Below are positions 1 through 64,000 of a stretch of 64,000 nucleotides of DNA, in pieces (positions within the stretch are counted from its first letter, which is position 1; each line of letters starts with the position of its first letter). The translations under genes were made by a program, and so were the position numbers. The stretch is from Podarcis vaucheri (lineage: Eukaryota), in assembly GCA_965113315.1 (NCBI GenBank), contig OZ220365.1, one strand, 5' to 3'. The notes beneath the pieces are model-generated. The model was not told the DNA's origin. It was given only the letters and a program-made list of their open reading frames with translations, and did not search any database.

Positions 1-1497
1 GTCTGTAATTTATATTTTTCAAAGTCCTAACTTAATTTCCACCATTTACAAATCTCAATACTGAAGCATGTTTTTCCCGAAAACTTGACAGATTCTCAAC
101 ATTCATATAACTTATAATGTTTTTGTAGATAGTCCTTAAATTTTTTCCAGTCCTCTTCCACCGCTTCTTCTCCCAGATCTCGGATTCTGCCGGTCATTTC
201 AGCTAGTTCCATGTAGTCCATCAGCTGTGAATGCCACTCTTCCAGCGTGGGTAGCTCCTGTGCTTTCCAATGTTTGGCTGTAAGGATTCTTGCTGCTGTA
301 GTTGCATATAAAAAGAAAACTCTATCTTTCTTTAACACTCTCTGGCCCACAATGCCCAGGAGGAAGGCCTCTGGTTTCTTGTGAAAGGTGTACTTAAACA
401 CCTTTTTCAACTCATTATAAATCATTTCCCAGAAAGTCTTCACCCTCGGGCATGTCCACCAGAGGTGAAAAAAGGTACCTTCAGCCTCCTTACATTTCCA
501 ACATTTATTGTCAGACAAATGATATATCTTTGCAAGTTTAACTGGGGTTATGTACCACCTGTATACCATTTTCATAATGTTTTCTTTTAGGGCACTACAT
601 GCCGTAAATTTCATACCGGTGGTCCATAACCTTTCCCAGTCTTCAGACATAATGTTGTACCCAATGTCTTGTGCCCATTTTATCATAGCTGATTTAACTG
701 TCTCATCTTGAGTATTCCATTTAAGCAACAAGTTATACATTCTTGAAAGCACTTTAGTCTTAGGTTCAAGTAATTCTGTCTCTAGTTTTGATTTTTCCAC
801 CTGGAAACCAATTTTCTTATCCTTTTTAAAAACCTCTAGAATTTGGGCATAATGAAACCAGTCTCGCACCTTTCCCTTCAATTTTTCGAAACTCTGCAAC
901 CTCCAAGTATCACCAACTCTTTCTATTAACTCACAATATTTTGCCCAGCCACTCTCCATGTTACGTAGTTTAATGGCCTTGGCCTCCGTCGGTGATAGCC
1001 ACCTCGGGGTCTTATTTTCAAGTAAGTCCTTGTATTTAGTCCAGACAATGAATAGAGCTTTCCTGACAATATGGTTTTTAAACAATTTATGAGACTTTGC
1101 CTTGTCGTACCACAAATAAGCATGCCACCCAAAAGCGTTGCTGTGCCCTTCCAGATCTAGGACATCTGTGTTTTCTAACAGAAACCAATCCTTCATCCAG
1201 CAGAAGGATGCAGCTTCATAGTACAATCTTAAGTCCGGCAGGGCAAATCCCCCTCTTTCCTTTGCATCTGTTAATATCTTAAATTTTATTCGGGGCTTTT
1301 TGCCCTGCCAGACAAACTTTGCAATATCCTTCTGCCACTTTCCAAAGCATTCCACTCTGTCCACGATCTGGAGGGTTTGAAACAAGAATAACATTCTTGG
1401 CAATACATTCATTTTGACTGCTGCAATCCTTCCCGACAAAGAAAGTTTCAATCTTGACCAAATTTCTAAGTCCCTTTTAATTTCAGACCAACATTTT
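1..1497 (-). mobile_element. 5'-truncated L1-clade LINE: 3' part of ORF2 (post-RT region and C-terminal zinc knuckle); 3' UTR runs off the window start
   Basis: Uninterrupted 451-aa ORF 96..1451 with L1 ORF2 motifs (LSLSGRIAAVKMNVLPR, FVWQGKKPRI, GGFALPDLRLYY, CWKC..HLWWTC). The frame extends to about 1497 (KCWSEIKRDLEIWS). Confidence 0.92.
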
Positions 1498-1680
1498 TAA
1501 ATGCTCTGAGTTTTCTAAAGGAGGACCAGTTAGAAATATAACTAAAACTTGTCCATCATTCTTAGCAGTAAAGGCAAATCAGAAATTATAATTGGCTCTT
1601 AAAAGGGCACCCATTGCTATATTTTAAAGGCAAATACACTTTAAGATAAAAGCTTCATGCACTGCAGATTGATGTCTTCC

Positions 1681-1718
1681 AAGCAAGCAAGCAAGCAAGC
1701 AAACAAACAAACAAACAA
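1681..1718. repeat. Compound (AAGC)n(AAAC)n microsatellite
   Basis: Seen directly. Confidence 0.9.
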
Positions 1719-2187
1719 CTATTTGAATAACAGAATAAAGGGTCACTTTAAAAATTCAGAATGTATATTTGTGATTGGGGGTGTTGATTCAGGAATCTGT
1801 TGTAACAGAATTTGCAGAGACAAAGATAATTAAATTTCCACAGAGGTCATCCTGGAGCTGTATTATCTAACTGGCCAGTTGTCAAATACATGACTTAGGT
1901 TTCTGTTATGCTCTGTTGAACTAGCACCTTTCACTTATTGATTGCTGATGACATGATTCATTTGACAGCGGTTTCTATGCACTTTTCTAGTGCTTGTTGA
2001 ATCTGTCCAAGTCTTTAATTTTCAAGGTGATATTAAGTTCATAATAAATTCTCAAAATAACAACTGTGGAATTTGTTTTGCAAAGCAATGTATTTCTTTG
2101 GTTCGTAAAATATTGCTCATGCAGGCTATTTCTAGTGATATCTGTTCCCTTTTAAATCAGAAAAAAAAATTATTTTCTGAAGCAGTA

Positions 2188-2296
2188 CAGTCATGCCTTG
2201 GTTCTCGAACGGAATCTGTTCTGGAAGTCCATTTGACTTCTGAAAACGTTCAAAAACCAAGGTGCGGCTTCCAATTGGCTGCAGGAGCTTCCTGCC
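2188..2296. mobile_element. Truncated Tc1/mariner (Tigger-like) MITE, one end only
   Basis: TA + CAGTCATGCCTTGGTTCTCGAAC; similar to the left part of the 36213-36454 element; no second TIR. Confidence 0.6.
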
Positions 2297-2381
2297 AGCC
2301 AGCATGCCCCATGGTCAGGAGACTATGGGGAATGTCACCCAGCAGCATCTGAATGGCTACATGTTCCTCATTCCTGTTTTC

Positions 2382-2691
2382 GAGAGCTGGTGTGGTATAG
2401 TGGTTAAGAGCGATAGACTCATAATCTGGTGAACAGGGTTCGCTTCCCCGCTCCTCCACATGCAGCTGCTAGGTGACCTTGGGCCAGTCACACTTCTTTG
2501 AAGTCTCTCAGCCCCACTCACCTCACAGAGTGTTTGTTGTGGGGGAGGAAAGGAAAGGAGAATGTTAGCCGCTTTGAGACTCCTTTGGGTAGTGATAAAG
2601 CGGGATATCAAATCCAAACCCCTCTTCCTCCTCCTCCTCCTCCTCCTCTTCTTCTTCTTCTTCTTCTTCTTCTTCTTCTTCTTCTTCTTCT
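2382..2691 (+). mobile_element. Squam3-type tRNA/CORE SINE with (CCT)n(CTT)n tail
   Basis: tRNA-like head with A box (TGGTATAGTGG) and B box (GGTTCGCTTCC), CORE-like GGTGACCTTGGGCCAGTCAC, microsatellite tail; near-identical copies at 7091 and 47431. Confidence 0.88.
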
Positions 2692-3303
2692 AACCATAGT
2701 TATTGACAATTCAAAGGTGACAGTGCAGCATGCTGGTGCATGCCACTGGAACTGTGGGCACTTTGCTGCTCCTGCATTTCTGCTATATTGCTGGGAGCTA
2801 AGTCACTTTTTGGTGTAGTGTTACGTCCAAGCCCAGGCTCCTGGTGCTCTTAGTTTTCTTCTCACAACTAAGTTGCTGTGGAGTGGCAGCCCCCTGGCTA
2901 TTTCCCCAGGCTATTTCCATCCTCCTAAGAATGCTTGTTGCTGCTGTCCTGGGGTGACTGTCTGTCATTCCCACTTACCTTCTCCCAATGCATCAGAAGC
3001 AGTGCCATTGTGAAAGGTCCTGATTAACCAAGCAGGCAGGCGGCCAGCCTAGGCCATACTATGTAGTGGGCATTACCAATGTGCATGGACAGCTCTACTT
3101 ACATGATACAAACTGCCGCTGCTTCATTGCAGCATTTGTTTGATCAGGCATCTGGTAGGCCATTTTGAGGATGGAATGCTGGACTAGATGTCTGATCCTT
3201 CAGGGCTCTTGCATTCTTAAGGTGGTGGAGGATTTACCTGTATGTGCCACATGACCTGTCCTGCACCACCTTAGTTAACTTGCTGGTCTCTGCTGCACTA
3301 GAT

Positions 3304-4137
3304 CAGTGTTTCCCAACCTTTTTTGGGCAAAGGCACACTTGTTTCATGAAAAAAATCTCGAGGCACACCACCATGCCAGATGGGGAAAGGTCACTTTTTA
3401 CTTATGTAAAAAAAATAAAAAAAAATAGTAACAGCATAGAAGGTAATGGTTAGGCTAGCATCCCTCTTCCAAATATGCTAAGTTTCTATTTGCAGGGACT
3501 GTTCTACATGGGAAAGCATTCAGCACTGTCATTCTCCCATCTGCCATCTGAATTGGTACTATTCTGGGTCAACTTACTCTGCTGCATGTGTAGATGAAAA
3601 TGGCACCAAGTGTGGGGGAGGGGGCAGAACAGGTTTCAGATACAGGATATTAAGCATACACGTACTTCAGATTGAACTAGTTGCTTGCTTTGCAAGTTTT
3701 CATTTCCCAAATGACTGCCTTGGCAAGCACAATACCTACCAGGCTCAACGCCGGTCTCGCGCTGCCGCTTCCCGCGCTCTCAAGGACCCGGGAGGAGGAA
3801 GGCGTGAAGGGAATCCCGAAGGCGCGAAAACCTCGCGCATGCGCAGGCCTTCCGCCTGCGACAGCCCAGTAGGCCGGCCAAAGCGAGCGGCGATGGGATG
3901 TGGGAGGGAGCTCGCTCGCCGCCCCGCGTGTGCCTATGTGGGGCACGTTACAGCCCCGTGACGTCAGTGCCACGCAGGCAGCCAGGCAGGCAGACGGCGA
4001 GAGCCCCGCGCTGGGCGGCCTCTCCTCGCCGCCGCCCCGCCTCTCGCCGCCCGACTCGCCCGCCTCCCTCCCACGGCACACCAGGCAACGCCTCGCGGCA
4101 CACTAGTGTGCCGCGGAACACCGGTTGGGAAACACTG
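3304..4137. mobile_element. Non-autonomous hAT (Charlie-like) element with CpG-rich internal cargo
   Basis: Perfect 15-bp TIRs CAGTGTTTCCCAACC / GGTTGGGAAACACTG; perfect 8-bp TSD CACTAGAT (3296-3303, 4138-4145). Confidence 0.93.
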
Positions 4138-5964
4138 CACTAGATGTTGAAAAGAGATTAAGCTGCTATTTTCTGTATATGGAAGGGGGAAGTGGCGCCA
4201 TCTTGTCTTTGCCTCAGGCAACAAAATATCATGGTCCCTCCCTATTCCCTCAAATTCTGTTTCTTTAATATTATTAATTGTTACCAGGTAGGCGATGGCA
4301 TGCCTGTGTAGTAGTTAGGGTAGCGACTGATTCTCTAATCGACTGGGAAGCTTATCTAAATATAAATGAGTTTAAAGCTTTTTGAAACATTTTTTCATGA
4401 ATGATTCCTATTTATAGCTACGTGAATACACAAGCTGGGGAAATCCTTGGTTTAAATCTAAAATTAATGTTTCTGACATTTAGTGGATCTCGCTGCTCCC
4501 AAGAAGTGTTCGACTAATATTTTATTTGGGTACCATTTATTGCTCCACGATTTAGTGGTCTGAGGCAGTGGGGTTGACCGAGGTTGAAGGGGAAAATATA
4601 TGTGCTGCTGCTGGAGGCCAGAATCTATATTAGAGTTCAGAAATACATTAATCTGCTTTGTATATAATCTTCATAAATGCTACTGTCAGTTCTCTGACTG
4701 GTCTAATTCTTAAGGCAAAGCAGTATCATCCATTTTATTTAGAGCAAGCTGATAGCAAAGCAATTATCAGCAAGTCATTTGGTTATGAAGATTATTTCAT
4801 AAGCCAGGGAACCAGAAACAAGCGTACTGTAACAGATTGTGAAAGGGAACTATTCAGAATGACCACAAAGTCATTGCAGATGTACAGCGGAGCATCTGTG
4901 CAACCTTCAGGCAGTCATTTATATACATTAGTGAAGCCATTGGTCTTAGTTTGATTTTTTTTGGTGGTATGCTAACACAAAGATTTATTGTGCCAAATAT
5001 TATTAAAATCTGTTTTGTACATCTGTCCATAAGATATTGAATTAAATAGCTAAATGTACAAGGTGTGTGCATTTCTACTCTTTGGAAGTAAGGTCACTAT
5101 ATGAATTTCTAACACAAGTCTTTCACAGAAATACTTTGTTGTTCTTTGTTCTTCCACAGGCTTTCCTCTTATCAAAACGATTCTCCTTTCCTTACCTACG
5201 AATAAATTTATACATTTGCTTTTCTTGTTGCCTTTGCCTCTATCATTCTTCTCTCCATCTGTTGTTTCTACCTTTATTGAAATTTAAATTATAGGTCCCT
5301 GTCTTTCTTGTTTGCGGCATGTGTTCAGGCATAAAACTAAGCTATATATCCATAGTTTTTTAAAAATAGCCATTCCTCCAGCAGGGAAACAAACCACTGA
5401 GCAGCTCGGTTACCATTATGTCTGAAACAGCAAACTTGTGGTTTGTCTTAGTGCAAGCAAATCACAATCTGAAGCCAAGGTTTGTTCTTGACTTCTTTTA
5501 TATATATATATATCCTTTAACATGGGAAAACCTAAACTGTATTCTTGATCATGGTAGGCTTGGGAGAAACAAAGCTTGAGCTCTGTTGGACATGGTGCTA
5601 AGTCAGCCACTTCATGGTTTGTTTCTCAGCTCAGCTAAGGGAGGAACACAGATTAATTTGCTTAATCATGGTTTATGACTTAAAGTTGTGGCCACTGGTG
5701 ATATTAGATAAACAAAGAATAAAATAAATTAATTTAATCACTGTAGCATGCTCTTTTGAGAAGAATTATGTAACTGATTAGTGCTCTTCAACATTCCTGC
5801 TGTCCAGATTGGTATTGTGCCATACTTCAACAGGCAATTAGGCTTTTGTTTTTGTAGTGCCCTAATATGGAGATTTATTTCTGGAGAGTGCTATCTCATT
5901 CCCCCCCCCAAAAAAAAATTTTGAAGAACCTGGGAGCCCTGTTAGGTCAGACCAAAGGCTAGTC

Positions 5965-6735
5965 TGTGGAGAGAACAATCTGGCTCTTAATACGGCTAAG
6001 ACCAAGGAATTGGTGGTGGATTACAGGAAAAAAAAGGCGGACATTCAGCCCTTGTATATCAACAGGGAACGGGTGGAGAGGGTGGCGGAATTCAGGTTTT
6101 TGGGAGTAGCTATCGATCAGGGCATGACTTGGAGCGCACATACCACTGCTCTGGTGAAGAAGGCCCAGCAGAGAATTTATTTCCTCAGACTTTTAAAGAA
6201 GAACAATCTGAGTGAGAGACTGCTGGTGTCCTTCTACCGAGGCTCCATAGAGAGCATTCTTACATACTGTATTTGTGCTTGGTTCTCCAGTTGTACAGCT
6301 AGGGAGAGGAAGGTGCTCCAGAAGGTCATAACCACAGCCCAAAGGATTATTGGTCATCCTCTCCCATCTTTGGAAGAACTGTACGGTTCCCGTTGTCTTA
6401 GGAAAGCAAATAACATCCTGCAGGATTCATCTCACCCGGGACACTGTCTGTTTGCACTACTGCCTTCTGGCAGAAGATATAGAAACATCAAGTCAAAGAC
6501 AAATAGACTGAAAAACAGTTTCTATCCAAGAGCTGTGGCCCTTTTGAATGCTGTAACTCGTTAGTGTGACCTGGGAGTTTGATGGGTGTGGTGTGGGTGT
6601 GGCTGGAATGTGGTTTGTTTGGTTGTTGTTGTCTTGCTTTTGTTGTTTTAAGGGATGGCATCCAATTTCGTTGCACTTTGTGCAATGTTGCACTTGTGTA
6701 ATGACAATAAAGAATCTATCTATCTATCTATCTAT
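5965..6735 (+). mobile_element. 5'-truncated Rex1/Babar-type LINE: C-terminal ORF, 3' UTR and (CTAT)n tail
   Basis: Open frame CGENNLALNTAKTKELVVDYR..KKAQQRIYFLR..SIESILTYCICAW..LPSGRRYR..NSFYPRAV, stop at 6564; AATAAA then (CTAT)n; CTAGTC at both ends (5959-5964, 6736-6741). Confidence 0.85.
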
Positions 6736-6829
6736 CTAGTCCATCAACCTTTTCCAGTAGTGAACAGCCAGATGCCTACAGGAAGCTAGATGTAGAAAAG
6801 GACTAGTGTAAGTGCTTATTCAGAAATAC

Positions 6830-6938
6830 CGTATTCCCTCATATGAACCTGTCCCTGCTATCAGACATGCTTGATAGGGACACAGAAGAGAGCCTTTTTG
6901 GTGGCAGCTCCCAGACTTTGGAACTCCCTTCCTAGAGA
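6830..6938 (+). mobile_element. Degraded L2 LINE ORF2 3' fragment
   Basis: GAGAGCCTTTTTGGTGGCAGCTCCCAGACTTTGGAACTCCCTTCC encodes a RAF.VAAPRLWNSLP motif. Confidence 0.6.
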
Positions 6939-7090
6939 ACCTGAGAATAGTCTGCTGGATCAGGCCAATGGCCTATCGAATCTAACATACTGTTCTCACA
7001 GTGGCCAACCAGATGACCGTGGGAAATCAGGAAGCAGAATATGAGCACAAGAGCACTCTCCCCTCCCATGGTTTCCAGCAACTGGTATTC

Positions 7091-7343
7091 AGAAGAAGAA
7101 GAAGAAGAAGAGTTTGGATTTGATATCCCGCCTTTCACTCCCCTTCAGGAGTCTCAAAGCGGCTAACAATCTCCTTTCCCTTCCTCCCCCACAACAAACA
7201 CTCTGTGAGGTGAGTGGGGCTGAGAGACTTCACAGAAGTGTGACTGGCCCAAGGTCACCCAGCAGCTGCATGTGGAGGAGCGGAGACGCGAACCCGGTTC
7301 CCCAGATTACGTGACTACCGCTCTTAACCACTACACCACACTG
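7091..7343 (-). mobile_element. Squam3-type SINE
   Basis: Reverse complement of the 2382 and 47431 copies; (GAA)n tail at the left end. Confidence 0.88.
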
Positions 7344-7350
7344 CAAGTCT

Positions 7351-7387
7351 GCTATTCTATTCTATTCTATTCTATTCTATTCTATTC
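7351..7387. repeat. (CTATT)n microsatellite
   Basis: Seen directly. Confidence 0.9.
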
Positions 7388-7405
7388 ACTTCAATTTATG
7401 TACTG

Positions 7406-7512
7406 CAGTGGTGGGAAACCTGATGCCATCTGGATGTTGTTGGACTACAACTCCCATCATCCATGACCAGTGGAGGCCAACAATATCTGGAGGGCCACAG
7501 ATTTCCCAGCTC
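7406..7512. mobile_element. Internally deleted short hAT-type MITE (GGACTACAACTCCCATCAT family)
   Basis: Shares its core with the copies at 14596, 33549 and 53947. Confidence 0.6.
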
Positions 7513-10182
7513 TTATGGTACAGTACACATGAGAGTGCAGTGTCCTATAAATACATGTACACACAGACACTGTCATCCTTGACAGTGTCCATCCTTTCCC
7601 CTTAACAACAGCAGTAATAGCTCAGTGGCCGAGAATCTTTTCCATTTCCTTTTTTCTTACCCAGTTGTGCTCACCCATTATTTGTTCTCAAAATTAAATG
7701 CTTCCAAAAGTGATACTATGTTGGTATTTCATTAACTCCATGGACCACAGCATGGCTCTTGATTCAGACCATTTTCTTGCAAAATGGATTGTTGGTATGG
7801 GTTAGTGAAAACCTCAGGTTGGTTCCTCATCCTTGACCAGTGAGTGAAAGCTTGCCATAGCTAATAGATAATAAAATATATTTTCTCTTTATTGTGCAAA
7901 GCGTAATTCCGTGGCTGTCAAGCTAAACCAAATAAGCTTATTTCACTGAAAACCTACTTTATAAACTACTGGAGGATGATGTCTTCTGGGCTCAAGGCAA
8001 AAGGCAATTTGGCTCAGTGATGAACATGTAGTTATTTTTCAAACCTAAAATACAATTTTAACTAAATGTATCTGGAAAAATCTGTCTGAAACATCCAGGA
8101 ACATGCCATGTCAGGTTGGCATTTTCATACCAATTCATACTGTGCAGCAGTGCTTGTGTCTCTTTTGAAGTAACTTCAACACCAGCAGCAATTTTTGAAA
8201 TGGAAATGTGCTCACTGATGTGATGTGATTGGACCAACTGAGCAGGAGAGTTATTGACAATCTCTCCTCTTGTGACAGATAACAGTGACACTGTAACGCC
8301 GCTTCTTAGGATGTATATATAGAGAGACAGAGACATCAGTGCAGGAGAGGCTGAGAAGCAAAGCTTAGAAGCTGGAAGAAATGCTGCAAATTGGTTTTGC
8401 AGTCAATGATGATTATTAGCCATTCAGTAGAACTTTCCCAATGTCATTTGGCTTGCAATTGTCACACCATTTTGTGTACTGTATGTTGAATACAGTGCAA
8501 TATATGGTGCCAGAGCAGGAGGTTTGCATTGTGGTACAGGATGGTTTGTATATTTAGTAGGAATAAGTTTGACCTCTCCGGGGTAGACATGCATGCACAA
8601 CTCGTCCAACTGAGTTGCTCCATTTACTTCATTAGGCAGTCCAGCTGACAGAGTAATAACATTTGTTCTGAGAGACTTGCCTTTAGATCTTTACTGGGCC
8701 ATAGACATGCTGAGTGGCTTGCGGAAGTTGCTTCTTTTCCATCCTTGGTTTTCTGTCTGTAAATTGAAATATTTGTAATGGTTTTCCATTCCAGGAATGA
8801 GAAATCTCAGGAACAGGGCAGAATGTGTCCCTCCACCCTACGTAGGCTTTAGGTGTCTCTCTAGGCCTCAACCTCATCCCGTGCTAGCTAGGCTTGCTCC
8901 ACCACCTCCTTGAGTGCTTAGCTGTGACTGCTTCATGCGGGCCAGGATGGAGTTGAGCATGTTATGTATAGATACCCCTGACTTTTGCAGGCCTGGAATG
9001 TCATATCCATTACTGGATATGCCAATTTTTTGCTTCTGGTGCTGCCCATTCCTAGCATGCAACCCGTGAAGGTTGCTCATGGGGGAACGTGACATTTGGA
9101 CTGAAAAATGTCCACCATCCCACCTCTATTCCATTATGAAGGTATTCCATATTCTTCATGTTCTGGGATAATCAATAAAACCAAGGAAACGTCATCCTTC
9201 TCAGTCACTGGAATCCAAATCGATCAATAAATATAGGCCTAAATTCATAACAGTTAGGCATGGTTAAGCCTATTGACCTCCAGTGGACTTAAACAGTTAC
9301 CTGTGTTGGATTTAGGCCATATCTGAATGGTTCTGTTATTTATTGACCAATTTCCTTCAAGCTTGTAAATATGGTCATATATGGAAATCTCATCTGTAAA
9401 ACAGAAATTATAAATATCTATTTCTTTAACAGAATTGTTGATTAATGGTTGCAAAATATTCTTTTCAGCCTTAGTATATCAGGATGGCACAAGGAAGAAA
9501 AATATGAGAAGAGGAACCAGATTAGATTCTGAAGAGAAAAGATCTTACACATTAGAAATTTAGTAAAACTGAAACATCTTTATATTTCACATAAATGTCC
9601 AGATCCTGAAGTTGTTTACTCTTAGATAAGTTGCATTGATTTTAATAAGGGCTCTATATATCCAAACTAGTATATTTAAGTATTGCAGAGTTAATTAAAA
9701 TTCTAATTTAAGATTCTATTTGTTTTGTATAATCTTTAGATGTTGCAAAAATGTGAGACTTTTTTTCTGAATCGAGAGCAATGTTGGGAAGCCTTCTCTG
9801 TGTGTGGTTATCCAGCAATCTTTATTTCTTCTACAAAATTCCAAGTGTCTTGACAACATCACAACCCTGCAATCAATAGAACAAATCAACAACAGGCAAA
9901 ATTATAGCAAACTAAGCTGTCAATTGACAGGCATATCCCCAGCTATAGAAAAAAGACGAAAACAATGTGTTTTGATTCTGTTTTAATTGGAGCAGCCTAG
10001 ATAAGCCAGCTTTCCAAAAATATGTATGACAAGCTGGCAGTTATATTTTAAGTCTGCTACTGTTTACATAGAAACCTATCTTCCCAGCCTTGCAGATGAA
10101 TCTTTCTAGAAGTCGGGCTTTTTGCAGGTAGAAATTTTTACTTTTAACAGCTGTAAAACAGGCAAAAATGCAACATGAGATA

Positions 10183-10442
10183 CAGTGGTACCTCTGGTTG
10201 CGAACGGGATCCATTCCGGAGGCCCATTTGCAACATGAAAAGAGCACAACCCGCAGCGGCGCATCTGTGCACACGCAGGTTGCAATTTGCTGCTTCTGCA
10301 CATGCACGTGATGTCATTTTGCGCTTCTGCGCATGCACGAGCGGCGAAACCTGGAAGTAACCCTTTCCAGGGCTTCCGTGTTGCCGTGGGACGTAACATG
10401 AAAGAACGTAACATGAAGCAAGCGTAACATGAGGTATGACTG
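10183..10442. mobile_element. Tc1/mariner (Tigger-like) MITE
   Basis: TA-CAGTGGTACCTC ... GAGGTATGACTG-TA; subterminal CGTAACATGA repeats. Confidence 0.85.
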
Positions 10443-11433
10443 TACTGGAGATTTCAGCTGTTGAATTTCTGTCTCCTAGAGCTGTTAAAAATAATGAGTT
10501 GGATTGAAAATTGCCTAACTAAAAGAGGAGGCAATACAAGTTGGTATGTTAGGTGCCCTGAGAAATGGTTCATAAGAAAGTAGAATGCTTGGATAAGTGA
10601 GCCAATCACATTCCCAGAGCAGCAAGTGAGGATGTTTAGACAGCACCTGGACAGCAGATCTCCAGTGCAGAGAGTGAAAGGGAGGCTTTTCTTGAGTCAA
10701 AGAGGGGGAAAGCTGATATAGCGAGGGTTAAAAAGTATTAGAAATATGTGGAAAACACTTTTCAACACAAAGCATTTACGATTGTTAAAGACGATTGTGG
10801 TTTAAGCCATTTATTATTATTTTTTTTAAAAAATACACGGTGAAGAAGCACATATGGGAGGAAGACAAAGGCTGTTTGTTGACAGTGCTTACTTGGCTAA
10901 GTAAAAGTGGCATGCGAAGGCAAGTAATTCCCTGAGTTATTCATTCTAAAGGTGTGGTTGGTCTGTAGTTAAAACATCAACAGGGTTCTAACTGTGGTTG
11001 CATATGTGTACCTTTGTTCTGCTAGGTGGGTTGATTTGGGGTTTTTTTTTTTACATGTTTGGTAGTGTGAAAAAAGAACATTCAGCAAGTATATGATCAA
11101 TTTATAATTTTTACCATGGGATGTCACTAGAGTGCAGATAGAGATGAACATGTTAAATTGCTATCTTAAGGATTTGTTTAGCTTGCTCATTAAAAATACA
11201 AGCAAACAACCCTTCATTAAAGCATGAATGCATATTGTAGGGATGGAATTCAACACTATAGGAAGTTGAATAATTTTATATTACATTTTTTATTCATTTC
11301 TCCTTCATTTTTGTGATAATTGAGTTTTTGCTGATGTTAGTCTTATCTAAAGTATTTTCCCCACGTTGTAAGCCACCTTGAGCATGGCTTGAACTGTGGA
11401 AAGGTGCCATACAAATAAAATTAGGTATGTATG

Positions 11434-11882
11434 TGTCAGATGGCAATGGTGGTTGCTCGTGAGTAACCAGTCAGGACACCGACCTGTCTTTTACAGGTTT
11501 TAGTTTGGTGCAAAACTATTTACAGTGCAGAGCCACAAATTCATGTCTGCCTCAATCGCTAGCAGAATCCGGGAGTGGTCGTTTCCGGGTCCTCCCCCAA
11601 CATAAGAGCTTAGTTACCCCCAGCCTTTTCCTTCCTTCTTTGCGTTTTACACCTCTGCGCAGGGTGGGCAACGGAAGAGACGTGCTTCCCTCCTGGCCGG
11701 CTTGGCCAGGAGCGGTGCTGAGGCTCCCAGCAGCATCCTCTGGTCCCTTCCCCTCTTCCCTACTGGAGGTGTGGCTTTCCCCACCACAGGAAGAGGAACT
11801 GCTTCTCAAGATTTTCGGAGGTTCCCTGTAACCCAACTGCCCCTCTGCTTCCCTACCCTGTTCCGATGGCAGTACCCTGACA
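11434..11882 (-). mobile_element. Solo LTR (probably Gypsy-type)
   Basis: TGTCAG...CTGACA inverted ends; 5-bp TSD GTATG/GCATG (1 mismatch); orientation inferred. Confidence 0.72.
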
Positions 11883-12414
11883 GCATGTATGTAAAGTAAT
11901 GTGCAGATGAATTTGGATAAGGTGTTTTGGCATGTTCAGTTACAAGTTAGTGTGTTGTGTACGTTGATGAAAGCTTTAGATTCAACTCTTGCTTGCTTTT
12001 GGATTGCATCCAGCGATGTGATTTCTAGATCCACCGAGCCATCAATGAAGACCCGCTTAGCTGGGTATGCATGTATATTCATCACTTAACTGAATTATCA
12101 AACCATTACTTCCATGTGGGAATGGCTCGCCGCAAGGAAAGTGAACTTTAATTTCATCTTGCCTCATGTCAAAGGCAATATTTTTTTAATGGAGTCAGTT
12201 CACGCATTCAGCTACCCATCTCTAACGGAGCTTGCCAGAGGTCGAACAATGTGGTTCAGACAATACACAGTATTCACATGTAGTAAAGGAGGGTAGGAGG
12301 AGCCATGGAGGGGAGATGTGTGTCTTGGGATCCTGGGTTGTCCTGCTGAACGCTGATGGGTGCTGTTTTGTGTTTGGAGTCCTGAGGCAGGGCTACTTGC
12401 TATAGGCACAGAAG

Positions 12415-12905
12415 CGTTAGAATTCTGTTGAGGTTCCTGTTTGTGTTCTGGAGGCTGTTTTGTACAATTGCCAGGAGGTCCTACACACAAATAGGAGTCT
12501 GGCAGAGACAAATGCCCGACTGGCATGTTCTATCCCTTCTGGTCCTTCCTTCGAGAGATTCAAAATCTTTCTCCAGCCTGAACATCACAGCGACTGAAAC
12601 CTTAGAGGCATCAGCACACTTCAGGATCAGCAGAGTATAGGCAGTCAGCGTACAGACTCAGTAGCGCAGCATTTGGCTAAACTACGTTTATTTACATATA
12701 CACATTAGGAGCACCGTAACTCAGCTCCTTCCTCTTCAGCATCAGAGAGCAAAGAGAAAGAAGAAAGGACAAACGTCCTACATCACGGAAACACAGTAAT
12801 ACAAACATCCTGTCTCCATGACTTCCCACAATGTGGAATGAAAACATACACCGTCATGTAATAAAAACAATCCCATGACTGCAACACGGGAAAAGAATCC
12901 TAACA
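12415..12905 (-). mobile_element. Solo LTR
   Basis: Ends CGTTAGAATTC / GAATCCTAACA (imperfect inverted repeat, left TG reads CG); 4-bp TSD GAAG; TTTATT (minus-strand polyA signal) near 12687. Confidence 0.68.
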
Positions 12906-14595
12906 GAAGTGCTCTCTTTGGATGCAATGTGTCCTTTCTCCATAGTTCATGCAATGTGGATGGGCAGCTTGCTTAATATTCTATTCTTCCCTCTTACTGA
13001 AGTCCATGGGAGGGAAATAGCATGTGCCAGATCTACTGTAGGCCTGGTGTAAAGTTGCCCTGTTGACAGGTGTGGTCACAGATGGAAGGGGTATGCCATA
13101 TAATGCAACTATATTCCTTTCCTGTGCCACCCATGACTTGCTTTCAGCTTTTCTGCTTCTGTATTGCAGTCATGCTTCTGCCTAATCGTGTTGACTATCA
13201 TCTGGCAGGTTTCTAGCACAGGAACCATATTTATTCAAGGAAAATAATAAAAACAAAACAAAGATCAAAATCTGTGTGCAGTCATTTCACCCAGTTACTG
13301 GGTTAATTCCCATTAAAATTGGCATATCAAGAAGACAATTTATTCCAGGTTCTCACCAAATCCTGTTTGAACTGAAATAACCTTAAATATGTATGATTTT
13401 CAAATAAGGAAAAAGGAAAAAGCCTCCAGGTTCCTAATGAATACCCATGATGGCAAGGCATAGTAGACCAAGTGCGATAAGAAGCTTTATCCACAGCAAT
13501 AATTCAGGAGCCTGAAAAATGCATAATTTATAGATCAAAATATTCTCTAGTTACTAGTTAAAACTGACAAACCAGTATCAGTTGTCAAAAACTGATTTTT
13601 GCTACTCAACTGATCATTGGCTTCTTCCTTCTCATTAATGTAAACATGGATATATTCGTGGGATTCATTGGGAGCTACTGGATAAGTGCCATGAGATTTC
13701 TGTTGATTTCCATATATAAAATGTAAAAAAAGAGGCTTCAACATTACAGTTCCATTTGAAGTCAAATGCTAGCATTGCTGCACACAAAAAGGAATGTGTA
13801 TTGAAAGTATGGGAAATTGTACTGTTTCAACCATCTACTCCAGGAATTATTGATGCTCTGCTTCAGTAGTGGTGTAAAACCTACTCCACATTATAAGGAA
13901 AGGTACACTGTAATACCATACTCTATTTAGTATAGATTTGTTTATTTGTTTGTTTACCCTATGATTATTCTTGCATCTATCCTTGATTTCCTCTCTGGTT
14001 GGTGCAACTGAAGTTTGACCTTGTCCACATAATCTAAAACTGGTTTACTGTCCTAACTCAGTTGTAACAGATGAATGCTTTGCAACCGCTGTACTTATAA
14101 CCTGTACAAGGAAGGCAAGCAGAGCGGAAATGGACCAGGGTTCAAAGATGGCAAGACTTACATTGGCTTGCTCCCCAGGCAGCACTTGAACTGATGATTT
14201 GAGGAATGGCAGTCAGGGATTAGGCAGAAATTTATGCTGGCTACAGGGGAAAACTAAGGAGATTAGCCAAGGAAAACTCCTTGCACCAATAGGTGTGTCA
14301 GCTAATAAATCCTGAACTGCATTAAGGCTTTTGCCTCTAGCTTCCTTGCTGATCTGGCTAAAAAGGATACCTTCATTTACTGCAGGCACATCTTTGCCCT
14401 TTCCCCTTCCTCCAGTAGATAGGACCTGGGTCTGGCATCAGAGGATTCTAGATTGGCCGTTCTGGCAATACTGCAGCACAATAATAGAATGGCATTTTAC
14501 TTGCAGGTCTTCAACTGGACACAAAGGCAAAATTTGGGATATAAAAGAAGTAAGCAAATAGATAATTAAATGCTGCAATGCTTAATTACCTAGAA

Positions 14596-14734
14596 CTGGG
14601 TTGGGGGACCTGTTGCCATCTAAACGTTATTGGACTCCTAATTCTCATTAGCCCCAGCCAGCATGGGCAATGGCCTGGGATGATGGGAGTTGTAGTCCAA
14701 CAATATCTGGAGGGCCACAGGTTCCCCATCCCTG
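14596..14734. mobile_element. Short palindromic hAT-type MITE
   Basis: Degenerate TIRs; internal inverted GGACTCCTAATTCTCAT / ATGGGAGTTGTAGTCC. Confidence 0.65.
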
Positions 14735-16385
14735 ATCAGGTAGAATGGGTACCATAAGAGCCTTTTGTGAGCGACAATATAACCTTGAAAGGCACTTTGA
14801 AGCAACCCCCCCAAAGTGAAGGCTAACCTAAAAAGTAAATTGACAGAAATAATACTTTTTTTTCCTTAAAGTAACTCTATGGTCTGCTCTGCATTTATCC
14901 AATTTGCCTAAGGCTTTGTTTTACTTACAGAAGTTACTTATCCTCAGATTTTTTTTTAGTCTCAAAGGTTTTGAAAGTAGCATACCATCATCCCAAGGTT
15001 ACATGTGAAGAGGAGAGATAAGGAGATATTAATTATTTGAACTTACCCTGACTAGAAGGATATGGGTTGGGGGCAGGGGCAGGGGCAGCAAACAGAAAAG
15101 GTTTGTCACGTTTTCACTGAATGCCTGCTGTGAATCTAACCCCCTGCAAGTCAAAGAGCAGAATAATAATTGCATGTTGGTTCACGTACAGATTCAGCAA
15201 CTCTGACAACCATGTCTCGTGACGTCAGTCTTGATTTTAACACAATTGTTTCCAACAGAAAGTGTTGCAAAAGGGATTGTAAAGTAAAATAAACAGAAAA
15301 GTTCTGCATTAACAGAAGATTTTAGATACATCAGGGTGGTGCCCTGTATCAGAACATAGAGCTGTTTAAATATTTGCTTTAATGCCCCAGTCTTCCTTAG
15401 CCCCGTATCATGAATCAGCAGAGATAGCATGAACTAGAGGCTACAATGCGGATTTTTCTAAGTGAGAGCATTCCAGGTTTTGAATTCCCACTAAGCTACA
15501 AAACTCAGTGAGTGGCCTTGCTCATATAATCCCCTCTCTTTCAGGGCCACAGTCAACATATTGCTGCCAATGTAAGTGACAGCCACAGATCTAGTTCCTC
15601 TCTCTCCCTCTATAACATCTAGTAGAATTTGTCTGGTGTCGTTACACTACAGAGTTCTTGGTTTCACTGCCCCTGTTATCAGCAGCCAGTGTAGGACAGT
15701 GGTTAAAGAACTGCAAAACCTTACGCTACCCTGATCCAGATGTTACAACAGGAGGATGGAACTAGCTGCACAGCTGTTGTGTTTTGGAGTTTGGTCCCTG
15801 GGCTTCTTGGGCTGCGATGCAAAATTCTGCCCTGGCTTCTTTGGAGGGAAGGTGGGAAACTTAAGAAACAAATATAACCTGATGACAGTGGCACTATACT
15901 AATGGTATGCATTGGCACAAAGTTTTGTGTCACTTCATTGCTCTGTTTCTGTGCTGTATTTCCGTGATATCTCTATGTTCCTCTCGGACCTTGGGCTTTT
16001 CAAGAAGTAAGGATATCCAAAATGTTGCCTGCAGGGCACTGCAGAGCTCTATATTGCTTTTTAGTTCTATAGCACAGCTGTGGAGGCTTTATTTTTAAAG
16101 TTAACACTTTCGTTTAAGTTTTAAAAAAATCCATATATTGCTCTGCTTTTTAGAAAAAAAACTCCAAAACCCACAGACCAACCCTGAGCTCTTCAGAACT
16201 CTGCAGGCAGCAGTCTAGGCAGTCTCATATTGTTAGGCATATTGGTCAGTTGGAGGACACAACCAACCACTAGACAGAAAGGCTGATGTGAAGCTGCAAA
16301 ATTACACAAACACACAAATACGTACCACCTCTTAATTAAGGTCAGAAAGAGACAGACCCCAGCTCCAAGGCATTGTGAAAGAAAG

Positions 16386-16750
16386 GTAAAGGTAAAGGTA
16401 CCCCTGCCCATACGGACCAGTTGTGTCCGACTCTAGGGTTGTGCGCCCATCTCACTTAAGAGGCCGGGGGCCAGCGCTGTCCGGAGACACTTGCGGGTCA
16501 CATGGCCAGCGTGACAAAGCTGCTCTGGCGAGCCAGCACCAGTGCAGCACACGGAAACGCCGTTTACCTTCCCGCTATAAAGCAGTACCTATTTATCTAC
16601 TTGCACTAGGGGTGCTTTCGAACTGCTAGGTGGGCAGGAGCTGGGACCGAAAGACGGGAGCTCACCCCGCTGCGGGGATTCGAACCGCCGACCATGCGAT
16701 CGGCAAGCCCTAGGCACTGAGGTTTTACCCACAGCGCCACCCACGTCCCT
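16386..16750 (-). mobile_element. Full-length Sauria (Squam1) SINE
   Basis: Minus-strand GGGACGTGGGTGGCGCTGTGGG head, GGTTCGAATCC B box and (ACCTTT)n tail; 13-bp TSD TTGTGAAAGAAAG. Confidence 0.92.
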
Positions 16751-17029
16751 TTTGTGAAAGAAAGAAAGTCCCTATTACTTCCCCCACAAAAAAACCCCGA
16801 ACCCATTTGACCGCAATTTGGCAGGCTTAATCTATTCTGGAGGAGCTATGGAGTGAAAGTGCATTTCATCCATATTGGTCAAAAGGAGTTATAGCTGTTT
16901 TTAGATTCCTCTTTATAGTGAATGGGGGAACACAGAGCTTTGTTTTATATGGAGCAGCTCAGAACATGAAACACAGATTGCAGCTGAGAGGCTACAGAGC
17001 GATTCAGAACCAGATCAGCTTTTTTTAAA

Positions 17030-17032
17030 ACA

Positions 17033-17088
<56 letters not shown>
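17030..17088. repeat. (CA)n(GA)n microsatellite
   Basis: Seen directly. Confidence 0.95.
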
Positions 17089-17090
<2 letters not shown>

Positions 17091-18135
17091 CAAGGCACAT
17101 CCTTACAATGCTGGGGGCAAATAGCACACATGACCATCACCTTATAGCCTTGTTCGTGAGCTTGTAGAGACATCTAATTGGGGCATTTTTTGAAAATGGA
17201 AGTAGCTCTGCTACTTGGGCCTTGATCCAAACCAAGTTGTCGTTTCTTATGTAAAGCTCCGACAGTATTGTTGAAAAACGTCTTTGTATGGAAATGGAGA
17301 GCCCTGTGTTTTTATAAAGACTGCATTCGCATAATTACTGCAGTTCACAGAGTGCATGGACCAAAACCTATTGAAATATGCTGCAGGCATGCCATTGATT
17401 CAACAGGACTTTGGATTAGACCCTCAGAATCGTAACTCATGCCGTGACCCGTCTTCTTTTCAGTATTGATGCATTGTTGCTGAACTCTTACACACCTCAA
17501 CTTATTTCAAAGTCCTGAATAGCTCCTCAAACTCCTGTTGTTCTTTTATCTTCACTGCGTGCTTGAACTGTTAGTATGGTGAAAAGAAAGGTTAGGCATG
17601 CACAGAGGAGAAAAATGACTCGTAGGTAGGTAGTTTCCAAGGCCAGCCTGGCCTCTAGCAGTGAGCGTAATAGACACAGGGATGTGCTGATGTTTTTGTG
17701 ATGACTGATAACACAGAGCAGTGGGACATCTGAAGGAGCAACGTGACAACATGCAGACTGAAAAGACAACAACTGGGGAAAGGACCTTGAAAGATCACTT
17801 ATACTACACTGAAAGAAAATTTGCTTTTTTACCATCTTAGCCAGACCACTTCACAAATGATCTGGCTATTCTCTAATATCATCAAAACAGGATGAAGAAG
17901 AAAACCAGAACTTGGATAATTATTCTTTACCTAAAACATGTTGCTTATTTGACACATGGGACAATAGAGGACATGGCCCTCCACAAAAGACCCAAACATT
18001 TGCCCCTAAGCTTTACTAAGCTGTTGATGCTTGTAGCTAGCTGCTCGGAGGCCTAGCTCCACAGTTATGGGTGAGCCAAGTCCTGAGCTGCCAGGGGATT
18101 GCAGGTTGTGGGCTACTGGGTGAGTTTCACATATA

Positions 18136-18361
18136 CAGTGGTACCTCAGGTTAAGTACTTAATTCATTCCGGAGGTCTGTACTTAACCTGAAACTGTTCT
18201 TAACCTGAAGCACCACTTTAGCTAATGGGGTCTCCGGCTGCCACTGCGCCGCCAGAGCACGATTTCTGTTCTCATCCTGAAGCAAAGTTCTTAACCTGAG
18301 GTACTATTTCTGGGTTAGTGGAGTCTGTAATCTGAAGCGTCTGTAACCTGAGGTACCACTG
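18136..18361. mobile_element. Tc1/mariner (Tigger-like) MITE
   Basis: TIRs CAGTGGTACCTCAGGTTA / TAACCTGAGGTACCACTG, TA TSD; same family as 25999-26224. Confidence 0.92.
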
Positions 18362-19108
18362 TAGCTTTATACAAACATAACAACCGCCTTGATGGCTTGG
18401 ACCAAAGGTCTTGCCTATTGCAGTAGTCTGTTTCCCACCATGACCAACAAAATGCTTCCAGGAAGCCCCCTCTCCACAACAAGCCTTGAAAGCATCAGCC
18501 CTCTTCTTTTTTGTTTCCCAGCAGCTGGTGTCGAGTGGCATTCTCTCCCTGAACGTGGAGGTTAGATATAGCCACCATGACAGCCATTAATAGATCTTTG
18601 TTTCATGAGTTTCTCTTACTCTCTTTTAAAGCCTTCTTACGTTATTGGCCATCTCCACATACCGTGTCAGTGAATTTCCTAAGTTTTGCTTTCTGTTAAG
18701 AAGTTGCTTCTTGTGTCTGTTCTGAATCCATTGTACTGGGTAGCCCCGAGTTTTAGTCTTGTGAGAGGAGAAAAAGGTTATTGCTATCTGCTTGTTTTGT
18801 ACAAAAATCTCTACAATGTCCCTCCTTACCTATCTTTTTACGTTTTACTGTTAAACTATCTAATACATTTTTAACAATCCTGCAGTGATCTAGAAACCCC
18901 AATGTACAATCCAGTTTAACCAAAATACCTCTGTTTTAACCTGAATGGATTTCACTGAATTCTGTGTAGGCGCCGTTGGCATAAAGCCAAGAGAAACAGA
19001 TTGAATTAATATGCTAATTGTCATCACTTTGGGGTTTACGTTTTTGAAAATCAAGATCTATAAATCCTGCACAGGGCATTAATATCAACTATTTCAGAAA
19101 TATTATAT

Positions 19109-19249
19109 GACTGCTGGGATAGCTCAGTTGGTACAGCATGAGACTCTTAATCTGAGGGTCATGGGTTTGAGCCCCAGAGTGCATTGCAGGGGGTTGGATT
19201 AGATGACCCTTGTGGTCCCTTCCAATTCTACAATTCTGTGGTTTTATGA
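19109..19249 (+). mobile_element. tRNA-Lys-derived SINE with CR1 3' tail (Squam2/POM-type)
   Basis: GGATAGCTCAGTTGGTACAGCATGAGACTCTTAATCT head joined to CR1-like GGGTTGGATTAGATGACCC..GGTCCCTTCCAATTCTACAATTCT. Confidence 0.8.
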
Positions 19250-19872
19250 GTTTGGATCTATCAGTATGTTTTGACTTCAAAACAGCTGAATTTTGTGCTG
19301 ATCCTGAATAATGGTCTGTGAAATGCAGCTGCTGCTTATTTTCACACCTGTTACTATAGTGAGAGTAATAACTGATATGAATCTCAAAGATGAAAGTAGT
19401 GAGAGGGAGAGGAGCGCGAGCCTGCAGTTCAGACTATTGCTTGCACCCACCTTCTTTCCATCAAGTGTATCAGGTCTGCACATTAGCTTGAGAGATGTAC
19501 TGCATTAGCAAGATGTCACGCTGTTCAGATGCTGTAGGGAGCTGGCAGTATGGCAAAAAAATAATAATGGTTGAGGCAAAACAGGAATGTGCTGCCACCA
19601 CAGCTTCTCTTACCTGGGTTGTATGGCAGCGCCTGTGAAGTGGCAGGTTCTGGCAAGATCTCGCTTCTCTGTTCATGGCGGCAGTGTAGGTGGAGTGCCC
19701 GCAGGGGCACTGCCTCTTGGGCTTCTGCTGCCTCAGGTGACTGCTTCACCGTGCTTCATGACTGAGCCAGCCCTGTAGTTACTAGTACAGTGGACATCTT
19801 GAATCTGAACCCAAACAAAACTGATTGGTCCAGAGTGGGTTGTGCCTGTTCCAGCTCCTAGCAGATAAGTAT

Positions 19873-20136
19873 TGTCATGTACTGAAGTTTTCACCCTGGG
19901 CCAGCAGGGGGATACTGTAGATAGTTTTCACTCAGGTCCACATATGCAAATAAGGGATTGAAAGTGACGTTCAGTGATTGGATAGTTACAGAAAATGGTT
20001 ACTGTTGCGTTGTAGTGGAGCTCTATATAAGCAGGCTGGCTGAACCCTTCAGTTCAGTTCTGTTCTGGCCTGTGAATAAACAAGAGCTGTTTGAAGAATC
20101 GCTGTGCTGTCTGATATGTTCACCCACAACTTAACA
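19873..20136 (+). mobile_element. Solo LTR, 264 bp
   Basis: TG...CA ends, perfect 5-bp TSD AGTAT, TATATAA 20024-20030, AATAAA 20075-20080; second copy at 35460. Confidence 0.9.
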
Positions 20137-20157
20137 AGTATACTTCCCTTGTGTCTT

Positions 20158-20257
20158 AATTCTATTGTGTTTTATGTTTGCTTAGTACGGAATGTGAATC
20201 TGGTCTGGGACCGTAATAAATTTCATTCATTCATTCATTCATTCATTCATTCATTCA
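20158..20257 (+). mobile_element. Very short 5'-truncated non-LTR retroposon end with (TTCA)n tail
   Basis: AATAAA followed by (TTCA)n; flanked by 14-bp direct repeat TTCCCTTGTGTCTT (20144-20157, 20258-20271). Confidence 0.75.
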
Positions 20258-22367
20258 TTCCCTTGTGTCTTCAGCAATGCTTGCATCACAGCCCATGTCT
20301 TACCAAGTGGAACCGTGGGAGTCAGCTCCTAGGGGTTGAGGGGTCTTCGGATCCCCAATAAAATATTTGAAGGGGCTGGGTCCGTCAAAGTTGATGGGCA
20401 TTGCCATTCAAATGCTGTGTGCGCACGGTGTCATGTGATCAGTAATGCGGGGCGGGGCTTACTGCCCCCCAATATTATATTCAAGTTAGCACCCCAGCAA
20501 ACTGAATTTTTCTGCCATCGCTTTGTGTGCCCTGTGATCTGAGTTATGAGCTCCATGACTGGGTTCATATACAGGCGCTGCGCTATGTGTTGGTGCTTTG
20601 TTACACTGTATATTATACTCTGTCATGGTGACATGGGTGTGACTGAGTCTTTGATTCAGAGGCAGCTTTTAAAATTTCTCCCCTTATTTGCACTATGTGA
20701 GGGGCTGGTGTAAAGTTAGATCATTTGGAGAGCATGTGGGATGAAGGGGCACAAGATAGATGACACAGGATATATGACATCTCCATCCTACCTGCCTTCT
20801 GCCCACAGCTGCAGCCTGTGTCCCGCTGTGCATCTTCAGAGGCAGAACAACTTTGTTCTGATGGCATATCTGGGATGTTCCTGCGGTATACCTGCTGTTG
20901 CATTCTCCTTGTATATGAGCCCTTTGACAGCTCCATGGACCTCAGCTGGCAGATTGTCAATACGGAATGTGGCTTTTAATTACTTAATTAATTAATCAGA
21001 AAAAAAATCTGCTGCCATATGAGTTTGGAGCTACTTTTGATTTAACTGATCAGTCTACTAAAAGTTTTGTAACCTGACTAAAGTGTTACAGTTAAAACCA
21101 CACACTGGAAAGATTTTTTTTTTAAATTGATAATATTTTAGTCATTTATTTCTTCACTTATCTTTTGGGGTGTTTTGTTGAGCATGCTAACTGAAGGACT
21201 AAATTACATGTTTTTATTAGAAAACAATAGGAATTATATAAAAAAGCATTTCTACCAAGCGTCTTAACGGTATACAAATACATCTCTAGTTTAAATTCCC
21301 CATCTCTTTTGATTGTATGCCCCCCTCCCAAGTGCCTTTCAGACCCTGGAACAATTTAGATAGAACTTTAATGCTATTTTGTATTGATGGGGAATTCAGA
21401 GTACAAATATATGCCGCAACTCAATGCGCCTACAGATTCACAGCAAGAATTTTGCTTAAGGCAGATAAAATATGGACTAAGATTTACTGAATTTTAGCTT
21501 GCAATGGAATATCACGTTTTTGACCTCAAAAGGCCAACCATATCCCACTGTGTTGTTTACTGCAAATCAGCTTGGGATTTCTTCTATGTTAAACATAGTT
21601 TAACACAAATATAGTTGACTGTATGAGAAGAGAACAATAAAATAAAAAGGTTATTTCTTTTATTTACTGTTGCACCCAATAAAAGGCAAAATATATTCTA
21701 CCCAGATTGTAGCATTTCATTTTACAGCAAACAGGTATTGCTTGAAGAGCCCCTATAAATATTATGAATTATTTACATACAGGATGCAAAAGCTGTAAAT
21801 TGTTCAAGCGGAGCATGAATATTGGATTCTGAGACTTTCCATCTTTTTTGTTCTCCTGGAAAATATATTGTTTAATAATCAAACAGAGTTAAAATAATTA
21901 ACTTTATGCCCATTGAACATACAAAAATAGAAGCTGTAAATATTCTAGGTCATTTTCTTGACCTAGAATTCTCAAGTTCCTTTTTATTGAGACTTTAGGA
22001 AACACAGCTGGGCACAATACAAAGGTGATGTGTACAATCACAAGGACACAAGTTGTTTCTCTGCAGTTTTTATTTCAGATGAAGAGTCAGACCACAAAAC
22101 AGCTTGCCTAGTTGTCAGTGGCAAAGAATGCTGTTTCCTAGAACCACAACCTAGGAAGCTAAAAAGTGCCGGTTTGTGAGTTCACTCCATTAAGCAGCCT
22201 TATAAACCATTTCAAAAACCAACTTTGAAACTTGGCTCTAAAAATGCTCCCTGGATTGTGGACTGCTACTCTAGCATTAGGCTTTTCATACTTTTTAAAA
22301 GTTTACCTGAAAGTTATTTGTCTTAAATATTCAAAGTATTTCACCCCCCTTTTTTCCTTTGCAACAG

Positions 22368-22431
22368 GAAGGATCGACTGCTTAGGTGTTCTCAGTGCAA
22401 AGTTGCAAGATACTGTGATGTACGTTGCCAG
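22368..22431 (+). CDS. SMYD3: SMYD3 coding exon (human exon 2 equivalent), MYND zinc finger
   Basis: Polypyrimidine tract + CAG| ... |GTAATC; 64 nt; KDRLLRCSQCKVARYCDVRCQ versus recalled human KEKLMRCSQCRVAKYCSAKCQ. Confidence 0.95.
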
Positions 22432-22726
22432 GTAATCATTACTCTGATAATTAGCTGCAAATGAATAATGCAAATATGTTACCCTTTTAGCCTTGATATT
22501 TTCCCCATTAACTCTTCTTAAGATCTAGGAAATTGGTTGTCATGGCCAGCAAAAATTATACATGCATGCACATGCACAATGAATTTTTTTAATGGTACAG
22601 TGTCATTATGTTGCATTTTGATGTAACTTTATATATTTTTATGTTCTGTATTTGTTTTGTTTTTGTGGTTCTTGGTTAATTTGCTTATGTACACTGATAT
22701 ATTGAATTATGTTGCTTAAAAATGAA

Positions 22727-22777
22727 TTATTATTATTATTATTAGTAGTAGTAGTAATAGTAATAATAATAGTAGTA
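22727..22777. repeat. (ATT)n(AGT)n(AAT)n compound microsatellite
   Basis: Seen directly. Confidence 0.85.
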
Positions 22778-22916
22778 TTCTTCGGTTTTGAATGTGGAAT
22801 TTGCTTTGCATTTTTTATGTACTGGTTCTTTTTTGCTAGGATTTGTTAGCTGCTTAGACAATTCTATTGAAATATGAAGCGGTATACAAATTAACTGTAA
22901 CTAACAAACTAAATAA

Positions 22917-23248
22917 GGGACGCGGGTGGCGCTGTGGGTTAAACCACAGAGCCTAGGACTTGCCGATCAGAAGGTTGGCGGTTCGAATCCCTGCAATGGG
23001 GTGAGCTCCCATTGCTCGGTCCCTGCTCCTGCCAACCCAGCAGTTCGAAAGCACGTCAAAGTGCGGGAAGGTAAACGGCATTTCCGTGCGCTGCTCTGGT
23101 TTGCCAGAAGTGGTTTAGTCATGCTGGCCACATGACCCGGAAGCTGTACGCCGGCTCCCTCGGCCAATAAAGCGAGATGAGCGCCGCAACCCCAGAGTCG
23201 GCCACAACTGGACCTAATGGTCAGGGGTCCCTTTACCCCTTTACCTTT
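22917..23248 (+). mobile_element. Sauria (Squam1) SINE with a short internal deletion
   Basis: GGGACGCGGGTGGCGCTGTGGGTTAAACC head, TTTACCTTT tail, TSD AAACTAAATAA; lacks the AAGTAGATAAATAGGTAC segment seen in other copies. Confidence 0.92.
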
Positions 23249-24162
23249 TAAAAAACTAAATAATACTTAGCCATAACAAAAACCAAACCAAACACCTGCC
23301 TAAAAATGCAAGCAGAAGTAAAGCACTATGTTACATTGGCCGGACTTTGCCAAGTTAAACTGTTCATGCAAAATACACACAAGGTTACTGGGTTCTTTTG
23401 CAGCAGCAGGTGCAGCCATGACAGTGCCTAAACTAGGGAAGGCTATGCCTGTTTGTAAGCAGTCCGTATTCACGATGTGAATGGATTCAAATTGGCAGTG
23501 ATCATAAAGATGTGATTCCAATGTCTTTCTAACTTTAAAAAGCACTGCTAAGATTAGAAGAATGAGACAGACGATTTTGTGTGATGTTGCATATTTCATC
23601 TCCTTACTCCTTTAAAGGCTGCATAAACAGTTGATCATCTCAGTGTCACTTCTAGCATATTTTAAACTCATTCCCAGCATTTATTTTAGGAACAAAGCAT
23701 GTCAGATAAAGGCTGGCTTCAAAGAACAATTTTAGTTGGCTCGGGAGGAACATGCCAGTACAGCTATGCAGAATGATGTCTTAATGATTAGAGACACGAC
23801 TGTTTATTTAGGGTGAAAGAAACTGGATTCATATAACCTTTGTTTTCTGGATACTTTTGAGTTACAGTTATATTCCGATAGCTCTCGCTTTGTAGTCCAT
23901 GCGAAACAGCAGATAAGTTAGAAGGGTGAACTTTCAGTGAAGTCCAAAACAATTATTTGAGAGGGGGAGTAAAACCAAGTTGAGAGTTGGAACTTTTCAC
24001 AAAAACTTGCACAATAAGCTAAATGCACCATCCGCCCTTTCAGCAGTTTTTGAGAGATGGCCTGGTTAAGCTTCTGTGCACACCTTCACTTTGAAATGGC
24101 TTTCTAGCATCATGAAGTCAAATCTGTTTGGGTATGTGAATTATATGAATATACCTTATACT

Positions 24163-24873
24163 TTTTATTATTAAAGATTTTCTTGTTTTACAGAAGTATG
24201 TGTAATGTCTCTCGTATTTTTTTCCATGTAACATTTTTACAAATCAGTTTCCTTTGTTGAGACATTAGGAAGAAAAGGGGTGGAGGGGGGAAAGATGGGT
24301 GGGGTCGGGTGGCAATGTTTCTATTTTGCTTAATGTATGTAGGGTTTGGTGTCAGCGTTGCTCGTACAGGTTCTCTGCTGTTCACTTGTGTTTCTTTGGT
24401 GGTGAGAGAGGTTGGAGTTGGCCTAGGGTGTGGTTGTTTGTTTGTGGTTGGCTGTGGTGATCTTTGTTTTCGTGTGTGAGTGGGGTGGGTGGGTGTTTTG
24501 GATCAGGTTAGCCATATTGATTTGTATGCTGTTGGTGGATTATTGTCATTGTCTTGTTGGGCTGTGTATGTGATAAAGGGGAGCCATACCAGGGTAAAGG
24601 CGTCTTCTTCTGTTTGTCCCCATGTCAGTTTCAGTTTATTGGTTAATTTTTCTAGTAGGGCTGTTTCCCATACTATTTGGTACCATTGGTCCATGCTTAC
24701 TCCTGACAGGTCTCTCCAGTGTCTGGTTATGGTGTTTCTGGCTGCTGAAAGTAGGTGGGTTATGAGTTCTTTGTGGTGTAAATGGGCATTGTTGTCTTGG
24801 AAGGTGTTTAGTAGGGCCAATTCTGGGGTGATGCCTAATCCTTGCTTAGTTATTTTACATATTTCTCGTATGG
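24163..24873 (-). mobile_element. 5'-truncated L1-clade LINE (ORF2 C-terminus and 3' UTR)
   Basis: ORF 24503..24820 (LLSAARNTITRHWR..W..LEKLT..VWLPFITY); A-rich tail; 16-bp TSD GAATATAC(C/T)TTATACT. Confidence 0.85.
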
Positions 24874-25998
24874 GAATATACTTTATACTGAGTCACACTT
24901 TTGGTCCATCTAGCCCAGTAAAGTCTGGCAGGGGTGCTTCTAGCTTCTTATCAAGAGCCCTTTTAGCTGGAGATGTTGCAGATTGAACCTGAAACTCTGA
25001 CTTAAGATGTTGCGACATCTTCACATTGATTACATGATTTCAGAGTGGCCAGAATTGTGTTAGCAGAATAAAGAAACCACCCCTTAAAAATAATGGTACA
25101 TGAGGATTCACCCATTGGGTCGTGAACAACGTACAAACAACTCTGGAAGGTATGCACTGAGGATTGATTTAGGGGCCATTTTGGCTTCTCCAAAAATACT
25201 TTTTTCACACTGAAAATATTGTGACCATTTGGTGCAGGTCTAGTTCAAAGAGAGCAAGGGTGAAATTAAAATATGAGCTGTATAATTTTAAACCACTATT
25301 TCATGTGCCAGAAACAGAAATGCTTTTTGTCCATTCAGCTGCTCTTGCAGATTTGTATACAGTGGCACTCCTTAATCCCATGTCATGCCTCTTGCTTCTG
25401 TTGTCTGCCTGCCTGCCAGCCGCTGTGCAAAACCTTAAGCAGAAATCTGGCATAGCAGCAGCAGCAACAACGAAAACCCAGAAAAATCTTTTTGAGGTAG
25501 AAATCAAGGGACAGTCAAAATTGGAGGCTGAACATAAATATTCTGAGGAGAGGATTACTGGTTCCATTGGGCCAGGATCAGAGTTGCTGCAAAGCAGAAA
25601 GCTCCACTGAAAAGAACGGCATCTTACAAAAGGCAGAGATTTGTTCCTATTCATTTTTCCATAGGAGATCAGATTTAGAGAAAAATAAGGGGGACCTGCA
25701 ACAAAATGTTGCAGTATTAACTGACTACTGCTGTTTGAGTGTTCTGGTTAGTCAGCCCTGCCTCCAGGACAATCCAGTCCCTTCCTACCCTGTTTTATGT
25801 ACCCCTCTGAAGAGTCAGTCAGCTTTCTGTGACCACTGAATGTATGTGATCAGTCTTCATCAGGCTAGTTCTGGGGTTCCCACTCTCTTTAGGAGGTATT
25901 TTAGATGCTCCCCAAATACCTCCTTATCTGCTTAAATGTTCTGTTTTGTCTACTTTAGGGATCCACACTCACCTATGAATGTAGGAAATTGGATGATA

Positions 25999-26224
25999 CA
26001 GTGGTACCTTGGGTTAAGAACTTAATTAATTCTGGAGGTCCGTTCTTAACCTGAAACTGTTCTTAACCTGAGGTACCACTTTAGCTAATGGGGCCTCCCG
26101 CTGCTGCCACGCCGCCAGAGCACGATTTCTGTTCTCATCCTGAAGCAAAGTTCTTAACCCGAGGTACTACTTCCGGGTTTGCGGAGCCTGTAACCTGAAG
26201 CGTCTGTAACCCAACGTACCACTG
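25999..26224. mobile_element. Tc1/mariner (Tigger-like) MITE
   Basis: TA-CAGTGGTACCTTGGGTTA ... TAACCCAACGTACCACTG-TA; homologous to 18136-18361. Confidence 0.9.
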
Positions 26225-26265
26225 TATTGGTACATATCGGCTAGAGTCAGACGTTACTCTGAACC

Positions 26266-26453
26266 AGAGCTTTCCAAACTTTTATGTTGGTGGCACACTT
26301 TTTAGACATGCATCATTTTGTGACACAGTAATTCAGTTTTACTAGCAACCCAGAGGTTAAACTAACCCTTTCCAGGCGCAGGAGGAGCACGGTGAGCATT
26401 TGTGCAACATATCTACACAGTACAACACTCTACTGTGTCATGACATACAGTTT
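26266..26453. mobile_element. hAT-type MITE with truncated right end
   Basis: CAGAGCTTTCCAAACT left TIR and GACACA/TGTGTC subterminal motifs; right TIR stops at CAGTTT. Confidence 0.5.
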
Positions 26454-27149
26454 AGTTTTACATAAACAAGTTTAACCTCCTCCTGAGATTATGAGCTACC
26501 ACTTCCCTGCCTCCCAGCTGGGAAGAGGAGTAAGGAAGCTTCTGATTCATTAATTGATTATTCACAGGTCTCACCTAGATCTGAAATTGTGGTTAATTTT
26601 ACCAGCAGTTTGTTTCAAACAAGCAAGCTTCACACACCATGGTTTGAAATTTGCTTGTTTGAAGCTAATCATAGTTAATATTGACCAGTTTGTTTGTAGT
26701 TTTTTCATTTATTTATTATAACAACAGACAGGTTGCGGGGGGGGGGGTAATGCAAGAAAAAATAGTTTAAAAGTAGTAAGTTGTTACAATTGCTGATAAG
26801 GAACTATGGGGAAAGGAGGTATAGTTTATGATTACAAGGTCTCTAAATCAAAACAATTACAAATTTCTATTTCAGAAAAGATAAAAGTATCAATAAACTA
26901 AATTCAGACATTTACATAGACCTGTGGGATATAACACTCCAGTTTGTATATGAAATAAAATTAAACCAAATGGTGAAGAAACAGTTTTGAGCACTTTGGC
27001 ACCTGGAAATTTTTAGCTTATGTGAGATTTTTTTTTTAAATAACGCTGATTTACCAAGTCTTGACATAGTCTAATAGTTCAGATTATTGAAATCAAAGGT
27101 CTTCCCAAACTTGGCAGTTCTGGCCTAGGCTGCAGCTGAAAGATGTGAG

Positions 27150-27516
27150 TGTTGAATGGTTTCTTTAAATGTAAAGGTTCATCATTGTTCCACTCCATGT
27201 GTATGTCTTTAAGGGGCCAGAGCAAGGGCCAGAGCAAAATAACGAGACCCAGCTTTACAGCTGTGAAACATAGCAGGTGCTGCTCAGTTGTACTGATTAA
27301 ACTGTCAGCAATTGGGTGTAGTATATAAGGAGCAGCACCTAGCTCTCCCATTACCCTGGGGGATGGGTTGGTGGTTGGGTCTGTTTTGTTGATGTATTTA
27401 GTGCCTAATGAGTTTTTGTTATTAAAACCTTGTTTAAGTTATTTTTGAGTCCCTTTTTAATGCATGGTCTCCCCAGCAAGCTCTCTGCAGCGTTACTATA
27501 CTGCAAATAGCCAACA
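27150..27516 (+). mobile_element. Solo LTR, 367 bp
   Basis: TGTTG...CAACA ends; perfect 5-bp TSD GTGAG; TATATAA near 27322; ATTAAA at 27421. Confidence 0.8.
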
Positions 27517-28277
27517 GTGAGATCAGTTCCTTGTTATTCAGATCTTGACCCAAATTTACAAATTCAAAAGAGTCAAACAAGGGGAGGGGATGAATTGTTT
27601 GCCTGGTTATGCGTGAGATCTCGGAAAATACTTTTGTCCAGAACGCCTTTATCTAGTTGCAGTTTCAGCACATGTGTTGGTAGGTCCCAGTATCCTGGCA
27701 GAGTAGCATAGTGTGGTCTGTAAAACAGTTGAAAGAAGAAATGTAACGATTATATAGGGAAGTTGTTAGTACTGTATGTGGGTTGTGTTTTTTTCTACAC
27801 AGATAGTTTCAGTTAATTGATCAGTGGGGTGAAATTTTGGCAGAGAGCTTAAAATGGAAGGACACTTTTTATATTACAGAAATAGGGAAAATATTTTCAT
27901 TTAATACACAGTGGTAGAATTTTGCTTAAATTCTAATATGTCTCCAGAATCCTACAAAGTCACTTATACTGAGGTTTGGGTAATATGCAAAATTATTTAG
28001 ATGTAAAAGACAGATGGTTGATCAACTAAAACATTTAAATGGTTGGTAATTCTAATAACAATTCATACCTTACTGTAAAAATAGACCGAGTGTTTCAACA
28101 GCATTTCTTGCAAAAACCATATGTCCAACCGTAATCAGTGGCTTGGATCCAAATATTCTTATGCTTGCGCAAAATCGCTTTTATCTGTGCACTGGTCTCT
28201 TTCAGTAATAATTCATATTTTTTATATTTCTGAAAAGTTTACCGGCAAAATAACTTCTGTTTTATCACAACTTGTAG

Positions 28278-28385
28278 AAAGAAGCCTGGCAGGACCACAA
28301 ACGGGAATGCAAGTGTATTAAGAGCATTGAGCCTAACTTCCCCCCAGACTCAGTGAGGCTTGTTGGCAGGATCATTTTCAAACTG
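28278..28385 (+). CDS. SMYD3: SMYD3 coding exon (human exon 3 equivalent), end of the MYND finger
   Basis: TAG| ... |GTAAGT; 108 nt; KEAWQDHKRECKCIKSIEPNFPPDSVRLVGRIIFKL. Confidence 0.96.
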
Positions 28386-28733
28386 GTAAGTAAACTTTCT
28401 ACCTGCGATTGATCCTTGCAAAGGTGTCTGCCCTGACTGTGGCTGAGGAGGCCTATATTTCACAGAGTTGTTATTGATTCATAATAGCTCTTCTTGGGGA
28501 GAGGCTAGGATAAGAACTGTCCGCCCAAGTTTCCCTATGCTCCTTGCCGAAGCAAATTTCCTTCCCTGCCAGTGAGAGCCTGGCATATTAATGACCTCGA
28601 GCAGAACTTCTTGAATTGACTGCCTACGTAGTTCAGTGTGGATGTAGGTAGCTTCTGTTCATGTTGCATTATCCTCTTCAATTGGCAGCAGGGATGAAAC
28701 TTTTGTGCCATCACTTACTCGACTTTTAAGATA

Positions 28734-28952
28734 AAGGTAAAGGGACCCTTGATCATTAGGTCCAGTTGTGGCCGACTCTGTGGTTGCGGCGCTCATCTCA
28801 CTTTATTGGCCGAGGAAGCCGGCATACAGCTTCTGGGTCATGTGGCCAGCATGACTAAGCCACTTCTGGTGAACCAGAAGCAGCGCACGGAAACACCGTT
28901 TACCTTCCCGCCAGAGCGGTACCTATTTATCTACTTGCACTTTGACATGCTT
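28734..28952 (-). mobile_element. 5'-truncated Sauria SINE
   Basis: 3' half of the SINE with AAGGTAAAGG tail; perfect 15-bp TSD TCGACTTTTAAGATA. Confidence 0.9.
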
Positions 28953-29714
28953 TCGACTTTTAAGATACATGCATGCAAAAAGGCAGAGCACTGTCACATT
29001 TGTTTGAACTGCTTTTGGATTTATTACAAATGTATCCTTAAGCACTGGGATGGAAATGCAGAAGCAGAAGGACAGACTATACTTCAGAAGAATAAATTCA
29101 TAAGTAATATATGTCATAAAATGCAAGCAAGTTGCACCAGAATAGTAATTTGAGTAAGCAGCATTGAAGTCCTGACTGAATCAAACTGGAATTTGTGTAC
29201 TTAGTGCTGGCTTCAGAGTTTAGTCCTTAGCTTGATCTTAGATGAATCCAGAAGTTGTATATTTACTCATATGTAGTTTCAAAATTTTCACAGCTCAGAT
29301 CTCTGTGGCTCATCGTCTGACATCAGTTTCAAGGGGGCTTCTTTTGCACATGTTCACAAATGTTCACAAATGTTGCATATCAGTAAAATAAATAACTTGT
29401 GTCAGTGAATGAATTCAAAAAGGTTTGTAACAGCCACCTCAGTTGTGCTTGACTCAGTGTGGAACTCAGTGGAACATATGGGTGAAAAGTGTTCTGCGAA
29501 GCAAGGTGTGAAAATCAAGAGAATAAGAATAAATGAGTTGTAACTTACAACAAAATGCTACTAATGTTTTCACAAACATGAACAAGAACGGATTAATGCT
29601 AATGATTGCTCTTTTAGTGCTATACATAAAGTATTAAAAGAATGATTAAAAATTGAGTTAATGATTTAGTCTGCCATCCTTTTAATTCATTATTATTATT
29701 ATTATACTCACCAG

Positions 29715-29772
29715 TTAAGACAATCAACATGTCCATCTGAAGAGCTCTACTCCCTTTTTGATCTTCAGTCAA
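29715..29772 (+). CDS. SMYD3: SMYD3 coding exon (human exon 4 equivalent)
   Basis: CAG| ... |GTAAGT; 58 nt; LRQSTCPSEELYSLFDLQS(N); phases fit both neighbours. Confidence 0.93.
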
Positions 29773-30320
29773 GTAAGTAGACGTTAGCCATACTTTTTTG
29801 TAAAAGCTTCCCATGTTTACTGTGTAGCATCCTGAGATTTAACTTCCTCTTGGAACTTAAATCTTGACTCGGCTAAGTAACACCTGAGAAGAGCTCGAAG
29901 GATTGTTTTTCGAGTTTGTGTTTTTGTTTTTTTATGCTAACTAATATGTTTTCATTTTTGGGTTGTACAGTGCTTTTGGATTTAATTTCAGAATTGATCT
30001 AGAAGAAAAATACAGACAATTGGAAATCAAAGAACAAATGTTTCCGGCATTGCGGATTAGCAGCTCTTCTGTATTGGAATCCATTTATTCACTCTGCCAT
30101 TGGCATCTGGTTGTCCTCTATGAGAATAGGATGATGGACTAGTTGTGCCTTTGGCCTGATCCAGCAGGACTGCTCATACGTAGATTACTCTAATATTTTG
30201 CGAGCTTCTTGGTAGCTTGTTCCATCACCTTCCTGAGGATGCCCTATACTACTTTCAGCCACGGTTGAATGATGGGCTGATGAAGGATTTTTAGGAATAT
30301 ATAATCAGTACACATTATTA

Positions 30321-30827
30321 AAATGGTACCTTGGTTCTCAAATTTAATCCGTTCCGGAAGTCCGTTCGAAAACCAAAGCGTTCCAGACCAAGGCGTACTT
30401 TCCCATAGAAAGTAATGCACAATGGATTAATCCGTTCCAGACTTTTAAAAACAGCCCATAAAACAGCAATTTAACATGAATTTTACTATCTAACGAGACC
30501 ATTGATCCATAAAATGAAAGCAATAAACAATGTACTGCAGTCACACAGTCAATCAATCAATAGCTGAACTGGGTTCCACACAGTCACAAAAATGGGGGGG
30601 GGAAGCCCCCCCAAACAAAAACGCAAAATAAATAGCAAAAACAGACAGATCTCAGCGTAGCTCTCAGAATGGAAGCGTGGCACTCAAATCTGAAGCGTAA
30701 CACTCAAAACGGAGCATGTTCGGCTTCCAAAAAAGGTTGCAAACCGGAACACTTACTGCTGGGTTTGCAGCATTCAGGTTTCAAGTTGTTTGACTACTAA
30801 GCCATTCGAGAACCCAAGGTACCACTG
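30321..30827. mobile_element. Tc1/mariner (Tigger-like) non-autonomous element
   Basis: TA-AAATGGTACCTTGGTTCTC ... GAGAACCCAAGGTACCACTG-TA. Confidence 0.85.
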
Positions 30828-33548
30828 TATTACTATTAGTATTATCGACAGTAGTAGGTTTTTTTTTTTATCACCTTTCTGTCCACAAGAGCCCCCCATG
30901 GTAACATCTTATTACAATCCAAAGATCATTGACCTGATTTTAACTTATTTCCAAATAAGCATGCTTAAAATTGCACCACAAAGGTAGTATTCACAGGTGG
31001 GATTTAAATCATTTTATTTTTTCCTGCATCTGCCTAGAAATGTCCGTTTTATTTAAAAGCAAGTTTTCTTCTTCTTTCTATCCTGCTTCCGCAATATTCA
31101 CCATCATATGCACAGATGGTGGGAATGGGGCTCAGTGGTCCTTTTAGTATAACATGTGAAAAAAGGGGCTGCATACACTATTCATAGCCATACTTCTTGC
31201 AGCGTTTCATCTTCCCGGAAATGGAACAATTTAAATTTTCTAAACCCCAGAAAATTAAAACAATTTGTTTACTCAATATCATTTCACTTTTTACTTCCTT
31301 TGTCTTCAGTGTGAGATGGGAAAGTTAGCTCCTGATCGCTTGCTGTGAAAACTCTTATGGGACAATTTTTCTCAGACAATGTTTAATTCTGACATCTTGG
31401 CCAGATTCCAGTCTGGATAATTGCCCTCTGTTTTTTGATTCTCTAAATTCTCCCCAAAGTTTTGGATGGATATATTATTCTTGTTTGCATCTGTCCTGAA
31501 CTGAAATGTCCCCCACATTGCATTCTTAAACGGTTGCTACTCTCCATCCCAGAGGTGGTTTTGCTTCAGCGATGGGTGAAGTTAATACTGTCTGCCTGTC
31601 TCTGAAATAAATCAATAAATTCTGCAATGTGCATTGTGCTCCTTTGGGCTGAATAGGTTCTTAAAAATATATATTATATCCTGTTCTTAAAATGTAAAAA
31701 CGGAAGGAAAGAGGACCATGGGGCCACTTCCAGGGGAAAGCTGTAATACAAGCACACAAATGTAGTAGCACTGCATTTCCCTGGGCGTGTATAGTTCTTT
31801 GCACTTTCTTACGGCTTCCCCCTTCTATAGACAGTGAAGTGGGGGAACTGGAAACCTTCCTTCCTAACCTTTTTACAAAGCAGCCTACAATATCAGTGTC
31901 TCTGGATATTTTGGATCCCTTTTGCATAATACTCCAGGGTGGCTGATCTTTGGAAATTGTGGACCCACTCCATTTAAATGCAGCACTCTTGAGATTCCTT
32001 ACGCTCAATAGAGCTCTATCCCACTGGTTAGGAGGAACAGGAGGTCTGTGGCGTTCTCCCCAATCCACATCCAGCCTTCCCTTCTGATCCAGTGCCAGTG
32101 CATGAGTAACTTGCACCAAACAGTGGGAGAGAGCTGAATGGGGGTATACAAGGCGCAAACATAATGTGTGCAGGATCATGCACACTGTTAATTTTTCTGT
32201 GTCATTAGATCTGGAAGCAATTCTGGAGCTCTGTTATTAGTTAGTATAACTGTACATAAGTAAATTAGTTGGTTCTTTCCCACGGCCGGTCACCCCTGCA
32301 GTGTTTTAAATGGTGGACATAATTTTGCACCTTTCTTCATAAGATTTGGGAGGAACTACAGTTTACGTTTTTTTAGCTGTGAGTGGTAAAGAAGCTGAAG
32401 AAAAAAACATATTCTTATACCTTAAATGACAAAGATTTCTTTCAGTAGTATGGTAAAGAATTCTTTTCACTAGACATTTATGCTCGATTGCCAAGTGGTT
32501 TCCTACACACTTGAAACCTTGTGCGCCTTTTCTGACTTTAAAAGCATCCTTGGACTAATGTACAATTACTGTAATATCTAGTTTGGCTCAAAGACACTTG
32601 GTTTCTTGTTTCCAGATTCAGTACCACAGAAATCATAACATGTAAATAATTTATCAGATCAGCTTTCATTTTCCCCCTGGCCTAATAACTTGGTTTCCAA
32701 TAAAATGTGGACCACTATGAATAAACTATGCATGGATATTATATTTTTGATTTGGACCATGTCAGTTAAGATGTGGTTAGAAGGTTGCAGATTCTTTTAA
32801 ACCAGTGGAAGCTGGATTCCTGCCCTGACTTCCCTGGGAGCCAGTCTAGGGTTGGGTGACATTCCTCAATACAGTGGGCTTGGGGCTGAGGGGGGGAAGG
32901 GGAGAATACCCCCAAATTGGGCAGATAATTTTTCCTAGTGGGGCTCCTGCTCATTGAAGGTGTCTCTGTCTGATTTTTTTGAAACCCCCACTTTCACCTC
33001 AGCCCCCTGCATCACAGTGACCTTCTAACCAACAGTGAAAGGTTTTCGGCTGATGGGTGAAAAGGTTCCTAAAGGGAAGAGTGGGCTTCTACTAGTTCCA
33101 TTCTTTGGGCTTTTCTCTGGATCTCTGTTAATACTCGCCATATTACCTGTCATATTTAGAGATAAACATCCAATATATTCTTATTACATGAATGTGCATT
33201 TTTATAGGCTTTGAATTCCAGCCTTCCATAATTTTATTAAGCTCTTCTAAGGTGTTATCCCCATTGTGTATTATAAACAGGTAGCTTTAAATAGTATTTT
33301 CTGAGAACTGATTTGAAGAATGAAATCAACCCAAGTCCTCTTCTGGGTGACACAAAACAGACAATCCAGCCACCTGCTTTGCTATTTTACAAATCTTCGG
33401 ACATCTTTTAGTTCCAGGCTTTTGAGCTATCATTCACACAACATTTGCAGAGTTTGGCAACAATACCTGATGGTGAGAGGTAGCAATCAACAAATAAAAT
33501 GGTACTATGCCTCACATTTTGTATCTTTGGTGTTGGAAATATATAGAC

Positions 33549-33685
33549 CAGGGTTTCCCAAACTTGGGTCTTGAGCTGTTTTTGGACTACAATTCCCATC
33601 ATTCCTGACCACTGGTCCTGCTAGCTAGGGATGATGGGAGTTGTAGTCCAAAAAACAGCTTGAGCCCTGAGTTTGGGAAACCCTG
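33549..33685. mobile_element. Palindromic hAT-type MITE
   Basis: TIRs CAGGGTTTCCCAAACT / AGTTTGGGAAACCCTG; 8-bp TSD ATATAGAC/ATCTAGAG (2 mismatches). Confidence 0.88.
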
Positions 33686-33774
33686 ATCTAGAGTGCAAAT
33701 CTGCCATTGGGCAGACATGAAGATGTTGGTGGAAGTTTCTGTTCACCCTTTGCTTTATGTTGCCTCCTCTAAAG

Positions 33775-33911
33775 ATTTTGACAAGTTAAGTGAAGAAATG
33801 AAAGATGGTCTTGGGCACCTTTCAAGGACTCTGCAGTTGTATCTGAAAGTGGAGATCCAAGAAGCTTCTCAGCTGCCACCTGCTCTAGATATTCTTCAGA
33901 CCTTCGCAAAA
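33775..33911 (+). CDS. SMYD3: SMYD3 coding exon (human exon 5 equivalent), I-SET region
   Basis: AAG| ... |GTAAGT; 137 nt; (N)FDKLSEEMKDGLGHLSRTLQLYLKVEIQEASQLPPALDILQTFAK versus recalled human ..EEIQDASQLPPAFDLFEAFAK. Confidence 0.95.
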
Positions 33912-34029
33912 GTAAGTGTTAAAACTGGATTCCTGGCAGTTCTATCATTTCCCATGTCCTTAATTTTTCTGTTTCATGCAAAACCATAATATATTGCCAT
34001 ATGTCAGCGTGAACAGTAAATGTTATGTT

Positions 34030-34300
34030 CCACGATGATAGCATAAAATGCTGATATTGAAAAATGACTTGGAACGATTAGAGACAAATTCTATCCACCA
34101 TAAGGTGTTGCTTTCTGGAAAAATGATCTTATGGTTTATGCTTTGCATTTTTCTTTTGAAACCTGTATATTTCTGCCGAATAAAATCTGTTTGGCAGATA
34201 CGTTTATATTTTGTGTTTTTTCTCATGTTGATATATGATGATATGTTCCACAATATATCGGTGAGTTCCAGAATTAGCTACGTCTGGCCATTTCCCCCCT
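34030..34300 (-). mobile_element. Possible highly degraded L1 endonuclease-domain remnant
   Basis: Minus strand resembles a frameshifted 'SFFS..H.TY.RID' region; weak. Confidence 0.3.
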
Positions 34301-35459
34301 TGATAAACCATCTGACACATATTTATTATAGGCAAACACTACTATCCTTGCAGTTGCCCACTTTGGGCCTTAGTTGAAGAGATGGCTTCCTAGAATAGTT
34401 TGGGGATCTTTTTTATAATAGCCATTCATTTTTCGTTCTTCGGGCTGACTGCGCTGCAGAAGTTTCCTGGTGTGGTTGGCCTCTTAAAGCATTACTGATT
34501 TAGCCTTTTTGAGTAGCCCTTCTTTGGTGGGAAATTTCCTGAGATCTGGCCTGTGGGGAATTTCCCACAGCTGTTGGGAAGTCCATGTGGCCAGGCAGTG
34601 GAAACGGAAGCAGGAGCGCGAGGGTCCACAACCATAGCCCCCCTGGGGAGGAGCGATGAGCAGCTATTTCAGAGTATCTATTTATATCTGGTTATTGGAT
34701 ATAATCAAATCAAAATTGACAGTATGCTCTAAAATGGGCAACTGGTTAATCTTTTAATGATTTTTTTTAAAGAGTAACTTTTACTAACAAATTCTCAAAA
34801 CTACTGCTAATTTTATAATTCTCATTATTTTGCAACAACTGATAAGTTGAAATAAGTAGGAACACTGCCATTAATTTATTAGATTTTTTTCAGTGTTTTA
34901 AGAAAATTCTATTTCAGTGATGGCTTAGAGTTTAGTAACTTCTATTACATATTCCTGGCTTGTTGTTTTTTCAGTCTATAAATTGCAGTCTTTATTTGAG
35001 AGTGCAAAGTAGATACGTATAATTTAATCCTGAAATATTAATGTCCTGGGATTTAGTAGTTACATAATCATAATAAAACTGATGGAATGAGGTGTGAGTC
35101 ATATTTCATCCACAAAAGTTGTGGGAGGAATTCAACATTCAGCTATGTTCCATGTACTGTCAGTGCAAGCATTTCAGCTTGTCAGATGAAACAGTCTCTC
35201 CCCCCCCCCGTCATTATAGCAGGAGATATATATGTGGAAGAAGGGCCTATGTATTTCAGGAGCATTGTTTTGTGGGGTGCAGTGTATGGGTGAAACATTA
35301 TGCCCAAGTATATCACTTTACTATCCTCCATTGGAATGAATGAGAAAATGTAAAGAGGTGTGTTCCTTTAGAGTTTGGCTTAAACTACTCCTAGTGACAA
35401 ATGGTCAGTTTTCCCCTCCAACCCCACTCCAAATATTTCCTACCTTACAGTTTACTGTA

Positions 35460-36096
35460 TGTTATGTACTGAAGTTCTCACCCTGGGCCAGCAGGGGGAT
35501 ACTGTAGATAGTTCAGGTCCACATATACAGTGGTGCCCCGCAAGACGAATGCCTCGCAATACAAAAAACTCGCTAGACGAAAGGTTTTTCCGTTCGCGAT
35601 TTGCCTCGCAAGACGAATTTCCCCTATGGGCTTGCTTCGCAAGACGAAAACGTCTCGCGACTTTGTTTCCTTTCCTTTTTCCCTTCAGTTTTTGAACTGC
35701 TCTTTACAGTATGTGTGACTTTAAAGAGCAGTTAATAAACTGTTGTTGTACCAAATTTGGCTTTGTTTTGACTTTTTTTGACCATAGGAACGCATTAATT
35801 GATTTTCAATGCATTCCTATGGGATTTCGTGCTTCGCAAGACGAAAAATTCGCTAGACGACAAAAATTGCGGAATGAATTAATTTCGTCTTGCGGGGCAC
35901 CACTGTACAAATAAGGGATCGAAAGTGGCGGTCAGTGATTGGATAGTTACAGAAATGGTTACAGTTACGTTGTACTGGAGCTCTATATAAGCAGGCTGGC
36001 TGAACCCTTCAGTTCAGTTCTCTTCTGGCCTCTGAATAAACAAGAGCTGTTTAAAGAATCGCCGTGTCGTCTGATATGTTCACCCACAACCTAACA
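35460..36096 (+). mobile_element. Solo LTR (same family as 19873-20136) interrupted by a MITE
   Basis: TG...CA ends, perfect TSD CTGTA; colinear with the first copy once 35528-35905 is removed. Confidence 0.92.
35528..35905. mobile_element. Tc1/mariner (Tigger-like) MITE nested in the LTR
   Basis: TIRs CAGTGGTGCCCCGCAAGACGAA / TTCGTCTTGCGGGGCACCACTG; TA TSD. Confidence 0.93.
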
Positions 36097-36212
36097 CTGT
36101 ATACTTTAGAACTCAGTGGGATCCACTGAGAACTGTGCTAACTATCTGCATAGCCCCACCCTCGATTCAATTTCTGGGTGTAAAAGAAAGATGAAAACAG
36201 CTTTTACATATA

Positions 36213-36454
36213 CAGTGGTACCTTGCTTCTTGAACTTAATCTGTTTTGGGAGTCTGTTCAATTCCCGAAACCATTCAAAAACCAAGGCACGGCTTCTGAT
36301 TGGCTGCACTAGCTTCCTGCACTCAAGCGGAAGCTGTATCGGGTGTTCGGCTTACGAAAAACGTTTGCAAACTGGAACACTTACTTCCAGGTTTGCGGCG
36401 TTCGGCAGCCAATTTGTTTTGCAACTGAGCGATTTGGGAATCAAGGTTTGACTG
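36213..36454. mobile_element. Tc1/mariner (Tigger-like) MITE
   Basis: TA-CAGTGGTACCTTG ... CAAGGTTTGACTG-TA. Confidence 0.82.
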
Positions 36455-36633
36455 TAATTTGATGTGTCTAGGTTGTCACTTGTTGAGATGCATCTGTTGT
36501 GTTTTAACTATTTTCCAGGTTTTCTTCTTGCTATTTAAACACCGAGTTGATATAATTTTATTAAGCATAATATTCTGATAAAAATGATTTGTGTGTAGCT
36601 ATGGAAGTCAACCTTAATGAATTTCATTTTTCC

Positions 36634-36849
36634 AGTTACAGATAGGTAGCCGTGTTGGTCTGCCATAGTCAAAATAAAAAAATTCCTTCCAGTAGCACCT
36701 TAAAGACCAACTAAGTTAGTTCTTGGTATGAGCTTTCGTGTGCATGCACACTTCTTGTATCTGAAGAAGTGTGCATGCACACGAAAGCTCATACCAAGAA
36801 CTAACTTAGTTGGTCTTTAAGGTGCTACTGGAAGGAATTTTTTTATTTT
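36634..36849. mobile_element. Penelope-like element remnant: inverted pseudo-LTR pair forming a perfect palindrome
   Basis: Arms 36671-36756 and 36764-36849 are exact reverse complements (86 bp, 7-nt loop); typical PLE end motifs GGTAGCCGTGTTGGTCTG, GCACCTTAAAGAC, CACGAAAGCTCA. Confidence 0.85.
36757..36794 (+). ncRNA. Minimal type I hammerhead ribozyme motif (Penelope-type)
   Basis: GTAT-CTGAAGA-A-GTGTGCATGCACAC-GAAA-GCTC-ATAC: conserved CUGANGA and GAAA boxes, helix I GTAT/ATAC, helix II GTGTG/CACAC, palindromic AGCT helix III, CUC cleavage triplet. Confidence 0.72.
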
Positions 36850-38462
36850 CATTTTTCCACTTTGCCGAAAAACTAAATGCAATGAAGATAGTCTTTTCAA
36901 AAGAAGTGTGCAAGTGTGCAGGTCTTACTATACTTCACAAAATTACTTTTAATCAATTTTCTGTCATTTTTTTCATTTATGCGTCCAGTGTCCACTATTT
37001 GAATTTTTTATTTTGCTGTTCCTATGTTGTAACTTGTATGTTCCTTTAAGGGGAATAGCTTGGGCATGACCAGGGAGAGGCCTATGGAGACATCTTTTTC
37101 TGAGTGATGGCAAAAGTGATGGCAACTGGGTTTTCCTGCTCTTTTCTTCCTTTTATTTTCAGCTTGTAAAAGTAGAATTTAGTTGGTTGTAAGCAAAGGA
37201 AAAGAAATCTTTGTTACAGAAGTCAAGCTTACAGGAACCATCAGTCCTGTTAAGAAGACTTAGGCTGTTGCAGTATTGTGTATTCACTATACTATGTTTA
37301 ATATACTGACCTGCTTTTTATATGAATGGCATGGAGGTTTAAGGCTCATTAAGTCATAGAGAGCAATTTATTAACTTTTGAATGAACAAAAACAAGGAAG
37401 ACTATCTGTGAGAGAAGTGAAATCCCATGTAGCATTTAAAAGATATGTTGTGAGTTTTACGTGGTGCTAGATGGACTCATGGTTTTTTATGAATGTAGTA
37501 CTACCAGTATGTGATATCCTGTTGTAATATTGTTTTTCTGACTTTGCAACACATTCTTTTAAAGTTCACTGGATGCTTGCTGTAAGCCTAGCCTCCATTT
37601 TTTCCTTTCTGATCAATCAGAAATTGTAGAAAGCTACAGTTGAAGGTCAGTCATAATCTGTTTGATGCTGTAACTTCAAGAACAAGAAGGATGAGACAAG
37701 AAGTCAAAATAGAAAAACAAGCAGACCTTCACTAAGGTGACTAATTCCTGACATTTTCTAGAAAGAGATTCTAATGAAACTGGCTTTAAAAAAGTAAAAA
37801 TTGGCTCCTTAATTTGCCCCTGTGCTCAAGAGAGTTTTGATCAGATATGACCAGAGGCTAAAATCAGTTTTGGAAAATATATTTGAAACACATCCACAGA
37901 AGGTCAGTGAATGCATTTCAGTTTATGAATATCAAAGAGAAAGCAAAGGCACATTGTACACAAATGAATGTTGTGGAAGGGAAAATACAAGGAGCAGTGT
38001 ATGCAGGTGAAATAAAACACAATGATTAAATGGAAAAGCAAAACAGAATATGAATATGCAATCTTTTAAAAATCATCTTTATTATTAATTAACATAGACT
38101 ACACACAATTGAACACAAAAAACCAAAACACAAGCACTAAGTTGCTTCTTGGGGCCTTCACCTTTACCATGCATGAGTTAATAGTACTTTCTTTTCTTTG
38201 TGCCCTTGTTATCCACAGCCTAAATTATTACAAGTCTAGCTCAGTTTTATTGTTAAAACAACAAGGTCATCACAGAGCTCAGAAATAAACTGATTTCAGG
38301 CCACAGTAATAAAGCCTTATTAAGAATAGGTGGTCAGCACAACAATTTTTGTTTGCACATGGGAATTCCCCTCCCTGGCCTCTGTGCATTGCCCTCCAAC
38401 CCCCCAAAAATCTTCTCTGGTGGGTTGAGGGGAAGTTCTGATAAATAGCCAGAAGTTAGTGA

Positions 38463-38840
38463 TAGGGCTGTATCATCAGTGATTCAGTTCACATTTAAAG
38501 GCAAACTTCACTAAGAAAGAATACGTGAACTGAAATACAGCTTTCATAATTCACTCTTCTCAAAAAAATTGCAATGCAGTTCTCCAGCCGAGTAATGTGT
38601 ACTAAAATGCACAAAGTTGGGTAAAGTGTGCATAAAAGTTGCATTTATTAGTGAAAATAACGTAAAATAATGCTTTGTACTAAGGGAAATGTCTGTATTA
38701 GGCAAATTTGCATACAAACATGTATATTCACACAAATGCTGATGAATTTTCACGATGACTTTTTAAAATTGCAAATTGATTTGAAAATGTTAAGATTTGG
38801 ATGAATTAGAAACCGAAATTGACAGATTTGCCCATCCCTG
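38463..38840. mobile_element. Old non-autonomous DNA transposon-like repeat
   Basis: TAGGGCTG ... CATCCCTG ends with AT-rich internal TGCA(T/C)A/AAAATG repeats. Confidence 0.45.
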
Positions 38841-41800
38841 ATAATCAGTCTCCAGTAATTGTACTAAAAGATGGATGTAATTCGAGAACCAAATCATTCA
38901 TGTGCAAATGAAATAAAAACGGGTTAAGGAACTGACTAGTCTCACACCTTTAGTTGTAGAAATTATTTCTGATGGCCTTAAAGTAAATCAATGTCAATTG
39001 ATACTTGTGCTCCACAACCAATTTATCATGATTGATCCTATTGAAGGCTGCTGTAAGGTAGACAAATGCCACAAAGTAGTCTTTTAGCATATTTGCTCAG
39101 CCAGTAATTAAGAACAAAGCATTGATCTATTTCCCCACAAGATGATACCCCTTCTTCTGGTCATGTACCTAATTTTGACCCGATATCTTACAGGCCTTTT
39201 GGGTGATAATGACTAGGATCCAATTGGTTCTTATATATAATTAAGATAATGCTCACCCTCCAGTCCGTGGGCTTTGTACCGTATTATTTCTATAGGCAAC
39301 AATGCATGTTTGCTGTAGAGTTTCAACGTGACATTAAGTTGTACTTAAACCAGGTATGTGCAGTCCAATTCTTTAAACATGATATTACATGAGATCACCT
39401 ACATGGAGGTATGTGAGTGTCAGTGGTATGGATGCAACCCCATAGAAATCACTGTGTTCCAACATGTGATGATTTCACCATCTGAAATGTTCTATGTGAG
39501 TGGAGTCTGCCAAGTGGAGTGGATCTGTCCCAAGTCAGTGCTTCAACCATTGTGTCTGTGAATGTGTGTATCTGGATTGTGATGCGGATGTCAGTTTCCC
39601 ACTATTTCCCAAAGTTATAAGATGTCGCCGAAGGTTTGATTGGAATTGGCCAATTGATGGCAGACATTCTGTATGATTTCTAGACATTTCTTAAAATATA
39701 AGCCTATGAGGCTCTGCATTCATAGTATACGATTTTAGATATTGTGCTTTGGAGTTAGTATCTAAAGTAAGTCAGCTGGCATGTGGGAGCTCTTAGGGAG
39801 TAATCTTATGCACATGAAGCTGGTGTAAATCCAAGCTGGTTTAAGTTGGTGTAAGTAAGTCCTATTCATCAGAGGACTGCTGCTGCTGTTGCTCAGCTTA
39901 GTGTGGCAGAGGGAAAACAAGCCTTTAAAATAGTGCTGTATGCCAGGTTGCCAGGTCACATAACCAAGCTGCACAGGCTCAATTTGTTTATGGACCCACA
40001 GGGAACCCCTTCCTCCCCAATATAAATAGGTTGGTGGCTGTTATTAGTCATGGGTTTTGGAGAGAAGACCAGCTGGCCAAGATTCACTTGAGATGTATTA
40101 AAACTTCACATCAGAATATTTTAGGGAGTTACAAGCATGTGGGGTTGTCCATAGCAGTCTCTAGTTCATGACATACATCTATAGATAGTTAGAATGTCCT
40201 GGTAGGAGTCAACTGTCCATCAAGAAGTATTTGTCAAGCTCTGCTTGAAGCAAGAACTGACAGGCATCTAGGCCATTGCTTTCAGTATTGTTACCGGTGA
40301 TGCATAGAAACCTGTGGTAGCAACCATGCATTATGCAAATAGTAGCTTAGATATTCCTGTGTCAGTATAAGCCAGGCGAAAAGAGATCGCAATCAGTTCT
40401 GTTCTGTCTTATTTAGCTCCTGTAATGTCCACAATATTCTGAAAGGCTTTTATCTTTATTTAAAATGTCAACTTGTAATAATTAATAAAAGATGCAATCA
40501 AATTTCCATTTAGCAACAGTTTAAAATGACTTAATTATCTTAAGACCGCTCTCTTTTCATTACCATTCCTAGCACACAGAGTTCTGTTGTTGTTTTTTTA
40601 ATTTGCAGACTTACAGAGATGAGCTATAAAGAGTTAGCTAAAACTTGTTTAACCAGGCTTAGGAAAACAGATGGAAGTTTGCATGGAATTAGTACTCAAA
40701 TCTGGGCTCAAGGTCCCTTCCCATCTATCAATTTGCTGTGCCAACAAAAAAGAGCTTCCTTTTTTCATTTGTTGTGCATTGCTTCTCTCACAGCTACCTA
40801 CTCTTCTGTTTGATGGATATCAGTATGCAATATTTGAACATTGCAGTTATTCCCTTGATAATACATGCATATATTTTGCGGTTTTCACAAGAGTTACAAC
40901 CCTGTATTGGTTGATGATTGTATGAGATATTGCCATTGCAGGATTTGCTCTCTGGATTGTATCTGATTAAATCATGCTCAGAGTATATGCCCATGCTCAG
41001 AGATCCTACAGGCTCCAAGCTGAGCTGAGGCTCATTCTGAAGGAGGCTGTTTTGCAGGCCACTTGGAGAAACACCTGAAATCTCAAATTCTGCCATACAC
41101 CCAAATTATCTAGATCCTCCCCAAACACCCAAATCTCTCAGTTATCATGGACACTCCCAGCAAAAATCAGTAGGTAGCCCTTTGTGTATAGGGCGCAACG
41201 TACTTCTGAGCTACATTTATCACTAAACATATTGTTGGCATTTTTTTTTTTAAAGTAACATATAAATGGAAGAAATGCCTTGTACAATTTTAGGCTCTCA
41301 TTTCTGGGAGAAAAATGATGATGACCTATGTCCTCTTTTATCATCAAGTTTGAGAAATATACAAAACTCCTACTTAAGTCCATACTTGCTCATTGTATGC
41401 TGGGCTATATTTTGCTTTGTTTCATCTTTTGAAAACCAGATTTATATTAAGCCTTGTGAAGTTCTGTTGGAAACAAACGGAGACAGCAATCCTGGAAAAC
41501 ATTCTCTCTAGTGAATTGTGACAGCTGTGTCTTTTCTCAGCTTAAATCCCTTGTTCTATCCGTCTCTCCTTTATCTCCTAGCTTTTTGTCATTTTTTAAC
41601 TTAACCTAAAATCCAGGGATTTAAATATCAGAATTCTGAATGTAGCTGAATTTTGGCCCAAGTTCAGAATGAGCTTGAGCAGTTGTTGCCGCTTTCTCAG
41701 TTTCATTTTCATGGTTAATGTGAGCAATGCTTTATTATTATTATTGTATTTTTAAGAAAACGAGTTTATATTCAGAAACTGGAATTGAGTTCGGGAGAAA

Positions 41801-42494
41801 TATCTCTGCTGTAATACTGTCTAGCTTTTCTGTAGCAGATTTGTGTCCATGTCAGTGATAAATATGGATTGTGCTTAGTGAGGTAGAGCTATGTGGGTTT
41901 CCTGTTTATATAGCAGCTATGCTATCACAGTCCGGAGCAGCTTTTGCTAATTATTCCTGATATAATTTCAAACCTATCTGACTGTGAAATTGTAACTGCA
42001 AGAATAAACTTCCGAGTCTGTTGCAGAAGCTCAATAAACTAGTTCAGCTGTTTCCCCATCTATCTGGTTGGCATGTGTTGATAAGTGGAAATAAAGTTCT
42101 CTGATATGAATGCTAGGGCCAATCCTCATGTGCTGTGAGTGATTCATGTTTAGATCTCCTGAAATTTTTATTGTAAAGCAGTGGAGCCCCTGTACCAGGT
42201 ACTCACATCCTGAAATGCTCAGAAAATGTGATTTTAGAGTTGTTAATTCATTAAAGAAACTATCCTCTAATTGGTTGATGAATTATTTTATTAAATCCAC
42301 ATATATTTGCATGTGAATAAAGCAATACCATATTGGCTTGAATATAATCCTTACTTTTTTGCAAATTCCAATCATGAAAAGTTAAGTGTAGCTTAAATTT
42401 GTGACCTTACAAAAATTGGCTTTTATGATATCGCTGCTGAAACAGACATACGGTAAAATGGAAAAGGTGTGAGTGTCTGCGGAATTTTAAGTGA

Positions 42495-42592
42495 GCAGTT
42501 TATATTCAGGTATTGTCTTTTTTTCTTCCCCCCCCTTGGATTTTAAAGGTGCGGCTTATATTAGGGTGCGGTTTATATTTGGGCCAATACGG
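42495..42592. mobile_element. Right end of a Tc2/mariner-type MITE
   Basis: GGTGCGGCTTATA repeats ending AATACGG-TA. Confidence 0.5.
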
Positions 42593-42700
42593 TAGTTCTG
42601 AAGAATGCAGCATTATTTATTAGATTATTTAAAATACTTCTTTATTGGCCTTCAGCTCTTCTAGGGAGGTTTCTGTTTGTGTTGCAGCAGTAAAGGTAAA

Positions 42701-43028
42701 AGATGCGGGTGGTTCAAAGCCGCGCGATGGGGTGAGCTCCTGTTGCTCTGTCCCAACTTCTGCCAACCTAGCAATTCGAAAGCACGCCAGTGCAAGTAGA
42801 TAAATAGGTACTGCTGTGGTAGGAAGGTGAATGGTATTTTTGTGCACTCTAGCTTCCATCACGGTCCTCCGTTGCGCTAGAAGCGATTTAGTCCTGCTGG
42901 CCACATGCCCTGGAAAGCTGTCTGCGGACAAACGCCGGCTCCCTCGGCCTGAAAAGCGAGATGAGCACCACACCCCATAGTCACCTTTGACTGGACTTAT
43001 CTGTCCAGGGGTCCTTTATTTTTACCTT
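42701..43028 (+). mobile_element. Sauria SINE with rearranged head
   Basis: Body and TTTACCTT tail match other copies; segment between the A and B boxes is missing. Confidence 0.85.
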
Positions 43029-44601
43029 GCTTCAAAGGAAATTTCCCCTTTGGTATGAGAGAAGGTACTTGCCCTCTGTAGATTGTAAACACTGACATCA
43101 TTGCAATTTATATTAAGAGCACATCTTGGTGAGTGCCTACTGTTTTTAAAATACTGTATATTCCACACCCCTCCTTTAGTCCTGGACCATGAATGCAGCC
43201 TATTTTTCAGTCTCCTTTTGTCAGAATTTATTTGGCCTAGGAAGCTTTCCCAAGCTATAATTACAGGACCTCTTAATTTCATCTTTTGATAAGCAAGAAG
43301 CAATCCATATATATCAGTGGCTATTCTCTTTTTTTCCATTCTTTTGAAGATCAAGCTTCACCAGGAAAGAGTTCAAGAGAGAGGGCAACTGGTGGCTTAA
43401 CGCAAGTAAACAAATGGTTTTGATTAAATCTACACAATGATAAATGGTGGGATTTAGGATAATGGGGTACAGTTGGCCAATTTATTATTTCAAAGCAAGC
43501 TTAGTTTGGAAAAATTCATGAAAATATCTTGGGAAGGAATTCTCAAGGGTTGCACAGTTCAATTTGCCTTCATCTATCACAATTGCTATTGCCTTTTCCT
43601 TCATCAAACACATTTGTAGCAGTACATTTAAATTTACTGTTTCAGCTTGTCTGCTCTGAAGCAATTTAATCCTAGTTTGGTGTCATGCAGTGCAGAAATT
43701 TTGAAATTTTGTTTTAATGAGACTCCCTACGTCAAATGGTTCAAGATCATCCACATGTAAATTGAGCATGCCTCTGATACTACCTGTGATAGTCAACTGT
43801 TTATGATGATAACAGCAGGTCGGGGGAGGGCACAACACATAGATTTCAAGCAAAGCATACCTTTCCCTCTCTTTACTGCCTAGCATTTATACTGTGCCTT
43901 GGACTCCTTTTATAACAAAGAAACAAAGTAAATAAATAGATTAAACAGCCACATTAAAATACTCATAAATCACTTCCCCGCGGTGAAATTATGTTGTCTT
44001 CTTAAAGGTCGGTTAAAAACAAATGTTTTATTAACTATTGAACAACTGGAGCAAGCATATCTTGGGGCTGCCTTTGCATTACAGTATTTTAGAGGAGGCA
44101 TCTGTACTGCAGTGTGATAGGGTTTGCCGGACTAAACACAGACATCATTATATTATGGCTGCAGATACAATCCACTTACTGGCCAGGATGGTCAGTGGAA
44201 AATACAGCTAGCTACAATCGTGGAGAAGCCCTCCTGCCAACTCATGTGGATGGCCCAGTTAATACCACTAGTTTTTCTCCATGAAATTTTGGAGCAATTT
44301 TGAATATCTGATCTAGCATTTTCAGAGGTACATAACTTAATCTCTAGTGTCAATGAACATTATGTTGTCTCTTGGCAATTTCCCCTTGCCCGTGACTGTT
44401 TTACAATCCTGCCAGAATCTTTATTGCTAAAAATGAAATAGTTGGATCATCAGAAACTCTGTTAAGCAATGTGTTTTGCTTTGGTCTGAGATTTTGGGAA
44501 GAGAGTATATGCACCTGTGGGTGAGAGAAGAAGGGATAAATAAGTTAGTAAATTGTGCCAATATATGAGTTGGGTTTAAACCTGATCACCCTCTACTTTA
44601 T

Positions 44602-44842
44602 CAGTGTGGTCTAGTGGTTACAAACTATAACTGTAGTGGGGTGTGTGTGTGTGTGTGTGTGCAGGTTCAACTTCCTACTCACATGATGAAACTCACTGGG
44701 TAATGTTGGGCCAGTCACTGTTTCTCAGCCTAACCTAGCTCACAGGGCTGTTGTAAGGATAAAATTAGGGGTATGTGAGGGGAAGACAACCATATATGCC
44801 ACTTAGCTCCTTGCAGGAAAGGCAGGATATAAATGTAATAAA
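44602..44842 (+). mobile_element. Old CORE-type (Squam3/MIR-like) SINE with internal (GT)n
   Basis: CAGTGTGGTCTAGTGGTTA head; TTGGGCCAGTCAC..TCTCAGCCTAACCTA..CACAGGGCTGTTGTAAGGATAAA core; GGATATAAATGTAATAAA tail. Confidence 0.7.
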
Positions 44843-47430
44843 CAAAGTATTAAAAATCACGGTAGGAAACAGTTTCCAGGTAGAGATCATTGTTCCATAG
44901 GAAGATTTCTTGAAAGCTTACTAAAGTCATGTCTGTCTAGAGATGTAAATATTACAATTACAAGTGGCTGATTTCTAATAAGTAGTTGATTTGGCTGGTT
45001 TGTGGGATTGGGAAAACATAACATTTTTAATTAGAACGAGGACATCTTTGATATGAGGCACAAGCCTCAATGCCATTATTCATACATTATTGCTATGGGC
45101 AAGGTTTTTAATGTTTTAATTAGCATTGCTATTGCTATTACTGTAGTGTTACTAATTAATTTTTCACCATAATCTTACATTGTAATAACCCCTGAATTGT
45201 CAGCGTTTTGCATAACAATGGAACTGCTAATGTAGGATGGGAATGAAGGCTGAGAAGAAAGGGGAGATGAGCAGTGGCAGTGCCGGGTTTGACAGGACTC
45301 GGGGTAGAGTGCCTCTTGGCTGCTCCCCTTGCCTTCACATGTCCTGGCCACCCCACTGCTGCCCTATGTTTTCTTTCTTCCCAGGTCCCTACTGCCCTCT
45401 CCTCCTGTCACAACCTCCCTGGTTGCTCTCATCTGCTCTCCATATCAGTTTCCCAACAACTGCAGCCCCTTTTTTCATTTAGGTGGGCATGTTGTGCAAC
45501 GACGTGTCTGCTGCTAAGGCACCTGCTCCACTTGGCCCCATCATCTGCCACTGCTGTCTCCTCTGCCGGTTGTTTGGGGACTGCAGGGCCCTGGACTTGG
45601 GTTATGAAGTCTAGTCCTAACAGAGACACTTGAAATAAGCGCCGTTTGGCTCTTTAATTGCCATAGAATACAGTTTGGTATATTGAACTACACTGTTATT
45701 TCTGATCGATTGTGGCTGAATGATTGGAACACAATCCAGTATCCATTTAATCTCTTCTTATATTAGGAATGCATATAACTCCCAGTTGTCAGCTATCGGG
45801 ACAATGTGTGAATGCAATCAATCAATCAATCATTCAGTGCAGTAACGATGCAACATTTCAAACACACAAACAAAACATGTAGAATGACAAAGACATGATG
45901 GTCGATTATTCTCTGTCCTAACATATCATTGTTAACTGGAGCTCTAGATGTTGGCCATAAAATCCTAGGCAAGAAACACAGTTCCCCTGACTTTATAGCA
46001 AAGAAATGAAATGTAGCCTGTTGACTGGAAAATTATGTCTGCAGCTGTGACCTCTGAGGCACAGCCTTGCTTTCTACCCCGAAGGCCAGGTACGGCTCAC
46101 TGTCAGCTTGCAGCCTAAAACCAACTTGGCCAGCTATTTCAATCTGCTCCTACAGTCTTTTCCTAAGCACAGCTGTGAGTGGCGTTTACAGGATCAGGAG
46201 TGGAGTGTCACACTCTTTTTCTTCTTTTTGCCTGGGTAACACTGCTTCTCAGACAACTAATTTGGGATGTGGCACTGCCAAGGACAAAAGGTAATTGATT
46301 CCTGTTTTTGAGCAGGCAACATCCTTCCCTGCATGAAATGGCAAGGTTCCCAGAAGATGTTGCAGAAATGTGTGGGGCGTTTTTCCATTTCATGCTGCGA
46401 GGGTGGCTGCTGAAGTGGTGCACCATGCTGCTTTTTTGCCTTGGCCTCTCCCTCTGGGACATTCTCTCGTGAAGTCAGGAGGGCTTTCTTAATTGTCAGA
46501 CCCTTTCCAGCCATAGTGGAACCTGATGACATTGTTGCTGGGGGACTGACTTGAGCCATAACAAAGAACCTTTGGTTCTATAGGGAAGTGCCACCAAAAT
46601 TTCACACTGGAGCATCTTCCTGTGCAGTGAAATGTTCTCAGGCTTCAGGTAGTCTTGCCTATTTTGAACTGAGATTTTTGCCTGAGAAACAGTGGTCTTC
46701 TTGGTGTGTTTGTCAGCTTGTATTCTTCATTTAATTCCTTCGCCCTGACTCCCTTCTGTCAGCTGTCTACGGCGTAGCCTTGCCAGGAACTCCTACTCCT
46801 AAAACACCTATACTAGACTATTTTTCATGCACCTTTAGAGAAAATATTATGGATTTAATTCTTAGCAATTGAATTTCAGAGAAAGGTGTGCTTTGCAACA
46901 TTCTCATATTTCTTAGAACTTTAGCCAGGGCAGCCTTTTAAACCAAAATTTCCATGTCATCATCATACTTTAGCGTGACTCTGCCCTGCTGTTCTTTAAA
47001 ATGCTGAAAGACTTGACAATATGCACTGTATACCCCCCTTGCCTTTCATCTTTTCCCGTCAGTGGATTCCCTCACCATTTCAACTTTTTTTATTGTGTAC
47101 CTAGAGTAAGACGTGTTTGGAATTCAAGTGAGACGTAGCAGACACATCTAGTGCTCTCTAGAGAAATCTATCCTTGATTAAATTGTTTAAAATGACTGCC
47201 GTCGCGTGACCTGCTACCAAGGAGTCTCTGTACTGATAGATACTGTCAAGGAGATGAAGCTCCATGAGGTACTAATGAAGAATCTGAGTCCAATTTTGGA
47301 ATGTTGCCCTGATGTGAGATTACCTCTGATTCTTTTTTAAATGGTTTGTACATTTTTAAAAGCAATTCCTTAGGATACCATTTTAAAAGCAAAAAGCAGA
47401 GCCATATAACCTGGGCCAGACCCATAGGTT

Positions 47431-47724
47431 GAGAGCCAGTGTGGTGTAGTGGTTAAGAGTGGTAGTCTCGTAATCTGGGGAAGCGGGTTCGCGTCTCCGC
47501 TCCTCCACATGCAGCTGCTGGGTGACCTTGGGCCAGTCACACTTCTCTGAAGACTCTCAGCCCCACTCACCTCACAGAGGGTTTGTTGTGGGGGATGAAG
47601 GGAAAGGAGAATGTTAGCTGCTTTGAGACTCCTTAAAGGGAGTGAAAGGCGGGAAATCAAATCCAAACTCCAACTCCTCCTCCTCCTCCTCTTCTTCTTC
47701 TTCTTCTTCTTCTTCTTCTTCTTC
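47431..47724 (+). mobile_element. Squam3-type SINE with (CCT)n(CTT)n tail
   Basis: Near-identical to 2382-2691. Confidence 0.9.
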
Positions 47725-48084
47725 GTTAAGTCTGGACAGATGGGAGAACTAGCTCTGTGATGGCTGTGACTCTGGCAAAGCCCTCTATATGAGGAACATG
47801 CCACACCAGACCAATAATCCCTCTGGCTTAGTACTATCTACACTGACACGTTTTCAGCCAAGGTTCTTTCCACCTTCTTTCCCTGGTAGCTGCATTCCAA
47901 GAAGGCATGGTAGAGGAGCTGAACAGGCAAGTAGTCTGTGTGCTATTGTTTTACATTAGAAAAGCTGAATCTGGTTTTCAGAAAGGGGACTCCCCCCCCC
48001 TTGGTTAAGCAGAACTCCATAATAAATCAAATTCCTGCTTCTGACCCTTTGAAAGCCCTAAGCAGTTTGAGTTGACCGTCTCCA

Positions 48085-48699
48085 AGTGACGCGGCAGCTA
48101 AAAAAGCCAATGCAATTCTGGGCTGCATCAATAGGAGTATAGCATCTAGATCAAGGGAAGTAATAGTGCCACTGTATTCTGCTATGGTCAGACCTCACCT
48201 GGAGTACTGTGTCCAGTTCTGGGCACCACAGTTCAAGAAGGACACTGACAAACTGGATTGTGTCCAGAGGAGGGCAACCAAAATGGTCAAAGGCCTGGAA
48301 ACGATGCCTTATGAGGAATGGCTAAGGGAGCTGGGCATGTTTAGCCTGGAGAAGAGGAGGTTAAGGGGTGATATGATAGCCATGTTCAAATATATAAAAA
48401 GATGTCATACAGAGGAGGGAGAAAGGTTGTTTTCTGCTGCTCCAGAGAAGCGGACACGGAGCAATGGATCCAAACTACAAGAAAGAAGATTCCACCTAAA
48501 CATTAGGAAGAACTTCCTGACAGTACGAGCTGTTCGACAGTGGAATTTGCTGCCAAGGAGTGTGGTGGAGTCTCCTACTTTGGAGGTCTTTAAGCAGAGG
48601 CTTGACAACCATATGTCAGGAGTGCTCTGATGGTGTTTCCTGCTTGGCAGGAGGTTGGACTCGATGGCCCTTGTGGTCTCTTCCAACTCTATGATTCTA
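48085..48699 (+). mobile_element. 5'-truncated CR1 LINE (ORF2 C-terminus and 3' UTR)
   Basis: Open frame [47 protein letters not shown], stop at 48630; CR1 tail CTTCCAACTCTATGATTCTA. Confidence 0.93.
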
Positions 48700-51600
48700 G
48701 GATCTTGTTCCCTCATAGCCATAGCCTTGGATTCAAACAGACGTGAAGCATCTCTTCCCACCCCAACCCCTGACTCTCTTTCTCGCTGCTTTTCCACTTC
48801 TAGTTTCTAGCTCACATCAGTCCACTCTCCTCTCCACACTGGTCTTTGTCTTTCTAACTACGAGTGGATGGAGGGAAGGGGCCCACTACTTTTCAGTCTG
48901 GCACAGATCCACTTCCTTTGTTCCCTTAATGGCTTATTACCGGTACCTATAATCTTACTACACCTGGCATCTACTTTGCTGCTGCATGCAGAGGAAGAAG
49001 GTAGGAGAAAGGGAATATAAAGGAATATAGTGGAGTGGCTGAAGTTTTCTCTCAGTAATGTAGCAATGCAGTCAGTACTGAGTTTCGGTCTTTCATGCAG
49101 TGCTGAAATGCCACACTTAAGAAGCAGAGTCGTAGAATCACCCTTATTATGCTCAAGAATCTAGACCTGAAAGCAAATGTGGGGCAGTGGGTAAGATGCC
49201 ATAATTACAAATGGAAAACGAGGGTTCACATCACACCTGGGCTATGAAGCTTGCTAGCACATTTGTGGTAATTTAACGGTATTGCTGTGACTTGGGTCAG
49301 CCCGCATCTCCTAGCCTAATCTCCCTCAGAGGGTTGTTGTGAGGATAAAGTGGATGAGAAGGGGGGAAACTCTGTACCACGATCCTGAGCTTGTTTAACT
49401 AACCCTGTTGTGACATAAAGCAGTGGGAGCCAAACCTGTTACTGTGTGTGTGTGTGTGTGGAAGAAATCCCTATATTAGTTGTAAACTGCTTCAATGGGC
49501 TCTGTCCGTTAAGCAGCTTATAAAATGATTACATGAATACAACGAATACTCCCCCATCGTATGTTTATTTTTATTTTATTTATTAAATTTCTATCCCACC
49601 GTTCCTCCCAAAGGGTCCTGGGGTAGCAAATATCAAAATGTTAAAACTTGAAATGAAATACAAACATTATTTAAAAGATTTTAAATCCGTTGTAAAACAT
49701 TTGAAACATTTAAGAACGTTCAGAATGTCTGAAAACATTCAAAAGCAATTCGGATCTCTGTTTGGATACTGTGTGTAATGATTAAAGCAGAGGACTGCAG
49801 TTCAATGCCCACAGGTAGGCCTCTGCTTGATTCAGCTTGTAACGCTTAGGCTGCAAAGCCACAACTCTCCATGTCTTCCTCCCTCTGCACTTTGAGACAG
49901 AAGTTCAACTTGAACAGAGCCTGTTGGTATTATGAATTTGATTATTACTGATATGGAATGTGCATGGGTCTCGAGAGGACAGGAGCGATTCCTCCTGTAA
50001 TATGTCACCTGTACGTATTAATCTGTCTGCAAAGAATGACAGCTTGCTGCTGTTTGTGCTCTGCCGCTTGTCATTAGCTTAGGTGCTCACAATTGTGGTA
50101 CCATCCATGACTCAACAATTTCCATGTTAAGATTATTCCCAGGACGGAGCTGGTGTTTATGTAATAGTTGGCTCAACTCTGCCTTGTCAGATGCTTCAGT
50201 TTGTCTCCCTCAAACTGGAACAATGGTGTTGCACAAAACATGGTGAACAAATATCTACATATATGTTAATAGTTATTTGTAAATGACCCCACTTCCAAGA
50301 ACTTCAGGGCATTGATGTGTGTCCCTGCATGTGTGTTTATGTGAGAGAGACCATTTTATCCTTGGGTATAGGTTAGGGTCAGAGAGAGAGAGAAATGAAC
50401 TGCTCTAGGTGATGCAATGAAGGTATGTATCTCAGCAGGTCTGATCTGAACGCAAGACGTCCAGCTTCCAGTGGAACCCTCAGTCCACAAAGCCATCATG
50501 GCTTTCAAGTTTGAGCAAGGCTATGCCTTCTGCTGTTATTCTTGGAGAGCTGCAGAGACTGTGTTAATTTTCTTTTGCAGATATGGACGTTGTCGTCTGC
50601 TCTATGTGCATTTGTGTGTTAGGAGTTGGCAGGCATTTAGGCTTTCTTCAAAGAGATGACAGTGATGCAGACATGATTAAAAGGCAAACGACTCCTGTGT
50701 TCTAGAGAAATGAATTTAGGTTGGGTTTGGGTTTCTGTTTTTTTGCAGCCCAGTGTGAGTTCCTCTGAATAACATAAATAGTATTTGAACAGAATCTTCT
50801 TTGTCAAAGAAGGCTTTGTTTTATTAATGTTCTATTTCCAAACAACCTGACCGCTTCTGAAGGGGGGGAGAGACTGTTTAATTTACATCAGAGCCTTGGC
50901 ACCTGTAACAGTCTCTTAAAAAGGTTAACCTAAGCTGAGCTGGATCAGCATATTGTGATTTAATTGTGCTAATAGGTTGCTAGAAAGGCAGCTATCCCTC
51001 GTCTTTCTTCCTGTTATTATTGCTTGAAAGACTGTTTTGTTTATTTCAGATCTCGCAAGCTTAAACTTGAACGCTTCCTTGTTCCTTGAAATAAATGCAT
51101 CTCCTCATGGTTTTAAAGAGGACAGAAAGCAAACAAATCAGGTCTGTTATCTCTGCATGAGAAAAACAACCCCACGGAACATGCAGTTGTTCTGGGAATT
51201 CAGATACCCTGAATGTTATGTTAGTTAAGACAGATTATAGAAGTACTCAGTTCCCATCAGGGAAGTAAAAGAAAAGGATAAACATTTTCAGTTCTTTCCA
51301 GGAAAAGCCATAATAGAAGTCTTGGTATTTAGAAGCCCCTGGCCATTAATTGTTTGCTACTTGTTCAGGAATGTACAGGAATGTGCCCTCAGGTACAATC
51401 CTTCCTTTGCAAGGATTTTGCTGCATGGGATTGTGCTGGGACCATCAAGAGACAAGCTTTTCCACTTGCCCTGCCCCCCCCCAAACTGGGAACCTTATAA
51501 GGAAGAGCAGAGAAGGATGCTTTTAGTTTTAACCCCTCTAAATTGTCCATTTCCCCCCCTACCACTGCCACCTGCCATACATAGAGTGAATTGGGAATGA

Positions 51601-51910
51601 TATTTCCAGTGCTCGGCCAACTCCATCCTGGCTGCTGTTATTAGGTGGGTGATTAGGTCTTTGTTTTAAACAGAAGGAAAATGTTTGGTAAAAAGGGTAG
51701 CTACATTGTCAAAATTCACTGAACCGTCAAATATATATTTGTATGAAAAGCTAATTTTTAAAATTCTATTAGACTGTTGGGATTTAATTATTATTTTTTA
51801 AACCAGGGACTATTCCGTGATATGTACCAGTTGCTAAACAAATGTGTGTTACACTGACAATAATATCGTCATTTGAAGAACTGCTTTATTTTAAGATTGT
51901 AATAAAATTT

Positions 51911-51974
51911 CATAGGCATAGAATTATAGTGTTGGAATGTACCTCAGGGCTCATCTAGTCCAACCCCCTGCAAT
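51911..51974 (-). mobile_element. CR1/Squam2-type 3' tail remnant
   Basis: CATAGAATTATAGTGTTGGAA..CATCTAGTCCAACCCCCTGCAAT. Confidence 0.65.
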
Positions 51975-52641
51975 TCAAGGATGCTTTATTTATGTAGACC
52001 ATTAAGTCTTCTAGAATTTGCTTCTAAATTCGTTGAAGTTAAAACAAAATTCCTCATCCATGTCAAGCCAGTTACATTTCTAGACCAATAAATTTTTACC
52101 CTGACTATTTAGCATTCTTGCTTGTTAACTTTTGACATTTGTCCTTTGTTCACAGTAAACAAGCTTGATACCTTAACTCCCTTTGCGGCCGCCCACTTTT
52201 GAACTGTGTAATGTTTCAAAATAAATGATATATTTGGATTATTTTGCAAGTGGAGTAGCTGAAGGAGTGCACATTAACTATAGCCATGTGCACTCTCCGT
52301 ATCTTTATATACATAGTTTCACAGTAATGGAATGCAAGAAAATTCTCTTATCCTGATATGATTAGATTCAAGTTATGATGACAGTGCCACTGGAAAGTCC
52401 CATCACTGTAGGCTGCCTGGCAAATCATGACAGTCAAGTTGAACAACACAATGGGCATAGGGGGGTTGCAGAGGGAATTGAGGAGGGAAATGATATGTCC
52501 TTCAGTGGAACTCACAGAGACCTGTCTTTCTGGGTTGACTCTGATAATAGGGGGTTGTAAGTCAGGATCAATTACAGCTGTCAAAAGTCTAGGGGCCACT
52601 GGAGTATATATGTTGGCCCTGCAGCAATGTTCATGCATATA

Positions 52642-53012
52642 AAGGTAAAGGTAAAGGACTCCTGACAGTTAAGTCCAGTCACAGGCGACTCTGGGGTTGT
52701 GGCGCTCATCTCGCTTTACAGGCCTAGGGAGCCGGCGTTTGTCTGTAGACAGTTTTCCCGGGTCATGTGGCCAGCATGACTAAGCTGCTTCTGGCGAAAC
52801 CAGAGCAGCGCACGGAAATGCCGTTTACTTTCCCGCCGGAGCTGTACTTATTTATCTACTTGCACTTTTTGGCGTGCTTTCGAACTGCTAGGCTGGCAGG
52901 AGCTGGGACTGAGCAACTGAAGCTCACCCCGTCGTGGGGATTCGAACTGCTGACCTTCTGATCAGTAAGCCCAAGAGGCGTGTGGTTTAGACCACAGTGC
53001 CACCTGTGTCCC
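52642..53012 (-). mobile_element. Full-length Sauria SINE
   Basis: (AAAGGT)n tail at left, head at right; TSD TTC(A/C)TGCATATA. Confidence 0.9.
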
Positions 53013-53946
53013 ATTCCTGCATATACTGCTGCCCCTTTTCTTCTACTTCCGAAGGAGATTCTGAACATGTTCAGCTAAATTTGCTTCAAATAATCTGTGC
53101 CCTTGAGAACCCCATGCAATCTGGGTTCATGATTGCAGAGAGGATTCTGAGTGCGTTCAGCATGCTGCGCTTACTGCTGCTGCTGCTGAATTGCAGTGAC
53201 AAGATCTAGGATGAAGAACTTTCTGTCTCTTTTCTTACCTTCACAAAAGGATCATCTTTTCTTTTCTTTTTGCTGGTTGTCTGTGATTCGTATTTCTACG
53301 CATTTTTTACATAAGCCATAATTATAACAAGTATTAGGAATCTTTATTGGCATAAGCTCTGTCTATTCTACTGATTTTGATAATGAATGCTAATAAATAG
53401 AGTGCCAGCTTTTCCTGTGTGGCCTCCCTACAATTGCTTAGCAATGCATATCCAATTTTTGGCACGGTGTATTAAACCTCACTACTCGTGAAGAGTAACA
53501 GGCACAAACACATTTGGGAAATGTGATGAAGTGGCAGTTGTGTCTCCCCCCCCCCCATGGGGATAGTGCTTCTTTAATCTGTCTCTAGGCCCAACACAAC
53601 TACAGTGTGGTTTCTTTCAAGGAGGAATCTTTACTGACTGATCATTTACTTATATGGTTATTTTTCAGATCTGCAGAATGTCTCTCTCTCTCTTCCACCC
53701 CACCCCGCTTTTAAAGTGATGGGAATTTAGCAGTGAAATTTTATAAGATGTTGCAGAGTTTGTTGGGTGAAATGCACGTTTTCCACGTTTTCATGTTTAC
53801 AGCTCATCAGCAAGAAATGTTTGTTTTCTCTAACTGAAAACATTGTTATAGCATTTCATAGATGCTGTGATCTTTTGTTTTTAATTGGTCTTTGCAGCTT
53901 CTCATATAATTGCCCTTTTAAAGGATCATTTTCGGTGACCCTAAGG

Positions 53947-54063
53947 CAGTGATGACCAAACTTGGCCCTCCAGCTATTTTTGGATTACAACTCCCATCAT
54001 CCCTAGCTAACAGGACCAGTGGTCAGGGATGATGGGAATTGTAGTCCCAAAACAGCTGGAGGG
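53947..54063. mobile_element. Palindromic hAT-type MITE lacking its right TIR
   Basis: Left TIR CAGTGATGACCAAACT; internal palindrome; CCCTAAGG at both flanks. Confidence 0.75.
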
Positions 54064-56096
54064 CCCTAAGGGGATGTAGCTCAGTCAACTCCATTCTCTA
54101 TCTGCAACAACTGCGTCCACCTGTGGGAAGGCAGACATAATGCTTCTAAAATTGAGGAATCAGACAACTTACGGAGGGCAATGAATATGTCTATGTGGAG
54201 CTAGCCTGCTTGTCTCTGTGCCCCTGCATGTGTTTGCCGAACATGAGCGGCAAAACCTCCTGTTCTCCAATTTTTCAAAACTTATATGCCATGGGTACCA
54301 GTAAAAAATGCGTCGAATGGTTCAATTTTAGGAACAGGCAAGGCTCCCAGACTGACTCTGATCCTTGTTCGCGATCAGAGGTCTGCAGTATTTCCACCCC
54401 CACTTTATGACAGCATTGAAGGGTTTATGTAGCTGTGTCACCCACCTTCCTGTTCTTCTCTTAATTTATTTTAAATACAAAGTAGAAGTTGGACAGATAA
54501 CTAAAGCTTACTTTATATTGTTTAATATTTGAAATGAACAAAGGGCTTTAAATAACTCCTGGCAGTTTGATTTTGTGATAAATAAAAATGTAGATTCTGT
54601 AAGGAACCGGTCTGCCGAGAGACATCAAGGAAACTGCAAAGCTAGTGCTTGGAGTGACTGACTCATATATCAACGGTGACTTTGTGGGTGTAATGAGAAT
54701 GTCAGCCATTTGACTTTGTTATGGCTGAACAGTGCTTCTGGGTGAAATTTTGCAAGCACACAAACAAGTGGAAATATGTTTCCCCAGTCTTTATATCTTG
54801 TGATACATAAAAGAGGGATTTTTTAAAAAAAGGTAGCTTCTATCCTGTAAATGAGATTTGCTTTAGAAATATACATGCAGTTATATAGACAGACTACTTT
54901 ACCTCTTTGATATCTAAGAATATTCCATTATATGGGACAAATTGCTTAATAACCCCTTCATTGTTTTTATCCTAAAGGTTAAATTTTAAACATTCATAGA
55001 TGGAACATGGTATTCAAAAGCTGCAGCACACGTTGTACATGTGGCTTGCAATGAATGAATTGGGCATTGAGCCATCACCTGGTGGCAAAGCACATGATGT
55101 GGATACAAAATGGACCAGGTTTGATCCCTGGCACCTGAACTGTGGATGGCTCCTGTCTGAAGCCAGAGAGAGTTGCTGGAAGACAGTGTAGATAAAACAG
55201 AGCTTGACGAACCAGTGATCTGACTTGTTATGTGGCACCTTTCTATGAACATAGATAATATTCCTTCCTATGAACAGAGCCTTTTTTTTGTAAATGTGGA
55301 AAATGGAAGTTGCAGCATTGTAACATTTACTGGAAGATGAGTACTGTACCTAACTCACAGCCCCCAGTTTAATATGCAAAACACAGCTTTGTAGCCCATA
55401 TTATTCAGAGTATAAGAAGGAATGGGTTTTATTTTTCTTTCAGTTTTACAAGAATTTCTAATGTGTTAGGATACATGTTTTGGCTGCTGTCCTTTTGTGG
55501 TCCCCACTTATTCCTAAAACAGAGTACTTCCCAGTGAGAAAATTTCTGAGAAAGTGTGCAGAGGTTAAAAAAGAGCTCTAAAATTATAAAACGAGACAGG
55601 GTGATATTTCTCCATAAAAGACTGAAACATATAAACATGATTACGACTTCGTTTTTCAAATTGACTAATGTTTCCTTTTCCATTGGCCATTACAAAGCGC
55701 TAGTAATTTCTGGCTGTAATGCAGAGACAACAACAGTGTGCCTATACAAAAGAAAAAGAAAAAAAAGGCAGCAGTGTTTGAAATTCATTGTACACAAGGA
55801 ACTGTCCGCTAGTAATACCTCATATATACACACTACAATGAAACCTTTGTACAAAATTCATTTTAGTGGAACATGTGGGAGAGAAGGACTGGTAGTACTG
55901 TATCTGTTTACCTTCATTCTCTTTATTATGTAGCACTTGCTTTCTGTATTTTTCTCTCTCTCTTGCCATTTCAGTAAGAGGCAGATGTGTAGTATTATGC
56001 TTTGATTTCTCGGTTGCTAGTGTAACATAACAATAAATCAATTGAAACAACTGGGAGGCTTGCATGTAACCTAAGTGGTATGGGTACTTAACAATA

Positions 56097-56551
56097 CCGT
56101 ATTTTTCGCCCTATAGGACGCACCGGCCCATAGGACGCACCGGCCCATAGGACGCACCTAGATTTTTTTTGGGGGGGGGGAATAAAGGGAAAAAAATTAC
56201 CCCCCCAGGCGCGGGGCTGGGGAAGCTCGGGCGTTGGCAGCTTTGGCATTGCTCTGGGAGCTTGCGGGGGCTGGAGGAGGAGAAAGCGGAGCTTCCCCCT
56301 CCCCCAGCCCCCAAAACGGGACCCAGAGCCATGTGGAAGCTGTGTGCAGCTTTGGCATCGCTCTGGGAGCTTGCGGGGCTGGAGGAGGGGAAAGCCCTCC
56401 GCCAGCCTTCTCCCGCTGTCCCCCGAGTTTGCGGAACAGGCTTCTCCCCCCCGCCAGCCTTCTAGCCAAATCGGGGGACAGTGGGAAAGGCACGCTGCGC
56501 CTCTCCCGCTGTCCCCCGAGTTTGCGGGGCTGGCGATGGGGTGGAGCAGGC
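56097..56551. mobile_element. GC-rich Tc2/mariner-type non-autonomous element, right end lost
   Basis: TA-CCGTATTTTTCGCCCTATAGGACGCAC; three ATAGGACGCACC subterminal repeats; homologous to 63613-64000. Confidence 0.82.
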
Positions 56552-57042
56552 AATGCCCACAATATGTGGTTGGACAATACGATGCCCACAATATGTGGTT
56601 GGACAGCCTGCATCATCCCTGAAAATAGGCCATGCTAGCTGGGCGTTGGAATCAGAAATATCTGTAGGATTCTAGGTTGTCGAAGGCTGGTCCAAATGTT
56701 CAATCATGAATTACTGTGTGTAATATAGATAGATATCAGTATTTCCTGATCTACCTTCTGCCTACCACTAACTCTGATGCAAGGCTAGGAGAGTGATAAA
56801 TCTGTTCCCATGTAAAAGTAATATACCATCTCTTCTTGGAAGTTATGACTTATTATAACGTTTTCTGCCTAGACTCTGAAATGAACTCTTGGTTACTGTG
56901 GAATGAATGCTTATATTCCATATGCTCTCTTTTCACGTGTGCATCTTTTATTCACTTGGCTCAGTCTGTGTGAACCTTGAGACAGACCGGGACATGTTGT
57001 GGACAACACTTTCCATCAGCTCCAGTAGGCATGGCTGATGAC

Positions 57043-57119
57043 TCATTGAATCATAGAATTGTAGAGTTAGAAGGAACTAGAGGGTCATGTAGTCCAATCC
57101 CCTGTAACGCAGGAATCTC
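57043..57119 (-). mobile_element. CR1/Squam2-type 3' tail remnant
   Basis: AATCATAGAATTGTAGAGTTAGAAGG..GGTCATGTAGTCCAATCCCCTG. Confidence 0.65.
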
Positions 57120-57569
57120 AACTAGATAATGGTGAGAGAGGATGGGCGATTCCTTCCCACGTACAATATGACCTTCTAGTTAAAAGCCATCCACTGCCCT
57201 CTTTTCCAACACAATGTACTGTTTTATGGGTGTTGATATAGCACATTGTGATAGTAGAGATTATGGAGGCTGGCAGCAGCTATGGCATCCAGCTGTGCTG
57301 CTTTGGCTGAAGCAGCACAGGGGAGTGTTCTACCTGCTTTATGTTCACCTTTTCTGCAGAAGGAAGAGAATGTTAACATATAGGGTGAAAGAAGAGACAG
57401 CAAAAGCAATCAGAGTAAGAAAAACAGCTGGAGAGAAGTTGGGAGACAACCCCACTCTCATTCATTCCTTTTCTATAAAATGCCACTCATTTTTATGTTT
57501 ACTGTAGTTGTTCTTATATTCCATAAACCTTATCTTTCAAATAAAGAACCATAAATGGCCTAAGCTCTG

Positions 57570-57880
57570 TATACCTGGAGTATTTCCACCCCCGTTGCTC
57601 AGCCCAGACATTGAGTTGCAGTTCCGAGGGCTTTCTGGTGGTTCCCTCACTGTGAGAAGTGAAGTTACAGGGGGCCAGGCAGAGGGCCTTCTTGGTAGTG
57701 GCACCCGCCATGTGGAACGACCGGCCATCAGATATCAGAGGCGTAAACAGTTATACGATTTTCTGAAGACATCTGAAGGCAGCCCTGTATCGGGAAGTTT
57801 TTAATGGTCTGATGTTTTGTTATGTTTCTTAGATTCTGTTGGAAGCTGCCCAGATCGTGGAGTATAAGAAATAAATGGTT
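57570..57880 (+). mobile_element. L2 LINE 3' fragment
   Basis: Encodes RAFLVVAPAMWNDRP-like and FxRHLKAALYREVF motifs, followed by a T-rich UTR. Confidence 0.75.
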
Positions 57881-59053
57881 GTTGTTATAATTATTAGTGA
57901 GCATTCAAGATTAAAATAAAGCAAAAGCAAAAACAAATTTAGAAAACCTCCAGTATAATCTCTATTGTAACTTGGTTTGAAACAACATCCCACAGCCCCC
58001 CAAATAGTGATATGTTTTTTATCAGCCCATATTTTATCGTCTTTCCCCATAAAATCTCAGTAAAGACTTGATAGCACTGAATAGTTATTGCATGAAAAAC
58101 CCACCCACTTACTGTATTCATGAATAAATTAGGAAATTAAATTTCAAACTGGTTTTTGGCAAATACAAGGAATGGCAAAGTTGTCTTGTTCTGAAATGTT
58201 GGAAGCTACTGTCCTGTGAGATGCAGTAAGTCTAAGGGGAGATAACATACATTTGGGCTTGATATGGAGGTCATGTAAAGAAGAATCTTATAATTTAATT
58301 AAAAACTGTAATTAATCCTTGGGAGATACGATAGCTCACTATGGTTTGACATAATGGGCCTACGGAGTTTAAAAGCCAAAATATAAATGAAAACTCAATA
58401 TTTAAAAGATGGCAGGGGAGAGAACCTTTTTTGTCATGGTATCTGATGGAAATAGTATTCAGAAATATAACCGCCTTTGTTCTTTTGAGAACAAAAACTA
58501 AGCATTAAAAACTTCTTTAATGCTAGAAGATTAATTACAGAAAATGAATTGGGCCACTATTTTTGGCTTTGCTTTCAAAACTCTTTGGAAAAGAGCAAAA
58601 CAAACAATTCTATGCTTAGCAAATTAGTTAATATCCTTGAAAAAGTCAATAATTTAATTGTGCTTTTATAAGGGCCTATTTTCTATTTAGCCTGGAAAAA
58701 TAGGCTCAAATCCAAAGTGGTGGTCAGGCTTATTCTAAAGAGCTTTCACAAATCAGCAGAGGTTGTGTTTTTATTTTTATTATTAAATTCATTGATCAGC
58801 TGTTCTGCAAGCCTCATCCGTACTACTTTTGAAGCTCCTTTCTGTTTCCCAAGTAGTTTGCCATGTAGCTCTCTGTTGGATTTAGATGATTCCTTTCTGT
58901 ATTCTGTATGATTGATGTCATCACACAGCATTTCTCTGAATGATTGGCAGACTGGTCCAAGAGCTCTCTCCCTCCTCACTTTTTTCTGTCTGGGCCGCCA
59001 GTTTGGTAAAAGTGAATATGAGTAAAGAAGTGAAGTGTTCAGTTGATCAAATG

Positions 59054-59475
59054 CAGTGGTGCCTCGCAAGACGAAAAGAATCCGTTCCGCGGGTCTCTTT
59101 GTCTTGCGGTTTTTTCGTCTTGCGAAGCAAGCCCATTAGCGGATTAGCGCTATTAGCGGCTTAGCGGGCTTAGCGGATCAGCTGATAAGTGGCTTAGCGG
59201 ATCAGCTGTTAAGCGGCTTAGCGGATCAGCTGATAAGTGGCTTAGCAGATCAGCTGTTAAGTGGCTTAGCGGCTTAGGATCAGCTGATAAGCGGCTTAGC
59301 GGCTTGGGAAAAAGGGGGGGAAAGGAAAAAAACCCCGCAGGAACTCGCAAGACATTTTCGTCTTGCGAAGCATGCCCATAGGAAATTCGTTTTGCGAAGC
59401 ACCTCCAAAACGGAAAACGCTTTCGTCTAGCGGGTTTTCCGTCTTGCGAGGCATTCGTCTTGCGGGGCACCACTG
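59054..59475. mobile_element. Tc1/mariner (Tigger-like) MITE with internal 24-bp tandem array
   Basis: TIRs CAGTGGTGCCTCGCAAGACGAA / TTCGTCTTGCGGGGCACCACTG, same end family as 35528; flanked by TG on both sides. Confidence 0.9.
59167..59305. repeat. Minisatellite, about 5 copies of GGCTTAGCGGATCAGCTG(A/T)TAAG(T/C)
   Basis: Units start at 59167, 59191, 59215, 59239 and (shortened) 59271. Confidence 0.92.
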
Positions 59476-62400
59476 TGTATTTCTGAGGTTTGCAGCTCCG
59501 CTGAATGTGCTTTTGTATGGGATCACCAACCCAACACCAGTATCTGTGTGTTGTGTGTTGAGGCCATCTTGTCTATTTCCCCTTGTAAGGGGGAATGTTC
59601 TCTGTTACTAGATGGCAGTAGCATCATGTTTTTAGTGTGTGTTGAGAAATCAATATTGTATGATCTCCTCGAACAGGAATAGCAGGACATAGGTGAATTT
59701 GAACTGCAAATATTAGGATTTGGGGGACAGGGTGGAAGAGCAGCAATGGCTAAACTTTCTAATTTTTGTGATGTCATTCCCGCCATTTTGTGTTATGCCA
59801 TGTACCCACAGCAGCCATTTTGTGAGTTGTACCCACAATACTTTCTCAGAATTTGAAATGTGTCTGCTGATCCAAAAAAGTTTGGTGACTCCTGGCTTAG
59901 GGTGATCATAAAGGGACAGAATGGAAGGTATGTAGATTATGATCTACATAGCCTAAGTGAATGACATATTAATTATGTTTGGCATGTGATCACCTGTTAA
60001 TTGATCCCCAAACTGCAGGTAAATCATTTCATTCACATGTCTTTTTATGTTCCAAGCAGGAAGCTTAGCATATATCCCTTTTTCCCAGCTGGCTATCCAC
60101 AACATTACTCAGTGCAACTAGTTACCTCCAATACTTAACTTTTGTTACAACAACAACAACAAAAAACCAATGTTTTAGTTTATTTATATACTGATTTTTG
60201 GCTCTCAAACAGCACATTAACACAGAAGAAATATACAATAAACACACAATAAATCAGTTAAAATAGTATAAAAATAGTTACATCACAAAAGAACCATAAA
60301 TTGGATGGGATATGTTTCTCCTATGTTTCTTTCTGTGTGTAAGGAAATGATTGGACTAAAGAATATGGAATTTCTCTCCAACCTATCACCCAATAGCTGA
60401 TTGAATTCTAGAGAATAGGAGACTGCTGAAATTTATTTGCTAAGTTGCCACAGAAACCTAAGTACCTGAAACCACTTCTGAGAGATTTCTTTATTACAGT
60501 ATTACATTTTTATCCCACCCTTCAGTCCAAAGAAGCCCAGGCAAGAAAAGCAGAAGAGGGCATGCATCTCTTTCCCTTCTCCACTAGCTGAAAGAGACAG
60601 AGAGGTCTGACTTGCTCTCTGGAAGAAGCAGGGTTGCAACTGAGACAGAGAGAGGCCTGACTTGCTATCTGTAGGGATATAATGCTAAGATTCATAAGTG
60701 TATTATAAATGCCACCCTCTGACCAGGAGTCTCTTCATCCTAATTTTTTAATGTGTGGAACTCCATGTATGTGCAGAGAAAAATGCTCTGCAGCTGCTCT
60801 GTGACATATTTAATCTATTCTTACTGCATATGCAATCTGTCTAGGAACCCTTTCTGCCGGAACTCAAATACCTCTACTTCTCAGAAAGGTCTTTCTGGGT
60901 TTTATACAATTTACTTCGAAACTCGGAAAGACTTGTAGCTGAACAGCAAATCTGAGATGGCAGGAACATGCTTCATTCTGCTTCATTTTATGCAGAGGGT
61001 CCTGTACTGCAGAATCGCTGTGCTTGCCTTTCAGCACGCTCTTTGTTCTGGTTCTGCGAATTCACATCACCTTTGCTTGTGCTGTCATCTCAATTGTTTT
61101 ACGATTAATCTTTGCTGCTCACTGAATCTTACTCTGTAGGCCTTGTGATTTCATCCACTATTGATGTCAAGGTCAAAATCTTTTAATTTTATAGGTAGAG
61201 CTGGCACCATAACCTCTGGGTCTGCTGCTGTATATTTAAATGCTGTCAGTTGTCTAAAAATGACAGTGTCTTGGGCTTATGTCTGTCAGCTTTTTTATTG
61301 AATTCTTGGGCTGTATTTTGTCTCAGAAGCCTATAAACATCATGATTTCAAAATTGATTTCCCCCCCTCACTGTGGCAACCTGACATGTTTGATATTGGG
61401 ATTTTCTTGTTAAAATAAAAAGTTTATGGCATTAAAGATTTTCTACTGATTACCAAGAGTTAAGCTTGTATATTGCTCCAGGTTTAAAACTGAAGAAAGC
61501 ATCAGCAAAATAAGAAGGATAAAATAATAATATATAAACCTGAGTGACTTTTCTGCTAAGAGTAAATAGCAGCAGAGCTTGAGTTGAGTTGAAAGTTGGA
61601 TGTCCCCTATAAAACCAAACATTGCTGCCGTAGTTGGACACTACAGATATTACAAAAAAGTACTCCTTCACATACAACATGTATTTAAGCTATGGAATGA
61701 CCGCTACAAGTTGTAGTGATGGTCATCAGTTTAGTTGACTTTAAAGGGGGATTAGACAAATACATGGAGGGTAGACCTTTCACCTACAAGTGGAATGGAC
61801 TGCTCCCTGTTCACGATTCCAGCCGCTTCATTCCATTCCCTCTTGATTCTCGGCTTTTCTGACAGTCAACATTCTGCATCCAATCAGCACGTTCAGTCCT
61901 CATTGCTTCTTCCCCTTAGGACCCCCCCTAAATTATTTTTGTACCCCTGTAAGCCTTTGGGTTCTTCCAATCCTGCTGAAACATCTCTTCCATATACTTT
62001 ATAAGCCATAGTTCTTGAAGCCTGAATATCACAACTAAGGCAAACATGTGGGACCTGTAATGAAACGTGATCTTGTAGAGTACCCTGTCCATGCCCATGG
62101 CTTCTCCATTCCATTTTCTTCTCCCTTTCCTCCTGGTTTTCCACATCTCCCCTGCCAGTCACCATTCAATAGCTGTTGAGTGCAGTCAGTCCTCATTGGC
62201 CTTTTTAAAAAAATATAGCTTATTGTTTTTTAAAAAATATGTGTTAATTGATTTTCCAATATGAAATCCCCTCTCAATCCAAACCTTTTAAATCCTTGTA
62301 GCTGGGTTGGTTTTTGCAGTTTCTTATCTCATCACCTCTAGCACACGCCTGTAGTTTACTCCAATTAAAAAAACCCAATTTCCCCATCATTTTCTGATCA

Positions 62401-62999
62401 TCTCCACCTGTCTCTCTCCGCGGTGTTGGGAGAGGCGTCCATCCCCTGCGCACAGGAAACAGGAGGCTTTTTTATATAGCCTATTGATACCTTTCTCTCG
62501 GTAAGTGTCTTTCAGGATCAGAGGGGTCTTGGACTGGGAGCTTTCTGAAGGCTAATAAACAAAGCAGTTATCCTCTTTGGGCTTCTGGTTCTCATCTGCC
62601 TTTCTGTACGCCCTCTGCAAGGACTATATAATGTGAAATAATGAGGCCATGTGCTCCACTTTTGTTCAGTTCAAAATATAAAATGGATTCCCCATTCTGT
62701 TTGTGGCAATTACGGCCATTTCTCAAAGGTCTCTAGACATATGGACATTTGTGTTGACGATGCTAGTATTGCCCTTTTCAACTCTGTCAGCACAACAGCT
62801 GCATGTTTTAAATCCACATTTTCTAAGCATTTCAGCATCCGTAAATAAATTTTTTTCATATAAAAATGCTATTTATTTCCTTCAGTTATTCCCTGAGGAT
62901 ACATTAGAGAAATTACATGAGAGGTACATTATTTAAAAGTCGTTCCATCCCTCCTGTGGGACCATTTCCAGAGGGTGGCTTTGCAGGACTGCTCTTGCA

Positions 63000-63290
63000 T
63001 GTTACCTGCAGGATCCCGAAGAGTTTCATCCTGTCTTCCATGCTGTTTCAACTACATGAAGCCATTGAGGAAATTAGGGGATTTGTATGTAGCACAGTGT
63101 CACCAATATGAAGATGACACCCAGCTCTGTTTATCCTTATTACCTGAATCAGGTGTGGCAGCACAGGGGCTGGTCTGACTGAATCTGAATCCTCACAAGA
63201 TGGAGATGTTGTAAATTGGAGATGCTTTGGGATTAGATGGCCAGTTCTAGAAGGGGTCACATTCCCCTTGAAAGAACAGCTAGCACCCCA
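63000..63290 (+). mobile_element. Degraded L2-clade reverse transcriptase fragment
   Basis: FNYMKPL..CHQYEDDTQLCLS (degenerate YADD) with frameshifts. Confidence 0.72.
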
Positions 63291-63451
63291 AATTACATTC
63301 CTGCTAGTTGAAAAGTGTGATCTCATATGGAAAAGCCCAGCAGTGTTCTCCCTAGTTCCCGACTGCTCTGCATGATTAATTGAACAAGAATAAATAATGG
63401 AAGGTAAGGGAAAATATCAAAAAGGCAATAGGCAGGAGTACCTATTATTAA

Positions 63452-63612
63452 GGGACACGGGTGGCACTGTGGGTTAAACCACAGAGCCTAGGACTTGCCG
63501 ATCAGAAGGTCAGTGGTTCGAATCCCCGCAACGGGGTGAGCTCCTGTTGCTCAGTCCCTGCTCCTGCCAACCTAGCAGTTCGAAAGCACGTCAAAGTGCA
63601 AGTAGATAAATA
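63452..63612 (+). mobile_element. 5' half of a Sauria SINE, interrupted by a MITE
   Basis: GGGACACGGGTGGCACTGTGGGTTAAACC head up to AAGTAGATAAATA. Confidence 0.9.
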
Positions 63613-64000
63613 CTGTATTTTTCGCCCTATAGGACGCATCGGCCCATAGGACGCACCTAGATTTGGGGGGGAATAAAGGGGGAAAATTATTTTTCCCCAC
63701 CAGGCGCGGGGCTGGGGCGGGGGAAGCCCGAGCTTCCCCCTTCCCCAGCCCCCAGAATGGGACCAAGAGCGATGCTGAAGCTGCGTGCTTGCGGGAGCTT
63801 GCGGGGCTGGGGGAGGGGGAAGCCCTCCGCCAGCCTCCAAACCAGGTTGGGAGACAGCAGGATGGCGCGTGTGCCTCCCCGCTGTCCCCCGAGTTTGCGG
63901 GGCTGGCAATGGGGAGGAGCAGGCTTCTCCCCCCCCCCACCAGCCTTCTAACAAAGTTGGGGGACAGCGGGATGGCGGCAATCCGCCTCCCCGCTCTCCC
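63613..64000. mobile_element. GC-rich Tc2/mariner-type element nested in the SINE, running off the window
   Basis: TA-CTGTATTTTTCGCCCTATAGGACGC; homologous to 56097. Confidence 0.85.

Follow-up and report, generated by a model that had tools for sequence, protein, structure and literature searches.

The palindrome in the SMYD3 intron of the 64,000-nt stretch of DNA analyzed here (the window) is very probably the footprint of one recent insertion, in which two short pLTR fragments of a high-copy Penelope-like element (PLE) were placed head to head within a 13-bp target-site duplication (TSD) and the hammerhead motif was carried along as a likely inert passenger. The insertion belongs to a family whose parent encodes a reverse transcriptase (RT) and a GIY-YIG domain in one ORF. 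One arm only bears a tail, the TSD encloses both arms, the site is empty in other samples, and head-to-head pairs are common within the family.

The feature is larger than the original prediction had it. That prediction described a hairpin with arms of 86 nt each at 36671-36756 and 36764-36849, which are indeed exact reverse complements separated by a 7-nt loop; it missed a 36-nt tail at 36635-36670 and the 13-bp TSD. The insertion proper measures 212 bp (36635-36846), to which the target duplication is added; the left copy of the duplication (36622-36634) is identical to the right copy (36847-36859), and the sequence is single in the empty allele. The PLE tail is on the minus strand, accompanies the inverted copy only, and corresponds to where the parent ORF begins: at a full-length copy of the element, locus L127, the ORF starts at 3882, directly after the pLTR, and the tail in the window corresponds to its first codons. 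The same 36-nt tail follows the same 3' end in many other copies. In longer copies the tail runs on for 4 more bases, which match the target at 36631-36634 and which, judging from this match, are a possible priming microhomology. The inverted pLTR fragment, or antisense arm (36671-36756, minus strand), is truncated 3 nt inside the hammerhead core; the CUG is missing from the minus-strand mirror, as had been stated, and so is the 5' strand of helix I. The direct pLTR fragment (36756-36849, plus strand) has no tail and begins at the 5'-end hot spot of the family; it overlaps the inverted copy by 1 base and the right TSD by 3 bases.

Other repeats occur in the window. An element with perfect 24-bp inverted ends lies at 35526-35907 and presumably resembles Tc1/mariner. 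Just upstream of the palindrome, at about 36206-36450, lies another high-copy repeat whose left end is similar. MITE-like hairpin repeats at 33544-33690, 53973-54056, and 14623-14707 gave Rfam mir-5408 matches below the gathering score.

Folded as RNA, the hairpin reached -152.4 kcal/mol (z -28), and none of 200 shuffles folded as well. Every part of the claimed hammerhead was present in the window where it had been placed. The minimal type I motif spans 36757-36794 on the plus strand and consists of a 4-bp helix I (36757-60/36791-94), the core CUGAAGA (36761-67), a 5-bp helix II (36769-73/36778-82), GAAA (36783-86), a palindromic helix III (36786-89; AGCT in the DNA, AGCU in the RNA), and C17 at 36790, after which cleavage is predicted. 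It had been overlooked that the A at 36768, which separates core positions 9 and 10.1, is unpaired. The assignment to the minimal type I class with a palindromic helix III held when the coordinates were compared with the available portion of PMC4209133; the class traits present are the conserved core, helices I and II, the extra base between 9 and 10.1, G10.1-C11.1, and the palindromic helix III. An Rfam covariance-model search of the window returned no hammerhead family at E <= 1; this minimal form has no real helix III. At the cleavage position, 36790, a C-to-T change accounted for 15-28% of the family-wide contig depth in four runs, and the full-length copy L127 has a T at this position. 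Both C and T are tolerated at hammerhead position 17.

The Penelope origin put forward in the original prediction is supported by the RT and GIY-YIG ORF of the parent, the pLTR, the tail, and the TSD. Counted as exact-pattern matches, the 35-nt core (36761-36795) has 9,083 copies in the 1.6-Gb genome, compared with 0 for a reversed control, and the genome-wide count for a 26-nt piece from the 3' end is 12,784. Longer copies contain a GIY-YIG domain upstream of the same hammerhead motif, and a protein search revealed many near-identical coding copies, with at least 151 matches when the best 150 of 2,639 candidates were scored. Locus L127 contains an uninterrupted ORF of 910 aa (3882-6611) with an RVT_1 match (E 3.3e-12) and, at the C terminus, a GIY-YIG match (E 3.3e-5; 24.6 bits, the cut-off being 22.6). 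This locus is a partial tandem in which 2333-3881 repeats 5352-6900 at 99.8% identity with the hammerhead motif in both, and its pLTRs are 96.7% identical to the window arms. The second long-frame locus, L128, has an 880-codon open frame without a start. The hammerhead sits in the pLTR, with the parent ATG 93 nt after C3. Because the L127 ORF is uninterrupted and its repeats are 99.8% identical, the family looks recently active from its sequence. The L127 translation also contains a CX4CxxC motif in the RT-EN linker; a CX2-5CxxC linker motif defines the Neptune type in the accessible text of PMC8557442, and the linker motif, taken alone, points to a putative placement in the Neptune clade.

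Tandem forms of the pLTR piece were also observed. At L115:1041-1504 (G000:C1:5631940-5632403), five units of the same piece form a head-to-tail array with a spacing of 101-104 nt, each unit beginning 6-9 nt before the core, and shorter tandems occur at L029 and L079. The same-strand tandem hammerheads of the L115 array could dimerize in a retrozyme-like manner.

The age of the insertion was examined by comparing contigs of four runs (X1, X3, X4, and X5) over 36100-37400. In X3 (organism B), X4 (organism A), and X5 (organism C), one contig each joined 36621 to 36847, and this empty allele retained a single copy of the TSD. The recent origin that had been proposed is thus supported, the site being empty in 3/3 other samples. 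Contigs in general show presence and not absence, but the unbroken contigs suggest that X3, X4, and X5 lack the filled allele. X4 carries the species label of the window (organism A) and comes from a different sample and study; over about 800 aligned bases it showed 10 positions that differ from the window, and it is therefore possibly another lineage. In X1 (organism A), a contig starting at 36826 carried the filled right junction with zero differences; X1 is perhaps the assembly's own sample and is therefore not independent. A host-domesticated ribozyme finds no place in this comparison, in which the orthologous site was empty in all three other samples (organisms A, B, and C), and the empty sites are evidence against a maintained switch.

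With respect to the host gene, a coding exon of 137 nt at 33775-33911 (plus strand) matched residues 131-178 of human SMYD3 (E 5e-9), and its donor site is present. The motif is therefore on the SMYD3 sense strand, as had been claimed, 2.85 kb into the next intron. The claimed distance of about 2.8 kb after exon 5 is borne out as a distance; the exon at 33775-33911 is presumably exon 5. Two more SMYD3-like exons, matched via short motifs, are presumably present near 22.4 and 28.3 kb. Searches did not locate exon 4, and exon 6 was not found in the 180 kb downstream in a weak search with short motifs. In the next 180 kb, three further insertions of the family occur about 69, 136, and 170 kb beyond the window end (G000:C17); two are head to head, and one has an intact motif on the plus strand.

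The folding results bear on whether the ribozyme would cut. Helices I and II are predicted for a 51-mer folded in isolation. In the whole insertion, the pairing probability of helices I and II was 0.0, and forcing them cost 51.8 kcal/mol, so that sequestration by the upstream arm, an element of the original prediction, is supported as a prediction. Helix III consists of no more than a palindrome of 4 nt, whose self-duplex is predicted at -3.9 kcal/mol, and a partner is therefore needed. The window holds one core match and thus no second sense-strand motif for a dimer; the next intact sense-strand motif lies about 163 kb downstream, and none was found before it. The dimer requirement of such hammerheads is reviewed in PMC6765202, as far as its excerpted text goes. 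In the available part of PMC4209133, a single minimal hammerhead of S. mansoni showed no detectable cleavage and dimers showed little. According to the accessible part of PMC11167929, the hammerhead of an Anolis PLE cut only with the protein of the element, insertion proceeded normally for its core mutants, and the cleavage site showed no RNA-seq ends. The excerpt of a retrozyme preprint (10.64898/2026.07.22.740005) held nothing specific to add. Under the folding model, the hammerhead in the insertion is likely inert; transient or in-trans dimer cleavage may occur, given the intact core and the two helices predicted for the 51-mer.

The intact core on the sense strand and the caging predicted by folding would also fit a self-masked switch, in which the hairpin cages a working ribozyme until editing or a helicase releases it to cut SMYD3 pre-mRNA. 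However, the site is empty in 3/3 other samples, the same layout recurs at about 1,000 other pattern matches, neither the window nor the 163 kb after it yielded a dimer partner, and the published monomer was inactive and the dimers weak (PMC4209133, available text). We consider such a switch extremely improbable.

To determine how common the mirror form is, a natural pLTR copy was aligned to loci of contig C1 drawn from the match lists of the 35-nt core and the 26-nt piece. Pieces reaching the 3' region below 5.34 Mb were kept, giving 122 pieces in 76 insertions; the loci L115-L116, beyond 5.34 Mb, were dropped, as were pieces whose match was confined to an internal repeat of the reference. 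The sample represents one end of contig C1 and is partly biased to core-bearing copies. Among these 76 insertions (C1:0-5.34 Mb), 42 were head to head, 33 were single, and 1 was of another form. The tail was on exactly one arm in 38 of the 42 head-to-head insertions, and in 39 a direct repeat of at least 8 nt occupied the two outer ends. Helix I retained its 5' strand on exactly one arm in 20, on both in 12, and on neither in 10. Genome-wide, a tight palindrome pattern matched 316 loci, and patterns placing the hammerhead front end directly behind an antisense arm gave 386 + 696 matches, with a few loci counted twice. The exact junction of the window insertion is unique in the genome. Palindromes are thus the commonest sampled form of the family (42/76), and we found no support for anything special to the SMYD3 locus. 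With 42/76 head to head and roughly 1,000 caged front-end matches genome-wide, the locus has the ordinary family structure that the original prediction had named as its deflationary outcome.

The absence of mismatches between the arms had been attributed to recent origin or arm-to-arm conversion, and the first of these stands. Among arms of at least 70 nt, 55/102 were identical to the window arm and the mean difference was 1.2%; youth therefore suffices and conversion is unnecessary. Perfect pairs made up 7/27 (26%) of the palindromes with 65-100-nt arms, compared with about 29% expected from youth alone, and we rejected conversion as unnecessary on this rate. Derived variants shared between paired arms were rare (3 shared, 46 private), and conversion is therefore without support. 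The perfect match of the arms could also be taken to mean that the palindrome arose after insertion, by replication fold-back or arm-to-arm conversion, or that it is an artefact of assembly. This account has next to no credence in our view: one TSD surrounds both arms and the tail is one-sided, as in most sampled pairs; both arms equal the family majority sequence, and therefore there is no shared derived change needing explanation; and the X1 contig, possibly from the assembly's own sample, holds the filled right junction without differences. An assembly artefact in particular is unlikely, given the TSD, the tail, and the X1 junction contig.

A perfect 86-bp duplex on the transcribed strand might instead be a relevant source of dsRNA, as an ADAR hot spot or a precursor of endo-siRNA or miRNA, with effects on SMYD3 or the element family. 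A rotifer is reported to have small RNAs derived from Penelope copies (PMC3846280, in the portion available), and Rfam searches with the hairpin gave matches to miRNA models. These matches were the only ones and were all sub-threshold, the best scoring 55.6 against a gathering score of 90, and any long hairpin scores in this way; the matches were rejected as generic on this ground. Moreover, the insertion is absent from the other samples, and one copy among very many adds little. Some incidental A-to-I editing is possible, as on any long intronic duplex, and a selected role is not plausible; we regard a relevant dsRNA function as highly unlikely.

A single PLE insertion, the reading that we prefer, could have proceeded as follows. 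The endonuclease of the element would make a staggered cut in the target, and cDNA would be synthesized at both ends on uncleaved pLTR RNA, or a single cDNA would be copied back. Short microhomologies with the target would be used, of 4 nt at the tail end and 3 nt at the opposite end, and head-to-head joining of the two 5' ends would take place at the 1-base overlap. Copy-back or antisense self-priming has been proposed for PLE insertions (PMC3846280, accessible part). Derived variants were seldom shared between arms (3 against 46 private), and therefore two cDNAs and copy-back both fit the data. Chance would decide which arm keeps the hammerhead front and the orientation in SMYD3. In SMYD3 pre-mRNA, pairing of the arms in an 86-bp hairpin is predicted to keep the ribozyme from folding, and the hammerhead, with no nearby dimer partner for helix III, is predicted not to cut.

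The 5' ends of the sampled pieces mark a fixed RNA landmark of the family and bear on the mechanism of PLE integration. Of 122 pieces, 37 had their 5' end at -7 to -3 from C3, whereas the 100 nt upstream accounted for 14 (binomial p 8e-38). A further 31/122 formed a broader group at 0 to +21, in and around helix II, and none of the 122 pieces had its 5' end at the cleavage site (+29 to +31). A TATA-like box is located at -37, 30 nt before an Inr-like A at -7 (L127:3750-3800). Since the pile-up lies about 30 nt after the TATA box, the short copies may represent almost the whole cDNA of a short pLTR transcript. This position can also be read as a putative splice acceptor. In the excerpted sources, the D. 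virilis intron ends at helix I (PMC4209133) and the D. virilis promoter is said to lack a TATA box (PMC2377424). We tentatively suggest, at somewhat less than an even chance, that the short copies are near-complete cDNAs of a ~130-nt RNA from a TATA/Inr promoter in the pLTR and not random truncations. In the same joint reading, the hammerhead would be the first ~40 nt of that RNA, and only uncut RNA would be inserted; the partner arm would mostly stop in the self-complementary helix II, and the ribozyme helices would steer the building of the mirror insertion. If this is true, the roughly 1,000 caged copies in the genome would be a ready data set on the mechanism of PLE integration. Among the literature titles listed, none was on this particular Penelope-like family or its 5'-end pile-up.

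The SMYD3 locus is of little importance, being a young, unshared transposon footprint that is at most a presence/absence marker. The family has some value, in that it is very young and has intact-looking ORFs and thousands of junctions. Had a self-masked ribozyme been conserved within a chromatin-regulator gene, it would have amounted to a new regulatory device, but neither conservation nor uniqueness was found. Intronic hammerheads of amniotes and the CPEB3 HDV-like ribozyme are self-cleaving, lie on the intronic sense strand, are single-copy, and are conserved across species. The window motif shares the sense-strand placement in an intron with these conserved host ribozymes, whereas it is high-copy and absent from close relatives.

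The closest known systems are PLEs themselves. EN+ PLE insertions with an inverted pLTR, a one-sided tail, and a TSD are published (accessible parts of PMC3846280; PMC8557442, Fig. 2 legend), and the layout of the insertion is this already published structure. Like Pen2a_Av and other EN+ PLEs in the available portion of PMC3846280, it shows a head-to-head inverted pLTR, a one-sided tail of 30-40 bp over the ORF start, a short TSD, a TATA and Inr-like motif in the pLTR, and an empty allele with a single TSD copy. Unlike those elements, it has no internal ORF, both copies are cut to 90-120 nt, the TSD is 13 bp compared with 8-10 bp in the rotifer examples, and copies number in the thousands.

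The motif resembles the minimal hammerheads of metazoan PLEs (Cervera and De la Pena 2014, PMC4209133, in the part available) in its core, 4-bp helix I, pLTR location, G10.1-C11.1, palindromic 15.2-16.2, and unpaired base between 9 and 10.1, the last being described there as a conserved trait of these hammerheads. The same text reports similar motifs in a turtle and snakes and already notes opposite-strand pairs, which in Schistosoma are 100-700 bp apart. Compared with the Schistosoma motifs (PMC4209133, same part), helix II here is 5 bp with a self-complementary 4-nt loop instead of 7-8 bp, and the mirror copy is truncated and directly abutting. Similarly, the Poseidon element PAc of Anolis carolinensis (PMC11167929, excerpted text) is a reptile PLE with a pLTR hammerhead and a tail. 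The ORF of PAc starts inside the hammerhead, whereas the ATG here lies 93 nt after C3 and the CX4CxxC linker is of the Neptune type. Uncleaved RNA is the main insertion substrate of PAc in that account, which matches the complete lack of 5' ends at the cleavage site in the present family.
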